DNA from: a virus
Taxonomy: Duplodnaviria; Heunggongvirae; Uroviricota; Caudoviricetes
IMG/VR virus record: IMGVR_UViG_2875697941_000001
Direction: 5' to 3' (one strand)
Length of the DNA stretch: 64,000 bases
The notes under the pieces were generated by a model. It had not been told where the DNA came from and did no database searches. It worked only from the letters and a program-made list of their open reading frames with translations. The translations under genes and the position numbers were made by a program. Numbering within the stretch: the stretch's first letter is position 1; every line of letters starts with the position of its first letter. Positions 1 to 64,000 of the stretch are shown one piece after another.

Positions 1-3000
1 CGAGTAGCCCCCTGGCTTGTTTTCTCCGGCATTTTTGCGATCGCATCCGCTATTTTCTCCTGAATTGCTTCAGGGGATAGCGTATCTCCGTATGACGCGA
101 TTACATCGCCATAATTGGAGCCAAACAATTCAACCAGGAATGTTTCTGCCGAACGGATCTGGCGGTTATTCCCTTCCGACATCATACCAAGCACCCATTT
201 TGCAATTGACGACTTCAGCGCGCCGTCACGGCGATCCGGGTAAACCGCATGCTTCAGTGGGTCCGTATAGGTACCAACAAAATCAATGCTATAGCCTGAC
301 TCTGTAGTCTGAACGCCGTATGAGTCAGTGATTTTGATCATGCCGCGCTGCTGGAAACGGTAGAAATCGTCACAGGAAATGATGTCGTTAATCCCGGCGA
401 TGGAGACGCCACCACTGATTTTCTGCATAACAGCATCTTCATCGGGAGTTACATCCACCTGTTTATCCAGCGTCTTCACATCCCAGTTACCCGATTTGGT
501 GCCTCTTAAGGTAAAGATGATCTCCACGTCTGCGCGCTGGCTGTCGAAGTCCAGCGACTTAATGCGAACGATATCACCGGCACAATCGTAGTATTGGCCT
601 ACACGCCATGAGCGATCGCCGATAACAAGGAACTCATTCGCATGGTTAACCAGATCAGGATCAACATCCAGAATGCCTTTATTTATTGCATCCTCCACCA
701 GCGGGCGCAGGCGTTTGATATCCGTCGCGGCCTTCTGAGTACGGTTCAATAATTTCTCATAGCGGGAGATGGCCTGAGAGATATTAGCCTTGCGCTGAAT
801 GGCGCTTTTCAACGACGCGCGATACTGTGCTAACAACATACGGTCTGTGTGATGGACACTCCCCCAGCGGGCCTTCCAGTCTGCGTTATCCGCTGCCTTG
901 GCCATTGCCGCCTGTTTGAATTTAGCTACCTCGGCGGTGGTCTTTTCAAGTTCCGCTTTGCTTCGCTCTAATTCAGCGGTAAGTACCTCCACATCCTCGC
1001 CAGCTGCGTGCTGCGCCTTGATGTAGTTCTGAAGGTCGATAGTAGCCTGTTCTTTCTGGCGAGCGCGTTTCGCAGCTTTCGCCTTATCCATTTGAACCTG
1101 CATCATTGCCAGACGTTCGCCGTCATCCTTCGCGGTATACATCTGCATTTCGATCATGTCATTGGCGTCGGCGTTCTCCATTTCTGACTTATCTGAACGG
1201 AGGATATCGGAGATCCAGCCTGCTTTACGCTTCAGCGTCTTCAGTCGGTATTCATCGAAAGACCCCTTGCCGCAGTAGTAGTGAACGCGAACGCTTGCAC
1301 GGTTGGAACCAACTCGGGCACCGCGACCGTTACGCTGTGCGATACTGGCTGGTGTCCACGGCAACGTCAGGTGGTGGATATCCGTCGTTCCTCGATGCAG
1401 GTTGATACCCACCTCTGCCTTTTTGTTGCAGATGATGATCGGAGTCCGGCCCTCCTGGAAGTCGGCTGCAATCTTTTCCAGACCGCCCAACGACATTTCA
1501 TTTTGCTGCGCGATATAGGCGTCATACAGAGCCATTTGCTCGTTGTATTTCGCTATCTGTGCATCTGTTGGTTCATCCGGTAGCTCTTTCGGCGGTTTAA
1601 CCGCTTTCAGTTTCTTACCGGTTTTACCTGCCTCGGCAACCGTCTGAGCATTCAGGATCCCCACCTTTGAAGGTTCAAGGTTTAGAGCATTGCAGATAAT
1701 GCGCTTGAGCTTCTGGTGCTGCGTTTTTTCATCGGTGAAGATGATTTGCTTACCTTCCGGGAAAAACTCCTTCAGCGTGGCGATCAGCTTCGCGTATTTG
1801 GGCGTAACGGGGTGAGTTACGGTCTGTTCGTCAATGCCAAACCTGGCCAGGCGCTTATTCACTTCCTGCTCGAACGCTTCCGGAACCTGCAACTGAATAA
1901 ACTCGCCCTTATCTATCAGGGAGTATTGCGATTGCTGCGTGATTGAATCATCACTGTCGTCGTCTTCGCTGGTGGCTTGTTTAGGCAAACTGTCCGCCAG
2001 CTGCTGCACCGCATCGGCGTACTCCGGCAGGAAACGATAGGTGATCCGGCGATAGTACAGGTCCATGTCAGTACATACGCGGTCCATATCCCTGATTATT
2101 GAGAAGATCGGACGGGCTTTCTCGTGCTCAATCACGCCGTCTTCATTGACCGAGGTCGTTACGCCATTGTTGGCTTTGGCCGCCGCTTCCGCCTGCTGAC
2201 GCAATTCTTCATACGCCGCCAGTTGTTCTTCAGTAAGTGGTGCATCCTGCTGGTGTTCGTCCAGCTCCGGGATCTCCACGGTATCCTTAACGTCTTCCGC
2301 CGTTTTAAGCGTTACCCAGCGATGGAATATACCGCGCAGCGCATCAAGGTTTTCAAAGCCCATCAGCGCCATTTTTTCTTCAACTTCACCGCTAATTTTC
2401 TGTACCGTTTCCAGCCTGGTCTTGCCGAAGAATTTAACGAAGTCATCAGGACCGTAGATCCCCATGTTCTGCCAGTATTCCTTCGGCAGAACATGAGAAA
2501 GCATGTTGTATGCATCGATCGGGGTGTTAACGACTGGCGTTGCAGTCAGGAGAACCGGCCCGCGCCCGCCATTCTTTTTCATCAGGTACGCGTTTTTAAT
2601 TGCCATATCTCGCGCCGATTGCGCCACCGCGCTGGTGGGCAGATAGGCCAGTTGTGACGCTTCGCGACCATTTTTATAGCTATTGCGGTAGTTGTGACCT
2701 TCGTCAGCGATCACACTATCGAAGCCCATATCCTCAAAGTACGGATACTTCTCTGCTTTTTCGGTGCCGGTATCTGAATACTCCGACAATACCCGGCGAC
2801 GCGCGGCCTCTTTGCGGTGGGAGTCGGAGTCCATTGCGCTGGCTACGCGTCCGGCGGCAACGAAGTCATAAAGCATATCCTGTGCATGCTCATCTACGGT
2901 GTCATCACGTAGCGGAATGCGGGCGTATTGTTCTTTGGTAAACACGACTGCACGGTAATTTGAGTGCGGGATCGCGTTCATCCGCGCCGTGATAGTGGCT

Positions 3001-5858
3001 TCATCTGCCAGTTTTAGGGCATCGCGCATAACTGGAGTGCCATCAGTACCAAGAACAGGTTTACCGTTCTCATCGAGCACCGGCACCTGGCGAATCTGAT
3101 CGCCATCCATCAGCACATCAAGACCGACGAACAGGTAGTTACTGAATGCCTCTTCACTCAGGAATTCTTTTGCTTCGTAATACCAGTTTTCCAGCACTGA
3201 TTTAGGCACTACATACGCAGTACGGGTGGAGCGACCGTTCTCATAGTTGAACGCCTCAAGCGCCAGCGCGGTCGTGGTTTTACCCAGCCCGGTGCCGAAG
3301 CCCAGGATGCCGCGCCCATCTTCGGACAGTCGGCGCACCTCGCTATTCTGGTAATCAAATGGCTGGCGCTTACCGCTTAATCCCTTCAACCCAAGCGGAT
3401 CGCCAGAGTGTTCATACGGGATATTGCTATTGAACACATCGTTGTATTTGGCAACCAGCTCATCGTAGCGATCGTGCGTCTTGATCCACTTATTGAACTG
3501 GTCCTCAAGCAGTGCCATCTGCTCGCGGTAGCCGTTCGCCGTCGCGCTATCTTTGCCACCGATACGCGCACCATTGAGATACTTTTCCAGCTGTGCCGGG
3601 AACCCGGTCGCGTTTTCACCTGATTTACGGTCCCACTCGTAGCGGATCTCGCCTGTTTCTTTATCCTTACGCTGGACGACACCGTATCGGTGCCCGACGA
3701 ACAGACCATCACCACCGTGATAGGTGTCAGAAACCATTTCGTCGCCTTCCAGCTGCACTGACTGCACATAGCGCAGATCCGGATAGCCGTTTTCCTGCAA
3801 AAATTCCAGAATGACGGAACGGTCGAACCAACGGCTATTGAGCTTAAACCGGATATTCTCTGCTGGCGTCTTGATGCGCTTCTCTTCGATCGCTGCCAGC
3901 TGATTAAGGACGTTGTTCTTTACTGGACCGTCGGGGAGCGTGGCGAGGAATTCCTGTTTTGGAGCCACTATCTCGTTAATGTCGCCGCTGGTGGCGCGGG
4001 CGAACGGAACAATCCCGCCATACGGTGAAACCGCAATGCCAGGGGTGCTGGCCAATAAATTAAGCAACTCGTCATCACTGGCTGGCAGTTCGCCGGTAAA
4101 CGCAAGGCGGAAATCATCGAGCTGGATTGGATCGCGAGTGAGATCACTGTAGAGATAACGCAGGGTGTCCTGATAGCTGGTAGAGTCATAACTGGCGCTG
4201 GAATCATGCGTAACCAGTTTTCCTGTCAGCTCGTCAGAAATAGTGCCATCCAGCTTAATTGCACCACGGAAAGCAAACCAGGCGCGCGCACCGCTCCCCG
4301 ATAATTTCGCTATCGGACCGCGACCGGGGTTACCAAAACGGTCAATCTCTGCCTGCAAACGGGATACCAGAGAAAGGCGCTGCTGTTCGATTTGTTCAGC
4401 ACTATGCCCGGCGGCCTTCATATCCTGATATTCAATTAACATCCGGCCAATCATCGCTCCACGATACAAGCGTTCACGGTATTTTTCAGGCTGGCTGTTA
4501 ATCCAGTCCACCAGCTGCACCATATCGTCGCTGATTGATGTGGTGTACTTATCGCGGACATTTGCCATCTGGGTAAATGTCATACCGAGACGGCCTTCTG
4601 TTGTAGTCAGGTTACGCTGAAGAGCCTCCCAGCTATCCGCGCCATAACTGGCAACCTCAATCTTCAGCTCCTTCCCGGCATCAGCTTCAATCCAGCGACC
4701 ACCAGCATATTTTTGCCATACGCCATTAATCAGGCGCATTTCCCCTTCATCAACAACATCTGCGGTCGGTGACGGTTCAGCCATATCGAGCAAAGACCAG
4801 TCGATACGGCTTTCGAAACGATGAATCAGCTTCGCTTTAAGAGCCTGGTTATCAATCTGACCGTCGGCACGAACCTCAATACGCCCCTGGAAGCCCTTTT
4901 CCTGGGTGCCATGAACAAACCGGCGGCCATCCTTTTCAAACCACTTGCCAGAAATAAACGTTGGCCAAAGCACATTTGCCGATTCAAGAGTGCTCTCATC
5001 CACCAGGGGGATTTTCTCAGCCATCTCCGCCGGATGTTTGCGCATCAGCACCACGTCAACGACCGTACTGGTCCCGTTTGCGTCAAAAGTACCGGTAGGC
5101 AAGCGGTGGGCACCAAGAAATTCAGCTTTACGGGATAGGCGCAGGCGTAACCGCTTCATGTTTGAACCTGAAACAATGGACGGCGGCACAATCACGCACA
5201 TGAATCCGCCAGGCTTTATCTTGTCCAACATGCGGAGCATGAAGTAAGACCCCATGTCCGTTTCTTCTGCGTAAGGCTTATCGATGTTGCGTGTGTTATC
5301 ACGACCGCCGAACGGAACGTTACCCACAACATGGTCGAATGAATCGTTAGGCGTGCTTACAGCCAGTTGTTCGAACGGGGAAATTTGTACGCTGTCTTCC
5401 GGATGTAACAGCTGGTTTATACGACCGGAAACACTGCTGATCTCAGTCGCGGTCATCACCGTACCAACCGGTTTTGTCTCATTAAAAACGCCGGTTCCCG
5501 CCGATGGTTCCAGAGTGTTACCTACGTCCGCGCCGTAGAGCTTCATGATCTCCCAGACACCTTCAGCGATCGGCTTTGGTGTGTAATATTCGGAGACGGA
5601 CCCGCCAATGCCGCCTTCACCGGTGTACCCAGCCAGGATCTGGCGCTGTTCATCTGTCAGTGTCGCGCCGTCCACCAGCGAATTAAGCAAATCTATCGCC
5701 TTCTGATTCGCCTCACGGCGCAGTCGGTCATAGCTTTTGCCTTCCACCTTTTCCACGCCGTATTTAATCGGCGCTCGGTGAGATGTTATTGCCCTAATGT
5801 ATTTCAATATTTCGCTGACACTTGAACAGCGAAACACTCCCATAGATAGCTTGTTCAT
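1..5858 (-). CDS. darB: Large N6-adenine methyltransferase / SF2 helicase fusion protein (P1 DarB-like), 3' end beyond window
   Basis: Own minus-strand translation: open frame from ATG 5858 (AAGGA RBS) to window start, >1900 codons; absent from ORF track because the stop lies outside. MTase motif I EPSAGTGVF, motif IV-like GNVPFG; helicase GTGLGKT, DEGH, QRNGRGAR. Divergent from prt as in P1. Confidence 0.7.
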   Translation of the reverse strand, partial: MNKLSMGVFRCSSVSEILKYIRAITSHRAPIKYGVEKVEGKSYDRLRREANQKAIDLLNSLVDGATLTDEQRQILAGYTGEGGIGGSVSEYYTPKPIAEGVWEIMKLYGADVGNTLEPSAGTGVFNETKPVGTVMTATEISSVSGRINQLLHPEDSVQISPFEQLAVSTPNDSFDHVVGNVPFGGRDNTRNIDKPYAEETDMGSYFMLRMLDKIKPGGFMCVIVPPSIVSGSNMKRLRLRLSRKAEFLGAHRLPTGTFDANGTSTVVDVVLMRKHPAEMAEKIPLVDESTLESANVLWPTFISGKWFEKDGRRFVHGTQEKGFQGRIEVRADGQIDNQALKAKLIHRFESRIDWSLLDMAEPSPTADVVDEGEMRLINGVWQKYAGGRWIEADAGKELKIEVASYGADSWEALQRNLTTTEGRLGMTFTQMANVRDKYTTSISDDMVQLVDWINSQPEKYRERLYRGAMIGRMLIEYQDMKAAGHSAEQIEQQRLSLVSRLQAEIDRFGNPGRGPIAKLSGSGARAWFAFRGAIKLDGTISDELTGKLVTHDSSASYDSTSYQDTLRYLYSDLTRDPIQLDDFRLAFTGELPASDDELLNLLASTPGIAVSPYGGIVPFARATSGDINEIVAPKQEFLATLPDGPVKNNVLNQLAAIEEKRIKTPAENIRFKLNSRWFDRSVILEFLQENGYPDLRYVQSVQLEGDEMVSDTYHGGDGLFVGHRYGVVQRKDKETGEIRYEWDRKSGENATGFPAQLEKYLNGARIGGKDSATANGYREQMALLEDQFNKWIKTHDRYDELVAKYNDVFNSNIPYEHSGDPLGLKGLSGKRQPFDYQNSEVRRLSEDGRGILGFGTGLGKTTTALALEAFNYENGRSTRTAYVVPKSVLENWYYEAKEFLSEEAFSNYLFVGLDVLMDGDQIRQVPVLDENGKPVLGTDGTPVMRDALKLADEATITARMNAIPHSNYRAVVFTKEQYARIPLRDDTVDEHAQDMLYDFVAAGRVASAMDSDSHRKEAARRRVLSEYSDTGTEKAEKYPYFEDMGFDSVIADEGHNYRNSYKNGREASQLAYLPTSAVAQSARDMAIKNAYLMKKNGGRGPVLLTATPVVNTPIDAYNMLSHVLPKEYWQNMGIYGPDDFVKFFGKTRLETVQKISGEVEEKMALMGFENLDALRGIFHRWVTLKTAEDVKDTVEIPELDEHQQDAPLTEEQLAAYEELRQQAEAAAKANNGVTTSVNEDGVIEHEKARPIFSIIRDMDRVCTDMDLYYRRITYRFLPEYADAVQQLADSLPKQATSEDDDSDDSITQQSQYSLIDKGEFIQLQVPEAFEQEVNKRLARFGIDEQTVTHPVTPKYAKLIATLKEFFPEGKQIIFTDEKTQHQKLKRIICNALNLEPSKVGILNAQTVAEAGKTGKKLKAVKPPKELPDEPTDAQIAKYNEQMALYDAYIAQQNEMSLGGLEKIAADFQEGRTPIIICNKKAEVGINLHRGTTDIHHLTLPWTPASIAQRNGRGARVGSNRASVRVHYYCGKGSFDEYRLKTLKRKAGWISDILRSDKSEMENADANDMIEMQMYTAKDDGERLAMMQVQMDKAKAAKRARQKEQATIDLQNYIKAQHAAGEDVEVLTAELERSKAELEKTTAEVAKFKQAAMAKAADNADWKARWGSVHHTDRMLLAQYRASLKSAIQRKANISQAISRYEKLLNRTQKAATDIKRLRPLVEDAINKGILDVDPDLVNHANEFLVIGDRSWRVGQYYDCAGDIVRIKSLDFDSQRADVEIIFTLRGTKSGNWDVKTLDKQVDVTPDEDAVMQKISGGVSIAGINDIISCDDFYRFQQRGMIKITDSYGVQTTESGYSIDFVGTYTDPLKHAVYPDRRDGALKSSIAKWVLGMMSEGNNRQIRSAETFLVELFGSNYGDVIASYGDTLSPEAIQEKIADAIAKMPEKTSQGAT

Positions 5859-5925
5859 TGGTAATCCTTAACAAGTGACTAGTGTTAAATTTCCGTTCAA
5901 ACACGATACGAATTATTCTAATTAA

Positions 5926-8656
<2,731 letters not shown>

Positions 8657-8663
8657 CCACCAA

Positions 8664-8695
8664 AAATAACCCCGGCGAGTGCCGGGGTTCTCGTT
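8664..8695. terminator. Bidirectional rho-independent terminator between pro and the lyz unit
   Basis: GC hairpin CCCCGGC-GAGT-GCCGGGG flanked by an A-run upstream and T-rich tract downstream. Confidence 0.6.
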
Positions 8696-8700
8696 AACTA

Positions 8701-8955
8701 TTATCGACTTCGCCTGCGTGCCATATATTTGCGCACCGCGCGGCGTGGACAATCTGAAGCGGTTTCTTTCTGCTGCATCAATCTCGCGGCCATGCTCAAA
8801 AATGTCAGGCACAGCCGAAGCCCGGCATACAATAGCGGTTCCAGTGGCCACGTTTCATTAAGCACATATACCGCCATGAAAATCGAGTCGAAAACTATCG
8901 CTGCCAGCGATAACTTCATTGTCGAAAGTCTGCGGAGCTGCCGGAGTTTATTCAT
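8701..8955 (-). CDS. Small membrane protein overlapping the lyz 3' end (holin/antiholin-like?)
   Basis: 84-aa ORF; ATG overlaps lyz stop (ATGAATAA); hydrophobic segments plus basic C-terminus. Could be a shadow ORF. Confidence 0.3.
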   Translation of the reverse strand: MNKLRQLRRLSTMKLSLAAIVFDSIFMAVYVLNETWPLEPLLYAGLRLCLTFLSMAARLMQQKETASDCPRRAVRKYMARRRSR

Positions 8956-9505
8956 TGACCAGTCCCGTCAGGCAAAGCTGGCGTTCTTTTTCACGGCGAA
9001 TCTTTAAACCTCGCAGGGGCACGCCGTTACTGTTCACAAAATCAGGGAGATGGTTACACATATTCACCCATTCCCCTTTCTGCGCCCACTTGTGGATGGA
9101 CGTTTCGACTCGCATGCCTCGCGCTTTGCTGTAGTAGGTCCGTAAGCTATTGCATCCCATATTGAATGCCGCGCTTGTCATTGCACTAAAGGCATTATCG
9201 GGCATGTCTTTGCCCCGGAAGTGCTGATTAATACAGCGTTCAGCGATCAGGATATTCTTTTCCCAATCAGCGGCGATTTGCTGGTCGGTTTTTCGCACAC
9301 CCGGCGTTACCCCGTGTGTATTACCGATCCCGTCAGTCCATACCCCCGCCGGGCACATGTATGGATCACGTCGGCAACCTTCAGCGTTACCAATCAGCTC
9401 AAGCCCCGCCTGGTTGGTTCGCACATTGCCATTACCCATTACGATGGTAATCATCACCGCGATAGCGCAAATTGCACCGCCTCCTGCGGCTGTTTTTCCC
9501 TTCAT
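8948..9505 (-). CDS. lyz: SAR endolysin (T4-lysozyme fold), P1 Lyz
   Basis: 185 aa; N-terminal Gly/Ala-rich signal-anchor-release segment (GGGAICAIAVMITIVMG); catalytic E-x8-D/C-x5-T motif; sequence recalled as matching P1 Lyz. Confidence 0.9.
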   Translation of the reverse strand: MKGKTAAGGGAICAIAVMITIVMGNGNVRTNQAGLELIGNAEGCRRDPYMCPAGVWTDGIGNTHGVTPGVRKTDQQIAADWEKNILIAERCINQHFRGKDMPDNAFSAMTSAAFNMGCNSLRTYYSKARGMRVETSIHKWAQKGEWVNMCNHLPDFVNSNGVPLRGLKIRREKERQLCLTGLVNE

Positions 9506-9637
9506 AAAGACCTCATAAGCGAATTTTTACGCTCCAGGACAAACACCCATTCACAGCCAATACCGACTGACTCGATCCCTTTAGAAGGCACAGGATAATG
9601 CAAATCACTTGTTAGCTACGTTTCAAAGATATACATT

Positions 9638-9654
9638 ATTGCTCTAATCATTTT
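9638..9654 (+). promoter_or_regulatory. C1 repressor operator-like site upstream of ssb
   Basis: ATTGCTCTAATCATTTT, 15/17 match to recalled P1 C1 operator consensus ATTGCTCTAATAAATTT. Confidence 0.5.
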
Positions 9655-9673
9655 ATTTTATTAGGTAAGATAA

Positions 9674-10162
9674 GTGGCACAACGCGGTGTAAACAAAGTC
9701 ATCCTGATTGGTACCCTGGGGCAAGACCCGGAGATCAGGTATATACCAAATGGCGGAGCGGTCGGAAGACTAAGCATCGCAACAAATGAATCATGGCGCG
9801 ACAAGCAAACGGGCCAACAGAAAGAGCAAACAGAATGGCATAGAGTCGTTTTGTTCGGGAAACTTGCTGAAATTGCGAGTGAGTATTTACGAAAAGGTTC
9901 TCAGGTCTACATCGAAGGGAAACTTAAAACCCGTAAGTGGACAGATGACGCCGGTGTAGAACGTTACACGACGGAAATTATCGTCAGCCAGGGCGGCACC
10001 ATGCAAATGATCGGCGCTCGCCGTGACGATTCACAGTCCTCAAATGGCTGGGGGCAATCGAACCAACCTCAAAACCACCAGCAATACAGTGGTGGCGGTA
10101 AACCTCAGAGCAACGCCAATAACGAACCTCCAATGGACTTTGACGACGATATTCCGTTTTAG
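9674..10162 (+). CDS. ssb: Single-stranded DNA-binding protein
   Basis: 162 aa; GTG start; N-terminus [23 protein letters not shown] parallels E. coli SSB; Gly/Gln-rich linker; acidic tail DFDDDIPF. Confidence 0.95.
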
Positions 10163-10364
10163 AGTTTATGAGTAAAAAACGACTGAAAGAAAAGCGGTGG
10201 TCAAGACGCCGACAAAAGCACGAACTCGCAAACAAACGCCAAAGTTGGCAATGGCACGCGCTTTTAACGAATAGAACACCCCGAGATATTGCTTTCGCTG
10301 GTGGGAAAACATTCCTAACCAACCTGAAGGCGCAATACATCAGTTTTTAAGCAGAGAAAAGACT

Positions 10365-11159
10365 ATGACAGCACAAAATACTAAAACCATTCAATACCGC
10401 CTGCGTAATGGCCAGAGTGTAGAAGTGACCATCAATAATGATGGTGTACCTGGCGAAAAGGTTTCTATCTCTGATCTGGCTATCGAAAAAACCATCATGT
10501 GCCACCTTGGCTTTACTGAAGAAGTGAGCAAAAAGCATGGTGTAGCTATCTGGCGCACAATGGATACTGGCATGCGCAGATTCATTACTGCTCGTACCCC
10601 TGGTATGACCATGATGGACCTCATACAGATTGCGCCGCTGTTTGAGTGTGAACCTTTGGATGTATTCAGCAATCCAGCTATCTGCCAGCAGTTATATGGT
10701 GAGATGAAACTCGCGGTTACCCCCATTGTGCTGCATGAAGGATCGCTTGCTGGCGTATGGAAAGTAGAGCGAATTTCAAGCTACATGCCATTCCACATCC
10801 ATGTCAACGGCGTAATCGCAGGTGAAAATCAACCTGTTTCCGTTATAAAGTCAGACCTCAATCGCGCAATTCTTGAAGCAAGTTGTCGAGTTATCGGCCT
10901 GGGCAAACAGTCTTATGTTTCCTTCCCGGCTGGTCCTGAAGGCCCGGCAGAAATTCTGATTATGGATGCTGATCTGCTCTGGCAAATACAGTTTCTGATT
11001 GGCAAAAGCATCATCCGTGCTGAAGAACTCGATCAGTACATTACCTGCACGATGACGGATGAAGTCAAAAGTGTGGCTATAGCCAATGCCCGGAACCTGT
11101 GTCGTGCTGCATTAACAGAACCGCAAGAAAACATTCCAGAAGAAACAGAAAGTGACTAA
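10365..11159 (+). CDS. Hypothetical protein, 264 aa
   Basis: ORF track; no recognisable motif; immediately upstream of the HipA-like gene. Confidence 0.5.
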   Translation: MTAQNTKTIQYRLRNGQSVEVTINNDGVPGEKVSISDLAIEKTIMCHLGFTEEVSKKHGVAIWRTMDTGMRRFITARTPGMTMMDLIQIAPLFECEPLDVFSNPAICQQLYGEMKLAVTPIVLHEGSLAGVWKVERISSYMPFHIHVNGVIAGENQPVSVIKSDLNRAILEASCRVIGLGKQSYVSFPAGPEGPAEILIMDADLLWQIQFLIGKSIIRAEELDQYITCTMTDEVKSVAIANARNLCRAALTEPQENIPEETESD

Positions 11160-11160
11160 T

Positions 11161-11190
11161 AAAAACCCCGTCAGTTGGCGGGGAACTCCA
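11161..11190. terminator. Hairpin downstream of ORF 10365-11159
   Basis: A-run then CCCCG-loop-CGGGG stem; T-run only on the minus strand, so it may terminate minus-strand transcripts. Confidence 0.35.
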
Positions 11191-11356
11191 CGTCAAATGG
11201 CCAATTGTTATGTCAGCTAGCAGTTAAAGCGCCTAGTCATCATCTTTTAAAGAAGTCTTTTTAACTTACCTAAATTAGTGACACCTCCCGTTTTGCTTGC
11301 TATTGTACGCATTCATGAATCTATTCATTAATCTATTCACAATAGTAATTAAAACT

Positions 11357-12661
11357 ATGGCTATACATGCAACAACAATCCGTAATTTGCTCAATCAAGG
11401 TCCTATGACACCAAGACAATTGGTTGAAAGACTAGGTGTTAGCCAACCAACGATATCTAGAGCATTAAGAGATCTTGGTGATGAAATCGTTAGGATCGGA
11501 AATGGAAGATCTATTCAATATGCTTTACGAGACTCTTTTAGAGGATTCGAATCAGTCCCCATTTATCGTATAACTGAAGAGGGGTGTATTTGCGTTCTTG
11601 GTACTCTCATTCCGGTGAGGCCAGAAGGCTATGTTATGGTTGAGGAAGGGAAAAATAACAGGCATAGCGATGGGTTACCTTGGTGGTTATTTGATATGCG
11701 TCCACAAGGCTTCCTTGGAAGAGCATATGCATCAGCATATGCTCTTGAACTTAACCTTCCCTCAAATCCAGAGCAATGGTCAGATACTGACGTGATCAAA
11801 GCCTTACTTAAGCATGGGCATGATGTTGTTGGTAATTTGTTAATTGGAGAGCAAGCACGCACGCATTTTTTAGAGATGCAGCCTCCTGTTCCTGTTAATC
11901 GTGAAAGTGAATATCCTGTATTAGCTTTAGCTGCTGGTGAAGGTGATGTGCCCGGTTCATCTGCTGGAGGTGAACAACCCAAATTTTGTACTTTCACAGA
12001 GCGTGGACATGTATTAGTGAAATTCTCTGCGCCTAACGACACCCCTATAAGTGAGCGTTGGAGAGATCTCTTGTTTGCTGAACATCTCGCATTAAAAGTT
12101 CTGGGGGTAGAAACAGAAGTTTTTGATTATAACGGTCAGAGATTCTTGGAAATTCCCCGATTTGATCGTGTTGGTCAACTAGGTCGGGTAGGTGTATTCT
12201 CACTTCGTGCACTTGATGCAGAATTTGTTGGGAATGCAAGAGCAACATGGCCCTTGCTGGTTAAAGAGTTGGTAAAAAATAAGTGCGTCCATCCTGATGC
12301 GATTATTATAGCAACAAGGCTATGGTCTTTTGGTTTGCTAATAGGCAATACCGATATGCATAATGGTAACCTATCGTTTATTAGTAGCCACGGACGCCCA
12401 TATCATATTGCTCCAGCCTATGACATGTTACCTATGGGTTTTGCTCCACGCTCTGGGGGAGCAATATCTAATGAGCTTAGAAAAACAGCACTACCAGACT
12501 TTGTAAGTCGAAAAATATGGGATGAATCTCTTGAATTGGCTGAAAAATTTTATGCATTGGCCTGTGAGTCCGACAAATTCTCAGCTAACTTTACTCCATG
12601 TTTAGAAGCGCTACGCATCCACCTAGATGATTGTAAGATACGCATAGCCCGCCTGGCATAA
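11357..12661 (+). CDS. HipA-family Ser/Thr kinase with fused N-terminal HTH (YjjJ/HipH-like)
   Basis: HTH RQLVERLGVSQPTISRAL; HipA motifs GGEQPKF, GNTDMHNGNLSF, APAYDML. Start uncertain (TTG 11297, ATG 11315 or ATG 11357). AT-rich relative to flanks. Confidence 0.6.
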   Translation: MAIHATTIRNLLNQGPMTPRQLVERLGVSQPTISRALRDLGDEIVRIGNGRSIQYALRDSFRGFESVPIYRITEEGCICVLGTLIPVRPEGYVMVEEGKNNRHSDGLPWWLFDMRPQGFLGRAYASAYALELNLPSNPEQWSDTDVIKALLKHGHDVVGNLLIGEQARTHFLEMQPPVPVNRESEYPVLALAAGEGDVPGSSAGGEQPKFCTFTERGHVLVKFSAPNDTPISERWRDLLFAEHLALKVLGVETEVFDYNGQRFLEIPRFDRVGQLGRVGVFSLRALDAEFVGNARATWPLLVKELVKNKCVHPDAIIIATRLWSFGLLIGNTDMHNGNLSFISSHGRPYHIAPAYDMLPMGFAPRSGGAISNELRKTALPDFVSRKIWDESLELAEKFYALACESDKFSANFTPCLEALRIHLDDCKIRIARLA

Positions 12662-12664
12662 ACA

Positions 12665-12695
12665 ACAAATCCCGCCGATTGGCGGGATTTCTTCA
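12665..12695. terminator. Bidirectional terminator between the HipA-like gene and the dar operon end
   Basis: Hairpin AAATCCCGCC-GATT-GGCGGGATTT followed by T-rich tract. Confidence 0.6.
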
Positions 12696-13001
12696 ATATA
12701 CGATCTGGTCTGCATGATCACCAAAATCATCGTCGTCGTCCTCATCGCCACCATCTACTGCTGGCCAATCAACAAACCAGCCAGCGTAAAGATGCAGCGT
12801 TCGGAGAACATCACTTGCGGGAGCATCAAGGGTGTTAACGAATCCCATATAGCTATTGGGATTTGCCCCAGCTATGGCTTCAGCGATCATGTCCTCGGTA
12901 ATGTCACCGGAGATAATGCTTAAACGCCCGGAAACTTCTTCATTATCATCAAATTCGATAATGGCATCTCCGCCTAATGGCGCTGCGATTTTAATCTGCA
13001 T
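12693..13001 (-). CDS. Strongly acidic small protein, last gene of the dar operon
   Basis: 102 aa, about 25 Asp/Glu versus 5 basic residues, DGGDEDDDDDFGD near the C-terminus; overlaps the ddrB-like stop. Confidence 0.45.
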   Translation of the reverse strand: MQIKIAAPLGGDAIIEFDDNEEVSGRLSIISGDITEDMIAEAIAGANPNSYMGFVNTLDAPASDVLRTLHLYAGWFVDWPAVDGGDEDDDDDFGDHADQIVY

Positions 13002-15978
13002 TATTTAGCTCCTTTGCCACACCTAATAACAGTTCCAGCAATCCGTCACCATTCATCAGTGATGCGGCAGCGGCCTCTTTGTCATGATACAACTGAAGAG
13101 CCATAGAGAATACTTCCGTTGCTGACGTTTTGGAAATAGTCGGTGATTTCTGCCGAATTTTCCCGGTGTTACTTACTGAGGCTGGCGGGTATACCTTCGC
13201 CATATAAATATTACTCAATCGAGATCTGAAGCACCATTCAGGCTTGCCACGCCCACCGATATTAACGAAAGATGGCTTATCCCCTTCAACATTGGCCTTC
13301 AGGAATGACCGGGCTTTCTCTAACAAACCAGGGTTACTGTACTCAAGATGATGACCCAGCTCGTGCCACAGTGCACTTGCATTTTCATCGTTCAAATTGA
13401 CAGCAACAACACCATTAAGATTTGCATATGCCCTTCCCTGGTGGTGAACCACCTTTGATAAGGTCGATATTTTCCCGCCGGTCAGGCGATAAATATCAGC
13501 AAGTTCCTTGCGCAGGTCTATCCCACCACTCTGTCCAGCGCGGGCTTCTTCCACTTCTTCCGTGATAAAAGAGTCGGCCCACTCAAGAGCTTTTTCTTCA
13601 GATACGGATGAGTTGGCTATCGCACTATTCATGGCAGATAACACTTTCTCGTGGACCGAACCCATACTTCGCTGATTCATTTGCCAGCGTGTCTGCGGGT
13701 TATATGAGAATCGCTTAAGTAGTTGGTCAAGATGCTCAAGTTCTTCTTCGCTGACATACTTTTTAGCCTCACCAATAATGCCGGGGAGAATATTGCCGTT
13801 AGGATTAAACGCTCGCGAAAGGAAGAGTTTCAGCGCCCCCATGCCCTCCGATGCTTCAATATCACCAATAACACGGTTAACAATGGCCGCACTCTTCGGA
13901 TTAGCATCCGCCAACGCTCTGGCTACGATTTGCAGGGACGATACGACCTCACGCTGCATATCAGTCCTGATCTCATCAATAAACTCTGGCGTTATGCCGT
14001 GCTCTTTAAGGATATCCCTGCCTTCCGCCGTTACCCCATCGATATCACCGACATGTTTATTAACCTGACTTTGCAATGCCTTAAATGCCTTCAGAATTCC
14101 ACGGGCATCATCAGCTTTACTAACGGCCTTCCTGAATGCTGGCAAGAAGTCAGAGTTAACCTCATTTTGTTGATCGGCCCACTGAATGGAGGCTTCTTTC
14201 ATCTCGTCCAGAGTCAGATCACCCAACGCGGTATGGTCTGTGAATATGAGCGACAACCTCTGAACCATTTCTGCCAATGGTGATGCCGAATGCGCCGCGC
14301 TAAGGAATGCTTTCACCCTGGTTGGGCGAATGGAAAACCAGTCAATAGCTGGTGGCATATCTCCGTTTTTTATCGCCTGCGCTATCTCGTCAAAGCCATC
14401 GCGCCCAAGGGAGGATGCGTGATTTAACAAGCCGCGAAGTAACGAATTGCTGATACCGAATAATCGGCACCATTTTTTCACGTCGGCAACAGGCATTCGA
14501 ACAAAATGCGCAAGCACTTGTACAAGCTGTTCATCCTGGGGATCTGTGCGGGAAAGCAGCCTGATCAGATGAATAATGTCTTTGATGCCGGATGCCCGAT
14601 GTAATAGCAAACTGGTATACGGAGCAACACCGTTGTAACTACCGCCGGAAACGGACTCGAAAAGACCGCCGGATATCCCTTGCATGCCTTCGTTTTCCAG
14701 TTCCTGAGACACCTGGCGAAGGATATCCTGTAACGACACATCACCACCGCCAAACATATCCCCCAGCGCCTGGCCCTGGTGCTGTAACTCATCATTGATA
14801 CGTTGAGCCATCAATTTAAAGGCGGTGGCCATACGCTTCGCGCTACGGTTATTCGCGACGATGAACAACGCGAGCGCTTTCACTTCCGGGGCTGTTTCGC
14901 TGAACATATCCCCCTGAGCAATAACATCGATAATATGTTGGTCTGACTCCTTCGATTGCCTTACCAGGTCTACCGCATCTTTCAATGCCGCCAGCGCCTT
15001 TTTATCGAGACTATCCGCTGTCTCAATACCATCAACAATAGTTGTCACAGCCTGCTTGTGCGCTTCTCCTGATAAAGCCTGCATCTGGACAAAATCATTG
15101 GCTGCCGCATTAAGCGCCGTCAGAACATTACGCATATCCGGATCAGGTTCTTCTGCAACCATCCTTACCAGGCGCGCATCCTTATATGCCTTGGCAAAGA
15201 TCGCGTTTTGTATACGGTCTACAAGTTGCCGTGTTGGTCGCCCATCTTCCGTTACAAGGCCAGCAGCCTGTGTGGCACCAACTTGCGTCATGAATCCGCG
15301 AATAAACGCGTCATTACTGCGGCTAAGCAGATCTCCGCTTTCTGATGGGTTAAACAGCGTCATCATCGCCGGAGTTATGCTGTCAGCATCAACAAAAGCC
15401 TTTTCACTGGCTGCCATTTCCTGAAGATCAGAAATATTTGAGTCCTTGGCAAACTGAACGCGGTCAACCTTAGTTAACCGGCGGCGCACCAGTACCGGAG
15501 CCGCCATTGATTCAACCTTTTCAGGTCGTATGCCGAATTCGGTCGCATGATCAATCAGGTACTCACGATACCGATCCGCATTGCCGTCCTGATAGGCTTT
15601 GATGATCCCCATGGTCCGTCCATTACCTGACTCAACGGCATTGTCCTCACCAATTATCGGCGCGCCATGGCTGGATAAACCGGAATCGGTAAGCTGGGCA
15701 GGACGCAAATCCTTGGATATCTGGTTGACCTGAAGAAGACTGGATGCGCGGGTCCGGTCGCGCGGCTGAAGTTCCTGGGGATAGTCAGGGTTAATTTTCC
15801 CGTCCAGAGTATTGGATACCAAAAGAGCTGAGGCATCGACGATATCAAACGCTGTTTTTACCTCGTCTCCCTTCGCTGTCACCACATACGAAACCCGCCC
15901 GTAATTGGGCAGGTTTTTTAGCAGCTCGATCAGCGTTTCTATGCTGGTGGCCATTACCACCTGATCGCTTAAGCTCAT
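12991..15978 (-). CDS. ddrB: DdrB-like antirestriction/capsid-associated protein, 995 aa
   Basis: Size and position downstream of darA/ddrA as recalled for P1; contains an HELGHH (HExxH) motif. Confidence 0.55.
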   Translation of the reverse strand: MSLSDQVVMATSIETLIELLKNLPNYGRVSYVVTAKGDEVKTAFDIVDASALLVSNTLDGKINPDYPQELQPRDRTRASSLLQVNQISKDLRPAQLTDSGLSSHGAPIIGEDNAVESGNGRTMGIIKAYQDGNADRYREYLIDHATEFGIRPEKVESMAAPVLVRRRLTKVDRVQFAKDSNISDLQEMAASEKAFVDADSITPAMMTLFNPSESGDLLSRSNDAFIRGFMTQVGATQAAGLVTEDGRPTRQLVDRIQNAIFAKAYKDARLVRMVAEEPDPDMRNVLTALNAAANDFVQMQALSGEAHKQAVTTIVDGIETADSLDKKALAALKDAVDLVRQSKESDQHIIDVIAQGDMFSETAPEVKALALFIVANNRSAKRMATAFKLMAQRINDELQHQGQALGDMFGGGDVSLQDILRQVSQELENEGMQGISGGLFESVSGGSYNGVAPYTSLLLHRASGIKDIIHLIRLLSRTDPQDEQLVQVLAHFVRMPVADVKKWCRLFGISNSLLRGLLNHASSLGRDGFDEIAQAIKNGDMPPAIDWFSIRPTRVKAFLSAAHSASPLAEMVQRLSLIFTDHTALGDLTLDEMKEASIQWADQQNEVNSDFLPAFRKAVSKADDARGILKAFKALQSQVNKHVGDIDGVTAEGRDILKEHGITPEFIDEIRTDMQREVVSSLQIVARALADANPKSAAIVNRVIGDIEASEGMGALKLFLSRAFNPNGNILPGIIGEAKKYVSEEELEHLDQLLKRFSYNPQTRWQMNQRSMGSVHEKVLSAMNSAIANSSVSEEKALEWADSFITEEVEEARAGQSGGIDLRKELADIYRLTGGKISTLSKVVHHQGRAYANLNGVVAVNLNDENASALWHELGHHLEYSNPGLLEKARSFLKANVEGDKPSFVNIGGRGKPEWCFRSRLSNIYMAKVYPPASVSNTGKIRQKSPTISKTSATEVFSMALQLYHDKEAAAASLMNGDGLLELLLGVAKELNNAD

Positions 15979-15990
15979 CCCTGTTACGCC

Positions 15991-16356
15991 TTACTCTGCC
16001 TCTTTAATGTTGGCGGCTATCCATGCCGCCGTGTGCTGTTTAACCTGGTCCAGATCGATGTATGTGCCAACATATTGACTCAAGTCCTGCAACGTACCGA
16101 TAAATGCATCGGTGCTCTGATCGACGAATTTATCAGCCAGGAAATCAGCAACCAGTTTTGGCACACCATCATGTACCGAAGGTTGTTTTTCCTCGCCACT
16201 ACTGCCGCCGGACACACCGTACCCCATCTGTTGCATGATCTGGTCAATTTCATCGCTGATATCCAGCAACTCCATGCCACTCGCGGTAGCCGCTTTGGAC
16301 ATCAGAGCATCCAACTTATCGCTGAGATCCATTAACTCAATAGCTGATAGTGTCAT
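15991..16356 (-). CDS. ddrA: DdrA-like protein, 121 aa
   Basis: Acidic small protein immediately downstream of darA, overlapping its stop; synteny with P1. Confidence 0.5.
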   Translation of the reverse strand: MTLSAIELMDLSDKLDALMSKAATASGMELLDISDEIDQIMQQMGYGVSGGSSGEEKQPSVHDGVPKLVADFLADKFVDQSTDAFIGTLQDLSQYVGTYIDLDQVKQHTAAWIAANIKEAE

Positions 16357-18272
16357 GCCGCTACCCCCGCTTTCTGGATTGCTACCAACAGATCAGCCAG
16401 GTGGCGAGCTGCGCCGTTAACCAGCTCTTCGTTTTCCTCAAAACGTCCGGCAGCCTGAAGGGCTGCAATCGCTTCCCGGACATTGCCCCGGGCGTTACGG
16501 ATCTCCGCCATGTCAGTGCTTTGTATATCCATCACGTTATTGAGATATTCAATGGCTTTATTAGCCTCTGCATCTGCTTCGCTAACCGTTTCATCAGGCT
16601 GTGCCGGGGCCGGTTCTGGCTGAGTAATCTCACCGACTTCGGCCTGCAATGCATTGATCATGCTCTGCACCATTTTCTCGGTGCCAGCGCCCCCAGGAAA
16701 CGCAATATTGGGGAAAGTTTTTTGAAACTGAGTTTTCAGCATTACGCGGAACTCGTCTGGTGAGCTGGTGGCCAGCTCCAGAGCTTTTTGTGCATATTTG
16801 CCAAACGGACCATTAGTAAGTGTCTTCGCCAGGAAGTCGAAAGAATCCTCGCGAGGCAATAACTTCAGGTCGTACTCACTCATTTGCTGATCAGAAAGCG
16901 GGGTATCGTAAGTAGCAATGCCGTAGCGTGCATATTCATAATACGGGTCACCTTCATCAGGGCGCGGCAGAATTGCTTTGTTACCTTCAGGTATTGCGCC
17001 AGGGGCCGCCGGACGCATTTGCAAGGCATATCGATATGCACCTACAGAGACTTCTGGTTCAGGCGAAGAGCTACCGGTATCCTCCGCTGGTTCAGGTTCG
17101 ACGTTTTCCGGTTTATGTTCTTCTGGTTGGACCAGATATTCCGATACATTACCCGCTTTGTAGGCTTTAAACAGCTTGCCGATCGCATCTGCCATGTCCA
17201 CACCCTGTATGGATTTAGCCTTGATCATGTACACGCTGCCATCCGAATCGGTTAACTGGATATACCCTTCGCCGTCCTCAATGAATTGCTTCATTGATGC
17301 TCCATTACTGAGCGTCACTTCCCCGTTCATATGCATACGATTTTTGATACTGGCAAGGCGATCCGTCAGCGCGCGCGAGTGCCCACCAGTCATCCCCGCT
17401 GGATCAATGGTATCGCGCCCACCTGTGCGATTGAGCTGATCAATCTCCGTCTGCAAACGCTCATTCTCTTCATAAAGAGAATCCGCTTCCGATGCAACAG
17501 CGTTAATTTTCTGCTCCAGATCTACCTTCTGCCCTTCTACCGCTGCCACCTGATCCGCGAGGTCGCTCATGGCATCCTCTTTCTGGTCACTGTCAGCCTG
17601 TAGTTGGGTTATTTCATCAACCAGGGCTTTTTTCTTCTTCTGCGCACGCTGGAATTTTGCCGAGTTTTTCTCTGCAAGGTTGGCAAGTTTCATGGTGACC
17701 TGCGCCAGCGTCATATCACGTCCACTCATCGGAGCAACGGTGTGAGTAACGTCTTTTTTATTCAGTAAGAACTGGAAAGCAACCAGCGTATCGCTATTGG
17801 TGATCCGGTTTTCCGCTGTCGGGCTATGAAACAGAATGCTGATAGTCTGACCATCACTGAGCGGAATAATGGCTGGCAGGACCGGCAGCCCGTTAACGTT
17901 ACGTGCCCGGCCAATTTCAGCACCGCCGATCGCGCGCGCGCCGCTCTGGGCCACCTCCCCCGTTTTATCACTCCCCGCAGAGATTCCGGTACCATTCAGC
18001 TTCTGGTTCAATGCCCGGACAAATGCCTGCATGGTCCGGTGTAACTGCAAACGAGTAGAACTAATCGCCTCCAGTAAATCCGTAGCACACCAGTGGATCG
18101 GCGTGTCATAGAAGAACGTAGCCTCGATTTCCTCCAGGGTGTTGGATTCCGTCATCAGATAGCGGTCCTCACCGGCCATTAATGCGCGATATTCATCATC
18201 AGTCACTGGCGGGGGAAGCACGTCAAGCCCAGGCTTGATCGTCACCCCTTTATTGATATTTAACTGTTCCAT
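16353..18272 (-). CDS. darA: DarA-like antirestriction internal head protein, 639 aa
   Basis: Size and position; shares the KNSAKFQ-containing segment with the upstream hdf-like gene. Confidence 0.65.
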   Translation of the reverse strand: MEQLNINKGVTIKPGLDVLPPPVTDDEYRALMAGEDRYLMTESNTLEEIEATFFYDTPIHWCATDLLEAISSTRLQLHRTMQAFVRALNQKLNGTGISAGSDKTGEVAQSGARAIGGAEIGRARNVNGLPVLPAIIPLSDGQTISILFHSPTAENRITNSDTLVAFQFLLNKKDVTHTVAPMSGRDMTLAQVTMKLANLAEKNSAKFQRAQKKKKALVDEITQLQADSDQKEDAMSDLADQVAAVEGQKVDLEQKINAVASEADSLYEENERLQTEIDQLNRTGGRDTIDPAGMTGGHSRALTDRLASIKNRMHMNGEVTLSNGASMKQFIEDGEGYIQLTDSDGSVYMIKAKSIQGVDMADAIGKLFKAYKAGNVSEYLVQPEEHKPENVEPEPAEDTGSSSPEPEVSVGAYRYALQMRPAAPGAIPEGNKAILPRPDEGDPYYEYARYGIATYDTPLSDQQMSEYDLKLLPREDSFDFLAKTLTNGPFGKYAQKALELATSSPDEFRVMLKTQFQKTFPNIAFPGGAGTEKMVQSMINALQAEVGEITQPEPAPAQPDETVSEADAEANKAIEYLNNVMDIQSTDMAEIRNARGNVREAIAALQAAGRFEENEELVNGAARHLADLLVAIQKAGVAA

Positions 18273-18273
18273 G

Positions 18274-18885
18274 TTAATTTCCTGCTTTCAGTTGCTTAAG
18301 ACGACGTTTGAGTTCGCCATTCCGTGCCTTTTCGTTATTGAGTCGGCCCGTCTCCTTATCCAGCTTCGCCCGCAAATCAGTGATCTGCTGTTGATTGAAA
18401 GACACCGAATTCTGCGCGGACTTATAAGCGGCAACCACCTGAGCATTCCGCTGTTTTGCTTCTTGCAGGCGCTGAAAGTTGGATTTAACTGCCGGTTTCT
18501 TGTCTACCGGATTGGCAACACGCTTCGCTTTGGCGATCAGTGATTTCTGGAATTTTGCGGAGTTTTTGCGGGCCGCCTGTCCCATGACGGTACCAAGCGT
18601 CTTGATATCCGGCGACTGAGCGTTAGGAATAGCTTTTCCATTCAGTTTCACAGACGATATATCGCCAGTATCGTTTACCTGTATGGCAAGAATTTGTCCG
18701 TCGTTAAGAACCAGCTTTGCGGTTTTAACTTTAACGCCATCTTTCGTTGTTGCGCGGTTGCTGGAGTCAACCTCAATTACCGTAACACCGGTTTTATTGA
18801 TCGCCGCGATAAGGGATTTCAGCCCCTTTTCATTAACCTGGTCAAAATCGACCGTTGCATACTTATTTTTCGTCATCTGACACAT
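18274..18885 (-). CDS. hdf: Hdf-like protein (homolog of a DarA fragment), 203 aa
   Basis: Visible similarity to the DarA segment around AEKNSAKFQRAQKKKKAL; directly upstream of darA. Confidence 0.6.
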   Translation of the reverse strand: MCQMTKNKYATVDFDQVNEKGLKSLIAAINKTGVTVIEVDSSNRATTKDGVKVKTAKLVLNDGQILAIQVNDTGDISSVKLNGKAIPNAQSPDIKTLGTVMGQAARKNSAKFQKSLIAKAKRVANPVDKKPAVKSNFQRLQEAKQRNAQVVAAYKSAQNSVSFNQQQITDLRAKLDKETGRLNNEKARNGELKRRLKQLKAGN

Positions 18886-19306
18886 CCTGTGCGAGATTTA
18901 TTACGTAACTTCTGCGGATTTGCTGAGTAACAGGGAAAATCCGATACAACGGGTTAATGAACGAGTCGCCATGCGTAACCATGATGTTGAAATGCCACAG
19001 TCGCTCTCCTTTACCCATATATTCAGTGGGTATGTACAACCATTCACTGTTTTCGCCCTGTTCAGCCGACGTCAGACAACGTTGTTCACCTTCAATCACT
19101 GTCGTCGGCTTCTGAACATCGCGGATCCAATATCTGACCGTTGCGCCGCGCAAAAACGGGAATTTAGACCGGTACTTGAACGGCACCCGGATGAAACCCG
19201 GTTTAATTTCCACATCACCAAGTTCTAAATGCGTGATGTCCTTGCGTTTTAGCAAATAGCGATCGGCTAAGGCTAACGCAAGAACGCATACACCCCAGCC
19301 AATCAT
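18863..19306 (-). CDS. lydB: Antiholin-like membrane protein (P1 LydB-like by position)
   Basis: 147 aa, N-terminal hydrophobic segment, overlaps neighbours; synteny. Confidence 0.45.
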   Translation of the reverse strand: MIGWGVCVLALALADRYLLKRKDITHLELGDVEIKPGFIRVPFKYRSKFPFLRGATVRYWIRDVQKPTTVIEGEQRCLTSAEQGENSEWLYIPTEYMGKGERLWHFNIMVTHGDSFINPLYRIFPVTQQIRRSYVINLAQDVSDDEK

Positions 19307-19632
19307 TTCCCGCCTCCCTTTTTCACCAAACTTGTAAGAACATTCAGAATGCTATCGATATTCACTCGTTTCATCCCTGAAATCACCTCATGACCGTTAT
19401 TGCTGGCTATCGTTACCATTAAGTACGTAATTGATAACTCCCAGCCCTCGTGTTGCCCCAATAGGTACGCCACCGCGCCAGCTGTCACTGCAACAAAGAT
19501 CTCCGTAACCAATCCCAACAAATTGCCAGACTGGCGACCGTCTCGGACATCCATCAGGAACGTGCCTATCCCACCAATTACTGAAAGCAGGAGCGCAATA
19601 GCAACTGGAGCTAATTCCTGTGTGTCAAGCAC
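19303..19632 (-). CDS. lydA: Holin (P1 LydA-like)
   Basis: 109 aa with 2-3 predicted TM helices and charged C-terminus; heads the lyd-dar cluster. Confidence 0.5.
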   Translation of the reverse strand: MLDTQELAPVAIALLLSVIGGIGTFLMDVRDGRQSGNLLGLVTEIFVAVTAGAVAYLLGQHEGWELSITYLMVTIASNNGHEVISGMKRVNIDSILNVLTSLVKKGGGK

Positions 19633-19699
19633 AAGTTCCCTCCTACGTTGTCAGGAGGTAATGGTATGCAAAGTAACTTCTCAACCGGTCATTTGTTGC

Positions 19700-19981
19700 T
19701 TAAGAGGCATTTCTATTGAGGTACGAATCGATAATCCTTTGTAACTTTTCAAGAATGAGCCTGTTATTGATGCTGCAAATAATAGTCACGCAATTCTGAA
19801 GACTTTCATCCATACCCTTATATTCCGCGAAATACATGCCTATAAAGCCTGCAAGTACGGCAGCAATACACTCGGCCATCAATTGCCTGTATGACGCTTC
19901 GTAACGTTTTTCACGAACCCCATTCAGAAACGAATGCACCCCGCCAAGGATGGAGAGGAGCATTATTGTGAAATCACACAT
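19700..19981 (-). CDS. Small two-TM membrane protein (holin-like)
   Basis: 93 aa, two hydrophobic helices; upstream of the lydA-like gene. Confidence 0.4.
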   Translation of the reverse strand: MCDFTIMLLSILGGVHSFLNGVREKRYEASYRQLMAECIAAVLAGFIGMYFAEYKGMDESLQNCVTIICSINNRLILEKLQRIIDSYLNRNAS

Positions 19982-20108
19982 AACTATTTCCTTAATAGTG
20001 AATTAAATATCATTGGGAAACGGTATGTACTTTGTGATTTCCACACATACTGGTTTTTGTTAATTAAAATCCGCAGCTTGCTATAAATAACGATAGTGAG
20101 CAGAAAAT

Positions 20109-20243
20109 ATGCTAATAGGCTATGTACGCGTATCAACAAATGAACAAAACACTGCTTTACAACGAAACGCTCTTGAAAGCGCAGGATGTGAGCTAATTTT
20201 TGAGGACAAGGCGAGTGGAAAAAAGGCTGAACGACCAGAGTGA
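20109..20243 (+). pseudogene. cin: Truncated serine recombinase (Cin/Gin/Hin-family invertase), N-terminal 44 codons only
   Basis: [44 protein letters not shown] then TGA; family consensus continues ...RPGLK...; downstream DNA unrelated. Confidence 0.7.
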
Positions 20244-20416
20244 AAAAGGCTTTTGATAGGTAAACTCTGGTCGTATGAAAGTTAAATTTGCGTGGGTGCA
20301 GCATGCGCTCACTCTTGAGGCATGAACGGTAATCATCTGATAACTTGTAGCTCGATTATCCGGACGCACTGGAACCAGTCGATGCTTCCAGCGATCCAGA
20401 TATTTCATTAAATGGA

Positions 20417-20827
20417 CTACGCCTCCGGGAACGCTGGCCAATTGACATCTGGTGCAGTGCTGGTATCCGTTGCGGTCACCGCATCGATATAATCCAGCAC
20501 AGCGTTAAGACGGGTGGTTTCAGCCTGCGTAAGATTCCGCCCGGCCTGTAATTTCAGTTGAATAAGACTAATGGAAGCCATTGCGGTATCAATCAGCGAC
20601 TGTTTTTTCTGTTCAGCGTCAGCTACCAGTTCATCATGAGAACGTTCCGGAGTGGGTGGCGCAGTAAATCCCCCGTCTGAATACACCCAGCCGATTCCGG
20701 GCTGCTCACTGATATCAGAAATATTAATGAGCTGCTGATTATCCGGCACTGTGAATTCAGCCTCGCCATCCCAGACAATGACATTCACAACCATCCCATT
20801 TTCAATAACTGCATATGATGTATTCAT
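20417..20827 (-). CDS. Tail fibre assembly chaperone
   Basis: N-terminus MNTSYAVIENGMVVNVIVWDG and C-terminus ...TSTAPDVNWPAFPEA typical of the Tfa/U family; ATG overlaps tail-fibre stop (TAATG). Confidence 0.7.
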   Translation of the reverse strand: MNTSYAVIENGMVVNVIVWDGEAEFTVPDNQQLINISDISEQPGIGWVYSDGGFTAPPTPERSHDELVADAEQKKQSLIDTAMASISLIQLKLQAGRNLTQAETTRLNAVLDYIDAVTATDTSTAPDVNWPAFPEA

Positions 20828-23800
20828 TATGCAAACTCCTCGATAATACAAATCCCTGCAGCGCCTTTCCCGCCCGTCATACTGGTTCCGCTATAACCGG
20901 CATCGTATGCACCACCGCCGCCCGAACCATATGCCCGACCGATAACGCCACCGCCAGCGCCTGCGCGACCACCGCCCCCCCAGAACGATGATCCTCCTTC
21001 ACCACTGACGCTGATATTTCCGGACTGACCGTCACCTCCATGCCCACCAATAATGCGGACATCACCAGTATTCGGCGCGCCTCCATTACCACCGTTCGTG
21101 TTTGTGACTCCTACTTTCCCGCCGCCTTCACCGCCAGGGGCTATTACCGTTCCGAACGAGCTATCACCGCCCTTGAGGCCGTTCGTCGCACCAACACCGC
21201 CGCCCCCACCTGCGCCGATAGTGACTGGATAACTATTCTGTGTCGGGGTCATTATTGAAATTATTGTCCCACCGGCCCCACCGCCAGCACCGAAAAACGT
21301 CTCGTTATTGGATGTAGCCTGGCAGCCACCACCTCCGCCACCGCCGCCCGTAATTGTGACCCTGATTCGTTTTGTTCCTGGCGTCGGGGTATACGTACCT
21401 GATGAAGTGAAAACCCGGGTATTCACCAAACGCCCAACATATCCGCTTGAATCGCTCAGGCCAAGGTTAGCAGCAGTTAAAGTAATATTTGCAGAACCAT
21501 CAAACTTAACACCGTTGATAGTGCGTGCAGTCTGTAGTTTCGTTGCGGTTGCGGCATTACCGGTAGTGCTCTGATTACCTGCTTTATTCACGCCCGGCAG
21601 GTCGATATTGGCACTACCATCGAATGACACTCCGCCTATTGTGCGTGCTGTTTGCAGTTTTGTTGCAGTTGCAGCATTGCCGGTAGTGCTCTGATTACCT
21701 GTTTTATTCACGCCCGGCAGGTCGATATTGGCACTACCATCAAATGACACCCCGCCGATTGTGCGTACTGTTTGCAGTTTCGTAGCGGTTGCAGCATTGC
21801 CGTTCAAACTACCATTGATGCCGCCAGTAACATTGAGTCCATTACCGATCGTAACAGTACCATTGGCATTGTTAATGATAAGCGGCCTTAAATTATTATA
21901 GGTTCCCAGGCTGTTACCCGAATTGGTCAACATGAAATATGTGTTTGAACCATCGTTTCGGATAAAGAATCCGTAGTTTCCGTAGGCAATGCGCAGACCA
22001 TTCGCCGATTTTGAAATGATCTCACCAGTAGCCGTTAAACCGCCGTTGAGATTTCCTCCGGTTATTGGTAATGCGCCGACATCCGTGGCGGTCGGTTTAA
22101 TGTGCGAACTGTAAATTACATATACAGTTCCATCTGTCAGGCCTGTTGGTTTATTCGCTGTATAAGATGGTGATGTATGAATCGTTACGCTGGCGTTACT
22201 GGTATAATCCCACTGAATATTAACACGTGTGGTGTAATTACCTATTTCAACATAAACATCATAGGTATCACCGGATGTATTCACCCATGCAAAATTAGTA
22301 AATCCAACCGATGTCCGTCGCCATAACGCACCAGTAAGACCTTTTGGATTCCCATTTCCCGCACGAAGAACAAGTTCAGATATACCAGCCTGCATAGGGG
22401 AGTTAACATTATATCCAGAACCACCAATCAGGCTTATGTAAACCACGGAACTGGACTGTGGCATGGTTACAGTTGCCAGCTTGAACCATCCAGTACCACC
22501 ACTAAAAGACATTGTTGTTGAGTTGATCGTGCCTATAGACCTTGGAGTTAGCTCAATGTTTTTAGAACCGTCAAACAACACCCCATTTATAGTTCTAGCG
22601 GTTTGTAACTTGGTCGCTGTCGCTGCATTACCGGATGTATTCTGATTACCCGCAACGTTAACACCAGGTAAATTAATATTCGCAGTACCATCAAAGCTAA
22701 CTCCGCCGATAGTTCTTGCCGTCTGTAGTTTTGTAGCAGTTGCCGCATTGCCAGTTGTATTCTGATTGCCAGTGGCATTCACACCAGGAATGGAGTCCCT
22801 TGATGTATATACCTGCGCCCACGCTGACCATGCCGCATCAGTGTGATCTCTTCGGGAGCGAATGAAAACCGGCGCATGTGCACCGCTCGTACCACTCCAG
22901 CCAATAAGCAACTCGCCCTCACCAGCAGCACTCGCACCTTTCATGTGCAATACGTTGCCATACGCGGTCGGGTAGCTATTGTTGTACGCCTCATACATCT
23001 GCAATCCAGTAGCAGCACCTTGTGTTGTATCGGTGAGCGCAGTAACACGCCCTCTGGACGTAATTGTTGGTATCGAAATGTTCGCAGAACCATCAAACTT
23101 AACACCGTTGATTGTGCGTGCTGTTTGCAGTTTTGTAGCAGTTGCAGCATTGCCGGTAGTGCTCTGATTACCTGCTTTATTCACGCCCGGCAGGTCGATA
23201 TTGGCACTACCATCAAACGACACTCCGCCGATTGTGCGTGCTGTTTGCAGTTTTGTGGCGGTGGATGCATTACCTGTCAAAGATCCACTAAGAGCCACGG
23301 CACTAAGAGACTTAACACTTACATCCTGACCCCATCCGGAAACAACAACCTGACTCCACGCTGTCCAGTTTCCATTAACAACAAAGCGAACGTATATACG
23401 TTTTGTGTCGCTGTTAATCAGCGTTTGCATGTTCGCATAATCTGATCCCGTAGTCTTACGAATCGACTCTACACGAACCAAAAAGTTACCGCTTACGCCG
23501 TCAGGCTTATTGGTAATATTTGCACCACCTGCGACAGTTTTGCATTGATAGTATTTAACGGATCCAGCTTCTGTATTAGCAATAATCAAGTCGTTTAAAT
23601 CAATAGCCCGGCCGTCAATGGCTTCCGGCTCGATGGCTCCTGCTATCCCGGCACTGAATGTAGCAGCGGCTGAAAACGCTGTCTTACCTTTGAAAGTCTG
23701 TTGAGAACTCCAGGTATTAGCTGTGCTCAACAGGGGGATCTTTTCGCCGCTGGTTCCGATTTCTCTTAAACCAAGGTATTGGATAACAGCCAGTGTGCTT

Positions 23801-25134
23801 GTTTTAGCCAGGATATCGCGACCGACTGACGTTAAATCAGTCTGGGAAACAGTGTCTGTACCGGTAAAGTACGGCAATTTATTTGCGCCTGTCGCAAGAC
23901 CAGCAAGCGCGGTTAAAGTTGCATCCAGAGGCTGTTTGCCTGCCAGCGCATTTGTCATTGTTGTCGCAAAGTTCGGGTCATTGCCCAGTGCTGCTGCAAG
24001 CTCATTCAGGGTATCAAGAGCTTCAGGTGATGAGCCGACCAATGCAGAGATAGCAGCTCTTACATAAGCGGTCGTAGCAATCTGCGTGTTATTCGTACCC
24101 TGTGCAGCGGTAGGCGCAGTAGGTATTCCCGTTAATGCAGGACTTGCTAAAGGAGCTTTAAGAGCCAGAGCATTGTTGATAGTTGTGCTGAAATTCGGGT
24201 CGTTATTGATCGCAGCAGCTATTTCTTTAAGCGTATCCAGTGTGCCAGGTGCACCGTTGATAAGTGCCGTTACAGCTGCCTTAACAAAGGCTGTATTTGC
24301 GATCTGCGTGCTGTTTGTACCTTGCGCTGCCGTCGGCGCGGTTGGCGTTCCTGTCAGACTCGGGCTTTCTATTGGCGCTTTGGTATCAGCCAGCTCTTTT
24401 ACAGACTTAACGGCTTTAGGGGTAGCCGCCATTGTTTCGCTGTCGCTGTTAGTTGCGCTACTGAGCTGAACTAATCCCTTTTGTGTTGTGCTTGCATCCT
24501 GCGCCGTATACTTGCTTTTAGCCAGATCGTAGGCTTTTTTAACCGCCAGCGAACTTGCAGCGACATCACTTCTGGTACTGGTTACAGAGTCGGAAATTTC
24601 AATGCCTATCGCGAGATCGATGCGGTCGGATACATCTATCATTTCCTTAGTAATAGCAGATACGCCAGCAGGGATATTCACCGTACAAACAAGCAGTTCC
24701 CCATCTCCTAACTGATATGAATCGGTATAGGTTCTGGCAACAAATTCAGCCGCATGAATATGTGACGCGGTATTAACCTGATAAGAATCTTCTCCAAGGA
24801 GGTATCTTCCCTTCAGCACAATTGCATATTTCTTACCTGCGCTAAGTGCAAGAGAAATATCCTTACGCTGCTGAATAGTTACCTGGTAGAATTCACCAAT
24901 ATTCACTGACGCCGCGCCAGCGGTTTTATCACCATCCACTGAGGTGATTAACAGGTTCATCCCACCGCCAGGCTTAGGAAAAAAACCGGCATAAAATCCA
25001 GGGTCAACAATTCCCCTGAATTTTCGGTTTAGCGCGGCTGACAGATATGGTTCGTGGTATTGCACATCAGCCACCAGAGCCAACGACTCGGGTGATGGGT
25101 AAGTAACCGATGTGACAACTGTAACGTCATTCAT
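20827..25134 (-). CDS. Tail fibre protein (P1 S-like N-terminus), ~1435 aa
   Basis: Repeated GNAATATKLQTARTIGGVSFDGSANI modules; KQPLDATLTALAGL fibre motif; Gly-rich C-terminal domain; start set at ATG 25134 with AAGGA RBS. Confidence 0.8.
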   Translation of the reverse strand: MNDVTVVTSVTYPSPESLALVADVQYHEPYLSAALNRKFRGIVDPGFYAGFFPKPGGGMNLLITSVDGDKTAGAASVNIGEFYQVTIQQRKDISLALSAGKKYAIVLKGRYLLGEDSYQVNTASHIHAAEFVARTYTDSYQLGDGELLVCTVNIPAGVSAITKEMIDVSDRIDLAIGIEISDSVTSTRSDVAASSLAVKKAYDLAKSKYTAQDASTTQKGLVQLSSATNSDSETMAATPKAVKSVKELADTKAPIESPSLTGTPTAPTAAQGTNSTQIANTAFVKAAVTALINGAPGTLDTLKEIAAAINNDPNFSTTINNALALKAPLASPALTGIPTAPTAAQGTNNTQIATTAYVRAAISALVGSSPEALDTLNELAAALGNDPNFATTMTNALAGKQPLDATLTALAGLATGANKLPYFTGTDTVSQTDLTSVGRDILAKTSTLAVIQYLGLREIGTSGEKIPLLSTANTWSSQQTFKGKTAFSAAATFSAGIAGAIEPEAIDGRAIDLNDLIIANTEAGSVKYYQCKTVAGGANITNKPDGVSGNFLVRVESIRKTTGSDYANMQTLINSDTKRIYVRFVVNGNWTAWSQVVVSGWGQDVSVKSLSAVALSGSLTGNASTATKLQTARTIGGVSFDGSANIDLPGVNKAGNQSTTGNAATATKLQTARTINGVKFDGSANISIPTITSRGRVTALTDTTQGAATGLQMYEAYNNSYPTAYGNVLHMKGASAAGEGELLIGWSGTSGAHAPVFIRSRRDHTDAAWSAWAQVYTSRDSIPGVNATGNQNTTGNAATATKLQTARTIGGVSFDGTANINLPGVNVAGNQNTSGNAATATKLQTARTINGVLFDGSKNIELTPRSIGTINSTTMSFSGGTGWFKLATVTMPQSSSVVYISLIGGSGYNVNSPMQAGISELVLRAGNGNPKGLTGALWRRTSVGFTNFAWVNTSGDTYDVYVEIGNYTTRVNIQWDYTSNASVTIHTSPSYTANKPTGLTDGTVYVIYSSHIKPTATDVGALPITGGNLNGGLTATGEIISKSANGLRIAYGNYGFFIRNDGSNTYFMLTNSGNSLGTYNNLRPLIINNANGTVTIGNGLNVTGGINGSLNGNAATATKLQTVRTIGGVSFDGSANIDLPGVNKTGNQSTTGNAATATKLQTARTIGGVSFDGSANIDLPGVNKAGNQSTTGNAATATKLQTARTINGVKFDGSANITLTAANLGLSDSSGYVGRLVNTRVFTSSGTYTPTPGTKRIRVTITGGGGGGGGCQATSNNETFFGAGGGAGGTIISIMTPTQNSYPVTIGAGGGGGVGATNGLKGGDSSFGTVIAPGGEGGGKVGVTNTNGGNGGAPNTGDVRIIGGHGGDGQSGNISVSGEGGSSFWGGGGRAGAGGGVIGRAYGSGGGGAYDAGYSGTSMTGGKGAAGICIIEEFA
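21470..21840. repeat. Tandem ~120-bp in-frame repeats inside the tail fibre gene
   Basis: Three near-identical units encoding GNAATATKLQTARTI...; further copies at ~22540-22820 and ~23060-23300. Confidence 0.6.
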
Positions 25135-25145
25135 CAAGCATATCC

Positions 25146-25580
25146 TTATGCTGTAGTCGTGTTTATGGCCATAACTGCGGTATATGTTTTGCCCACATAC
25201 AGCGAGTCTTCCTGGACACAAATAATGGCGATTGGCTTGTTCTCGTTATCCAGAACAACCAGAGTGTTGAATGGGTAGTTTTTCCCTTTCTGCAACTGGC
25301 TTTGATCAAGGTCCATTCGGACAGTAATTATCCCGCCTGAGTAGGTTGGGACGAGGTTGATGGTGCAAAATTTACTGGTCAGTTCTGCCAGATCGAAAGC
25401 CTTTGGCAGTTCTCCAATCTCATAAGTGCCATCTCCTTTCTTAGTAACCAGTGAACTGGTACCGAAAACGGCCTTGCTGATTAAAAATCGAGAGCCTTTG
25501 TTAATGGACGATTCAGCGCGCCGCTGATAGTAATAGTCCAACAACTGACTCTTATAGAGGTTTGTTGAGACGTCAGACAT
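25146..25580 (-). CDS. Tail fibre-proximal structural protein (P1 R-like by position)
   Basis: 144-aa ORF immediately upstream of the tail fibre gene; synteny only. Confidence 0.45.
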   Translation of the reverse strand: MSDVSTNLYKSQLLDYYYQRRAESSINKGSRFLISKAVFGTSSLVTKKGDGTYEIGELPKAFDLAELTSKFCTINLVPTYSGGIITVRMDLDQSQLQKGKNYPFNTLVVLDNENKPIAIICVQEDSLYVGKTYTAVMAINTTTA

Positions 25581-25627
25581 GATTTTCCCTAATCAATGTT
25601 GTGAAGCCTCATTGTAAGAAAAGTAAC

Positions 25628-25658
25628 TTGTCACCCCGCCCTGCGGACGGGGTGATTG
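25628..25658. terminator. Hairpin terminator after the baseplate operon
   Basis: CACCCCG...CGGGGTG stem followed by T-rich tract on the minus strand. Confidence 0.45.
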
Positions 25659-26498
25659 TCAGGCGTCGCTATCCAGCAACAAATCATCTGCGCGTGTGCG
25701 ATCAAACGTAGGTGTCGCTTTCACAATAGTGCCACCAGGCGTTGCGGTGATCGGGGCGCTAATCGACGTAACTCCAGTAAGCGAAGTTGTATCCGAAGTT
25801 TCAAACCAGCAGTACGCTTTTTCGGTATCAGAAATCTCGTTCAAAGTGATCATGTCGGCCTGTTCATTCACAACAACCGACAAATAGAGCGTAAGCCCAT
25901 CAAACACTATATGCAGTGGCAGTAGAGGCTTTACGAACTGATTAAACTTTCTGAGAATTTCTTCTGTAATTGCGGACTGATCTATCGTGCCAGTAATACC
26001 CATTGTCCGGGCCAGGTCGTTTATGGGAATACTGATCATCCCTCTGGAAGTCAGAAACATCTCGCCGAATGTGCCGCCGGTAGTTTCCAGTGTGCTTTCT
26101 GGTATTAGAACTGTGCCATAGGGATGACGTTCAAGGTCCACCGGTGCATATATCGGATCCCATAAAACAGAAATACCATTAAATTCGCGGTAAATTGTCT
26201 GGTTTATAGGGCGTTCAGTCCCCTTAAAGTGAATCTCATCAAGCCGCTGTTGTAACAACATCGGAACGGAAGATGAGTTTGAGGTTCTGATAGTAAAGAA
26301 CTGGCCAAGTTCATTTGTCCTGGTCTCCAGATCCTCCTTGCTCATGGAAAAAATAGACTTCCGGTTGGTAATTCGCTCCAACCATGGGTCAACAAAGGTG
26401 TCCATCATTGACTGAACCAAATCAGCCAATGATTTATAGAGCAATGACTTTTGCTTAGCTGATGTAAGCCGATTATTAAACCAGGAACGTTGCATCAC
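25659..26498 (-). CDS. Baseplate protein (P1 gp16-like by position)
   Basis: 279 aa, stop-start overlap with the upstream baseplate gene; position equivalent to P2 gpI. Confidence 0.45.
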   Translation of the reverse strand: MMQRSWFNNRLTSAKQKSLLYKSLADLVQSMMDTFVDPWLERITNRKSIFSMSKEDLETRTNELGQFFTIRTSNSSSVPMLLQQRLDEIHFKGTERPINQTIYREFNGISVLWDPIYAPVDLERHPYGTVLIPESTLETTGGTFGEMFLTSRGMISIPINDLARTMGITGTIDQSAITEEILRKFNQFVKPLLPLHIVFDGLTLYLSVVVNEQADMITLNEISDTEKAYCWFETSDTTSLTGVTSISAPITATPGGTIVKATPTFDRTRADDLLLDSDA

Positions 26499-27928
26499 TC
26501 CTCCTCATACGAAATATTAAAGGTGGAGTTTTCTGTATCCAGATAAACGAAATCGTAAAAGCCGTTGGACTCATTCCACTCGACAAATTCCAGATAAAAG
26601 TCGCGGAAATAACCCAGCGTTTCGATAAATGCCCAAACGTCTTTTTTCTTGATCAGGATGTACTTGCCGACACCGTTCGGATCAAAGAAATTTGAGTCGC
26701 GCCCAAATTTTGTTTCCAGTGCCGACTTCAACTCATCAGTCACGTTCTCAATAGTCAGGCTTGCCGATATCCGCCCGGTGATGGTTATCTTAAATGGTAG
26801 TTTTCTGACCTCTTTATAAGAGAATTTCTTGTTCAGTTCATTCGGTACCTTCTTAAAGGCAGTCAGGATCATTTCTTCAAGCTCTGACTGGCTTTTATTT
26901 GGATGCCATCCTGAAATAAATATCTTATTGATATTCTGAACATTATAAGCACCATCTAATTTCTCTTGCTGGCCTTCGCCCCATGCCTTTACCCAGGACA
27001 GCCCCGGGATGTTACGAACCAGAAAATACGTATAGTCCCCGCCCCATACGACCTGATCATCATAGGCAAGGTAATATTGTGCACGGTTACGTGTGATCTC
27101 CGTTGTTTCAGCATCGGTACCTGCGGTTATAGGTGTCGTTGTCTTAACTGAAATCAAATTAGCTAAATTAGCCGCAGAATCGACAGGCGTCAGGTTTTGG
27201 CCAGCAACCAGGGTTATATCGCCGTTGGTGCACCATACCTTAAGCGTAATTGTCGAACCTTCTGGCGGTATTTGCCCAATTAGCCCATCGCCGAATCGAA
27301 CCCCCAACTGCTCGGATGGTTTATAAAACTCAACGTAGACCTGGCTTTTACTACCGGCTAACCGGAACATAGTGCTGGAAGACCACTGCGTGGTCTTACC
27401 ATCGGTCGTCACGAATACTTCCAGCTTATAGCAGACAGCAGTAAGAGCCTTTGATAACACGACTTCCAGAAATTCTTTGGCTGCCGTAACGGTATATGTC
27501 ACCTCCTGGATTTCCAACTGTGCCACTTCTACCGTACCGGTGCCGTCAACCAACCTGCATACATCCATAGTCATGTAAGGGTACTGGTCGTCAGATATTA
27601 AAGGCATGTTTTTGGGGATTACCGCTGGGGCATCTTCACTTGTGGCGGTGATCTCAATCATCCCCGATGACGGTGTTGGCTTGGTACCAACGTAACTATT
27701 CGTTTCTGCCGCTGCCAGGATAGAGGAACGCCGCGTCGCGGTCGATATAAAGCCTTCAGCCAGCGCCGCATCGGCATACTGAAAGCACCTGTAGACAATC
27801 TGGGTAATAAACAATGTCAGCATCGAGACAAATTGAGAGCCGACAAACTTCGACCAGAATGAATCTTTCTCGACAAGCTCTTCAAACTCTGCACGAATAC
27901 TGTCTTTAGTCGGTGTTGTTTTACTCAT
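26495..27928 (-). CDS. Baseplate J-like protein (P1 BplB-like)
   Basis: 477 aa, coupled to flanking genes in a W-J-I-like arrangement; synteny. Confidence 0.5.
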   Translation of the reverse strand: MSKTTPTKDSIRAEFEELVEKDSFWSKFVGSQFVSMLTLFITQIVYRCFQYADAALAEGFISTATRRSSILAAAETNSYVGTKPTPSSGMIEITATSEDAPAVIPKNMPLISDDQYPYMTMDVCRLVDGTGTVEVAQLEIQEVTYTVTAAKEFLEVVLSKALTAVCYKLEVFVTTDGKTTQWSSSTMFRLAGSKSQVYVEFYKPSEQLGVRFGDGLIGQIPPEGSTITLKVWCTNGDITLVAGQNLTPVDSAANLANLISVKTTTPITAGTDAETTEITRNRAQYYLAYDDQVVWGGDYTYFLVRNIPGLSWVKAWGEGQQEKLDGAYNVQNINKIFISGWHPNKSQSELEEMILTAFKKVPNELNKKFSYKEVRKLPFKITITGRISASLTIENVTDELKSALETKFGRDSNFFDPNGVGKYILIKKKDVWAFIETLGYFRDFYLEFVEWNESNGFYDFVYLDTENSTFNISYEEE

Positions 27929-28284
27929 AGCACCACGTCCTGTGTGATAGTTATATCCCTGATACGAATGGATATTTTCAACTTATCAAAAGCATCTCCC
28001 TCGGCTACTGACAAGCCAGAAATCGGTATGTCAGGTAAATCTACCGTCAGTTTTTGCAACAGCATTGCCTCAACCGCAATTTGAACATGCGACAAGTTGG
28101 TCGGTTCGTGTTTAAACTGCGGTAAAACATTGCCCCATGACGGATCTCCGTATACCTCACCCTGATAAGTGTTTAGCCACTCATATAAACGAGCGCCCCA
28201 GGCCTCCTCCTGGGACTCATACGTTTTTACGCCGGATAACTCCAGCGTCAGCAAAGGATCAATTTCGTTATTGTTGGCCATCAA
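27925..28284 (-). CDS. Small baseplate wedge protein (gp25/W-like; P1 PmgA-like)
   Basis: 119 aa, overlaps sit stop and the baseplate gene start; synteny. Confidence 0.45.
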   Translation of the reverse strand: MMANNNEIDPLLTLELSGVKTYESQEEAWGARLYEWLNTYQGEVYGDPSWGNVLPQFKHEPTNLSHVQIAVEAMLLQKLTVDLPDIPISGLSVAEGDAFDKLKISIRIRDITITQDVVL

Positions 28285-31200
28285 TCAACTCTCGCGTAGT
28301 CATTCATCAACGGATCATCAATTGACAGTGGTACCGTGCGCATAACGCCCGGCTGAGGCGTGCTGACCTTTACGACAGTTCCCTGGCCTTTCGCCGAGTC
28401 TTTGGTGTGCTCTTCAATCCTGGCAAGCAATGAGGTCATCTGCGCAAACAGCCGCTTCGTTTCACCATCAAGTGAAACGGTATTATCAGCCAACTGCATT
28501 GTCGGCTTGGCACCGGAACCGCCAAGGTCACTAATAACCTGCCCGTCTATCTGCATACGACCGGTTGGTTGCTGCAAATCGTTGGCGGCAGTCGTCACCT
28601 TGGACGTGGAGGCTGGTTCAGTCGCATTATTTTTCCGCATCCCCGGCGAGTTGCGGAGTTTATCGAATAGTCCATCAATCCCCATTTGTGCGCCGAGTTG
28701 GTCAAAGTAACTTGAGTTGCTGGCCACCGGACGCGCCTCTTCAACTGGCATCGGAGTATCAACATACACATTGCCAGCTGCTGTTGCGGTCCCCTTCCCT
28801 CGTGCACGTTCTTCGAGCGTTCCCTGAACGACTTCCCGACGCATACCCCGGCCATTCATGAATTTGTTGACCAGATCGTTAACGCCAACAGCATTACCTA
28901 TTTTGTCTACCAGACCGCCTTTCTCAAACGGGCTATCACCATGGGTAAACGCCAGGCCAGTAGACTGATCGATAACAGCGTTATCAGGCAGTGGTCCCCT
29001 CACTCCATATTGCGCCCCACCCTGTGCTCCTGCTCCAGGTGTATAGATGTCACCACCTAAATAGCGAGCACGATGAGTATTGACCTTGATCGCGTACTCA
29101 CGGTTTTCTTTCGATAAGTCACCGGTGCCTTTTTTCCACTTATTAATAGTGCCAAACCCAGCGTTATATGCAGTTATAGCCTCGTTTAAATCTCCATTGG
29201 CTTGCTTCAGATACTTGCTCATGAGAAGAGCCGCAGCTTCTGCCGATTTCACAGGATCAAATGCATCCGGTTCCGATATCCCAGTCTCTTTACGAGCAAT
29301 ACTCGTGAACTGGAACATCCCGAGTGCGCCACCACTTAACTTTCCATCTGGTGATCTTGTAAGCGGAGACTTTGCGTTAGGATCCCCTCCTGATTCAGTT
29401 GCAGCAATCGAGTAAAGAGTGCCTTCTGGAAGGCCATATTTATTCTCTAGTTCAGCAAAATACGGTGCCAACTTATCTAGATTTGCCTTACCTTCAGCAC
29501 CAAGATTTCCGACTTTTACATCCAAGTTGCCATTGTTGTAGGTATCCGCTGCTTTCTGAATGTCATTCCTGGTGCCAGTGGTATTAAGCGACGATGATGA
29601 CGAGCTATTTTGTCCAATAGCATTATCAATTTTCTGCAACGCGCTATTGCCCGTTTCTACGGCATTTGCATTGATAATCTGATTAGCAGTTTCTTTAACT
29701 GTTTTATTGCTATCTTTCGCCGTGTCCAGTGCCGCATTTATCACGCGGGTAACAATATTAGTCTGTTTGGCATCGGATTCAGTTTTAGAATCAGATGTCT
29801 CCTGGTGGCTATTAACCGGAGCTTTTAACTCTGGAGTGATTTCTTTCGCATTAGCCTCGCCGATCGGATTGGGTATTTTTGATACAATCATTGCCGCAGG
29901 GGTATTTTTAACGGCATCAACCGCTGCATCTAATGCTTTACCAGGTAAATTTTTAACCCCATCCCAAATATTACCAGCCGCCTCTTTAATGTGTTTCCCT
30001 GGGTTCTTAATGAAATCAATTGCACTATCAATTGCATCACTGAAAACCTGTTTCAGGTTATCAACAGTAAAGAAGTCTTTGATGGCATCCAGCTTTTCAA
30101 GCAGCTTATTAGATGTATCGCTAAACCATGCTGAAACAGCATCACCAATCTTTGCTGTGTAATCTTCGAACTTGGTAGAAATGGTGTCGCCAAGGTTAGA
30201 AATATATGTTTCTAAGTTGGTAATCCCACTATCAATGGCCTGGGCAATACTTTCCGTCGAAAATGATTGCAACATATTGCCGATATCCTCAAATCCAAGT
30301 GATTTGATAACCTCACCAATGGCGCTGCTAATACCAGATACCAGTCCCCCCATATCAAGAACATTGGCTAACGTATAAGCGGCTTTTTGCTGGAATGATG
30401 GATCTTGTCCTGATTTAAGCCCAAACGCTCGACGTTGCGCTTCTGTATCATTCCAACCGGTTACCGCATCATAAATACCTCCAGCCACTGTGCCGACTAA
30501 GGGAATTGCGCGTAACGCCCCTTTACCAACTGCCTTTAATCCAAGTTTACCTGCTGCCCGGGCAGCCAAATCTCCACCTTCATGGGCGATAGTCTTCTTG
30601 CCACCACCGCGTAGCATTCCTACAAGTTTCTTTGCCCCCAGAGCGCCAAAAGCGAGTGCTCCAGCTTTTTTCAGCATGCCACGCCCCATTAACAACGACG
30701 CGACGCCACCGGCCCCCTTCCCTAACAGGCTAAATAGTTTGGACAGCAAGCCGCCCTTCTTTTTCCCGGTGTTTTTGGCTATCTGATCAAGGGCGCTGAG
30801 AATCTTGTCATTGCCCTCTTTAATTTCGCTGGTCTGCTCCTGAAGTTCCTGAACTGTCCGTTTTTGGGTGTTAACCTGAACGACATCGGCACTATTTTGC
30901 GATTTACGCCTAAAAAAACCTTTTCTACGGCTGTTATCGTCATTGCCACGAATCACATCGGCAATAGACTTTCTGGCACCATTAAGCGATCCACCAACTT
31001 CTTTTGATATCCCGCCAAGCTCCTTCCCTGCTGCCCACAATGGACCAGCAACGGCATAACCTAACGCATCAACGGCACGAGTCTCTGAAGGGTTACCTAT
31101 GCCTTCAGCTACTTTTGACAGTTTTTTTAATAAACCTGATTCAGCATTTAGACGCTCATCATCCTCTTTGTGCCTGGCCTTTTCAGCACGTTCAGCACGG

Positions 31201-40824: not shown

Positions 40825-40907
40825 AATATGCTCAAAATTTCGCTATATTGACATGATTTAAGCACAAAAAAGCTCCCGAAGGAGCTTTAAAATACAAGGG
40901 ATGACTC

Positions 40908-41417
40908 TTAATCCCACTCAATCCAGTTGTAGACGATACGAAGTGACGGGCGCACAGCGGCAGTCACATCTTCGGTACTAAAGTCGATTGCATCACTGTA
41001 GATTTTGCAGTCCAACATTTCAATTGTTGTAGCAGCTTTTGTCACAGCGTTAACCCCGGAAGATTTGGATTCAGGGGTCGCAGCCATCGTGATATCAACA
41101 TAGTCCTTCGCCGCAATGCGATCTTTAATGAACTGAAGAATATCGCCTTCGATAGTCTCCACGCACTGGACCTGGATTTCCCCAGAGTTTCGAATTGGAC
41201 CGTGCTGGTTGAACTTCACACCATTCGGACCATAGTCCTCCACATCCTCGCGGGTCATTTCAGGAATTTGCGACGTGCGAACCAGTACGCTGATATCTTC
41301 ATGGCCTGCAAAAGTGAGCTGGAATTCAGAAGATACCAGTCGTTCGCCTTTGGCCGCGTTGGCAGTATAGCGGCCCTTAATAAATTTACGGTTTCCCTTA
41401 GTGTTATTGTGCCCCAT
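40908..41417 (-). CDS. Late structural protein, 169 aa
   Basis: ORF track; co-oriented late cluster. Confidence 0.4.
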   Translation of the reverse strand: MGHNNTKGNRKFIKGRYTANAAKGERLVSSEFQLTFAGHEDISVLVRTSQIPEMTREDVEDYGPNGVKFNQHGPIRNSGEIQVQCVETIEGDILQFIKDRIAAKDYVDITMAATPESKSSGVNAVTKAATTIEMLDCKIYSDAIDFSTEDVTAAVRPSLRIVYNWIEWD

Positions 41418-41428
41418 ATAAAATCCTT

Positions 41429-42010
41429 TTACTGGAACGCCCGAACAATATCGGAGCTGTTATATATCGAAGAACCGGTCAACTGGAGGTTGACGGTGTT
41501 TTTCAGGAAATGCCCATTGCTGTCCCTGGGCGCATCGAGATCGAAACTTATGTCCTGGATAGCGACATCAATGATGTTGATCCGGCGACCAATGTTTAGC
41601 GTCACACGCTCCGGGATTCGACCACCAATGCTGGCATCTTTAAGTTCCGGGCTAATCATCGCTGACAATGCGGCGATAGCTCCTGAAACCTCAGTGAATG
41701 GGTCAAACAAAGCGATGAAAGTTACTGGCAGCGTGAAAGTCGGCGGTGTTCCCCCCTCCCAAACCATTAAGCTGTTCCAACGGGCCACCGACGTTGTTTC
41801 AGTACCAACCTGCGCAAAACCACTGAAAGCACCAGCAACAGACCCCATGGACATACCGGTAAACGGCGCTTCCCAATTCTGGGCCATGTTCATTGCTGCC
41901 CCCTGGCTGATATATCCGGTAACCTGGTACTGAGAGTTCGTTAAAGTAACTTTCAGAAATGGCGATACACCGTCAGCCTGGCTGTAAACCCCATAAGGTA
42001 TAGGTGCCAT
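41429..42010 (-). CDS. Late structural protein, 193 aa
   Basis: ORF track; co-oriented late cluster. Confidence 0.4.
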   Translation of the reverse strand: MAPIPYGVYSQADGVSPFLKVTLTNSQYQVTGYISQGAAMNMAQNWEAPFTGMSMGSVAGAFSGFAQVGTETTSVARWNSLMVWEGGTPPTFTLPVTFIALFDPFTEVSGAIAALSAMISPELKDASIGGRIPERVTLNIGRRINIIDVAIQDISFDLDAPRDSNGHFLKNTVNLQLTGSSIYNSSDIVRAFQ

Positions 42011-42045
42011 TCAAGTTAAAGGCCGGAGTTCTCCGGCCTCCTCCT

Positions 42046-42861
42046 TTAGCCAAGGCGCTTACGGCGCAGTTTCATTGACTTTTTGCGGGCAAGTTTTGCC
42101 GCGCCGGTCTGGGCTTTTCGACGCGCTTTTTTCAGCGCCGATTTTTGAGCCGCAGTCAGACGTTTTTTACGCAGGCGTTTACGGATGAGTTTGATCTCAC
42201 CGTTACGAACAACCTTCTTAAATGCTTCAGTCAGCATTTCATCAGAAGTGCCAGCAACAACAAACGCCGCTTCCAGTTCGTCGCGGTCGTCGCTATCTAA
42301 ACCAGCGATAGAGGCACCAACATCAGCAGCTGCGTCGTCGTCTTCATCGTCAGCCAGTGCTTCGATCAGGTCATCATCTACACCGCATGCTGCGAGGAAG
42401 TCAGCAACATTTGCCCATGCTTCGTTATAGGCATCGTCCTGTTCTTCTGTAACTTCGGAGTCGTCGTCATCAGAGATACCAGCGATAGCCTGAACGAAAC
42501 CATCAAGGGAGTCGAAAGTCAGATCACCGCTATCAGCCCAGGAGAAAACGGCGTCGGCCGCATCACTCAACGCATTCTGCATAGCACTTCGATTTGCAGC
42601 TTCCAGAATCATCTGGTGCGCCTGTTCGACGGTCCATTCTTTACCGTCTTTCCCTTCCAGGATTTGCTCTGGAGCCGGGGCAGATGGAACGTTATCGTTA
42701 GTCTGTGCCGCCGGTTCCGGATTATTATTAATAACCGGATCTGTTGGCGGTTCGGCGCTTGCTCGGGCAGACTCCATCAGCTGCACAGGATCAGAGTTCA
42801 AAGCGAAACGGGACAGTCCATTCCCCAAAAATGCCCCGGATTGAAAAAAGTTTTTGCTCAT
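42046..42861 (-). CDS. Late protein with acidic core and basic C-terminal tail, 271 aa
   Basis: DDDxE-rich middle, KRLRKKRLTAAQKSALKKARRK tail; position of P1 gene 21. Confidence 0.4.
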   Translation of the reverse strand: MSKNFFQSGAFLGNGLSRFALNSDPVQLMESARASAEPPTDPVINNNPEPAAQTNDNVPSAPAPEQILEGKDGKEWTVEQAHQMILEAANRSAMQNALSDAADAVFSWADSGDLTFDSLDGFVQAIAGISDDDDSEVTEEQDDAYNEAWANVADFLAACGVDDDLIEALADDEDDDAAADVGASIAGLDSDDRDELEAAFVVAGTSDEMLTEAFKKVVRNGEIKLIRKRLRKKRLTAAQKSALKKARRKAQTGAAKLARKKSMKLRRKRLG

Positions 42862-42870
42862 TGTATTCCC

Positions 42871-44460
42871 TTACTTAATAAGCAGCGGTACGCCCTGGAT
42901 ACGACGGGCTACGCCAGTCGGGCAGCAGGCCCAGACTACTTCCCATTTATCGAATTCCGCCTGCGTAACTTTCAGCACATACGGTTCTGTACCGTCAGCA
43001 TCGGGATCACGAGGAGCCACCAGAGCGCCGGAGGCGACAAAGCGATCTAAAAGTTTGGTCATCCCTTTAGTCAGGCCAGCCGCAGTAATACCGTCCGGGC
43101 TATGCTTCATCTGTCGGGCTAACTGGACAAAGAAACGGCTGATTGCATTCATCAGGGATGGGACGTGCTGGAAGTGCAGATAGTTATCCTGCGTGCAGCA
43201 AGTTAAAGCATCGTCGATGATCATCTGGCCAGAGGTGCCAACAGATACTTTATTGAGACGGCCCTTGACCATTGCTTCTTCGTCCGGGGTATCTTCCGGA
43301 TACAGCGGTTGAATTGACGCACGAGCAATGACGGCACGTTCTTCACCAGCCGGTGAGTAATGCCAACCGCCGACATCAGAGTTTTTCTTGACGCCACGAG
43401 CTTTCGCCGCATACGCCGCGCCAGACAGACCGAAGACCACACGGGATTGGGTCCATTTGTCTTTGCAGGAGAACGGGTAGTGATAGACAGAACAGCTTAC
43501 ATAATCGGTACCAAGTAAACCGGTACCCTCAACAGCTGTTAGTGCTTCTGCGTACCTTAATGTCGGTTTGACATCAAAGAAGCCATCAATCAGGCGATCT
43601 GCACAGATTTTACCTAATGCGGTGATAGCCGCATTGTCATAGCAGCCCAGGCCAAGAACAGCGGTGTACATGTACGGCGCATTGTTCAGCACTTTCACCG
43701 CACGCAGGTACGCAGCGGTTGAGATTTTCGACTGATCACCGTTGGTACCACCAGTGAACGCCAACGATTTTTTGTTTGTTACTTTCGCTGTAGAAATCAG
43801 ATCTTCATTAACAACCGCGCGCAGATATTTAGAACGAGCTTCCAGAGCCGTAGGCAGATAACACAAGCGGCCCATGTCATCTTTCGCTTCTTCCGCCAAA
43901 GACACAGTGTGTGTCTCCAGGGTCGTTACCACACCAAGCGAAGTCGTCTGGGTCAGTTTTAAGATGAAGCGTTCATTACTTGCGCTGTCCGCTGTTGCCG
44001 TTTCGATGGTTAACTCACGGGTAGGTGAAATACACGGATCACCATCATCAACGTAGATAGCAAAGGCTTCGCCACTATCAAGTTCAATTTCAGAACCGTA
44101 TGGCAACGCACTGTAAGCCGGTTCGCCTGATTCATCGAACATAATAATCGGGAACTTCGCATCATCCGGAACAGCGCGAACAACGTAACCAGACGTTTGC
44201 TGAATAGCTTCGTATACATGGCGAATTGGTTCGAACTGTGAGCCGGAAGACGGCTTCAGCGGTTCGCCGAGAACATCTTCGTAATTGGACTCAGTAACCG
44301 CAAGAACAGTAAACGGCTTGCCACGCGCAAATACGCCAATACCAGCCCACAAGCTGCTATTTAATGCAACACCGGTAGATAACGTCGCATCGGCATTGAT
44401 CGGGCTAACCGCGACGCCGGATGCATTACCTAATGACTGTTGAATTGAATATTGAGACAT
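42871..44460 (-). CDS. Putative tail sheath protein (P1 gp22-like)
   Basis: 529 aa; position between head gene and tail genes; synteny and size only. Confidence 0.5.
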   Translation of the reverse strand: MSQYSIQQSLGNASGVAVSPINADATLSTGVALNSSLWAGIGVFARGKPFTVLAVTESNYEDVLGEPLKPSSGSQFEPIRHVYEAIQQTSGYVVRAVPDDAKFPIIMFDESGEPAYSALPYGSEIELDSGEAFAIYVDDGDPCISPTRELTIETATADSASNERFILKLTQTTSLGVVTTLETHTVSLAEEAKDDMGRLCYLPTALEARSKYLRAVVNEDLISTAKVTNKKSLAFTGGTNGDQSKISTAAYLRAVKVLNNAPYMYTAVLGLGCYDNAAITALGKICADRLIDGFFDVKPTLRYAEALTAVEGTGLLGTDYVSCSVYHYPFSCKDKWTQSRVVFGLSGAAYAAKARGVKKNSDVGGWHYSPAGEERAVIARASIQPLYPEDTPDEEAMVKGRLNKVSVGTSGQMIIDDALTCCTQDNYLHFQHVPSLMNAISRFFVQLARQMKHSPDGITAAGLTKGMTKLLDRFVASGALVAPRDPDADGTEPYVLKVTQAEFDKWEVVWACCPTGVARRIQGVPLLIK

Positions 44461-44520
44461 AACTTTCCCTGTTATGCGCCCCGCACGGGGGCGCTATGTT
44501 AAACGGAGAACTTCCCCTGA

Positions 44521-46248
44521 TTACTCAGAGTCACCGGCATCAATCGTGTCGCCGCTAATGAAGTTAAGCCCGCCTTTTTTGGCCATTGTCAGCGTTACAC
44601 GAGTGAAGTAATCAGCGCCGTTGCGTGGGTGCATATCGTTGATAGCCGAACCCCACAGCGTGGTACGGTTGACCAGCGCCGGAGTGGTCGGATGCTGGAA
44701 CGGGATGGCCGGGACAGCATCACCAGTCACGAAGCCTGCTTTACCCGGATTTTCATCACGGACGTAGCACAGCACATCCATCGAGCTGAACTGAATGTTC
44801 TCTGTCGTTAAGTTCTTACAAATACCAGCAGGTACTTCGTACACTTTCACGTTACCGAACAGGGTACCGATGTAGTGAACATACGGAGTCTGGATATAGT
44901 CTTCGGCTGGCTGGAAGAAATCCTTCGGCAACTGTTTGAAGAAAGATGCTGCATCAGCACCAGCAAACATCCCCATCGCACCAGAAGATTTAACGCGCTC
45001 AATAATGTCGCGATATACAGTCTGGAATTTGCCACGAATGATGGTTGCCCATACATCAAAGGACTGGTTAACCGGCAGAGCGATGTCAAAGGTGTCGGTC
45101 GCAAGAGTGCGCCAGATCATGATGCGAAGACGCAGCATATCCTGTTCATGAGACAGGTATTCCTTCAGGGTGCGGAACTGTAGGGAACCCAGGTCCAGAC
45201 CAAATTCACGCTGTGCTTCATACGCCGCCTGTACCGTGTGCTCAGCCGCGATAACGAACTGACTTGGGAACAGGGTGTATTTCTTCATTTCGTGGTTGAT
45301 CAGCGGGATCAGCTCAGGAGCGGCTTCAATATTGATTTCCGTCTCAATTGCGATCTCAGTGCCTTTATCCGGCGCTTTGGAGAACGACAGGGCAATCTGA
45401 CCAATGTTGTAGTTCAGAGAGCAGGTAACAGTGATTTGCTCACCAGCAGCATTAGTAAACGAGTGAAGTAGGCTGCCGGAACCGTTATCAACAACAGACT
45501 TAATACGGTTAACGTAGATGTTAGTGCGACCTTTTCGGATTGGTACATTCTGGCCTTCGAAGTCTTCCATCTTGAAGGTTGCGGTTTTGCTGGTGCCATC
45601 GGAGCTTGCCACCAGCACATAGCGGCGACGTAACTGGCTGTACACACCGACGGATTGCATGTCCAGAACATCACCAGCAGCATAAGAACCAAAAGATGAA
45701 CCTGCCACGTTAAAGACTTCATAGATGTCGGACTGGTCACGCGTAACCGGAATGAAGGTACACGCATCAGCGGTAGCTGCCCCCAACTGAACAGGCAGGA
45801 TCATCGCGAGGAATAAAGGCAGACGCATAACACCGTCAGAAACGCTCATCATCTCTGCTGCGACAGATTCCAGCATCGCTTTATTAGTGGCATCCATGCT
45901 ATTGCGGGTGGACTCAATCAGGCAGTTTTCCAGCGTCTGGTGGCAGGAGGCCAGAATTTCCGGACGCGGCATAGATTTATGTGCTGCGGCGTAGTCAGCC
46001 AGTGCACTTGCCCACGCTGTAGCGATTTGAGCGGTGGCATTATCAGAGATACCCACAAAAACCGGGTCTTTACGTGCAGCTTCAAGGATAGATGCGGCAC
46101 GCGCGGCATCATCTTTAATGAATTGGTTATCAGTACCGAACTGCGCAGTGCTTGCCCAGCCAAGCACAGCTTTAGAGCGTTTTGCGATATCTGCAATACG
46201 ATTCTGGTATTCGCGTAAGTTACTCAATTTACTCTTCCTTAAACACAA
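44521..46248 (-). CDS. Putative major head protein (P1 gp23-like)
   Basis: 575 aa, adjacent to parS as in P1; followed by hairpin GCGCCCC-loop-GGGGCGC at 44476-44494. Confidence 0.5.
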   Translation of the reverse strand: MCLRKSKLSNLREYQNRIADIAKRSKAVLGWASTAQFGTDNQFIKDDAARAASILEAARKDPVFVGISDNATAQIATAWASALADYAAAHKSMPRPEILASCHQTLENCLIESTRNSMDATNKAMLESVAAEMMSVSDGVMRLPLFLAMILPVQLGAATADACTFIPVTRDQSDIYEVFNVAGSSFGSYAAGDVLDMQSVGVYSQLRRRYVLVASSDGTSKTATFKMEDFEGQNVPIRKGRTNIYVNRIKSVVDNGSGSLLHSFTNAAGEQITVTCSLNYNIGQIALSFSKAPDKGTEIAIETEINIEAAPELIPLINHEMKKYTLFPSQFVIAAEHTVQAAYEAQREFGLDLGSLQFRTLKEYLSHEQDMLRLRIMIWRTLATDTFDIALPVNQSFDVWATIIRGKFQTVYRDIIERVKSSGAMGMFAGADAASFFKQLPKDFFQPAEDYIQTPYVHYIGTLFGNVKVYEVPAGICKNLTTENIQFSSMDVLCYVRDENPGKAGFVTGDAVPAIPFQHPTTPALVNRTTLWGSAINDMHPRNGADYFTRVTLTMAKKGGLNFISGDTIDAGDSE

Positions 46249-46339
46249 GGCACTTGTGTGAATCCCTTTTCGGAAGAGATTTTATTGAAAGTCACTTGTT
46301 GACTTTCTCGTGACAAGCAATTTTTTTATTTTTTTCGGG

Positions 46340-46442
46340 AGTAGGGGAGGAAGGTAAAATCCAAGGTGAAATCGTGGCGATTTCACCTTGAAATTTTAGA
46401 TAGATTTACTTTAAAAACAGTAGGTTAATAGTGAAATTTGAA
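46340..46442. other. parS: parS partition site (centromere)
   Basis: Palindrome GTGAAATCGTGGCGATTTCAC (box A ATTTCAC heptamers, box B TCGCCA hexamers) plus further box A/box B copies; just downstream of parB. Confidence 0.8.
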
Positions 46443-46452
46443 TGGCGAAAGT

Positions 46453-47454
46453 TTAAGGCTTCGGCTTTTTATCGAGGCTCTTTCTAAGGATATGCCCAAT
46501 CATCCTGTCGAGTTCTTCCTGTAACTCTTTTGAGAGTCGATTAAACTCATAAGAAAATGCACGGCCTTTCACGCGCTTCCTTGCAAAGCGATCCTTGTCC
46601 TCAAATTTCCATAATTCAGTAACTACGGACTTATCTTTAGAACCTTTATCCGTGAGTAGTGAGGCTTCCTTTGTTATCAAGCGCAGGATTTTATTTTTAA
46701 CTTCATCTTCGGCCATTTCTTCAATGGATAAGATGTCGTTTATTTCCGGGGATATGTTTTGAATAAGCTGATCAAACTCTAAATTCTTGTTCCCCATTTC
46801 GTCGCCAACAGCACAAAGCGTTTTGTAGTCCGAAAAGGTTAATTCCGACTGCACAGGGAAAAGGGCGACTAATTCTTCCGGAGCACTCGCTGCCTGGAGA
46901 GCACGCGTGACCTTCGCCTGAGACAGCCCTTCTTTGGCTGCAATATCCTTCTGACTCATCCCATCATTTTTCATTCGCATCAAACGCAGACCTATTTCTC
47001 GAATGCTGTGCTGCAATGCTGTCTGAACGTCTTTCGCTAAATTTTGCGCTTCCTGAACGCTGATCTCCTGGTCCGTGACTAAAACCCGCAACCCTACGTT
47101 CTCTAAGATGGCAGAAGCTCGACGCCGGGAACCATCCAAAATTTCAATTTTCCCTGTAGCCCGTCTAACACCTATTGCAGGGTAAAATTGCTGATGCTTA
47201 ATAGTGCTTCGGATACTTTTTAATGATTTTGGCGTAAGAGATGCCTGGTCACGCCCGTTGTTATGCTGATCAACAAAGGTATCGCTTTCTACCTGGTTCG
47301 GAGGTATTACCTCTTCAATAAATGTGGCCTGGCGACCAGTTGATAACTTGAATACCTGCTCGACTCGATCGCCAGAGGCTGAAGAACTATCAAATCCGCT
47401 TAATATTGAAGGATTAAGGGTTCGCCCAATTGTTGGTCTGTTTTTCTTTGACAT
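46453..47454 (-). CDS. parB: Partition protein ParB, 333 aa
   Basis: Size, position between parA and parS. Confidence 0.85.
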   Translation of the reverse strand: MSKKNRPTIGRTLNPSILSGFDSSSASGDRVEQVFKLSTGRQATFIEEVIPPNQVESDTFVDQHNNGRDQASLTPKSLKSIRSTIKHQQFYPAIGVRRATGKIEILDGSRRRASAILENVGLRVLVTDQEISVQEAQNLAKDVQTALQHSIREIGLRLMRMKNDGMSQKDIAAKEGLSQAKVTRALQAASAPEELVALFPVQSELTFSDYKTLCAVGDEMGNKNLEFDQLIQNISPEINDILSIEEMAEDEVKNKILRLITKEASLLTDKGSKDKSVVTELWKFEDKDRFARKRVKGRAFSYEFNRLSKELQEELDRMIGHILRKSLDKKPKP

Positions 47455-47470
47455 GGGGGTTTCTTACTCC

Positions 47471-48667
47471 TCAGTTAGATCTGATAAATTCAATACGGTC
47501 AAAAACTGCTTTAGCAAAATCTTCCGCGGCAATTCGCGCGTTCTTCAATGCATCAGCACTACCAACATACGTTGCCGGGTTAGCTGAAATAACAGTGTCA
47601 AAAGACTCGCCACAGCGTTCAAAACCGTCAAGGCGAGGGAGGACGACATCGAGCATATCCCCACCGAACACTTCTTTAGCCAGGCTATGGCAATACTTAT
47701 GGTCTGCCTTGTTACTCAATTTGGACATAAAACCAATGTTAGTCGCAAGCTGGCACTCGCAGCCTTCATCCGAAATGAGTTTCACCAACTCAGGAAGGCG
47801 GGCAACGTATTTAAGCGATGAGTGGAAATCAACCGTTGCAGGCGGCAGAGGTGTAAACAGTATATTGGCCGAGGCCAAAGCATTTTTCAGGAAGGCGTCA
47901 AGGTGAGGACCACTATCAACGAGGATAAAGTCATAATCGCTCTTCAGCTTATCAATCACATTTTCTTTCAGGACAGCATGGATGTTCTGACCCGGTAGAT
48001 GCTCATTGCACAGCTCTCTCCAATCGGATGCAATAAAGGCATCGTCAATCGACGCAGGCATAACGTCAACCCCAGGTACAACAGAAGGAACAATAAACTC
48101 CTCTAACAGCTCTTCACGGCTTACATTCTGCAACATAGCCTGTGCAGATGTTGCGTTTACGATACCAATAGAGTGTTTATGGCTTAAAAACATCGTTGCT
48201 GAAGATTGCGGATCAAGGTCAATAACCAGAATCCTTAAATCCTCCATAAGAAGATGAGGGTGAGCACGCATTGCATGCGCCAGAGAAACCGTCGATACAG
48301 TTTTTGACACACCGCCTTTAAGATTGGAGATGAAAATCACATACGCTTCGCTGTAGCGATCCCGGTATTTTGGCACTCCGCGATGTTCATATATGTCAAT
48401 GATGTTCTGAATTGACATCGCATATTTCATTGAAGAGCCAGCAGGGCGTTTATCGAAAACATAACCCTTTTCTTCCATTTCACTTACGGCATAGTCAACG
48501 TTCGCTCGAGTCAGTAGAGGCAATTTTGCCAGTGCCGCTTTCGCATAGACCTGGTAAAACTCGTTCGCGTGTAGCTCATCCTTTTGCAACTGTACTTGTT
48601 CAGTCAGAACATTGAGCATTCTGTTTGCTCTTTGAGCAACCTTGTGAAGCTGGCTGGAATCACTCAT
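47471..48667 (-). CDS. parA: Partition ATPase ParA, 398 aa
   Basis: Deviant Walker A KGGVSKT; N-terminal extension typical of type Ia ParA; upstream palindromic operator-like sequence at ~48700-48770. Confidence 0.85.
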   Translation of the reverse strand: MSDSSQLHKVAQRANRMLNVLTEQVQLQKDELHANEFYQVYAKAALAKLPLLTRANVDYAVSEMEEKGYVFDKRPAGSSMKYAMSIQNIIDIYEHRGVPKYRDRYSEAYVIFISNLKGGVSKTVSTVSLAHAMRAHPHLLMEDLRILVIDLDPQSSATMFLSHKHSIGIVNATSAQAMLQNVSREELLEEFIVPSVVPGVDVMPASIDDAFIASDWRELCNEHLPGQNIHAVLKENVIDKLKSDYDFILVDSGPHLDAFLKNALASANILFTPLPPATVDFHSSLKYVARLPELVKLISDEGCECQLATNIGFMSKLSNKADHKYCHSLAKEVFGGDMLDVVLPRLDGFERCGESFDTVISANPATYVGSADALKNARIAAEDFAKAVFDRIEFIRSN

Positions 48668-48805
48668 CGAAAGTCATCCTTTATGCTGTATTTTTGAATT
48701 TACTTAAAAATGCTGCATAAAATAATAATGTATGCACAGATGCTTGTACATAGCATTCTCTGCATGTTTGGTTCATTTTGCACGATTGAGAGTTACAAGG
48801 AGGAC

Positions 48806-48830
48806 ACAAAAAAGCCCCGTTCAGGGGCAT
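48806..48830. terminator. Rho-independent terminator after the T5orf172-like gene
   Basis: Hairpin GCCCC-GTTCA-GGGGC followed by TTTTTTG on the minus strand. Confidence 0.55.
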
Positions 48831-48835
48831 CAGTG

Positions 48836-49645
48836 TTATTTGCTAAGAGCAGCGAATAATCGTTCGAAATCGATAGTATCTATAGCACGCGTAAGCGCCG
48901 GAAGTTCAGCCTCAAAGTACCCGTGTCGATCGTAAAAGAAGGGACCGAAGAGCGAGGCATGTTGGATTCTACTTCGCCCCAGCCCGGACACACAGTTAAG
49001 CCCATTACCGGCTAAAAGGCTAAAAAACTTCTCTGGATTATCGTGGTAAAGCTGGGAATCAATGGTGGCGGTTAACTCTTCCATAGGGAAGCACACCCGC
49101 CTTGTCTCCCAGGGATATTTAGTCCGAAGCATAAACATTGCTTTCAGCAATTCACATTGAGCGCGGATCGCGTCCGGTTCATAGCCAGATATGGAGACAT
49201 AAGCCATGTCCCTCATTCCTGCGTCATCTTTGAAAGTCACGATAGAAGTAACATCCAGCTCTTTTTCGAAAGAGCGAGCAGCATCTACTGGACGCTGAAG
49301 TAAATCATTCGACTTAATGCGCTCGAGAATCCCTCCCCACATATCATTTAGATATTCGATATGAGCCAAAACCTTATCAAGACACTCTCGTGTAAACCAT
49401 TCAGTATGCCCGCCACCGGCGCTTTTCTCCCACGGCGCATTCCAGGGGAAAAAGGTTGCGTGTAAAGCCCGCTCAAGATTAACTATTGCCAATCGCGTAC
49501 CACGATAGACCCGTGAAAGCGCAAAATCGGGACTCACTTGTAGCCCTTTAAACCGTGCCAATGGACCACATGAAATGCCGATTTTAAAAGTATCTCCATT
49601 CTCCGGCACCAGAACGTAGAGGTAGTGTTGTTTCTCTTCTTGCAT
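48836..49645 (-). CDS. T5orf172/GIY-YIG-like domain protein, 269 aa
   Basis: N-terminal pattern HYLYVLVPENGDTFKIGIS...R...HTEWF fits the T5orf172 motif layout; own terminator; lies between incA-like iterons and the parA promoter. Confidence 0.5.
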   Translation of the reverse strand: MQEEKQHYLYVLVPENGDTFKIGISCGPLARFKGLQVSPDFALSRVYRGTRLAIVNLERALHATFFPWNAPWEKSAGGGHTEWFTRECLDKVLAHIEYLNDMWGGILERIKSNDLLQRPVDAARSFEKELDVTSIVTFKDDAGMRDMAYVSISGYEPDAIRAQCELLKAMFMLRTKYPWETRRVCFPMEELTATIDSQLYHDNPEKFFSLLAGNGLNCVSGLGRSRIQHASLFGPFFYDRHGYFEAELPALTRAIDTIDFERLFAALSK

Positions 49646-49678
49646 ATCAATACCACTGCTTGATGAGAACCGCGCAAA

Positions 49679-49935
49679 TGTTGACTATGCGCGAAAGTTA
49701 ATGTGAATAGTTGACTATGCGCGATGTGACTACAGTCAAAAGTTGACTGTAGTCGATTTAACTCCACCAAAGATCGACTATGTAAGATATTGTCGGGAGA
49801 AACGTTGACTATACGCGATGAAATGACCCTAAAAGCCATCTCAATAGCGACTTGCAGAATATTGACGCCAGCAAAAATCCACCAGCGTCAACGAATGTCG
49901 CCTATAGTCAACTTCTCGCTATCGCATATAGTCAA
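49679..49935. repeat. incA-like iteron cluster downstream of repA
   Basis: At least 7 copies of TTGACTAT/ATAGTCAA-containing ~19-bp repeats in both orientations. Confidence 0.6.
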
Positions 49936-49937
49936 TA

Positions 49938-50822
49938 TTATGGATTGCGCTTATGGATCTGGAAGCCGATTTTCCTGCCGTTTTTTATCTCTGAAAATTT
50001 AAGATATTCAATAGCTTCCAAATCTTTCATGGCTTTTCTGATAACGCTATTTTGCACGCTAACGGATGATTTGAGATTAAGCCTTGCTCTAAGGCGCTCA
50101 ATGCTGACAGGTGCCGGGTTGGCGGGTAGAGCCTCAAAGAATGTATACAGTACCTTGGCCGTCTCTTTGCGCCCGAGCTTATCCAGCATCTTCAGCTTCA
50201 GGATTCGCTTATAGTCAACATAGTAAAGTTCAGATAGCTGTTTCTGCGGCTGGATCTCGATAACATCAAGCTCGGTATTCAGGCTGCTATATGCCAACAA
50301 GTTGACGTTAATGTTATTGAGATGACCTTTTGCTGCCGGGAAGCGGAATTTGACAACTGTCTGCTGAATGCGTGTCAGAGAGTCATCAATACTTTTACGG
50401 AACGCCTTTGAAAGGCGCTTACGTGGATAGCCGCATCGATCGGCAAACTCGGAGAATGGCAGGGTGATTATGCCGTCATCATCAGGTGCGTAGTCAAACA
50501 ACGCGGAGGTTATGCCCACCCACACCTTAAAATCAGTATCCATATCCAGGCGTGGACCATGAATTTCAATTCCCTCATAGCCTTCCTGCTCAACAATTTT
50601 GAGGCTTGATAGTTCTTCGGTTGCGTTCGTTGTGTTTGTAGTAACTGACGATCCGCGACGTAGTGCCACATTGGTAGATTTTAAGGTTGGCACAAACACA
50701 CCTAAGCGCAACAAAGCGATGGGTTGTATAGTGCTATTGTTATTGGGTTTCAGGCTGTGGATTTCTCCTGTATTTCCTGCAACTTCTTCAACGCTAAGGA
50801 AGCCTTTATTTTCTTCCGGCAT
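49938..50822 (-). CDS. repA: Plasmid replication initiator RepA (P1 RepA family, divergent)
   Basis: ATG 50822 with GGAG RBS (track TTG 50879); segments TIQPIALLRLGVFVP and GPRLDMDTDFKVW resemble recalled P1 RepA; iterons on both sides. Confidence 0.7.
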   Translation of the reverse strand: MPEENKGFLSVEEVAGNTGEIHSLKPNNNSTIQPIALLRLGVFVPTLKSTNVALRRGSSVTTNTTNATEELSSLKIVEQEGYEGIEIHGPRLDMDTDFKVWVGITSALFDYAPDDDGIITLPFSEFADRCGYPRKRLSKAFRKSIDDSLTRIQQTVVKFRFPAAKGHLNNINVNLLAYSSLNTELDVIEIQPQKQLSELYYVDYKRILKLKMLDKLGRKETAKVLYTFFEALPANPAPVSIERLRARLNLKSSVSVQNSVIRKAMKDLEAIEYLKFSEIKNGRKIGFQIHKRNP

Positions 50823-50900
50823 CGTGGTTTCTCCATATGTGGCGCGGCCTGGCGTCATCTGGATTGCAGTTATCAACAACTGTGAATAGTCAGGCTCTAA

Positions 50901-51005
50901 AATCGCGTACAGTCAATGTTTCTGTCGCGTATAGTCAACAATAAATCGCGTGCAGTCAACAATAAATCGTGCACAGTCAACATAAAATCGCGTATAGTCA
51001 ATGTT
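50901..51005. repeat. incC-like origin iterons
   Basis: Five direct 19-bp repeats AAATCGCGTRYAGTCAAYR spaced 22 bp. Confidence 0.7.
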
Positions 51006-51126
51006 GATCCCATTTCAGGCCAGAAATGGCGCGGCTTACAGCGATCCGGGATCTTCTTTGGATCTTCCTAGGTTCTCTTTGGGATCTGTTTATTGGATCT
51101 ATGCTGTGGATAAGTTGAATAAACCG
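51006..51126. other. Plasmid origin core: GATC cluster plus DnaA box
   Basis: Six GATC sites within 51006-51099 and DnaA box TTATCCACA (minus strand) at 51106-51114, next to the iterons. Confidence 0.65.
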
Positions 51127-51156
51127 GCCAACAAAGCCGGTTGGAAGGAAGCCATA

Positions 51157-60990: not shown

Positions 60991-63900
60991 TCAACGAATA
61001 CTGATGCCGGAAGCGGCTTTTTTGGTCACAATCACCGTACAGTCGGTGATATTGCCTGCCCCCTGATTGCCTTTCTGGAAAATCTTAAACTCCAGAGTGA
61101 CGCTTCCCCTGCCACTCGGCATATCAATAACTGCACTGTAACTACCGGGAATGGCCCCTTTAGTTTCTCTGGATGCGATTAATACGCCGTTTTTGCGAAC
61201 TTCAAAACCATAACCCGTGTATCGCGTGCCTCCTGGGTTATTTCCGCTCCCCGGATCGTCATACGCTATACCGTTAAAAATAATGGGCGGAATAATAATC
61301 TGGCGGTCAAAGTTATGATCATCGCTGATGGTGACTGTAACCGTACCGTTTGGTGTTTCCGTGTTACCCCACGTACCGACTTTTTTCGGGAAGGCTTTTG
61401 ATACAGCTTTAACGAAATCTCCTCTGACCTGGGTCGCCTCCAGCATGCCCTTAATCGTACAGTTCTGGTTAATCGTGACATTGTTGAGCGTTCCTGAGTT
61501 CGCATTCACACTGCCACTGATATCCGCATTTTTCGCCGTCAGTCTCCCGTCTGATGTCAGGGAAAATGCCGGAGGATTACCGCCGCTGGTAATGGTGGGG
61601 GCCGTCAGGCGTTTCAGGAACACTTCATTCATGAATATCTGATCGCCCTGACCAACAAACATCGGCTTTGTGTTGCCATTCGCAGGATTAATCATCGCAA
61701 TCCTGTCTGCTGCCAGCAGCACCTGACTCTGCATGCCGTCAGGGGTGTTCTCAATACCGGCACCGATACCCGCAATATAAAGGCGTCCGTCCTGCATCTG
61801 CTGCAGCTTCACTGCCCACATGCTGTTCAGGTTATTATTTGTATCAACCTGAACCTTCTGTATCTGCTGGATCGCTGCACTCTGGTCTTCCAGTTTCTTA
61901 TTGACGGTCTGTGTTATTTCATTGCTGACATCCGTTATGGACGTCCTGATTTCAGTCAGGTCAGGCGCAAGCTGACCGTTATCAATCTGCGTCCACAGCT
62001 CCTGAGCCAGATGGGTTTTCCCTATCTCGCCTTTGAAAAAATCCAGATAGCCTGATGCATCATCACTCGGCTGACCGACAGCCTCCACGAATGCCGATTT
62101 GCCAACGGTGTTCACACTGCGAACGTAAAAATAATAATCATGGCCCGGTTTGATATTGATACTGGCGGCTATCCAGTACAGTGCCGTACCAAGATAACGC
62201 GCGCTGGTTTCAACCTGCCTGATATCCGCAATCCGTTTTTCCGAGAACCAGAACTCAAACTGTACCGTCGGGTCATAAACCGCAAGATGCGGCGTGGCGG
62301 TTATCTGAAAATAGCCCGGTGTCAGCTCAATCCGCGACGGCGCTGCCGGTGCGGCAATCCGGAACGATACCGATGCCGGATCGCCCTGCTGTCCCCACGC
62401 ATTTACCGCCCGGACTGTCAGCCTGTAGTTCCCCAACGCCAGTTGTGTGAAGCGGTATGTGGTTTCCGTCGTCCGGGCCGTGCTGACCAGCCGCTCACTG
62501 CCGTCGTCCGCTGTTACGGTCAGACGGAGCAGGAAGCTCACGCCCTTCACCACCTTCGGTGTGTCCCAGCGCGCCAGCACCTGATATTCCCCGCTGTCTG
62601 CGGTGACTTCGGCAGTCAGGTGCTGCACCGCTGGCGGCGTGACACCATTCACCGTGCCGCTCTGGTCGCCGTCAAAGTGCGCCCCGTTATCCACGATGGC
62701 CTCTTTTTCCGGCACATGCTGCACGGCGGTGATGGCATACGTGCCGTCGTCGTTCTCACGGATACTCACGCAGCGGAACAGTCGCTGGCGCAGCGTCGGC
62801 TGCTTCAGCCCCCACACGCTGTATCCGGCAACGCCGTCAGGAACACGGCTCACTTTTACCTTCACGCCGTCGGTGACGGACTGGACCTCCACGCTGACCG
62901 GATTGCCACTTCCGTCAACCAGGCTTATCAGCGTGGTACCGGAGGATGGCAGCGTGATTTCACGGTCGAGCGTCAGCGTCCGGGTCTGGCTGTTCACCGC
63001 CAGCACGCGCCCGCCGATGCTGATACCCGCATAGTCATCATCGCAGATTTCAATGACATCCCCCGGTACATGGCGAAGCCCTTCCGCACCCACGCTGAAG
63101 TCCACGGTCTGCGTTTCCAGCAGTTCCGTTTTAATCAGCCACAGCCCGGCGCGGTGCGCCTGCCCCCGGCTGGTACAGCCAAAGGCATCCATCTTCGTGA
63201 CGTTACGACCGTAACGGGCAATGGCCTGCGTATCTTCAACAAGCTCTGTCGCCGTCTCCCAGCCGTTGTTCGGGTCAATCCAGTTCACCTCAACGGCATT
63301 ATGGCGGTCCTTCAGGGCGCTGAAGCTGTAGCGGAACGGCGCGCCATCATCCGGCATCACCACATTACTGCGGTTATAGGTCCACACCTTATCCGACGGT
63401 CGGTCCTGCACGAACGTCAGCGCTGTGTGGTCAGGTACGCATTACAGGTGATGCGCGGCTCCGTGCCGCCAAAGCCGTCCGGCACTGACTGGTCGCAGTA
63501 CTGGCCGATGACATACAGCGCCCATTTGTCCACATCCGCCGCACCAAGACGTTTCCCCATGCCGTAGCGCGGGTGGGTCAGCATATCCCACAGACACCAG
63601 GCCGGGTTGTTGCTGTATGCCGGCTTAAACGTTCCGTCCCAGATACCGCTGTATTGCCGCGTCTGCGGGTTATAGTTCGACGGCACCTGCAGAATGCGCC
63701 CGCGAAGATGATAATTACGGCTCACCTGCTGGCTGCCGAACTGCTCCGAGTCCACCTGCACGCCGACCAGTGCCGTGTTCGGGTAGCACTGTTTCACATC
63801 GATGATTTCGGTGTATGACGACCAGAGCGTTTTGTTCTGCAGCTGGTCTGTGGTGCTGTCCGGCGTCATCCTGCGCATCCGGATATTAAACGGGCGCGGC

Positions 63901-64000
63901 GGCAGGCTACCCACCACCACCGAGGCCAGATACTGCGAGGTGGTTTTGCCCTTAATGGTGATGTCTTTTTCCGTCACCCAGCCACCATTACGCTGTATCT
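60991..64000 (-). pseudogene. J: Lambdoid host-specificity protein J, frameshifted; 5' end beyond window
   Basis: Two J-like ORFs in different frames: 63417-64000 ends ...[11 protein letters not shown]-stop, and 60991-63411 resumes at ...[11 protein letters not shown]; recalled lambda J has ~23 aa between, implying a ~70-bp deletion. Distal ~250 aa diverge from lambda J. Confidence 0.75.

What the first reader, a model, noticed from the sequence alone, without database searches (positions are those of the whole stretch)
10365..12661. HipA-family kinase with fused HTH (YjjJ/HipH-like) plus unknown 264-aa gene as AT-rich cargo between ssb and the dar operon
Seen: the 11357-12661 ORF combines an N-terminal HTH (RQLVERLGVSQPTISRAL) with HipA kinase motifs (GGEQPKF, GNTDMHNGNLSF, APAYDML). 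No small HipB-like gene is adjacent, the region is AT-richer than its flanks, and hairpin terminators bracket it. Established: HipA kinases are growth-arresting toxins and HTH-HipA fusions such as E. coli YjjJ exist. Inference: a stand-alone toxin or abortive-infection or plasmid-stabilisation module; the upstream 264-aa ORF may be a partner or antidote. In the recalled P1 map this slot holds IS1/hxr, so this looks like variable cargo.
Basis: partly seen in the sequence, partly recalled or inferred. Interest (0 to 1): 0.65.

Follow-up and report, generated by a model that had tools for sequence, protein, structure and literature searches.

The report
HipH kinase cassette on P1-like phage-plasmid
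A minority lineage of P1-like phage-plasmids has picked up a complete, self-contained copy of a growth-arresting HTH-fused HipA-type protein kinase (HipH/YjjJ) in a known variable slot; the gene family is known, but its presence on a phage and its role there have not been studied.

Summary
The window is a P1-like phage-plasmid.

**The kinase gene.** ORF 11357-12661 is an intact HipH/YjjJ-type HTH-HipA kinase.
- It scores 534 bits against the NCBIfam equivalog (cut-off 401).
- The catalytic Asp, Asn and Asp and the Gly-loop serines are intact.
- The AF2 model matches only HipA, HipT and CtkA structures.

**The cassette.** The gene lies in an AT-rich cassette of about 1.48 kb, between two copies of the isaA/hxr terminator hairpin. 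P1 has IS1+isaB at this position.
- About 6% of P1-like plasmids carry it; none of 50,697 phage records does.
- All alleles examined share the same junctions, which points to one acquisition. dN/dS is about 0.2.
- The protein is 35% identical to E. coli's own HipH and at most 72% identical to any other relative.

- The 264-aa ORF is P1 IsaA, a backbone gene. It is neither cargo nor a partner of the kinase.
- hxr is still present.

**New point.** Three 12-bp CTATTCA direct repeats sit between the -10 box and the ATG. The same array occurs across the family (59 of 82 loci, including K-12 hipH). It is probably the operator for the protein's own HTH domain.

**Role.** The role on the phage-plasmid is untested. 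My best reading is a self-repressed kinase "moron", a self-contained accessory gene with its own promoter.

The parts
9638..9654 (+). C1 repressor operator upstream of ssb (Ossb). It is context only, and is the only C1-operator-like site near the locus.
   Evidence: Matches the operator consensus I used (ATTGCTCTAATAAATTT, from my own knowledge of P1) with 2 mismatches. There are 5 sites in the window against 0.31 expected, and none lies near yjjJ. P1 annotates Ossb at the equivalent place.
9674..10162 (+). ssb (P1 backbone; context)
   Evidence: Pfam SSB, E 3.6e-40. Collinear with P1 ssb.
10365..11159 (+). isaA (P1 backbone gene of unknown function). It is not part of the cargo.
   Evidence: phrog_2326, E 9e-149. 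Collinear with P1 isaA up to window 11133. Present in relatives that lack yjjJ. The family is restricted to P1-like elements, with 18 hits. No Pfam, PDB or PADLOC match. The AF2 model is unusable, pLDDT 41.
11166..11183 (.). Left hairpin. It is a diverged copy (80% identity) of the isaA/hxr intergenic terminator hairpin and marks the left edge of the insert.
   Evidence: Repeat family D2. Fold energy -13.3 kcal/mol. Scored as a terminator only on the - strand; there is no U-tract on the + strand. Homology to the empty-site relative L003 runs up to 11182.
11183..12658 (+). Inserted cassette relative to 'empty-site' P1-like plasmids, in which isaA lies directly next to hxr. It is about 1.48 kb and 41.7% GC.
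   Evidence: BLAST against L003: window 9000-11182 and 12659-14000 both abut the same 26-nt hairpin stretch of L003. Against P1, homology breaks at 11133 and resumes at 12695. GC content.
11278..11306 (+). Sigma-70-like promoter of the cassette: GTGACA, 17 nt, TG-TATTGT (extended -10).
   Evidence: Consensus scan. Taken on its own the scan is not above chance. However, a GTGAC/GATGACA box and a TAnAAT-type box sit at the same positions upstream of the repeat array in chromosomal homologues. The function is inferred.
11309..11344 (+). Three tandem 12-bp direct repeats (gcATTCAtgaat CTATTCAttaat CTATTCAcaata), followed by a degenerate fourth unit at 11345-11356. This is the candidate operator for the HipH wHTH domain.
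   Evidence: It is the only such array in the 64-kb window. At least 3 ATTCA at exact 12-nt spacing occur upstream of the start codon in 59 of 82 family loci, including K-12 hipH, against 52 of 20,000 control windows. The consensus is CTATTCA-h-n-n-A-T, and the last in-register ATTCA ends 5 nt before the ATG in 53 of the 73 loci that have an in-register chain. As RNA the region has no stable fold, z -0.5.
11357..12661 (+). hipH/yjjJ: 434-aa winged-HTH plus HipA-type Ser/Thr kinase. The HTH is at about residues 4-60 (nt 11366-11536). The Gly-rich loop SSAGGEQPK is residues 201-209 (nt 11957-11983). Catalytic D333, H335 and N338 are at nt 12353-12370. The Mg-binding D356 is at nt 12422-12424.
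   Evidence: The start at ATG 11357 is supported by the colinear N-termini of all homologues.
12667..12690 (.). Right hairpin: the bidirectional terminator shared by yjjJ (+) and hxr/dar operon (-). It is identical to the hairpin of empty-site relatives.
12693..13001 (-). hxr (P1 backbone, last gene of the ddrB-hxr transcription unit). It is retained and is not a HipB homologue.
   Evidence: Collinear with P1 hxr. phrog_2292. No alignment with HipB.

Best explanation
**What it is.** A complete, single-gene hipH (yjjJ) unit, made of promoter, operator-like repeat array, CDS and terminator. One lineage of P1-like phage-plasmids captured it once, into the variable slot between isaA and hxr.

**How it most likely works.** I expect it to work as chromosomal HipH does.
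1. The N-terminal winged-HTH binds the three 12-bp CTATTCA direct repeats that lie between the -10 box and the start codon. This holds expression low. The step is inferred.
2. The leader has no Shine-Dalgarno sequence, which would add weak translation.
3. The C-terminal HipA-fold Ser/Thr kinase has a complete active site. When it accumulates or is activated it phosphorylates host proteins and arrests growth. For E. coli K-12 HipH the reported substrates are ribosomal protein L31 and CsrA, and over-expression is toxic (PMC9948734).

**Expression on the phage-plasmid.** The cassette carries its own sigma-70-type promoter and has no C1 operator. It is therefore most likely expressed at a low level in the plasmid-prophage state, as a moron.

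**Benefit to the element.** The benefit is most plausibly a conditional growth arrest, either abortive infection against competing phages or stress tolerance of the lysogen. That last step is conjecture.

IsaA and Hxr are backbone neighbours, not partners.
For: **Identity (shown)**
- NCBIfam YjjJ equivalog, 533.6 bits against a cut-off of 401, full length. Pfam HipA_C plus HTH_5/MarR_2.
- 35% identity over the full length to K-12 HipH, E 6e-90.
- D333, H335, N338, D356 and the S201/S202 Gly-loop are invariant in the alignment with HipA and HipH.
- The AF2 model (pLDDT 74.5) has its top 23 PDB hits all in HipA, HipT or CtkA.

**Cassette and single capture (shown)**
- Junctions against P1 and against empty-site relatives.
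- Junctions are identical in alleles with dS of about 0.05, and dN/dS is 0.17-0.20.
- All 30 plasmid copies are intact.
- The exact protein is indexed in 1,264 blocks of the collection. The 8 places shown all have the same ssb-isaA-yjjJ-hxr-ddrB context.

**Solitary gene (shown)**
- No IsaA or Hxr homologue and no conserved neighbour at chromosomal homologues. This agrees with the description of HipH as monocistronic in PMC8262856.

**Autoregulatory array (shown as conservation; function inferred)**
-.
- The SQPTxSR segment of the HTH is invariant in the clade and is SQATFSR in K-12.

**Independence from C1 (inferred)**
- The nearest C1-operator-like site is Ossb at 9638.

**Precedent for the conjectured role**
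- A HipA-family kinase system, DS-6/HipAD, has been validated as anti-phage defence (PMC13092281).
- The closest relatives sit beside integrases, Fic, BrxR, AbiTii, hok or type I R-M genes.
- The slot is a recognised variable region of P1-like elements (PMC9603915).
Against: - No experiment exists for this protein. It is only 35% identical to the K-12 HipH that was characterised, so its substrates may differ.
- The biochemistry of HipH toxicity is disputed. One study reports DNase activity that depends on the HTH domain, with c-di-GMP acting as antidote (PMC11452175).
- The promoter call is a consensus match. The scan found no more such sites than in shuffled sequence.
- Winged-HTH proteins of the MarR/ArsR type usually bind palindromes, not direct repeats.
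- The fixed distance of the array from the ATG could point to a role at the mRNA level instead.
- PADLOC gives no significant defence-family hit.
- Of 150 neighbours of 22 species-representative homologues, most are ordinary metabolic or regulatory genes. Guilt by association for defence therefore holds only for the nearest relatives.
- The left hairpin lacks a U-tract on the + strand, so read-through from the C1-controlled ssb operon, meaning lytic-phase expression, cannot be excluded.
Confidence: 0.6

Rival explanations
1. Anti-phage abortive infection or superinfection exclusion. The lysogen-expressed HipH senses infection by another phage and shuts down the cell by phosphorylation, which protects the clonal population that carries the phage-plasmid.
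For: - HipA-family kinases can defend: DS-6/HipAD is validated (PMC13092281), and the idea was proposed for Hip kinases in PMC8262856.
- P1-like elements often carry abortive-infection-type defence cargo (bioRxiv 10.1101/2025.09.12.675607).
- The nearest relatives lie next to AbiTii, Fic, BrxR, type I R-M genes and integrases.
- The cassette has its own promoter and no C1 operator.
- Purifying selection, dN/dS about 0.2.
Against: - No significant PADLOC hit.
- No defence enrichment around the wider family.
- No phage in 50,697 records carries a HipH homologue.
- No sensor or partner gene is present.
- No data exist.
Confidence: 0.25
2. Host-physiology modulator or tolerance factor. Low-level HipH in lysogens re-tunes translation and carbon metabolism (L31, CsrA) or produces dormant, antibiotic- or stress-tolerant subpopulations. 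It may also cross-talk with the resident chromosomal hipH through the shared CTATTCA operator.
For: - K-12 HipH phosphorylates L31 and CsrA and affects cell division and ribosome assembly (PMC9948734).
- HipH is linked to persisters in biofilms (PMC11452175).
- The same repeat array lies upstream of K-12 hipH, so cross-regulation is conceivable.
- Carriers come from clinical, livestock and wastewater E. coli.
Against: - Gratani et al. found no increase in antibiotic tolerance from YjjJ (PMC9948734).
- Identity to K-12 HipH is only 35%.
- The benefit to the phage-plasmid is indirect.
Confidence: 0.25
3. Lytic-phase host-takeover kinase, analogous to T7 gp0.7. The gene would be transcribed by read-through from the C1-controlled ssb-isaA operon early after induction or infection, and would phosphorylate host machinery or counter host defences.
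For: - It lies directly downstream of the C1-regulated ssb operon.
- The left hairpin has no U-tract on the + strand.
- The neighbourhood has a counter-defence flavour. The dar antirestriction genes are adjacent, and some relatives carry a Tad2-like gene between ssb and isaA.
Against: - The cassette keeps the native promoter and repeat array of chromosomal homologues.
- No other phage carries HipH.
- P1 relatives do without it.
Confidence: 0.1
4. A two-gene toxin-antidote module (IsaA as partner, the first reader's idea) or a plasmid-addiction (post-segregational killing) module.
For: - The two genes are adjacent and on the same strand.
- hipBA on plasmids can stabilise them (PMC11487325, abstract as listed).
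Against: - IsaA is a P1 backbone gene, present in most relatives without yjjJ.
- A hairpin separates the genes.
- No IsaA homologue lies near 80 chromosomal homologues, and they share no conserved neighbour of any kind.
- No labile antitoxin is encoded.
- P1-like elements already carry phd-doc (PMC10879196).
Confidence: 0.04
5. The toxic activity is not the kinase but an HTH-dependent DNase that c-di-GMP restrains, as reported for E. coli HipH.
For: - PMC11452175 reports that the HTH is needed for toxicity, that deleting the kinase motif leaves the protein toxic, and that c-di-GMP binds it.
- The HTH domain and overall architecture are conserved here.
Against: - Kinase-dead mutations diminish toxicity in PMC9948734.
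- The kinase catalytic residues are invariant across the clade, which argues that kinase activity is under selection.
- No nuclease motif was detected.
Confidence: 0.1

Closest known systems
E. coli K-12 HipH (YjjJ), clade X of the Hip kinase tree (Gerdes et al. 2021, PMC8262856; Gratani et al. 2022, PMC9948734)
   Same: - The architecture is the same: N-terminal HTH of about 100 aa plus a HipA-type kinase core with Gly-rich loop, catalytic motif and Mg-binding motif.
- Both are monocistronic with no antitoxin gene.
- Both have the same CTATTCA 12-bp repeat array directly upstream of the start codon.
- It passes the NCBIfam YjjJ equivalog cut-off.
   Different: - Only 35% identical, and 434 aa against 443 aa.
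- It belongs to a distinct sub-clade whose nearest members (at most 72% identity) are in Pantoea, Erwinia, Enterobacter, Serratia and Proteus, with further members in Betaproteobacteria.
- It is carried on a phage-plasmid rather than a chromosome.
- It is very AT-rich at third codon positions, 28.7% against 54.7%.
HipBA type II toxin-antitoxin (E. coli HipA/HipB)
   Same: The kinase fold and catalytic residues match: D309/H311/N314/D332 of HipA correspond to D333/H335/N338/D356 here, and the autophosphorylation-loop serine is present.
   Different: - Only 24% identity in the multiple alignment.
- No hipB.
- No Pfam HipA_N-type domain was detected. An HTH domain occupies the N-terminus instead.
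- Regulation is presumably in cis.
DS-6 / HipAD HipA-family kinase anti-phage system (DefensePredictor, PMC13092281)
   Same: A HipA-family kinase carried as accessory DNA. In DS-6 the kinase activity is needed for defence.
   Different: - DS-6 is a two-protein system, with a DUF3037/DUF1829 partner. Here there is a single gene with a fused HTH.
Accessory genes in P1 variable region 2 (isaA-IS1-isaB; PMC9603915)
   Same: - Same slot between ssb/isaA and hxr.
- Low GC.
- Alternative contents in different relatives: nothing, IS1+isaB, a 356-aa unknown ORF, or the P7 nmpC porin. Some relatives also have a Tad2-like gene upstream of isaA.
   Different: The content is a HipH kinase. None of the papers I could search mentions it on P1-like elements.
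Phage T7 gp0.7 Ser/Thr kinase (from my own knowledge, not tested here)
   Same: A phage-encoded protein kinase that acts on host proteins.
   Different: - Unrelated fold and family.
- gp0.7 is an early lytic gene of a virulent phage. The HipH cassette carries its own autoregulatory region from chromosomal homologues.

Membership tests
HipH/YjjJ (HTH-fused HipA-homologous kinases) | Passes the curated family model over its full length | tested here: met
   NCBIfam NF007297 equivalog: 533.6 bits against a cut-off of 401, residues 4-434 on profile positions 3-446.
HipH/YjjJ (HTH-fused HipA-homologous kinases) | N-terminal helix-turn-helix domain of about 100 aa preceding the kinase core | tested here: met
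   Pfam HTH_5 (E 6.7e-07) and MarR_2 (E 1.5e-06) at residues 4-42. The AF2 model shows three helices plus a beta-wing at residues 2-58, pLDDT 77-90.
HipH/YjjJ (HTH-fused HipA-homologous kinases) | HipA-type kinase core with Gly-rich loop, catalytic motif and Mg-binding motif intact | tested here: met
   Pfam HipA_C, E 2.9e-15. S201/S202-AGGEQPK, D333-x-H335-xx-N338 and D356 are invariant with HipA and HipH. The Foldseek top 23 hits are all HipA, HipT or CtkA.
HipH/YjjJ (HTH-fused HipA-homologous kinases) | Monocistronic, with no linked antitoxin gene | tested here: met
   Hairpins lie on both sides. There are no candidate small ORFs with homologues. No neighbour is conserved among 56 homologue loci.
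HipH/YjjJ (HTH-fused HipA-homologous kinases) | Ser/Thr kinase activity and growth inhibition on over-expression | not testable with these tools
   Shown only for K-12 HipH (PMC9948734), which is 35% identical.
Canonical hipBA type II toxin-antitoxin | Adjacent hipB (Xre/Cro-type HTH antitoxin) in the same operon | tested here: not met
   No such ORF. The convergent hxr shows no similarity to HipB and is a P1 backbone gene.
Canonical hipBA type II toxin-antitoxin | HipA N-terminal subdomain (Pfam HipA_N type) | tested here: not met
   Only HipA_C was detected by Pfam. phmmer against the PDB reaches HipT but not HipA.
Known anti-phage defence systems (PADLOC-DB v2) | Significant match to a defence-system protein model | tested here: not met
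   Only marginal hits: WYL at E 2e-4 on the HTH, and PDC-M03A at E 1e-3 on about 30 residues of the catalytic motif.
P1 (Punavirus) core genome | Present in all or most P1-like elements | tested here: not met
   yjjJ is in 29-30 of about 510 P1-like plasmids, in 0 of 20 P1-like phage records and in 0 of 50,697 phages. By contrast isaA, ssb and hxr are backbone genes.
Phage 'moron' (autonomous accessory transcription unit) | Own promoter and terminator, atypical base composition, and absence from close relatives at the same site | tested here: met
   A promoter-like site that is conserved in homologues, a terminator at 12667-12690, GC of 41.7% against 48.6%, and empty-site relatives. Promoter activity itself was not tested.

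The most novel reading that the evidence does not exclude
A temperate phage-plasmid uses a solitary, self-repressed HTH-HipA kinase as a one-gene conditional growth-arrest device, for abortive infection or exclusion of competitors. Because it shares the CTATTCA operator with the host's own hipH, it would also plug into, or override, the resident HipH circuit. This would be the first phage-borne HipH, the first physiological role for the enigmatic antitoxin-less HipH family, and a demonstration of an operator made of 12-bp direct repeats read by the kinase's own HTH.
Probability: 0.2. Interest if true: 0.65.

Novelty: new member of a known kind. Interest (0 to 1): 0.42.

Why it matters
HipH/YjjJ is the least understood branch of the HipA kinase family.
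- It has no antitoxin gene.
- Its biochemistry is disputed: a kinase acting on L31 and CsrA, or a DNase restrained by c-di-GMP.
- It has no accepted physiological role.

**Why this copy is useful.** A divergent copy has been captured intact, with its native control region, by a widespread E. coli phage-plasmid and kept under purifying selection. This gives a clean natural test bed, because isogenic P1-like lysogens with and without the cassette already exist in nature.

**The repeat array.** The conserved 12-bp CTATTCA array gives a concrete, directly testable answer to an open question: how is a toxin without an antitoxin kept in check? The proposed answer is cis-autorepression by its own HTH.

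**For phage-plasmid biology.** The finding adds a toxin-type kinase to the cargo list of P1 variable region 2.

**Limits.** The gene is already correctly named by automatic annotation in about 30 deposited plasmids, so the identification itself is not new.

Tried and rejected
1. **IsaA as partner or antidote: rejected.** It is a backbone gene. It is absent from all 80 chromosomal homologue loci, and a hairpin separates it from yjjJ.
2. **Function of IsaA: nothing found.** No Pfam, NCBIfam or PADLOC hit even at E of 10 or below. A PDB profile search gave only noise. The family is confined to P1-like elements. The AF2 model had pLDDT 41, so I ran no fold search on it.
3. **Hxr as a HipB-like antidote: rejected.** No similarity and no PDB relative.
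4. **Recent transfer from the E. coli chromosome: rejected.** There is no DNA-level match to chromosomal yjjJ, and protein identity is 35%.
5. **Donor: not identified.** The best relatives are 70-72% identical and GC-rich, whereas the cassette has GC3 of 28.7%.
6. **A 5'-UTR RNA element: no support.** No Rfam hit and no stable fold.
7. **Further CTATTCA arrays in the phage genome, as possible trans targets: none** in the 64-kb window.
8. **Defence-island enrichment around the family: not supported.** This was tested on 150 neighbours from 22 loci. Only the nearest relatives sit in mobile or defence contexts.
9. **P1 isaB as the 3' remnant of the 356-aa ORF in vB_EcoM-813R1: rejected.** The two proteins are unrelated.
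10. **Mobility genes or inverted repeats flanking the insert: none found**. The insertion mechanism remains unexplained, apart from the duplicated hairpin.


Full report
**1. What is at the coordinates**

The window is a P1-like (Punavirus) phage-plasmid.
- The 3.5 kb around the finding is 96-97% identical to phage P1 over ssb, isaA and hxr/ddrB.
- It is 100% identical to E. coli plasmids such as pEC258-2.

Both ORFs exist as described.

The 434-aa ORF (ATG 11357 to stop 12661) has these properties:
- Pfam gives HipA_C (E 2.9e-15) and N-terminal HTH_5/MarR_2.
- It passes the NCBIfam equivalog model for YjjJ, 533.6 bits against a cut-off of 401 over the full length.
- An alignment with E. coli HipA and HipH shows every catalytic feature intact. 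These are the Gly-rich loop with two serines (S201, S202), K222, D333/H335/N338 (HipA D309/H311/N314) and D356 (HipA D332).
- An AlphaFold2 model (mean pLDDT 74.5) has its top 23 PDB matches exclusively in HipA, HipT and CtkA.
- No solved HipH structure was found by sequence search.

The family alignment supports ATG 11357 as the start. The PHROG profile (phrog_30447) is 14 residues longer at the N-terminus. That would correspond to an upstream ATG lying inside the repeat array.

**2. The neighbours are P1 backbone genes, not cargo**

- The 264-aa ORF is IsaA. It matches phrog_2326 and is collinear with P1 isaA up to window 11133.
- The 102-aa ORF on the minus strand at 12693-13001 is hxr, followed by ddrB.
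P1 has the end of isaA, IS1 and isaB where this window has the kinase, and hxr is retained.
- IsaA remains of unknown function. It has no Pfam, NCBIfam, PADLOC or PDB match. Its family is confined to P1-like elements. Its structure model is unusable.

**3. Anatomy of the insert**

Some relatives have isaA directly next to hxr (for example NZ_CP023896, L003). Against these, homology runs to 11182 and resumes at 12659, and both edges abut the same 26-nt stretch of the relative, which is the intergenic terminator hairpin. The window therefore has two copies of that hairpin:
- a diverged left copy at 11166-11183;
- an identical right copy at 12667-12690.

About 1.48 kb lies between them. Both hairpins fold stably. 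The left one has no U-tract on the + strand, so it is scored as a terminator only for the minus strand.

The insert is 41.7% GC against 48.6% for the window, and the gene has GC3 of only 28.7%. I found no transposase, integrase or terminal inverted repeats.

**4. Distribution and history**

| Collection | Result |
|---|---|
| About 510 P1-like plasmids in PLSDB | 29 carry the full segment (30 by tblastn; one is split by the record origin) |
| 5,426 complete E. coli genomes | 25 carry it |
| 50,697 deposited phage genomes | No HipH homologue at E 1e-5 or better |
| IMG/VR | Six P1-type contigs with the gene, plus eight contigs with 38-70% homologues that I did not resolve further |

- The exact protein is indexed in 1,264 blocks of the assembly collection. 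The eight places shown all have the same context.
- Alleles that differ by dS of about 0.05 share identical junctions, and dN/dS is 0.17-0.20. This indicates one capture followed by maintenance under purifying selection.
- The slot is the published "variable region 2" of P1-like elements (PMC9603915).

An evenly spaced sample of 60 of the 510 plasmids gave:

| Slot content | Records in sample |
|---|---|
| yjjJ | 4 |
| Empty | 7 |
| Empty, plus a Tad2-like (DUF2829) gene between ssb and isaA | 8 |
| An insert of about 1.1 kb, as in vB_EcoM-813R1 where it is an unrelated 356-aa ORF | 13 |
| P7-type porin gene | 9 |
| Sharing only ssb | 9 |

The 356-aa ORF is not related to P1 IsaB.

**5. Relationship to other HipH proteins**

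- The protein is only 35% identical to E. coli K-12 HipH, and there is no DNA-level match to chromosomal yjjJ.
- Its closest relatives outside P1-like elements are 67-72% identical. They come from Pantoea, Erwinia, Enterobacter, Serratia, Gibbsiella, Proteus and unnamed contigs. The clade extends at 50-65% identity into Betaproteobacteria.
- No donor was identified.
- None of 80 chromosomal loci has an IsaA or Hxr homologue within 6 kb. No gene family is a conserved neighbour; the maximum is 4 of 56 loci, all closely related genera. This matches the published picture of HipH as a monocistronic, antitoxin-less Hip kinase (PMC8262856).

**6. A conserved cis-element**

Immediately upstream of the start codon the window has three tandem 12-bp units (gcATTCAtgaat CTATTCAttaat CTATTCAcaata, 11309-11344) and a degenerate fourth.
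- The same array is present upstream of homologues whose flanking DNA is otherwise unrelated.
- It is also present upstream of K-12 hipH.
- Across 82 loci, 59 have at least three ATTCA cores at exactly 12-nt spacing within 80 nt of the start. Among 20,000 control windows from the same loci, 52 do.
- The unit consensus is C-T-A-T-T-C-A-h-n-n-A-T. Among the 73 loci that have an in-register chain, the last in-register core ends exactly 5 nt before the ATG in 53.
- A GTGAC(A)-type box and a TAnAAT-type box precede the array in most loci. In the window these are GTGACA, 17 nt, TG-TATTGT at 11278-11306.
- There is no Shine-Dalgarno sequence.
- As RNA the region is unstructured (z -0.5), and Rfam has nothing there.
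- It is the only such array in the 64-kb window.

The recognition-helix region of the HTH (SQPTxSR) is invariant in the clade and nearly the same in K-12. The simplest reading is that the array is the operator through which HipH represses itself. That would supply the missing control for an antitoxin-less toxin. I found no description of this element in the papers I could search. Its function is inferred, not shown.

**7. How it probably works on the phage-plasmid**

The nearest C1-operator-like site is Ossb at 9638-9654. The cassette brings its own promoter-like site and ends at a good terminator. It therefore has the anatomy of a moron expressed in the plasmid-prophage state at a low, self-limited level.

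Published work on K-12 HipH bears on the effector step:
- Over-expression is toxic.
- It phosphorylates L31, CsrA and itself.
- Toxicity is diminished by mutations in the Mg- and ATP-binding motifs and is rescued by HipB (PMC9948734).
- A conflicting study assigns toxicity to an HTH-dependent DNase that c-di-GMP restrains (PMC11452175).

Which of these applies to a 35%-identical paralogue is unknown. The invariance of the kinase catalytic residues argues that kinase activity is what selection maintains.

**8. What the element gains: conjecture, with the alternatives weighed**

*Abortive infection or exclusion.* This has precedent. DS-6/HipAD is a validated HipA-family kinase defence system (PMC13092281), and P1-like elements often carry abortive-infection-type defence cargo. 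The nearest relatives of this protein also sit in suggestive places:
- next to an integrase, Fic, AlpA and BrxR (L092);
- next to a type I R-M system (L102);
- next to a P2-like prophage integrase, AbiTii and hok genes (L104);
- next to an integrase (L113).

Against it, PADLOC gives no significant hit. A scan of 150 neighbours from 22 species-representative loci found mostly ordinary metabolic and regulatory genes, two integrases and only a few defence-model hits.

*Host-physiology or tolerance role, and lytic-phase host-takeover role.* The second would involve read-through from Pssb past the U-less left hairpin, in a neighbourhood that holds the dar antirestriction genes and, in some relatives, a Tad2-like gene. 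Both remain open.

*Plasmid addiction and an IsaA-HipH pair.* Both are unlikely.

**9. Verdict**

- The family assignment is correct, and NCBI's annotation pipeline already makes it on the deposited plasmids.
- The "cargo" claim is right for the kinase and wrong for the 264-aa gene.
- This is a new member of a known kind. It is a divergent HipH carried by a phage-plasmid, which none of the papers I could search discusses.
- Interest is moderate. The value lies in a natural with/without system for an enigmatic toxin family, and in a concrete, testable autoregulation model.

Noticed in passing
window 11309-11356; L006:9727-9769 (K-12 hipH upstream); L007-L086 upstream of each match: A family-wide array of 2-4 tandem 12-bp direct repeats with an invariant ATTCA core (consensus CTATTCA-h-n-n-A-T). 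It lies between a -10-like box and the hipH start codon. Among the 73 loci with an in-register chain, it ends 5 nt before the ATG in 53. It is conserved from E. coli to Betaproteobacteria although the flanking DNA is unrelated, and there is no Shine-Dalgarno sequence. I did not find it described in the papers I could search.
   Followed up: yes
L005:2093-2938 (Salmonella phage SJ46) and about 8 of 60 sampled P1-like plasmids: Some P1-like elements carry an extra 281-aa gene between ssb and isaA whose C-terminus is a Tad2-like (Thoeris anti-defence 2, DUF2829) domain, E 2.6e-22. The ssb-to-hxr stretch, next to the dar antirestriction operon, may therefore be a counter-defence/accessory zone.
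   Followed up: partly
L091:2047-3117 (phage vB_EcoM-813R1) and about 13 of 60 sampled plasmids: The commonest occupant of the isaA-hxr slot is a 356-aa ORF that overlaps the isaA stop codon. It has no Pfam or PADLOC match and is unrelated to P1 IsaB. Its function is unknown.
   Followed up: partly
E. coli genome search with L006:9700-11101: The K-12-type chromosomal hipH matches in 4,576 of 5,426 complete E. coli genomes, but only 1,347 cover at least 80% of the gene at megablast sensitivity. The resident hipH seems to be truncated or strongly divergent in most lineages.
   Followed up: no
L092 (Logan contig SRR29693975_7309), L104 (Pantoea sp. B65), L102 (Gibbsiella), L113 (IMG/VR): The nearest relatives of the P1-borne HipH (70-72% identity) lie in mobile or defence-type neighbourhoods. 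One is directly beside a tyrosine integrase with Fic, AlpA, YfjJ and BrxR. One is beside a P2-like prophage CI/integrase with AbiTii, Tlde1 and two hok/gef genes. One is beside a type I R-M operon. One is beside an integrase in a predicted viral contig.
   Followed up: partly
L111-L118 (IMG/VR contigs): Eight predicted viral contigs carry HipH homologues of 38-70% identity, several of them at contig ends. L118 is mid-contig near a DnaB-like helicase. I did not resolve whether these are true phage genes or host flanks of prophage calls.
   Followed up: partly
window 11297-11356: Start-codon ambiguity. The mechanical ORF starts at TTG 11297, and the PHROG profile (phrog_30447, 448 positions) is 14 residues longer than the family-supported start at ATG 11357. 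Those upstream codons lie inside the promoter and repeat array, so they are probably mis-annotation.
   Followed up: yes
window 11357-12661: GC3 of the phage-borne hipH is 28.7%. This is far below its closest relatives (48-59%) and close to that of Proteus cibi (32%). It hints at a low-GC donor or long residence in AT-rich mobile DNA.
   Followed up: partly
L090 (Enterobacter cloacae IncC plasmid pCC32) and Aeromonas plasmids: HipH homologues also occur on non-phage plasmids. One (69.5% identity) lies next to silA on a 251-kb conjugative IncC plasmid between IS elements, and five Aeromonas plasmids carry copies of 54-56% identity. The family is repeatedly mobilised.
   Followed up: no

Follow-up and report, generated by a model that had tools for sequence, protein, structure and literature searches.

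hxr, an acidic orphan gene of the darA operon in P1-like phage-plasmids, and the possible partnership of its product with DdrB

Results

The hxr locus

The DNA analyzed here (the window) is a stretch of 64,000 nucleotides and, by sequence identity, part of an E. coli P1-like phage-plasmid. Positions 10200-13100 were 100% identical to several E. coli plasmids of roughly 90-100 kb, and from the hxr stop codon onward the window DNA was 98% identical to P1, P7, SJ46 and RCS47. The minus strand carries the genes lydA-lydB-hdf-darA-ddrA-ddrB-hxr in that order, with hxr as the last cistron. The features of this region are as follows:

12667..12690, minus strand: terminator-like hairpin of 10 pairs (6 G-C), starting 2 nt after the hxr stop
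12693..13001, minus strand: hxr coding sequence (102 codons plus TGA), equivalent to P1 hxr / P1_gp021 / YP_006490.1
12991..13001, minus strand: 11-nt overlap of ddrB and hxr (ddrB TAA at 12993-12991; hxr ATG at 13001-12999)
13009..13014, minus strand: hxr Shine-Dalgarno sequence AAGGAG, 7 nt upstream of the ATG and within conserved Lys-Glu codons at the DdrB C-terminus
12991..15978, minus strand: ddrB (995 aa), with a ParB-type N-terminal domain, a variable middle and a C-terminal HExxH region
19661..19679, minus strand: late promoter LPdar (AAGTTACTTTGCATACCAT), identical to the annotated P1 promoter

The 102-codon, ATG-started ORF in the window's ORF list is the already catalogued phage P1 gene hxr. 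The gene was known beforehand, and the first-pass annotation had not recognized it as the annotated P1 hxr. In the identical E. coli plasmids PGAP labels the gene 'hypothetical protein', and the product belongs to PHROG 2292 (E = 1e-58), an unnamed family of unknown function. Hxr contains 17 Asp and 6 Glu (22.5% acidic residues) against 3 Lys/Arg, with a net charge of -20.3 at pH 7, a pI of 4.05 and a mass of 10.98 kDa, and no other product among the window's 97 ORFs with a Met start and a length of 80 aa or more is as acidic. The earlier description of a real, strongly acidic 102-aa protein is borne out by these values, its wording of 'about a quarter' Asp/Glu being slightly generous, and the acidic stretch that it placed near the C-terminus, DGGDEDDDDDFGD, is present. 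Two plus-strand ORFs, 12714-12923 and 12856-13008, are shadow ORFs; the conserved frame is that of hxr on the minus strand. The hxr region gave no Rfam match to an RNA element. The single Hxr sequence matched nothing characterized in Pfam, NCBIfam, PADLOC or the PDB sequences, and 23 members of the family, or their profile, matched nothing characterized in Pfam or the PDB.

The placement of the gene beside ddrB in the dar operon, as first annotated, agreed with the P1 gene order and with the upstream 995-aa ORF, which matched PF18763 (ddrB-ParB; E = 3e-39) and was 98% identical to P1 at the DNA level. The claimed translational coupling of hxr to ddrB was supported by the 11-nt overlap and by the AAGGAG located 7 nt before the ATG. 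LPdar is the only annotated promoter for lydA...hxr, and a search of the 600 nt preceding hxr on its own strand turned up no sigma-70-like site. The location of the Shine-Dalgarno sequence inside conserved DdrB codons, together with the failure to find a separate promoter, points to co-expression of ddrB and hxr. The hairpin 2 nt past the stop codon agrees with the claim that hxr ends the operon. It closes the darA operon and marks the boundary with a variable cargo region; immediately downstream of the hxr stop 33 of 80 P1-like loci diverge at once. The gene is encoded in the darA operon, and the same arrangement was found in 10 other divergent loci. Within the operon, hdf (18274..18885, minus strand) encodes a protein with a pI of 10.2 and a net charge of +20.5; the other operon products from darA onward are all acidic.

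The hxr family and selection on its reading frame

An exhaustive HMMER search over 1.8 billion representative proteins, followed by a profile search, recovered a family of only about 25 clusters, all of them 95-105 aa in length except for fragments and one tandem duplicate. Members were found in Escherichia, Salmonella, Klebsiella, Enterobacter, Cronobacter, Citrobacter and Rosenbergiella, and the family was confined to P1-like phage-plasmids of Enterobacterales, the elements being phage-plasmid-sized wherever the sequence was long enough. When members outside P1-like elements were looked for, the HMMER search yielded only about 10 distant small homologues and spurious matches to FG-GAP/VCBS repeats, and a scan of genome contigs gave no match.

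The hxr ORF was intact in 80/80 P1-like IMG/VR loci, which encoded 22 protein variants that differed nearly always in the tail. Across the first 82 codons of these 80 copies we counted 16 synonymous variants over 55 sites and 10 non-synonymous variants over 191 sites (pN/pS of about 0.18), and almost all of the non-synonymous variants were singletons. As judged from sequence variation, hxr is a real gene under selection. The poly-Asp codons (GAT/GAC; 12720..12745, minus strand) vary in number among otherwise near-identical P1-like elements; the Asp run was 4-9 residues long and in frame throughout the 80 loci, a variation suggestive of slippage in which selection retains the changes that keep the frame open.

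Linkage of hxr to ddrB

We compared the gene order in a set of 11 divergent loci consisting of the window, nine loci with Hxr at 30-45% identity (L082, L085 and L087-L093) and L094. In all 11, hxr was located directly after ddrB with an overlapping start; the overlap was 11 nt in eight of the nine, 14 nt in the ninth and 17 nt in L094. Each of the nine also contained AAGGAG or AAGGAA at the same place within the conserved Lys-Glu codons of DdrB and a G+C-rich hairpin 3' of the hxr stop, while DdrB was about 44% identical in the two pairs compared directly (L082, L085). Inserted genes, HicB in L088 and GerE plus SSB in L092, were located between ddrA and ddrB and never between ddrB and hxr. Synteny stopped at the hxr stop, beyond which we found toxin-antitoxin pairs, a porin or SSB, and in the window a 264-aa ORF and yjjJ.

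The 80 P1-like loci gave a similar picture: the ddrB TAA was at the same position inside the hxr start in every locus, and the upstream ORF was full length in 71. Six independent IMG/VR loci carried an in-frame ddrB deletion that removed residues ~13-445, the whole ParB-type half, leaving a 562-aa protein with the HExxH region that was still coupled to an intact hxr. This allele was present in L016, L031, L040, L059, L060 and L081 (about 4323..6011 in each); in L033, ddrB was frameshifted. Taken over both sets (11/11 divergent and 80/80 P1-like loci), hxr always adjoined ddrB in an arrangement for co-expression, as the gene for a client-dedicated protein would.

L094, a P7-like element with a porin gene, encodes a tandem-duplicated, two-domain Hxr of 184 aa (P0015; 8001..8555) in the usual place after ddrB. 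The first copy carries a short acidic linker, and the full poly-Asp tail is found on the second. Tandem duplication of this kind usually marks a domain that functions as a dimer, and it suggests as much for Hxr.

Predicted fold and acidic tail of Hxr

Hxr was divided into two parts on the basis of AF2 models and the family alignment:

12756..13001, minus strand: predicted globular alpha/beta domain, codons 1-82, net charge -10
12696..12755, minus strand: polyanionic disordered tail, codons 83-102, DGGDEDDDDDFGDHADQIVY, net charge -10, pLDDT below 50

Two independent AF2 runs, with 10 and 23 sequences, agreed on the fold. The predicted order of the domain (residues 1-82) is beta-beta-beta-alpha-alpha-beta, with strands at residues 2-6, 12-16 and 28-32, helices at 36-44 and 62-71 and a last strand at 76-78; the pLDDT was about 81-89 for the greater part of the domain, dropping to about 70 at residues 21-30. 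The model had no structural neighbors in the PDB or BFVD. Residues G53, V65, L66, R67, W75, W79 and P80 were invariant in the family alignment, in which the motifs PNSxxGxVN, VLR[ST]L and GWxVxWP are followed by the tail of about 20 residues.

The poly-Asp tract of variable length lies in the tail, and the last two residues are conserved as [VI]-[NYH]: V/I comes next to last and N/Y/H last in 22 of 23 family sequences (the C-termini across the family are IVY, IVN, VVN, DVN, ETN and PIH). The 20 homologues at 30-62% identity were all alike in this respect: the pI fell between 4.05 and 4.15, the domain carried a charge of -4 to -9, and the charge of the tail was -7 to -13. Since pI and charges are kept in all 20, the acidity of Hxr is, on this comparison of sequences, not due to chance; in the tail it is the charge that is conserved and not the sequence. 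The SSB tail is likewise acidic and ends in D-D-D-I-P-F with an essential terminal Phe, and the SSB encoded in the window ends in DFDDDIPF. Mimicry of the SSB tail was rejected, as no C-terminus in the family ends in Phe.

DdrB and a candidate basic surface

The DdrB motif WHELGHHLE (residues 871-879) was found as an invariant WHExGHHxE across nine homologues. The C-terminal region of DdrB has been assigned as a zincin-like metallopeptidase (MPTase), which is proposed to autoprocess DdrB from 109 to 76 kDa before packaging (Iyer et al., PMC5512222). We obtained no Pfam or PDB match in independent support of the MPTase, and we treat it as a prediction that rests on the invariant HExxH and on that report. 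DdrB is acidic overall (pI 5.5). One extended stretch just after the HExxH, at about residues 881-960, was net basic in 9/9 homologues, and a single 40-residue window at 821-860 was also net positive in all nine. The ddrB gene contains antisense ORFs (13723..14283, plus strand), one of which is annotated in P1 as iddB, of 'unknown function'; iddB is non-essential by CRISPRi, and we saw no sign of its being a gene.

Discussion

A possible role for Hxr as a partner of DdrB

We tentatively propose that Hxr is an acidic chaperone or inhibitor dedicated to DdrB, a reading suggested by the sequence data that we hold as possible and somewhat short of an even chance. Hxr would be a late partner of DdrB, a large polyvalent Dar protein that enters the P1 head during packaging and leaves it with the DNA. 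Translational coupling of the two genes would have Hxr made stoichiometrically and in step with its partner. The small alpha/beta domain would bind the C-terminal half of DdrB, and the polyanionic tail, with its short hydrophobic C-terminal anchor, would cover the conserved basic surface beside the HExxH site. DdrB would thereby be kept soluble, off the replicating DNA and/or proteolytically silent in the producing cell until it is processed and loaded into the procapsid, and Hxr itself would be left behind or carried in trace amounts only. What the sequences show is the identity of the gene, its acidity, coupling, strict linkage and conservation, and the lack of Xre, Ocr or ArdA features; the binding to DdrB, the binding site and the role as chaperone or inhibitor are all what we infer. 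The packaging chaperone that the first-pass annotation gave as an option is a plausible proposal and would fit the strict ddrB-hxr linkage.

The linkage, as read from gene order, is the one strong positive signal for this partnership. The pair also stays together through operon insertions and the loss of the ParB half of DdrB, and the alignments show conservation of the tail charge and of the [VI]-[NYH] end on the Hxr side and of a basic region at DdrB ~881-960, in all nine homologues, on the other. Further points in its favor are the implied co-expression, the selection on hxr, the tandem-duplicated Hxr of L094, the absence of Hxr from the published virion proteome in which DdrB, DdrA, DarA and Hdf were found (PMC9024508), and the CRISPRi result that hxr, like the other Dar genes, is non-essential (PMC10695390). 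Against the partnership, the linkage could just reflect one operon block inherited within a single phage lineage, and the ParB-less ddrB allele may be recent, which makes the retention of hxr there weak evidence. The predicted fold resembles no known chaperone or inhibitor, and DdrB, being acidic overall, has no obvious need of a polyanionic partner. The six Dar components of the published work do not include Hxr (PMC9024508, PMC12707154), so that an hxr deletion may already have been found to be silent. Beyond the CRISPRi entry, which was obtained on a non-restricting host, and gene lists we found no published hxr phenotype.

A more specific form of the proposal would make Hxr an overlooked seventh Dar component, an orphan-fold, DdrB-specific chaperone or inhibitor whose tail would imitate DNA or a substrate locally, at the basic MPTase face. 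Hxr would then control DdrB autoprocessing and procapsid loading and, via DdrB, DarB packaging and EcoB/EcoK protection. No 'effector chaperone' would have been described before it for proteins that a phage head injects. We regard this fuller scheme as fairly unlikely.

Possible action of Hxr independent of DdrB

Hxr might instead act late and independently of DdrB, as an inhibitor of a host nuclease or abortive-infection sensor, as a chaperone whose client is some other Dar protein that binds DNA, for instance the very basic Hdf, or as an acidic docking-tail mimic. Docking is commonly mediated by acidic tails that end in hydrophobic residues (SSB, T7 gp2.5), and in charge Hdf (pI 10.2, +20.5) is the mirror image of Hxr. 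The DarA-Hdf complex also has a positive DNA-binding face (PMC12810830). When the operon is split by insertions, however, hxr stays by ddrB and not by hdf or darA, and the [VI]-[NYH] end of Hxr lacks the terminal Phe of the SSB tail. We consider an action of this kind unlikely.

Hxr as a possible packaged head protein

The other products of hdf-darA-ddrA-ddrB are all virion proteins (PMC9024508), which would fit Hxr being a minor packaged head protein, either as a seventh virion Dar component or as an internal polyanion, that is ejected with the DNA and acts in the cell just infected. Small size and acidity are found in DdrA too (pI 4.1). The LC-MS/MS virion proteome contained DdrB, DdrA, DarA and Hdf and lacked Hxr, even though the 13-kDa DdrA was detected (PMC9024508). 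Trypsin would release from Hxr one peptide of convenient size (22 aa), the others being 4, 35 and 41 aa, and the authors of the proteome state that small low-copy proteins were missed (PMC9024508), so the absence of Hxr is weak evidence. Hxr is nevertheless not one of the six Dar proteins named in published work, and a polyanion in a DNA-filled head would be electrostatically unfavorable, the resolved DNA-facing surface of DarA-Hdf being positive (PMC12810830). Packaging of Hxr seems to us decidedly unlikely.

Unlikely roles for Hxr as a DNA mimic or repressor

The first-pass annotation had raised a DNA mimic of the Ocr or ArdA type, that is, a free-standing protein binding type I R-M enzymes or another DNA-binding defense protein in place of DNA. 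The net charge of -20, the pI of 4.05, the acidity conserved across the family and the location of the gene in an antirestriction operon would all fit such a protein. The remaining comparisons did not support it. With the general Pfam library, which should include the Ocr (PF08684) and ArdA (PF07275) models, we obtained no match for the window protein at E up to 0.1 or for the 23 members at E up to 1. Ocr is an all-alpha elongated dimer with carboxylates that copy bent B-form DNA, features not seen in the Hxr model, and the ArdA profile and three-domain elongated dimer likewise had no profile or structural counterpart in Hxr. The suggested calculation of pI and charge distribution gave net charges of -10 each for codons 1-82 and the tail, and the suggested structure prediction placed half of the negative charge in the flexible tail with no rigid DNA-like array. 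Ocr is expressed immediately on DNA entry, and hxr is the last gene of the late LPdar operon with no sigma-70-like site in the 600 nt before it. Dar protection is confined to DNA that shares a particle with the proteins, and a co-infecting Dar- phage is not rescued (reviewed in PMC12707154). The late operon, the cis-only phenotype and the absence of Hxr from the virion proteome argue against a mimic acting in trans, and we judge this reading very unlikely.

The P1 reference annotation, 'possible repressor; homolog of Xre', goes back to 28% identity with B. subtilis Xre across ~58 residues, and the name has been copied into many records; we give an Xre-type transcriptional repressor a negligible probability. 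At E up to 1, none of the 23 sequences of the family matched a helix-turn-helix profile, HTH_3 (PF01381 and relatives) included; NCBIfam gave no match for Hxr, the PDB sequences gave none at E up to 10 and a PDB profile search returned no HTH protein. Xre is a five-helix bundle with a neutral or basic DNA-binding surface; the Hxr model opens with three beta strands and has only two helices, and its net charge of -20 makes it incompatible with DNA binding. PGAP no longer uses the label, which is refuted as far as sequence and predicted structure allow and should be dropped. The probability that is left over belongs to Hxr having no function or to something that we did not consider.

Comparison with known systems

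P1 Hxr and its copies in P7, SJ46, RCS47 and P1-like plasmids are the same gene, with 95-100% protein identity and the same place after ddrB. The window protein differs from P1 Hxr by one or two tail substitutions and by poly-Asp length, and the downstream cargo differs, being the 264-aa ORF and yjjJ in the window and isaA-IS1-isaB in P1. Hxr is similar to Ocr (T7 gp0.3) and ArdA in being a small, strongly acidic protein from a mobile element that needs to evade type I restriction. Unlike them, it shares neither sequence nor fold similarity with either, its charge is divided, part residing in the compact domain and part in the disordered tail, its expression is late and not immediate-early, and Dar acts in cis only.

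Immunity or inhibitor proteins encoded just 3' of the C-terminal enzymatic domain of a large protein are known from colicin DNase/Im pairs and from polymorphic toxins. The hxr-ddrB pair resembles the colicin pairs in its small acidic product, in a gene overlapping the end of that for a large multidomain protein with a C-terminal catalytic domain, in co-translation and in strict pairing; it differs in that there is no homology and in that the DdrB C-terminal domain is a predicted autoprocessing metallopeptidase and not a demonstrated toxin. Injected effectors can have dedicated chaperones, such as the class I chaperones of type III secretion. Hxr would be similar to these in size (~100-130 aa), in pI (4-5), in having its gene beside that of the client, in being probably dimeric (compare P0015) and in not being delivered itself, and DdrB would be similar to type III effectors in having to pass a narrow conduit into another cell. 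We regard the likeness to colicin/immunity pairs and to effector chaperones as one of logic and not of ancestry.

The P1 Dar system is the model for antirestriction by head-packaged proteins that enter the cell along with the DNA, and structural work on it is active (2017, 2022, 2026). The hxr gene is present in this operon in every P1-like element examined. Its label as an Xre homolog and possible repressor failed every test applied, yet has spread through hundreds of phage and plasmid records, and dropping it would usefully tidy those records. Should the processing or loading of DdrB prove to be under the control of Hxr, the readying of large polyvalent proteins for injection would gain a regulatory step, and the finding would be relevant to the engineering of P1 capsids as protein-delivery vehicles. 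If Hxr does nothing measurable, it would be one more small orphan phage gene.

Surroundings of hxr in the window

The slot between ssb and hxr is occupied by variable cargo. In the window it contains the 264-aa ORF (10365..11159, plus strand), which had no family match, and a HipA-family kinase with an N-terminal winged-helix domain (11297..12661, plus strand; NCBIfam YjjJ equivalog, E = 4e-160). The listed TTG start of the kinase probably over-extends the gene, the profile alignment beginning at residue 24, near an ATG at ~11357. Both genes are candidate toxin or defense cargo of the phage-plasmid. Elsewhere in the window, Rfam matches at gathering level identified the C4 antisense RNA with its a1/b1 targets, as in the P1 immI region (35670..35722 and 35791..35876, plus strand), and the IS009 RNA family (56970..57168, minus strand).

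Follow-up and report, generated by a model that had tools for sequence, protein, structure and literature searches.

A probable fossil of a Cin-type invertible tail-fibre switch in a P1-like phage-plasmid of E. coli

We analysed a stretch of DNA of 64,000 nucleotides, referred to here as the window, and conclude that the region between its lysis genes and its tail-fibre genes is very probably (a probability of roughly 0.9) a non-functional fossil of an invertible tail-fibre switch of the Cin/C-segment type, carried by a P1-like phage-plasmid. The parts lost for inversion are the rest of the recombinase gene cin, the crossover site cixL, the alternative 3′ end of the fibre gene and most of the alternative chaperone gene. 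A preliminary description of this DNA had already proposed that cin and the alternative fibre module were deleted, and our comparison with P1 bears this out. With one cix site and no recombinase, the switch is dead and the fibre is locked in one orientation. From the sequence we infer that a single fibre type would always be made, that virions would carry one receptor-binding tip only and that host range would no longer alternate, in agreement with the fixed host range suggested in the preliminary description.

Positions 1–56846 of the window belong to a P1-like phage-plasmid of E. coli that is collinear with the plasmid pYLMB49b (NZ_CP073955, 94,013 bp) at 99.95% identity. pYLMB49b is complete (94 kb) and was used as a near-identical reference for whole-plasmid searches. 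The segment 19000–21500 is 100% identical to several finished plasmids, pEC12-3 and pEC258-2 among them. Gene order is as in P1, with darA, hdf, lydB, lydA, lydC and cin followed on the opposite strand by tfa, S, R, gene 16 and bplA, and the cin remnant thus has the same position between lydC and the R-S operon as the Cin/C-segment of P1 (AF234172 / NC_005856). The P1-like part breaks off in a dmt gene for a Dam-family methyltransferase at 56697, and the next 149 bp (56698–56846) come from the end of an ISVsa5/IS10-like element, in precisely the way seen in pYLMB49b. The remainder, 56847–64000, is the tail region of a chromosomal lambdoid prophage, with an open reading frame for an Stf-Tfa fusion (56936–60262), Lom (60321–60920) and J (from 60991). 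The joint at 56846/56847 is most likely a fusion of two contigs at an IS repeat and not a genuine hybrid, because no record covers both of its sides. S/U-like matches at 56.9–58.9 kb were considered as a second fibre module of the P1 element and rejected, as they are part of the chromosomal lambdoid prophage joined to the plasmid contig.

The 5′ stump of cin is an open reading frame of 44 codons followed by TGA (20109–20243, + strand), which encodes Cin residues 1–43 and then a G44E exchange, with 43 of the 44 residues identical to residues 1–44 of P1 Cin. It matches the Pfam Resolvase profile (E = 3.2e-11) over profile positions 2–51 of 145 only, and it retains the N-terminal motif YVRVST with the catalytic serine, which marks it as a Cin homologue of the Din family. 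The preliminary description had read this frame as the beginning of a Cin-type recombinase cut short by a stop; the reading holds, and in alignment with the P1 cin-C-segment both the 5′ end of cin and the constant fibre part Sc are homologous. The complete resolvase catalytic domain of ~140 aa is missing, as the frame stops at codon 45 and what lies beyond is interrupted by a frameshift and deletions before it ends at cin nt ~214. The C-terminal helix-turn-helix DNA-binding domain is missing as well: tblastn with full P1 Cin against the window and pYLMB49b recovered residues 1–49 and a weak match to residues 57–74 only. With full-length Cin as the query, tblastn found no Cin-like sequence besides the stump, and no full-length recombinase gene, in the window or in the complete 94-kb pYLMB49b. 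The architecture of serine recombinases requires catalytic and DNA-binding domains, and since most of the first and all of the second are absent from the 44-residue product, this product cannot recombine DNA. The PGAP annotation of the same stretch in pEC12-3 is 'recombinase family protein, pseudo, missing C-terminus', and other finished relatives are labelled likewise.

Positions 19960–20215 are 100% identical to P1, and the cin promoters, the ribosome-binding site (RBS) and the enhancer are therefore intact in sequence. Transferred from the P1 annotation (AF234172), promoter P2cin lies at 19987–20013, promoter P1cin at 20038–20070 and the cin RBS at 20098–20100, all on the + strand. The equivalent of the 72-bp recombinational enhancer lies inside cin at 20127–20198 and is identical to the P1 enhancer at 31678–31749; an enhancer in the 5′ part of the gene is a feature of the Din family, recognized here by its sequence. 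Deprived of a recombinase and of a second cix site, the enhancer sequence would serve no purpose.

The preliminary description held that unrelated DNA follows the stop codon. This proved incorrect: alignment against P1 and three other intact cin alleles shows that the cin-derived remnant extends from cin nt 1 to ~214 of 561 (20109–~20310, + strand) and is succeeded by the stump of a second gene. Cin nt 1–107 show no differences from P1 (0/107). In cin nt 108–214, 22 of 93 aligned positions are substituted relative to P1 and a further 13 are gap positions (a 12-bp and a 1-bp deletion). Set against the intact alleles as a group, P1 included, this stretch has 20–22 substitutions in 93 aligned positions, and the intact alleles differ among themselves at 2–7 of 106. 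The divergence from P1 thus jumps at 20216 from 0% to ~22%, and 20216 looks like the edge of a recombination tract, with the remainder of the stump showing its true age. Given this abrupt change, homologous recombination with intact P1-like plasmids probably keeps refreshing the left flank, and would in this way have left nt 1–107, the promoter and the RBS identical to P1. The pattern of alleles fits: at polymorphic sites in cin nt 1–107 the window matches P1 and pW150_2, and p91, a plasmid with a related remnant, mostly matches Ec40743. A different invertase (pin, min or similar) as the donor of the diverged half was rejected, as word-11 blastn found no intact invertase closer than 73% to cin nt 108–214 in 5,426 E. 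coli genomes, the remnant lineages aside. The divergence of cin nt 108–214 (22–24%) is high compared with the 1–7% of neighbouring genes, and counts against the main reading.

The second stump, at ~20311–20447 on the + strand, is what is left of tfa′, a convergent alternative gene for tail-fibre assembly that resembles U′ of P1: its decayed 3′ end, ~137 nt or about 43 codons long. It contains two in-frame stops and a frameshift. A tblastn search with the intact convergent Tfa of an e14-like prophage gives 18/31 identities across the two stops and then a frameshifted tail. The translation of the stump, LRHER-stop-SSDNL-stop-LDYPDALEPVDASSDPDIS, corresponds to LKGEELVQYNLWLDYLDALELVDTSSAPDIE of the intact protein, and the frameshifted tail, IKWTTPPGTLAN and a stop, aligns with IEWPTPPAVQAR and the stop at the end of that protein. 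In many prophages this stretch has its counterpart where two convergent tfa genes meet. Read from these alignments, cin nt ~214 is fused directly to the alternative chaperone gene (the equivalent of U′) at a point about 43 codons before the end of that gene.

The fibre operon lies on the opposite strand. The chaperone gene tfa, the equivalent of U, is intact and encodes 136 aa (20417–20827, − strand; Pfam Caudo_TAP, E = 2.8e-22), and its start codon ATG overlaps with the stop codon of the fibre gene S. In related plasmids, as in P2-like and e14-like prophages, PGAP marks tfa as a pseudogene 'missing N-terminus'. The mark is probably an artefact of annotation, because the protein can be aligned over its full length with the Tfa of the lytic phage Goslar (138 aa, 69% identity); a truncated chaperone was rejected on the same grounds. 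The tail-fibre gene S (20827–25134, − strand) encodes 1435 aa from the P1-type start MNDVTVV and combines the N-terminus of P1 Sc with repeats and a glycine-rich tip; its Pfam domains are Phage_fiber_2 (the repeats), Gp34_trimer and a C-terminal Gly_rich_2. Upstream of S in the operon lies gene R (144 aa, 25146–25580, − strand), collinear with R of P1.

Homology of S to P1 covers 23687–25134 at 94% nucleotide identity and ends at 23687. Within it, at the junction of Sc and Sv, lies a surviving cixR, TTCTCTTAAACCAAGGTATTGGATAA (23761–23786), identical to P1 cixR at 26/26 bases and matching it also in the flanks. The constant N-terminal part of the fibre therefore ends at a cix site, as in the C segment of P1. 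The 74 bp past the crossover (23687–23760, − strand) are still P1-like and represent the start of the former inverted repeat of the C segment. The preliminary description had missed this perfect cixR and had recommended a search for cix-like 26-bp sites, which gave this one and no second. No other site with up to 3 mismatches to P1 cixR occurs in the window, and none with up to 4 mismatches to the degenerate palindromic consensus of invertase sites occurs in the window or in the 94-kb pYLMB49b. In place of two inverted crossover sites, cixL and cixR, there is one, in the window as in its 94-kb relative.

A C segment also has two opposite fibre 3′ ends with their chaperones, bounded by terminal inverted repeats; here we found one Sv, one tfa and the ~137-nt stump of tfa′. 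Fibre and chaperone genes are single-copy and co-oriented on the − strand, as the preliminary description had stated. No inverted repeat longer than 19 nt is present in 19000–26500, hence there are no inverted alternative fibre ends like the inverted Sv/Sv′ ends of P1. In comparison with P1, the window has cin cut at nt ~214 of 561 and lacks cixL, Sv′, most of U′ and the inverted repeat ends of the C segment. The Sv/U cassette is also of another type. It is neither Sv/U nor Sv′/U′ of P1: the fibre is longer and has a glycine-rich tip, and the Tfa is short and of the Goslar type. Tip and chaperone are common to P2-like and e14-like chromosomal prophages, at 83–90% nucleotide identity, where two convergent tfa genes are typical.

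The following history would account for this arrangement. The ancestor would have carried cin, cixL and the alternative Sv′ and tfa′, followed by tfa, Sv and a cixR that adjoined the constant part Sc. In a single rearrangement, cin would have been fused at nt ~214 with tfa′ ~43 codons before the end of the latter. What lay between, namely the remaining recombinase sequence, cixL, the alternative fibre end and the greater part of the chaperone gene belonging to it, would have been lost, and the stumps of cin and tfa′ would have decayed afterwards. The late operon R-S-tfa would now yield one fibre, of P1 type at the N-terminus and glycine-rich at the tip, together with a short Tfa as its chaperone. 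The history is one of loss combined with a different cassette, not simply that of a P1 minus half of its C segment. No P1-like plasmid that combines an intact cin with the glycine-rich cassette was found among the matches listed, and with no such ancestor a deletion in situ is indistinguishable from the import of a ready-locked cassette.

Such an import is possible, although we regard it as rather unlikely. The glycine-rich tip, tfa and the decayed tfa′ would in this case have arrived already locked from a P2-like or e14-like prophage, without a deletion in a P1-like invertible segment; the route would be homologous recombination in the conserved fibre region near cix combined with an illegitimate joint inside cin. 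In favour of import, a P2-like prophage (TW11681) has the same tip and tfa at ~90% nucleotide identity along with a decayed convergent tfa′ stump and no invertase, and e14-like prophages also hold the module. The lack of a P1-like plasmid with intact cin and this cassette among the matches listed points the same way. However, the lesions in tfa′ are not shared: only the P1 lineage has the 5-bp insertion and these stops, and in the P2-like stump there is a separate deletion and another left boundary. Import also demands that the illegitimate joint fell exactly inside cin, and the P1 homology that continues for 74 bp beyond cix fits an ancestral C segment equally well. A P2-like chromosomal prophage (extract of NZ_CP035855.1, 3827–4039) has the same tip and tfa, a tfa′ stump with an internal stop and no invertase annotated adjacent to it, which suggests that locked remnants of invertible fibre segments circulate among P2-like phages too.

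Among 5,426 complete E. coli genomes, 73 have the cin/tfa′ junction, 14 of them in the type found in the window and 59 in a sister type, and a further 142 records from these genomes have an intact-type cin at this place. Of the P1-like plasmids in these genomes in which this part of cin is retained, about a third (73/215 records) thus carry the dead switch. The junction is also present in at least 35 PLSDB plasmids. The sister type, represented by p91, pA21005_C and pMB3362_2, is 86% identical to the window type across the decayed stretch, and shares with it the junction, the deletion of ~11–12 bp and several derived substitutions. Its lesions are different: there is no TGA at codon 45, the 11-bp deletion shifts the frame, and the tfa′ stump has an extra deletion of 18 bp; in p91 alone, codon 17 is TAG. 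Between the sister sub-lineages, then, the reading frame has not been conserved. Truncation combined with disabling lesions that are unlike in sister lineages is what is expected of a gene remnant, and points to one old rearrangement followed by independent neutral decay rather than to a conserved short open reading frame. All finished relatives examined (pEC258-2, pEC12-3, p91, pA21005_C, pMRSN914033_p2 and pYLMB49b) have the region in the same orientation.

The scar of the dead switch is already known, both from the pseudogene annotation by PGAP and from publication for the lineage of pSvP1, and the finding leaves current understanding unchanged. We place pSvP1 (MN510446) in this junction lineage because it matches window positions 19000–21477 at 95.4%; it differs in having IS-mediated insertions elsewhere. 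Venturini et al. (2019) described an altered cin in pSvP1 and other P1-like plasmids, and noted that such P1 variants without a complete C-segment have presumably lost the host-range switch, with a possible restriction of host range (PMC6906374). The passages of that paper on these variants make no mention of the surviving cixR, the tfa′ stump or the exact junction (PMC6906374). According to other surveys, P1-like plasmids are hypervariable in the region lydC-cin-Sv′-U′-U-S (PMC9603915).

Min-type P1-like plasmids (for example CP098993, and the pJIE250-3 and p15B types) also have a 5′ cin stump adjoining lydC. In contrast to the window, their cin is cut at nt ~185, without the 12-bp deletion or the derived substitutions, and is followed by an invertase on the opposite strand and convergent tfa genes (extract of CP098993.1, 8083–8981). 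A scar common to the Min-type plasmids and the window was rejected, as the Min-type truncation is independent. As judged from gene layout alone, the Min-type arrangement is consistent with a retained invertible segment. Among P1-like plasmids cin has been lost repeatedly; other classes of partial matches were also seen, and 5′ cin stumps appear to be a recurrent scar in this group. We also compared the region with Pin and the P-segment of e14, Gin and the G-segment of Mu and the fixed H-G fibres of P2-like phages. The glycine-rich tip, tfa and the convergent tfa′ are shared with e14-like and P2-like elements at 83–90%, including the decayed tfa′ stump in one P2-like prophage; backbones and fibre N-termini differ, and the invertase stump of the e14-like example is cut elsewhere.

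A hairpin within the decayed part of cin also counts against the main reading. The preliminary description listed a 10-bp inverted repeat (CGACCAGAGT / ACTCTGGTCG, 20232–20241 and 20264–20273) as part of the unrelated DNA. The repeat is present, but it is in fact a perfect repeat of 11 bp, ACGACCAGAGT ... ACTCTGGTCGT (20231–20241 and 20264–20274), with a 22-nt loop, and it lies in decayed cin and not in foreign DNA. It is derived, as intact cin pairs at 8 of 10 positions here. Four substitutions, three in the left arm and one in the right, all raise complementarity, which is unlike random decay; they include one compensatory pair and are found in both remnant sub-lineages. The folding z-scores of the region are −4.0 on the + strand and −5.6 on the − strand, compared with −0.8 for the equivalent intact P1 sequence, and on the − strand the stem is followed by TTCAGCCTTTTTTCC. 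The hairpin was considered as a terminator and rejected, since a consensus scan makes no call, the loop is 22 nt long and the T run is displaced. No match to a known RNA in Rfam was found in 19600–21000. The perfected hairpin could be the product of a quasi-palindrome template-switch mutation or of weak selection for a hairpin.

It is quite improbable, in our view, that the remnant has been kept as a regulatory element. In such an element the cin promoters would drive transcription towards the late fibre operon, convergent with it, and the hairpin, placed between the lysis genes and tfa, would serve as an insulator, a terminator or an RNA element. The P1-identical promoters and RBS, the complementarity-raising changes in both sub-lineages, the folding z-scores and the stem with its following TTCAGCCTTTTTTCC would all be accommodated by such a role. 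Against it, neither the terminator scan nor Rfam gives a match, the sample contains two effective lineages only, and recombination with intact P1-like plasmids accounts for the identical left flank. Template switching at quasi-palindromes can perfect inverted repeats without selection. The more specific idea that in switch-less plasmids the cin stump, set between the lysis genes and the late tail-fibre operon, has been co-opted to insulate or terminate transcription or for antisense regulation is if anything slightly harder to sustain, and we would give it little weight.

There is hardly any room for an assembly artefact, in which an intact invertible segment was collapsed or mis-joined because its inverted repeats and mixed orientations confused short-read assembly: the window does appear to hold a contig join at 56846, 149 bp into a copy of ISVsa5, but the junction recurs at 100% identity in many independently finished plasmids and is carried by 73 complete genomes, and assembly collapse would not produce the stops, the indels and the 22% divergence of the stumps. 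Invertases of the Din family can stand in for each other, and at low frequency Cin can also act on quasi-sites. It is nonetheless highly improbable that a host invertase such as Pin of e14 works the switch in trans, by inversion between the intact cixR, aided by the intact enhancer sequence, and a cryptic quasi-cix site, as the window and its 94-kb relative hold no second site within 4 mismatches of the palindromic consensus and no alternative fibre 3′ end that could be brought into frame, and inversion would merely break S.

Returning to the fossil of an invertible switch, plasmids with this junction should make one fibre type, with the glycine-rich tip that is common to P2-like and e14-like prophages. 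This is relevant to annotation, to the prediction of host range and to judging the infectious spread of phage-plasmids, some of which carry resistance genes. The region also illustrates how an invertible fibre switch breaks down, leaving a promoter-proximal stump of the invertase, a stump of a chaperone and an orphan cix site.

The fibre gene itself contains 120-bp (40-aa) repeats at 21517–21802 and ~23078–23277. Near 23.1–23.3 kb the window has one 120-bp unit more than pEC258-2 and pYLMB49b, which are otherwise more than 99% identical to it; the copy number of the fibre-shaft repeats therefore varies between near-identical plasmids.

Follow-up and report, generated by a model that had tools for sequence, protein, structure and literature searches.

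A 148-residue tail-fibre module shared by a P1-like plasmid prophage and a lambdoid prophage: two old alleles that probably meet only in a concatenated record

Organization of the two tail-fibre genes

The window analyzed here, a 64,000-nucleotide stretch of DNA assigned to the Caudoviricetes (IMG/VR record IMGVR_UViG_2875697941_000001), contains two tail-fibre genes, A and B, each of which carries one copy of a shared 148-codon segment that we refer to as the module (Table 1). The parts of gene A follow one another in the order P1 Sc, orphan cix site, 120-bp shaft repeats, module, Gp34_trimer domain, further repeats and Gly_rich_2 tip; the Pfam matches on protein A are Phage_fiber_2 (residues 215–254), Gp34_trimer (1010–1087) and Gly_rich_2 (1244–1432). 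Positions 23687–25700 of the window, cix included, are 94.8% identical to P1 (M81956; R and Sc). This homology stops at 23687, roughly 75–85 bp distal of cix, and the homology to both P1 and P7 ends before the module is reached. Since neither a cin gene nor a second cix is present in the window, the cix site is an orphan; there is also no recombinase-sized open reading frame between the fibre and holin genes, and no alternative Sv'/U' cassette in the window. The cix site, ~1.2 kb proximal of copy A, is the sole real crossover site in the window.

Gene B is a lambdoid side-tail-fibre gene, as judged by its PF08400 N-terminus (E = 1.5e-71) and its position downstream of J and lom (Lom, 60321–60920). 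Protein B matches phage_tail_N (residues 1–134), Collar (761–808) and Caudo_TAP (987–1106). The presence of Caudo_TAP in the same chain reflects a 211-bp deletion that removed the last ~70 stf codons and joined the remainder in frame to tfa, so that the window stf has neither an intact C-terminal tip nor a separate downstream tfa. The undeleted form is found in all 12 of the best-ranked genomes (the best 12, with ~1,100 further full-coverage records behind them), and a search for exact matches to the Stf-Tfa fusion protein returned no record. The gene calls of the GenBank record CP035322.1 contain a tfa-sized product, and no gene is called from there to lom, where stf lies. The J gene of the same lambdoid prophage is also frameshifted. 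Several families of short repeats occur in the window, with units of 120 bp and 132 bp.

Table 1. Features of the two tail-fibre loci and of the junction between them (window coordinates)
Feature	Coordinates	Strand	Remarks
Tail-fibre assembly chaperone (Caudo_TAP)	20417–20851	-	Lies downstream of gene A
P1-like gpS-type tail-fibre gene (A)	20827–25134	-	1,435 aa from ATG at 25134; 98–99.9% to P1-like plasmids
Gp34_trimer domain (PF21446)	21874–22107	-	Pfam; directly distal to copy A, not beside copy B
Module copy A	22108–22551	-	Residues 862–1009 of the 1,435-aa fibre; predicted all-beta, no Pfam family
Intact P1 cix crossover site, Sc/Sv boundary	23761–23786		TTCTCTTAAACCAAGGTATTGGATAA; base-for-base identical to P1
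Phage_fiber_2 (PF03406) repeat region, fibre A	24388–24547	-	73–75% nt to stf units
IS10/ISVsa5 terminus in P1-like dam gene, then cut off	56698–56846		148–149 bp; putative plasmid contig end
Putative contig-concatenation junction, plasmid contig and Qin-type prophage contig	56846–56847		CP035322.1
Lambdoid side-tail-fibre gene (B), disrupted, stf-tfa fusion	56936–60256	-	1,106-aa ORF
211-bp stf/tfa deletion junction	57518–57521		Relative to GF43 (L002), 6677–6887
Phage tail Collar domain (PF07484)	57833–57976	-	Pfam; directly distal to copy B, not beside copy A
Module copy B	58001–58444	-	Residues 605–752 of the Stf-Tfa fusion ORF; 99.8% to GF43 stf module
Three tandem ~132-bp Phage_fiber_2 units, stf	58511–58881	-	Homologous to 24388–24547

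Alignment and borders of the shared segment

Taken in codon register on the minus strand, the two modules (22108–22551 and 58001–58444) align without gaps over their 148 codons and are identical at 339 of 444 nucleotides (76.4%) and at 124 of 148 residues (83.8%; E = 4e-81 at the protein level). A BLASTN search returned a gap-free match of 418 bp between 22120–22537 and 58013–58430, with 78.2% identity and E ~1e-95. Random 444-nt pairs from the window have a mean identity of 25.1% (sd 2.2, maximum 34%), which puts the module at z ~23. The first-pass annotation had reported a homologous segment in the two fibre reading frames, at 22130–22580 and 57970–58420, with ~85% nucleotide identity, and had suggested a pairwise alignment as a check. 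The alignment, well above background, bears out the homology in a weaker form: nucleotide identity is 76–78%, the value of 85% approximates that of the proteins, and the two intervals are out of register by ~50 bp.

The segment is sharply bounded, with identity falling to background (17–40%) within ~30 nt on both flanks. The differences between the copies are distributed over the three codon positions as 21/13/71; pS reaches 0.65, close to saturation for synonymous sites, dN/dS is 0.07, and the longest run of exact matches is 18 bp. A second, weaker element common to both fibres is formed by the Phage_fiber_2 repeats (24388–24547 against 58511–58881), which are 73–75% identical at the nucleotide level and ~60% at the protein level, and which exceed the gathering threshold of 22 bits in both proteins, scoring 97.2 in A and 181.5 in B. 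This second element was absent from the first-pass annotation.

The junction at 56846/56847

Positions 44619–64000 of the window are 100% identical to GenBank CP035322.1, and the two modules lie on either side of a junction within this stretch. Bases 1–56846 belong to a P1-like plasmid prophage that is collinear, at 99.95–99.97% identity, with the circular plasmid pYLMB49b, which has a full-length IS at the same dam site, and bases 56847–64000 belong to a defective chromosomal Qin-type lambdoid prophage, beginning 8 bp past the point that corresponds to the pinQ stop codon of an intact relative. We located two sister records, CP035320.1 and CP035321.1, by a look-up of the IS-truncated Dam protein. 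Both contain the same dam-IS stretch and break at the identical nucleotide, and the three records continue into three unrelated right-hand sequences, one of which, in a sister record, is a further plasmid-like block, in which genes for Rep3 and omptin are found. CP035320.1, CP035321.1 and CP035322.1 belong to the assemblies GCA_004116835.1, GCA_004116595.1 and GCA_004116695.1. A literature search with the accession numbers found no paper.

IS elements mediate plasmid-chromosome fusions. We considered whether the junction is real, with the P1-like prophage integrated beside the lambdoid prophage through an IS10-associated rearrangement and the modules forming true direct repeats 35.9 kb apart. 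The 5.05-Mb deposit is indeed a single sequence whose joint contains no Ns, and such fusions do occur. However, the break lies 148–149 bp inside the IS rather than at its terminus, has no target duplication and has 1 bp in common with the other side. The three sister records are cut at the same base and have three different right-hand neighbours, an identity of truncation that independent biological events would not produce. Moreover, a free circular plasmid that bears the full IS at this site matches the left part collinearly at 99.96%, no sequence spanning the junction was found in 5,426 complete E. coli genomes or 72,556 plasmids, and the exact junction 43-mer is absent from the genome_contigs and viral_contigs collections. 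The mid-IS break and the shared truncation base led us to reject a genuine IS10-mediated cointegrate, which we regard as very improbable.

Based on these observations, we read CP035322.1 as a probable pseudo-chromosome, in which an IS10-ended plasmid contig appears to have been joined to a chromosomal contig without a gap. The first-pass annotation described the copies as having the same orientation and lying ~35.8 kb apart; the true offset in the record is 35,893 bp, and it is a property of the database record, since the copies look co-oriented and 35.9 kb apart because CP035322.1 would concatenate two contigs. Spacing, shared orientation and deletion potential would therefore all be artefacts. 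The same appears to hold for CP035320.1 and CP035321.1, which together with CP035322.1 seem to have been joined from contigs without gap markers. If so, long-range features across the joins, such as repeat spacing, synteny, 'integrated' plasmids and prophage neighbourhoods, are spurious.

Recombination between the two copies

The proposal that the two copies form a direct repeat through which the DNA between them could be deleted or exchanged is not supported by these data: the junction at 56846/56847 separates the copies, which would lie on different replicons rather than on one molecule, and their uninterrupted identity reaches only 18 bp within a segment that is 76–78% identical. The minimum uninterrupted identity for RecA/RecBCD recombination is about 23–27 bp. 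For Red-beta a minimum of ~30 bp is quoted, and E. coli recombination on plasmids drops ~10,000-fold at 4% divergence (PMC3945230). Copies A and B are poor recombination substrates even in trans.

A recent gene conversion or recombination event between a co-resident P1-like plasmid and the lambdoid prophage could nevertheless be envisaged, since one assembly contains both elements, which probably shared one cell, and since phage recombinases of the Rad52 type are able to act on diverged stf/tfa regions of lambda and the Rac or Qin prophages (PMC3945230). Against this stand the 22–24% nucleotide divergence, the pS of 0.65 and the short exact run, together with the closer relatives that each copy has elsewhere: copy B matches the module of the intact Qin-type stf of strain GF43 at 99.8%, and copy A has a counterpart of 100% identity in pC5104 and one of 93.5% in a P2-type fibre. 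The near-saturated synonymous divergence indicates that A and B have not been exchanged recently, and with these relatives in view we reject a recent A–B exchange as extremely improbable. Capture of the window's two copies by an invertase is likewise unsupported, since matches to crossover sites of the cix/gix type flanking either copy are at chance level window-wide, with one cix-like core in the fibre. Finally, tail fibres are rich in short repeats, as the 120-bp and 132-bp families illustrate, but the chance that the similarity is convergent or of low complexity, with no discrete homologous module, is negligible in view of the alignment statistics: the 148-codon alignment is ungapped, the segment is non-repetitive and occurs once per fibre gene, unlike tandem units, and motifs including NTSGD(T/N)YD are kept in homologues down to 43–55% identity.

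Distribution of the module and cross-family alleles

The module is present in 1,914 of 5,426 complete E. coli genomes (~35%), at 2,135 chromosomal and 243 plasmid places, and also in Shigella, E. albertii and Y. pestis. It occurs in 296 phage records, including T-even-like gp37, myoviruses of ~86–89 kb and SSU5. It is carried by P1-like, P2-like and lambdoid fibres and by fibres of invertible cassettes, more distant relatives of it occur in T-even gp37, and nine PHROG tail-fibre families match it at differing profile positions. No Pfam family matches the module (residues 862–1009 of A and 605–752 of B), and a phmmer search returned no PDB match at E ≤ 10. Among the database homologues, many are partial proteins located at the termini of 450–800-bp contigs, which marks the module as a frequent breakpoint of short-read assembly.

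The relatives of copy A include the module of a P2-family fibre in the gpH position (L006; 93.5% identity), that of a silent invertible cassette adjoining a recombinase (L007; 89.6%) and that of another P1-like plasmid, from strain Ec40743 (L017; only 78.2%), a canonical invertible relative. The distal half of the L017 fibre is of the lambdoid type: it is 92.0% identical to the window stf, with homology starting at the exact N-terminal border of the module, and its tfa is 89% identical. L007 contains an 83-nt inverted repeat with a gix-like site, and the module starts ~15–30 nt distal of it, as the first domain past the inversion site. A module lying distal to a crossover site and beside a recombinase is thus found in L007 and for neither window copy. 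In a database fragment (P0002), an A-type upstream context is joined to a B-type module. On these identities, module alleles do not track phage family. The mosaicism between phage families proposed by the first-pass annotation is therefore upheld, with a P1 gpS-type gene A, a lambdoid Stf gene B and module alleles that cross families.

Discussion

We consider it highly probable that the window holds two old alleles of a mobile 148-residue fibre module, which reside on separate elements and are joined only in a concatenated record. The module, predicted to be all-beta, would mark the proximal limit of the distal fibre region that binds the receptor and is exchangeable. It is ancient and under purifying selection, and would have been moved repeatedly by recombination among P1-like, P2-like, lambdoid and invertase-controlled fibres, sometimes alone and sometimes with everything distal to it, chaperone gene included. 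The two window copies would then be old paralogous alleles on two different elements of one strain: (i) a P1-like plasmid prophage of ~94 kb, whose gpS probably has no Cin inversion system now and (ii) a defective Qin-type lambdoid prophage of the chromosome, with both stf and J disrupted. The sequence data show the homology and its sharp borders, the pattern of selection, the distribution, the sharing of alleles across families and how the junction is built; we infer both the structural 'adapter' or 'knob' role of the module and the recombination routes of its movement.

A bolder reading, which we put forward tentatively and think rather doubtful as a whole, is that the module is a dedicated 'adapter', with a conserved coding sequence that may serve as the preferred landing pad for swaps of receptor-binding tips and chaperone genes among plasmid prophages and integrated prophages that share a cell and phages that infect it. 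It might then represent an unrecognised, structurally novel domain family that bounds host-range cassettes proximally in P1-like, P2-like, lambdoid and T-even-like phages. Hints in this direction are the start of the L017 homology at the module border, the place of the L007 module directly after the inversion site and the A/B join in P0002.

Because module alleles cross family lines, the host range of P1-like phage-plasmids is to be inferred from distal fibre modules and not from the P1 backbone. Furthermore, the module is very common in E. coli, yet it has neither a Pfam family nor a solved structure.

Comparison with known systems

P1 gene S with its Cin/cix C-segment resembles gene A in the R gene, in Sc and in the conserved cix, and the plasmid replicon with its RepA-type initiator, ParA/ParB, C1, Phd/Doc and other P1 functions is likewise shared. 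The window fibre differs from P1 in having no cin, second cix or Sv'/U', and in its distal ~950 residues, which form a long non-P1 arrangement with a Gly-rich end. Gene B resembles the lambda-type Stf and Tfa of Qin and Rac in its PF08400 N-terminus, Phage_fiber_2 repeats, Collar domain and place downstream of J and lom, and Qin-type prophages are 96–100% identical to the lambdoid part of the window; unlike those genes it is decayed, the 211-bp deletion having taken the His-rich tip and fused stf to tfa. De Paepe et al. 2014 (PMC3945230), in a study of relaxed homologous recombination of temperate phages with defective prophages, also dealt with the stf/tfa loci of Qin and Rac and likewise asked whether diverged homology gives rise to mosaics. 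The recombining substrates there were 79–98% identical with exact runs of 41–298 bp, whereas the window copies are 76–78% identical over 0.42 kb with a maximum run of 18 bp.

The mosaicism seen here is already known and classical. Mosaic tail fibres of unrelated phages were described by Haggard-Ljungquist et al. (1992, J Bacteriol 174:1462), and the same picture by Sandmeier et al. (1992, J Bacteriol 174:3936) and Sandmeier (1994, Mol Microbiol 12:343), all as cited in PMC3945230 (refs 71–74). The window resembles the mosaic P2 H, P1 S, Mu S, lambda stf-tfa and T-even gp37-38 system in having a segment common to the fibres of a plasmid-prophage myovirus and a lambdoid siphovirus, in its spread to P2-type fibres, invertible cassettes and T-even-like gp37, and in its sharp homology borders, with invertase crossover sites in some elements. 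It is one more example of long-known modular tail-fibre evolution and brings no conceptual change; there is no difference in kind, and this particular 148-residue module is without a Pfam family or solved structure.

Homology between the two fibre genes

We compared the P1-like gpS-type tail fibre gene (gene A, encoding protein A) with the lambdoid Stf-Tfa fusion ORF (gene B, encoding protein B), and BLASTN of the two regions returned a single ungapped match of 418 bp (22120-22537 versus 58013-58430; 78.2% identity, E ~1e-95). In codon register the match is a module of 148 codons, whose two copies (A and B), each within a long minus-strand ORF, are identical at 339 of 444 nucleotides (76.4%) and at 124 of 148 amino acids (83.8%). 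Random 444-nt pairs drawn from the window have a mean identity of 25% and a maximum of 34%, and the homology is therefore real. The first-pass annotation was thus right to report a segment common to both fibre genes, and the intervals it quoted (22130-22580 and 57970-58420) show clear homology on direct alignment, but they are off register by ~50 bp. Its figure of ~85% nucleotide identity fits the protein identity rather than the measured 76-78%, and it overlooked a second, weaker common element, the Phage_fiber_2 (PF03406) repeats at 24388-24547 and 58511-58881 (73-75% nucleotide identity).

Differences between the copies fall at codon positions 1/2/3 in the numbers 21/13/71 (pS = 0.65, dS ~1.5; pN = 0.10; dN/dS = 0.07), exact identity extends over 18 bp at most, and background identity is reached within one 30-nt step on both sides. 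The module is an old coding unit with sharp borders under purifying selection; recent copying between A and B is rejected by this pattern of divergence.

No Pfam family covers the module in either protein and no sequence relative was found in the PDB; matches to nine PHROG tail-fibre families lie at differing profile positions. Modelled with AlphaFold2 on a 14-sequence alignment, the module is all-beta, at moderate confidence (pLDDT 65, pTM 0.67). Our reading is that it forms a putative structural "knob/adapter" of beta-sandwich type within the trimeric fibre.

Coordinates of fibre-gene features and of other repeats in the P1-like element
Feature	Coordinates	Strand	Remark
Gene A	ATG at 25134, ORF 20827-25221	-	1,435 aa
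Module copy A	22108-22551	-	aa 862-1009 of protein A
cix crossover site, intact	23761-23786		in gene A
Shaft repeat families, ~120 bp	21484-21808, 22555-22788, 23077-23281		in gene A; 40-aa, "GNAATATKLQTARTI.GV.FDGSANI"; 70-90% identity
Caudo_TAP chaperone gene	20417-20851		after gene A
Gene B	ORF 56936-60262; stf-tfa fusion ORF 56936-60256	-	
Module copy B	58001-58444	-	aa 605-752 of protein B
stf/tfa deletion junction	57518-57521	-	in gene B, versus GF43
Tandem Phage_fiber_2 units, ~132 bp	58511-58861		in stf; 87% identity
Tandem duplication, ~298 bp	31303-31898		79% identity; in gene of 1,239-aa transglycosylase (SLT) domain protein
Common 270-bp stretch	36790-37059 vs 37752-38021		67.5% identity; two adjacent antirepressor (Ant/KilAC domain) genes, probably paralogous domains

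Context of the two copies

Gene A starts as P1 gene S; window positions 23687-25700 are 94.8% identical to P1 R and the constant part of S. The P1 homology ends ~75-85 bp distal of cix, so that replacement of the variable part was not exactly at this site; no cin gene, second cix or alternative cassette was found in the window. Distal to cix follow 120-bp shaft repeats, the module, a Gp34_trimer domain, further repeats and a glycine-rich tip. The intragenic shaft repeats, unlike the module pair, vary in copy number: near 23089-23277 the circular 94-kb P1-like plasmid pYLMB49b (NZ_CP073955.1) has one unit more than the window.

Gene B lies downstream of J and lom. Its N-terminus is of the lambdoid Stf type (PF08400), and after it come three Phage_fiber_2 units, then the module and a Collar domain. 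Compared with strain GF43, whose intact Stf has 943 aa, the gene has lost the His-rich C-terminal ~70 codons through a 211-bp deletion that leaves the remainder in frame with tfa; GF43 and the P1-like plasmid of strain Ec40743 both have the lost tip, and 12 of the 12 best-matching complete genomes have the undeleted form of stf. The host-specificity gene J is frameshifted at ~63412-63441 (residues 334-347 lost; frame -3 to -2), apparently by the loss of ~64 bp flanked by short GCG(T)CTG repeats. Given these two lesions, the lambdoid element is a decaying, defective prophage. The number of Phage_fiber_2 units also appears to differ between the window and GF43, the BLAST segments overlapping at 58686-58729.

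A probable contig junction separates the copies

Window 1-56846 is collinear with pYLMB49b at 99.95-99.97%, the sole difference being one 120-bp fibre repeat unit. An IS10/ISVsa5 terminus starts at 56698, within the dam gene, and ends after 148-149 bp; pYLMB49b carries a full-length IS at the same dam site and a second copy elsewhere. From 56847 the window is a chromosomal Qin-type prophage, its first base 8 bp beyond the stop codon of pinQ in an intact relative. The break lies away from the IS end, with no target duplication and a single base in common with the other side. Neither the 5,426 complete E. coli genomes nor the 72,556 plasmids searched include a record that crosses the junction, and its 43-mer was not found in genome_contigs or viral_contigs.

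Exact matching of the IS-truncated Dam protein traced the window to the 5.05-Mb "chromosome" record CP035322.1, whose locus 104544-126667 matches window 44619-64000 at 19,382 of 19,382 bases (100%). The P1-like stretch, a whole plasmid contig, recurs in the sister records CP035320.1 and CP035321.1, at other positions and orientations, and in all three records the P1-like contig ends at the identical IS10 nucleotide (148-149 bp in). Beyond the break, one sister record runs on into a plasmid-like block that carries Rep3 and omptin genes, and the other into an island-like block. One shared truncation point followed by three unrelated stretches of DNA points to repeat-ended contigs concatenated without Ns; biological rearrangements arising independently would not give this pattern. 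Judged from sequence, the three records look like pseudo-chromosomes lacking gap markers, and copies A and B appear to reside on separate molecules. Features spanning such joins over long range are untrustworthy, and, of the new information, this data-quality point is of most use.

The IS cuts short the P1-like Dam-family methyltransferase ORF (54619-56742) close to its 3' end, and the frame runs on for 45 bp within the IS. pYLMB49b, from a poultry isolate from Cuba, encodes an identical truncated protein, and the insertion is thus inherited and not private to the window's strain.

Potential for deletion or exchange

The copies had been proposed to form a direct repeat, ~35.8 kb apart in the same orientation, that could mediate deletion or exchange of the DNA between them. 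With a contig join between them this hypothesis has no substrate, and with the copies on separate molecules the 35.9-kb spacing and common orientation are properties of the record, not of the cell. A crossover in trans would be expected to insert the plasmid at the prophage and delete nothing. At 22-24% divergence, with exact runs of at most 18 bp, the copies would in any case be a poor recombination substrate. The passages of De Paepe et al. (PMC3945230) on divergence give a ~10,000-fold drop in plasmid recombination in E. coli at 4%, a ~100-fold drop in phage Red recombination at 12% and a minimum of ~30 bp for Red-beta; the most diverged productive substrate named there is 79% identical over 980 bp, with a 41-bp exact run.

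Distribution and mosaicism

Of 5,426 complete E. coli genomes, 1,914 carry the module, at 2,135 positions on chromosomes and 243 on plasmids; it is also present in Shigella, in E. albertii and, at 49% amino acid identity, in Y. pestis. Distant relatives (30-55% amino acid identity) are found in 296 phage records, which include T-even-like gp37 distal subunits, ~86-89-kb myoviruses, SSU5 and Acinetobacter phages. Many homologues among the database proteins P0001-P0044 are partial proteins ending 450-800-bp contigs, so that short-read assemblies commonly break at the module. P0002 combines an A-type upstream context with a B-type module. In P0024, an Stf that has undergone large internal deletions, the sequence passes directly from mid-module to the His-rich tip.

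Copy A is 93.5% identical to the module of a chromosomal P2-family fibre (gpH position; L006) and 89.6% identical to that of a silent invertible cassette beside a recombinase in the 48-kb phage-plasmid of ATCC 25922 (L007), where a gix-like crossover site precedes the start of the module by ~15-30 nt. A different P1-like plasmid, that of Ec40743 (L017), has a module only 78.2% identical to copy A. L017 is a P1-like element of the canonical invertible kind, and in its gpS P1 Sc is followed by a distal half 92.0% identical to the window stf (736 bp); this homology begins exactly at the N-terminal border of the module, and the downstream tfa is 89% identical. On these alignments, module alleles do not follow phage family, and the suggestion of tail-fibre mosaicism between families is upheld since alleles cross them. 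It is better documented by L006, L007 and L017 than by the window pair. We infer that the module marks the proximal edge of an exchangeable distal fibre part. Tail-fibre mosaicism is a classical finding (Haggard-Ljungquist et al. 1992; Sandmeier et al. 1992/1994; listed as refs 72-74 of PMC3945230), and a module common to unrelated phage fibres is a kind of feature already known.

Follow-up and report, generated by a model that had tools for sequence, protein, structure and literature searches.

A T5orf172-class nuclease-like gene at the edge of the p0111-type replicon cassette of P1-like phage-plasmids

The stretch of viral DNA analyzed here (64,000 nucleotides, hereafter the window; IMG/VR record IMGVR_UViG_2875697941_000001) is a P1-like phage-plasmid. 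Between the iterons of its replicon and the parA promoter it carries a gene that, judged from its sequence, probably encodes a DNA-cutting enzyme of the T5orf172 class of the GIY-YIG superfamily. P1-like elements have two interchangeable replication modules, and this gene is a standard, dispensable passenger of one of them; its homologues occupy the same slot next to three types of RepA. That it is a free-standing homing-endonuclease-like gene (HEG) of the T5orf172 class, placed directly after the last incA iteron, is a reading to which we give about an even chance. Both the gene and the cassette are already in databases, the literature mentions the gene as an unknown ORF, and assigning its domain is routine. 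In the literature that we searched, we found no mention of a slot kept with three RepA types, of a boundary location in two backbones, of a cleanly empty site, of the predicted winged-helix C-terminal domain, or of the HEG-like pattern of decay.

The nuclease gene and the exchanged replicon cassette

The interval from just upstream of the parA start codon to the repA stop codon (48668 to 49937) contains a single convincing ORF, at 48836 to 49645 on the minus strand, the same strand as repA and parA-parB. The features of the region are as follows.

46453 to 48667, minus strand: parA-parB operon, encoding proteins identical to those of P1
48668 to 48769, minus strand: P1-type parA promoter/operator region, common to P1 and outside the cassette
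48770 to 51018, minus strand: p0111-type replicon cassette (oriR iterons, repA, incA-like iterons, nuclease gene, terminator), delimited by blastn against P1
48804 to 48828, minus strand: predicted intrinsic terminator of the nuclease gene, a hairpin of 5 G-C pairs and a T-run, read from the sequence
48836 to 49645, minus strand: 269-aa ORF with a T5orf172/GIY-YIG nuclease domain and a predicted C-terminal winged-helix domain (PF10544, PHROG 2876, AF2 model)
48839 to 49297, minus strand: C-terminal domain, residues 117 to 269, which models as a winged helix
49301 to 49645, minus strand: N-terminal nuclease domain, residues 1 to 115, marked by invariant residues in 15 homologues
49680 to 49936, copies on both strands: incA-like iteron array, six copies, between repA and the nuclease ORF
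49938 to 50822, minus strand: repA, p0111 type, Rep_3 family (Pfam Rep3_C and Rep3_N)
50903 to 51002, plus strand: five oriR iterons with 21-bp spacing, from the iteron search

The ORF reads as the initial annotation had described it. Its N terminus is MQEEKQHYLYVLVPENGDTFKIGISCGPLARFKGL...GGGHTEWF (also written HYLYVLVPENGDTFKIGISCGPLARFKGL...GGGHTEWF), matching the T5orf172 pattern; it lies between the incA-like iterons and the Ppar-like region; and it has its own terminator, which begins 8 nt past the stop codon with the hairpin GCCCCTGAACGGGGC and continues into TTTTTTGTGT (48828 to 48814, minus strand). The ORF is a real gene, kept in about 400 plasmids with a dN/dS of 0.31, below 1, which RefSeq labels “GIY-YIG nuclease family protein.” Neither a sigma-70 consensus scan of the minus strand across the gap between repA and the ORF nor manual inspection of the iteron-proximal 80 nt gave a promoter for the nuclease gene, and no terminator was found between repA and the nuclease gene. 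From these two results we conjecture that the gene may be read through from the RepA-repressed repA promoter (PrepA) and co-transcribed with repA.

In a blastn comparison, the window was 99.6% identical to P1 (NC_005856) up to position 48769 (P1 61315) and 98.7% identical from 51019 (P1 62807) onward, with nothing alignable from 48770 to 51018. A cassette of 2249 bp stands here in place of 1491 bp of P1 (61316 to 62806), that is, the whole IncY repA/iteron block, and the exchanged unit comprises all RepA-specific parts (repA and both iteron arrays) together with the nuclease gene and its terminator. The left junction lies 66 nt past the nuclease stop codon and 19 bp upstream of the −35 element of P1 Ppar. 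The right junction falls inside oriR, 17 bp beyond the last iteron; the Dam-site/DnaA-box half of oriR is common to the IncY and p0111 types, and the iteron half is type specific. Outside the cassette, positions 48668 to 48769 are 97% identical to P1 61214 to 61312, annotated as Ppar and the ParA operator, and parA follows at 47471 to 48667, with ParA and ParB 100% identical to the P1 proteins. p0111 is a known replicon type of P1-like phage-plasmids (PMC9603915), and the window is a standard p0111-type element. The two types share their layout of five origin iterons, a Rep_3 repA, downstream control iterons, and parAB, whereas between incA and Ppar the p0111 type has the nuclease gene and P1/IncY has none.

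This comparison modifies two earlier statements and upholds a third. The initial annotation held that incA directly abuts parA in P1; there is indeed no gene between incA and Ppar, but a spacer of about 190 bp separates them. It also described the ORF as extra DNA inserted into the P1 maintenance core, which is correct in that the ORF is extra relative to P1, although “inserted” is misleading for a whole replicon block that was replaced. Its suggestion that the gene is replicon associated held up, the gene being a component of the 2249-bp cassette that travels with the RepA type.

Twelve matches to the iteron TCGCGTATAGTCAAC (up to 3 mismatches) were found in the window, every one within the replicon, a count that none of 100 shuffles reached. 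The incA-like array has four copies on the minus strand (49680, 49710, 49742, and 49804) and two on the plus strand (49898 and 49922), and 35 nt separate the end of its last iteron from the ATG of the nuclease gene. A near-perfect iteron (TCGCTTATAGTCAAC, 1 mismatch) also lies within the repA coding sequence at 50205 to 50219, apart from both arrays; the repA gene of a related contig described below, L002, has the same context (gttgactataagcga). The window RepA is 41 to 43% identical to P1 RepA and 83 to 84% identical to L002 RepA. In the mechanical ORF list, repA opens at TTG 50879 (313 aa), but ATG 50822 (MPEENKGF..., 294 aa) is the likely start, since the L002 and P1 RepA proteins align only from there.

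Domains of the predicted nuclease

The initial annotation had called the product nuclease-like and had proposed a profile search for T5orf172, which bore the call out. Pfam T5orf172 (PF10544) matched residues 8 to 85 at 26.8 bits (E=7.6e-6; cut-off, 20), while a match to MUG113 stayed below its own cut-off. PHROG 2876, annotated as function unknown, aligned end to end with the protein (E=1e-192), and phrog_681, annotated as “endonuclease,” matched the N-terminal domain (E=1e-9). A search of NCBIfam with the protein gave no matches. Across 15 homologues, Y10, K21, G23, R31, E58, H62, and the E82-W-F motif are invariant, and by motif position Y10, R31, and E82 would correspond to the GIY-YIG catalytic tyrosine of strand 1, the arginine of helix 1, and the metal-binding glutamate. 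The T5orf172 nuclease Odn needs the glutamate equivalent to E82 in order to cleave (PMC8263062). The AF2 model of the 269-aa protein has a pLDDT of 73, and the N-terminal domain is predicted to adopt the GIY-YIG alpha/beta fold; the structure models rest on four sequences.

The C-terminal domain (residues 117 to 269) has sequence homologues confined to four P1-like lineages, and Pfam gave nothing in residues 100 to 269. Modeling gives reasonable support for a winged-helix DNA-binding domain, and the resulting layout of a nuclease plus a separate predicted DNA-binding domain is that of phage HEGs (PMC10448857). In the model-based comparisons, the longest structural alignments, of 97 to 103 residues, were with the WH1 domains of iteron initiators (6h24_B, pPS10 RepA, RepE, and RctB), and the initiator Pi aligned over 80 residues; generic winged-helix proteins scored equally high (TcpK, 5.9; Bd2879, 6.0). 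We rejected a sequence kinship of this domain with RepA or with any solved structure: BLASTP against the RepA of the same element gave E=3.2, hhalign of the domain profile against the RepA profile gave a probability of 0.2%, and a PDB profile search returned no similar solved structure. By these searches, no sequence homology links the predicted DNA-binding domain to that of a replication initiator. Because generic winged helices score equally and RepA shows no sequence or profile similarity, we keep the description “Rep-WH1-like” as a lead only.

The initiator alignments bear on the main rival to the homing reading, namely that the protein is an Odn-like, origin-directed nuclease for plasmid competition, which would destroy rival P1-like plasmids or satellites to the benefit of its host element. 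Its winged helix would mimic a Rep initiator domain and bind the iterons of the rival or iteron-bound RepA. Odn of ICP1 (Gp88; Barth et al. 2021, PMC8263062) fuses T5orf172 to RepA_N and cuts the PLE origin in an iteron-dependent manner, and fusions of T5orf172 to initiator domains arose several times (PMC10448857). If the Rep-WH1-like lead holds, Odn and the Odn-like proteins of coliphages Inny and Muut would resemble the window nuclease in combining T5orf172 with an initiator-like DNA-binding domain, and they share with it a tie to iteron origins and to modular RepA/origin exchange. The nuclease gene always adjoins an iteron array, and which type of nuclease is present covaries with the type of RepA. 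Against such a competitor-directed function stand a C-terminal domain that lacks a sequence link to RepA and is poorly conserved between lineages with common iterons, and a gene that is often inactivated. We regard it as doubtful.

Distribution, conserved slot, and decay

In PLSDB, the cassette has 404 matching records and is in one piece in 391; among the rest, those listed are partial or truncated at record starts. About 398 records have a p0111-type RepA and 401 enterobacterial records have the nuclease gene, and in viral and genome loci repA adjoins the nuclease gene in every case (45 of 45). The gene is present in essentially every plasmid with the p0111 RepA type, and no gene-less p0111 cassette was found in PLSDB. 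The initial annotation had named universal presence with this RepA type as evidence against an insertion, and the near one-to-one linkage means that the gene is not a sporadic insertion. Intermediate RepA classes were also considered and rejected; with L002 RepA as the query, all 398 related records fell into one identity class. The cassette also occurs outside intact P1-like elements, as about 108 of the 404 cassette-bearing records are typed as mobilizable or conjugative or greatly exceed 100 kb in size, and a preprint describes p0111 repA in a chromosomally integrated S. Agona plasmid without phage genes.

An exhaustive HMMER search of 1.8 billion representatives gave only three near-full-length relatives (P0004, P0010, and P0011), and about 70 further proteins shared the N-terminal domain only. 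P0004 is 44% identical to the window nuclease (only 32% in the C-terminal domain), and P0010 and P0011 are 25 to 28% identical in an alignment of the four proteins and 28 to 30% identical in pairwise comparison (about 40% in the N-terminal domain). Scans of GTDB genomes, IMG/VR, and JGI metagenomes recovered only p0111-type copies, as did a tblastn search of the phage collection with P0004, and PLSDB has no record of the P0010 or P0011 type. The known cassettes with homologues number only four, three of which come from single SRA-derived contigs: L002, L003, and L004 (ERR2144811_21, SRR6505940_35, and SRR12532267_3423), which encode P0004, P0010, and P0011, respectively.

In all three contigs the gene lies between the repA/incA iterons and parA. 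The RepA proteins of the P0004, P0010, and P0011 cassettes are 83%, 42%, and 49% identical to that of the window; L003 RepA is of the P1 type (83% identical to P1 RepA), and L004 RepA is a third type, 43 to 49% identical to the others. Nuclease homologues therefore occupy the same slot with three RepA types, and no more than a few tens of nucleotides separate the ATG from the last iteron in any of the four cassettes (about 35 nt in the window and L002). The three contigs are P1-like lineages with about 65 to 77% nucleotide identity to P1 and differing replicon cassettes. In PLSDB, L002 comes closest to two Salmonella plasmids (85%). In L004, ParA is longer (401 aa) and ParB shorter (321 aa), with identities to the P1 proteins of only 57% and 43%.

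The L002 and L003 backbones, about 70% identical to P1 in nucleotide sequence, are 96 to 98.6% identical to each other; what sets them apart is again a cassette of this kind, whose junctions lie 83 and 62 nt beyond the nuclease stop codons. Together with the junction between P1 and the window, these place the gene at the edge of the exchanged block in two independent backbones, and in both comparisons the nuclease changes type together with RepA.

Among elements of the P1-type RepA clade, L003 has the gene, and P1 and Salmonella plasmid NZ_CP146848.1 lack it; the RepA proteins of L003 and NZ_CP146848.1 are 90% identical. The repA-parA intervals of P1 and P1-like relatives, whose alignment had been proposed at the outset, place the P1 site among those without the gene. 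In the three-way alignment, a shared last incA iteron is followed by about 950 bp found only in L003, consisting of a short leader, the ORF, and a tail of about 45 nt, and then by shared sequence into Ppar. An insertion-like origin is therefore real at a deeper level, P1-type replicons having or lacking the gene as one block of about 950 bp. Such a present/absent polymorphism at one fixed site with collinear flanks is a HEG trait. At about 6900 to 6925 of L003, the segment found only in this contig has a 3' end (…ACACACAGCACAT/CCTCCCTG) that looks like the end of the P1-type iteron (CCAGCACACAT), and the junction may include a partial iteron duplication. A tblastn search of the P1 repA-parA spacer with all four homologues revealed no gene relic (best E=5.6), so that the P1 site may be either ancestral or the product of a loss.

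The distant relatives that share the N-terminal domain lie in unrelated accessory regions of mobile elements, some near Mrr_cat, WYL, and Ymh (L006) or GmrSD_N (L007). These neighborhoods, and a fast-evolving nuclease gene on a mobile element, would suit an anti-phage defence or superinfection-exclusion nuclease carried as phage-plasmid cargo. This role, which the initial annotation had floated, found no support: PADLOC-DB v2 returned 0 families for the protein at E up to 1, so that no PADLOC model matches it, and the gene is a single one without a partner, occupies a fixed slot in the replicon cassette rather than the known variable cargo regions of P1-like elements, and is often inactivated. 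We consider a defence function very unlikely.

The nuclease gene evolves under weaker constraint than its neighbors, with a dN/dS of 0.31 among 44 copies compared to 0.02 for repA, 0.001 for parA, and 0.05 for parB. Among 69 assessable loci from IMG/VR, GTDB, and metagenomes, some perhaps duplicated between collections, 59 were intact and 10 (14%) were disrupted by five different lesions: S112*, W68*, Q228*, a 1-bp deletion, and an insertion of the IS200/IS605 family. The S112* allele, common to five loci, would leave the nuclease domain without the DNA-binding domain. Q228* is carried by the named Salmonella phage-plasmid SJ46. In an IMG/VR locus (L051, 5295 to 7057), the gene is split by a 1763-bp element with the loss of 229 bp of the gene; the element codes for a 389-aa TnpB-like ORF and a 102-aa IS200-type TnpA-like ORF. 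Relaxed selection and repeated inactivation show that replication, partition, and the phage cycle do not require the gene, yet it is somewhat constrained, and degenerating alleles under relaxed constraint are a further trait of HEGs. Between lineages, the nuclease is 44% identical (32% in the C-terminal domain) where RepA is 83 to 84% identical.

Two other explanations meet these data. The gene could be a decaying relic that has no present activity and hitchhikes with an essential replicon, for which its disruption in 14% of copies, the relaxed selection, and the failure to find a promoter of its own would speak. However, dN/dS is well below 1, 59 of the 69 copies are intact, and the catalytic residues are kept between lineages that are just 25 to 44% identical, and we think this very improbable. 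Alternatively, the protein could be a domesticated, non-cutting DNA-binding regulator, similar to CapR, that acts near incA/Ppar and tunes copy number or par expression. The position of the gene between the copy-control iterons and the par promoter would fit such a role, as would its probable co-transcription with repA, with no promoter or terminator found between them, and proteins with CapR homology are among the fold matches. CapR of a Vibrio PLE satellite is likewise a T5orf172-related protein on a mobile element, but it is reported to tune gene expression of the inducing phage, whereas no specific regulatory target is indicated for the window nuclease and its catalytic residues are retained. 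With the Tyr/Arg/Glu set invariant in 15 homologues, the same kind of replicon and par operon operating without the gene in P1 and its Salmonella relative, and a dN/dS of 0.31 combined with frequent knock-outs, SJ46 included, we judge a regulatory role highly doubtful.

The homing reading and known systems

The reading as a HEG-like gene is drawn from the combination of the two-domain layout, the intergenic slot beside essential genes, the exchange boundary, the present/absent site, and the unstable alleles. Variable presence, unstable alleles, and positions beside essential genes and at exchange boundaries are the grounds on which T5orf172 HEGs have been called in ICP1 and other phages, and such genes have been argued to mobilize adjacent essential cargo (PMC10448857). 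The free-standing T5orf172 HEGs of ICP1 and T5-like phages (Barth, Dunham & Seed 2023, PMC10448857) carry T5orf172 and a DNA-binding domain at opposite termini, as here, and likewise occupy intergenic slots by essential genes at the boundary of an exchanged block, vary in presence, and have alleles broken by stops, frameshifts, or insertions. Unlike the ICP1 genes, the gene described here sits in the maintenance replicon of a phage-plasmid rather than in lytic structural or replication operons, is a single copy rather than a member of an expanded family, and is predicted to have a winged helix in place of CapR, DUF723, DUF4397, or RepA_N. For the ICP1 genes, as for this one, homing is a proposed activity. 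The T4 GIY-YIG enzymes (I-TevI and the Seg proteins) belong to the same superfamily, have a modular layout, and follow the free-standing HEG logic with co-conversion of flanking markers proposed here; by contrast, the window nuclease falls in the T5orf172 subfamily, with KIG replacing YIG, and the DNA-binding modules differ.

Under homing, a P1-like plasmid without the gene, or with another cassette, would be cut near the incA-Ppar junction upon co-residence, and repair templated by the nuclease-bearing copy would copy the nuclease gene into it. The nearest homology on the far side would lie past repA and the origin iterons, in the shared part of oriR, and because the repA-side homology begins only there, the whole iteron-repA-incA block would be co-converted alongside the nuclease gene. 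The gene would in this way favor its own transmission and drive elements to switch between the IncY and p0111 replicon types. In a more specific version, which we hold to be rather unlikely, the protein is a replicon-linked, iteron-array-directed homing enzyme that would cut rivals, repair then converting the ori-repA-incA block; its Rep-WH1-like domain would reach the end of the iteron array through iteron DNA or by docking on RepA.

Several points weigh against homing. Cleavage, a target site, and homing itself are putative for this protein and its close relatives; ordinary recombination in flanking homology suffices for cassette exchange; no empty p0111 cassette was found in PLSDB, so that the gene may be inherited vertically with its cassette; the P1 spacer contains no relic of the gene; and the comparison includes only four cassettes with homologues, three of them single SRA-derived contigs.

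Among the common carriers of ESBL and mcr genes in E. coli and Salmonella are the P1-like phage-plasmids, which are typed by the dichotomy between IncY and p0111 replicons. If the nuclease drives or polices cassette exchange, it would provide a mechanism for switching incompatibility type on a constant phage backbone, and the idea of nuclease genes as markers of exchange boundaries, drawn from lytic phages, would then apply to plasmid replicons too. Beside Odn, it would add a further T5orf172 nuclease tied to iteron-type replication modules. In the iteron-directed version, “replicon homing” would explain why two or more interchangeable replicon types occur with the same sharp junctions on near-identical P1 backbones. 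If the gene is only a passenger HEG, the finding is an ordinary one about a widespread, already annotated gene of unknown function.

A further point against homing comes from sequence diversity. A sliding-window analysis of 45 p0111-type loci showed a mosaic, with no dip or step at 48770 or 51018 and no sweep signature at the cassette edges. Diversity peaked at 0.03 to 0.046 in two stretches of the window, 50700 to 51450 (the 5' end of repA, oriR, and upfA) and 52200 to 53450 (upfB and upfC), and was 0.004 to 0.006 over most of parA, in a region of fine-scale mosaicism.

Follow-up and report, generated by a model that had tools for sequence, protein, structure and literature searches.

The window analysed here is a 64-kb stretch of DNA (64,000 nucleotides), in which positions 46000-56700 form a P1-like phage-plasmid backbone. 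The elements of the locus follow in the order parS, parB, parA, a 269-aa open reading frame (ORF), an iteron array, repA, a second iteron array, a cluster of GATC sites, a DnaA box and upfA, and every gene from parB through upfA is carried by the minus strand. Past upfA lie mlp, ppfA, upfB, upfC, uhr, rdgC and dmt, as they do in P1, RCS47 and pD72-mcr1. Both flanks are about 99% identical to P1, one of them carrying gp23, parS, parB and parA, the other upfA, mlp, ppfA, upfB, uhr, rdgC and dmt. The sequence-only reading of this DNA had recognized the layout of the P1 replicon, and the layout was borne out feature by feature, all the replicon elements listed being found between 49680 and 51113.

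We found that ParA, ParB and parS all correspond to the type Ia ParABS system of P1, with P1 incB specificity. The product of parB (46453-47454, minus strand; 333 aa) is identical to P1 ParB at 333 of 333 residues and matches TIGR00180, and the product of parA (47471-48667, minus strand; 398 aa) is identical to P1 ParA at 397 of 398 (99.7%). A parS centromere of the P1 incB type, with box A and box B ParB sites and an IHF site, was mapped from the P1 annotation to 46366-46448 (minus strand). None of the annotated A and B boxes differs from P1; a 131-nt alignment of the region to P1 contains five differences, of which four fall within parS, two of these at the IHF site and two in spacer sequence. 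The par operator and promoter, Ppar (48665-48750, minus strand, by the P1 annotation), are also kept, within a block of 99.35% identity that ends at 48769. Thus, both the P1-like parS and the coupling of the replicon to a P1-type partition system, which had been proposed earlier, are upheld by ParB at 100%, ParA at 99.7% and identical ParB boxes, the centromere itself lying outside the interval (49650-51130) for which the proposal was made.

A partition system of the P7 type was considered and rejected: the par DNA of RCS47 is 99.3% identical to the window, and that of the window is 99.5% identical to P1. At the megablast level, P7 par DNA gave no match to the window, P7 matching the gp23 end only. 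The par system of RCS47 and SJ46 has been stated to be of the P7 type (PMC5241659).

Homology to P1 breaks off just past the par promoter/operator, at a left junction between 48769 and 48770. By blastn, 46000-48769 is 99.35% identical to P1; beyond it there is no nucleotide homology to P1 up to 51019, except for a 59-nt match within repA. Homology resumes at 51019 and exceeds 99% from 51156, and the first P1-backbone gene beyond this right junction is upfA (51157-51549, minus strand), the product of which is 98.5% identical to P1 UpfA. Since P1 homology halts at 48769 and returns at more than 99% at 51156, the 2.39 kb in between (48770-51155) appear to be a cassette, the p0111 module, that substitutes for the 1.63-kb incA-repA-oriR segment of P1. 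The cassette contains an ORF with a T5orf172 domain, the incA-like iterons, repA and the origin.

The T5orf172/GIY-YIG-like ORF (48836-49645, minus strand; 269 aa) matches Pfam PF10544 with an E value of 7.6e-6 and phrog_2876 over its full length, and is named a GIY-YIG nuclease family protein in RefSeq; an NCBIfam scan returned no model for this protein, nor for RepA. P1 lacks this ORF, which here separates incA from Ppar. Just past its stop codon and upstream of Ppar lies a predicted terminator-like hairpin (GCCCCTGAACGGGGC followed by a T run; 48814-48828, minus strand).

The next gene, repA (49938-50822, minus strand), encodes the predicted iteron-binding initiator, 294 aa long as originally reported. 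RepA aligns with P1 RepA over its full length at 41% local identity (BLASTP, E value 2e-71) and 39.9% global identity, which agrees with the distant relationship to P1 that had been suggested for it; it is not the near-identical match to P1 or P7 RepA that would be expected of an IncY initiator. In Pfam, RepA scored 27.3 bits for Rep3_C (cut-off 21.1) and 22.0 bits for Rep3_N, just below the cut-off of 22.4. The Rep3_N score of P1 RepA is itself merely 25.7, and both proteins are weak hits to the Rep3 WH1 and WH2 domains. By these matches, RepA is a predicted initiator of the Rep3 superfamily, homologous to P1 RepA.

P1 places the promoter of its repA, PrepA, inside the origin iterons, whereas no recognizable promoter lies there in the window. 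A scan of 48600-51200 for the sigma-70 consensus gave no hit within the origin iterons on the strand of repA, and a by-eye look at the minus strand for a repA promoter gave, at best, hexamers matching at 3 of 6 positions. The sequence thus offers no support for autoregulation by promoter occlusion.

To describe the iterons we used a 15-nt core, TCGCGTATAGTCAAC, and scanned the whole 64-kb window for it, allowing up to three mismatches. The core occurs in 12 copies, all of them within 49680-51002; shuffled sequences contained 1.3 copies on average and none of 100 shuffles reached 12. Five origin iterons, the equivalent of incC, occupy 50900-51006 on the plus strand, with cores starting at 50903, 50925, 50946, 50967 and 50988. 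The number of five is the one given before, but the uniform spacing of 22 bp that went with it does not hold: the measured spacings are 22, 21, 21 and 21 bp. The five iterons of P1 incC are annotated at the identical spacing of 22/21/21/21 bp.

A second, incA-like array (49680-49936) was also found where it had been placed, after repA, and comprises seven sites in both orientations. Five of them, at 49680, 49710, 49742, 49773 and 49804, share one orientation and are spaced by about 31 bp; four of these are good, and the one at 49773 is degenerate but in phase. The remaining two, at 49898 and 49922, have the opposite orientation, which is that of the origin iterons, and both adjoin the repA stop codon. 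P1 incA has the same two-orientation design with spacing of about 31 bp, but with six plus three, that is nine, iterons versus seven here. An iteron-like 15-mer with one mismatch to the core also lies within the repA coding sequence (50205-50219, plus strand).

The resemblance to P1 does not extend to the sequence of the iterons. No match to the 19-bp iteron of P1, GATGTGTGCTGGAGGGAAA, turned up in the window with up to three mismatches allowed, nor did the iteron core of the window match the P1 locus within three mismatches. Compared by eye, the two iterons agree at about 3 of 19 positions, which is the level of chance. With the cross-searches empty in both directions, the iteron sequences are unrelated to those of P1; the earlier view had been that they were only distantly related. 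The P1-type iterons that would mark an IncY replicon are absent from the window.

The other half of the origin, where host factors are expected to act, is closer to P1. Six GATC (Dam) sites, the number counted before, lie within 51006-51099 (at 51006, 51043, 51050, 51061, 51083 and 51096); this is the densest GATC cluster of the window and its sole place with at least five GATC per 100 nt. P1 has four Dam sites that are positionally aligned with GATC sites here. The DnaA box noted previously is present as one perfect copy (TTATCCACA; 51105-51113, minus strand), and aligns with the first of the tandem DnaA boxes of P1. P1 has two terminal boxes, the second of which is missing here through a 7-nt gap. 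Two further DnaA-box-like sites with one mismatch each (at 50870 and 50881, within 50870-50889) lie between the origin iterons and the start of repA, and P1 likewise has DnaA-box-like sequence between its origin iterons and repA. Between 51006 and 51155, the alignment to P1 has 40 differing positions (33 substitutions and the 7-nt gap), versus three in the next 845 nt, and 51019-51155 is about 75% identical to P1. The dense differences in 51006-51155, together with the return of homology at 51019, show that the host-factor half of the origin is homologous to that of P1 but diverged. The locus as a whole has the organization of a P1/RepFIB-like replicon, with phased iterons beside rep, GATC sites and a DnaA box, and a second iteron array downstream of rep. 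All these parts follow one another as in P1 and point in the same directions.

By homology with oriR, RepA and incA of P1, the following mode of action can be envisaged. RepA monomers would bind the five in-phase origin iterons, while host DnaA would occupy the boxes at both ends of the origin. The adjoining stretch with the Dam-methylated GATC sites would then melt, allowing loading of the helicase and entry of the host replisome, and after firing the hemimethylated GATC sites would be sequestered. The seven downstream iterons may titrate RepA and handcuff RepA-origin complexes, which would keep the element at about one copy per chromosome. The copies would then be segregated by ParA, ParB and parS.

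Whether the replicon should be typed as IncY or as p0111 had been left as a question, and the comparison with pO111_2 of E. coli O111:H- strain 11128 answers it in favour of p0111. The p0111 reference used was NC_013370 (pO111_2), which we take to be the RefSeq copy of AP010962, and the assignment rests on identity to pO111_2. Over 49650-51130 (1,481 nt) the window is 99.53% identical to pO111_2 in a gapless alignment, RepA is identical at 293 of 294 residues (99.7%), and all 12 iteron sites are in the same places. The annotation of pO111_2 splits the T5orf172 ORF into two fragments, whereas the ORF is intact here; otherwise there are point differences only. AP010962.1 (pO111_2) has been cited as the reference for p0111 rep (PMC11165635). 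Judged by these identities and by its flanks, the element is a p0111-type replicon in a P1-like phage-plasmid backbone. The neighbours of the replicon in p0111 elements are the same as here, namely parA, the T5orf172 ORF, repA and upfA.

The same replicon is widespread. Phages SJ46, JL22, RCS47, phi456 and others are 97.9-99.3% identical to the window over the 1,481 nt. The 1,481 nt are matched by 399 PLSDB plasmids, 396 of them at 95% identity or more and a dozen at 100% (for example, pD72-mcr1). These plasmids are mostly non-mobilizable, and Escherichia is their main source, Salmonella and Shigella accounting for some of them. Of 5,426 complete E. coli genomes, 419 carry the 2.2-kb cassette in full. 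In published surveys, p0111 accounts for 24 of 55 P1-like elements, the other 31 being IncY (PMC9603915), for 63 of 119 P1-like phage-plasmids (PMC10879196), and for 132 P1-like elements of Salmonella versus 94 with IncY (PMC11165635). In JL22, repA' (p0111) and a gene of unknown function, gp57, were described in the place of repA (IncY) (PMC9603915), and RepA of SJ46 was reported to be 42% identical to P1 RepA (PMC5241659). The replicon is, therefore, an already known and ordinary one, the p0111 module of about half of P1-like phage-plasmids, and the replacement of IncY repA by p0111 repA in such elements is already published (PMC9603915, PMC5241659).

To place the initiator among its relatives, RepA was compared with 5.8 billion proteins. 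An exact copy was present; the next cluster was 85% identical, and the one after it, from Proteus and Providencia, 53%. Below 53% came many RepB-family (RepFIB-type) RepA proteins of Klebsiella, Salmonella and Enterobacter, at 44-49%. RepA proteins of SSU5-type phages, at 43.5-45.4%, were slightly closer than those of P1 or P7 (both 40.9%). Together, the SSU5-type and the Klebsiella and Enterobacter plasmid RepA proteins belong to the same superfamily (Rep3 WH1/WH2) and are the closest relatives outside P1 (43-49%), and at this identity they are predicted to be too distant to share specificity with p0111 RepA.

These relatives bear on the possibility that the replicon is in fact RepFIB or IncHI1B and so falls into one of the classical groups, F or HI. 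Some GenBank records do carry the name 'RepFIB replication protein A', MOB-suite (via PLSDB) types pD72-mcr1 as IncHI1B, and RepA belongs to the same superfamily. However, the identity of RepA to the RepA proteins found in plasmids and SSU5-type phages, some of which are annotated RepFIB, is only 43-49%, and the nearest relative outside its own group is at 53%. Moreover, the plasmid matches at 99% or more, among those examined, were all P1-like in size and gene content. We consider membership of the F or HI groups very improbable, and return to the p0111 assignment.

The 85% variant comes from an E. coli element (L006, GCA_013513435.1), a distant genome of the P1 supergroup, in which it lies between pmgB-like and tail-tube genes, without adjacent parAB and without the T5orf172 ORF. 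It has five origin iterons, spaced by 21, 21, 21 and 22 bp, with the core TCGCACATAGTCAAC, and a two-orientation array downstream; the intragenic iteron-like 15-mer is identical and in the same place (L006 positions 5604-5618). The occurrence of the same design in another setting shows that replicons of this family travel as modules between genomes of the P1 supergroup. Protein searches identified no donor of the cassette outside phage-plasmids, there being one intermediate at 85% and then a gap to 53%.

Could the P1 replicon instead have diverged in place, by descent and without any exchange of a cassette? Such descent would leave behind what is seen in the common layout, in the spacing of the iterons and in the homology of the GATC/DnaA-box half to P1 (about 75% over 51019-51155). 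Yet the boundaries are sharp: the flanks are 99.4% and more than 99% identical to P1, and the core between them has no nucleotide match apart from the 59 nt; the cassette also contains an extra gene. RepA is slightly closer to the SSU5-type, Klebsiella and Enterobacter proteins (43-49%) than to those of P1 and P7 (40.9%). A graded series of intermediates between IncY and p0111 would favour such descent, and the nearest relatives found are at 85% and then 53%. Furthermore, p0111 and IncY elements are interspersed on the phage-plasmid tree, on which 17 switches were inferred (PMC11165635). Divergence in place is, hence, hardly credible. By far the best explanation, in which we have high confidence, is that a p0111-type maintenance replicon, homologous to that of P1 but differing from it in initiator and iteron specificity, has been swapped in as a 2.4-kb cassette beside the untouched parABS of P1.

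We noted that the T5orf172 ORF is positioned exactly at the recombination junction. It occurs in 401 PLSDB plasmids, at 90% identity or more in all of them, with no more distant plasmid homologues, and it shares with p0111 repA practically one plasmid set (401 versus 399 PLSDB records). A rather speculative idea, to which we give little credence, is that the gene could encode a homing-type nuclease which cuts the parA-incA interval of IncY elements and thereby drives their conversion to p0111. The observations that speak for it are circumstantial, namely the co-distribution on plasmids, the lack of distant homologues, the absence of the ORF from the 85% variant and its position at the junction. 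If the idea were true, such a homing drive would help to explain the repeated switches of replicon and the near-equal frequency of IncY and p0111.

The divergence of RepA and the iterons has consequences for incompatibility. Since both are unlike those of P1, the replicon should not feel the incA/incC copy control of P1, which supports a replication-control (incA/incC) specificity different from that of P1 (IncY). On the other hand, neither the ParB boxes of parS nor ParB itself differ from those of P1, and partition-mediated (incB) incompatibility with P1 should, therefore, persist. The 'different incompatibility specificity' attributed to this replicon should thus be qualified as applying to incA/incC only, with incB excepted.

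It may be argued that the element still behaves as IncY, either through cross-reaction between RepA and the iterons of the two replicons or through a dominant effect of the identical par system on the phenotype. The identity of the parS ParB boxes and of ParB to P1 does lead one to expect incB-type incompatibility, and no report of a compatibility test between p0111 and IncY was found in the searchable literature, where the two types are said only to be ones that 'can theoretically be compatible' (PMC11165635). Against cross-reaction stand the iterons, which have about 3 of 19 positions in common when compared by eye and gave no cross-matches, and RepA, which is about 40% identical to that of P1. 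IncY behaviour overall is, in our view, unlikely; membership of IncY is improbable as regards replication control, par being the one route by which it is likely. Our preferred reading remains that of a p0111 replicon with its own predicted incA/incC specificity next to the partition system of P1.

In practical terms, the window represents a p0111-type P1-like phage-plasmid, a class followed in surveillance studies for the resistance genes that it carries, such as mcr-1, blaCTX-M and blaSHV. Replicon-typing tools already recognize p0111, and the practical value of the assignment is small. The open-access literature searched does not appear to set out the base-level anatomy, which here comprises the core and spacing of the iterons, the GATC/DnaA half of the origin, the incA-like array and the exact points at which the cassette meets the P1 backbone. 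This anatomy may be useful in the design of mini-replicons or of incompatibility tests, and adds to the description of a known element rather than being a discovery.

The arrangement can be compared with that of P1 and P7, which have the same replicon and different par specificities. In that pair the par system has been exchanged and the replicon is common, whereas here the reverse is found: the replicon has very probably been exchanged and par is conserved. The P1/P7 pair and the present case are alike in that, in both, plasmid-maintenance modules of the P1 family appear to have been exchanged independently of one another.

The p0111 replicon has a second family member in a sequence that we refer to as L006 (positions 4700-6120), carried on contig DABKFZ010000018.1 of E. 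coli GCA_013513435.1. The RepA encoded there is 85% identical to that of the window, and the DNA of the two replicons is 76.6% identical over the stretch between the DnaA box and the beginning of incA. The L006 replicon has the iteron core TCGCACATAGTCAAC, and the 21/21/21/22 spacing is retained among its five origin iterons. It resides in the genome of a distantly related member of the P1 supergroup, at a genome position different from that in the window, flanked by a pmgB-like gene on one side and a tail-tube gene on the other; neither an adjacent parAB nor the T5orf172 ORF was found in this neighbourhood. The RepA coding sequence of the window also contains an iteron-like 15-mer, TCGCTTATAGTCAAC (50205-50219), which is unchanged, base for base, at the equivalent site of L006 (5604-5618), despite a DNA identity of only 76.6% between the two replicons. 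The intragenic 15-mer may serve as an additional site for RepA binding, or it may reflect coding constraint.

The T5orf172 (GIY-YIG-like) ORF that accompanies the p0111 cassette (269 aa; 48836-49645, minus strand) was found in 401 PLSDB plasmids, with at least 90% identity in each, and no more distant plasmid homologues were present in that database. The annotation of the p0111 reference plasmid pO111_2 splits the ORF into two fragments, and that of pD72-mcr1, a plasmid with an identical replicon, gives a shorter version; the ORF is therefore probably dispensable for replication. Public annotations of the homologues of RepA (49938-50822) disagree among themselves, the same protein being labelled 'RepB family plasmid replication initiator', 'RepFIB replication protein A', 'replication helicase' or 'hypothetical protein'; the pD72-mcr1 replicon is typed as IncHI1B by MOB-suite in its PLSDB entry.

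At the right end of the window (56698-64000), the P1-like backbone, which matches plasmid NZ_CP073955.1 at 100% identity as far as approximately position 56846, stops within dmt and leaves a truncated methyltransferase ORF of 707 aa, compared with 754 aa for that of P1. Some 150 bp here (56698-56848) match an end of the IS4-family element ISVsa5 (IS10-like), beyond which lambda-like tail genes (a Stf/Tfa-like ORF of 1108 aa, lom and gpJ) follow on the minus strand. No complete E. coli genome covered this dmt/ISVsa5/lambda-like junction at 80% or more; the junction may therefore reflect an IS-mediated cointegrate or integration, or else an assembly join.

The par region of RCS47 and SJ46, P1-like phages with the same p0111 module, has been described as P7-type (PMC5241659). 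This assignment is contradicted by the DNA: their par is 99.3% identical to window 46000-48700, which is itself 99.5% identical to P1, while the match to P7 is confined to the initial 398 nt of this segment, at its gp23 end. The promoter of repA in the p0111 replicon, as far as its sequence indicates, is not evident, with no sigma-70 consensus match within or adjoining the origin iterons (50823-51010, minus strand). In this the replicon differs from that of P1, where PrepA lies inside the iterons.
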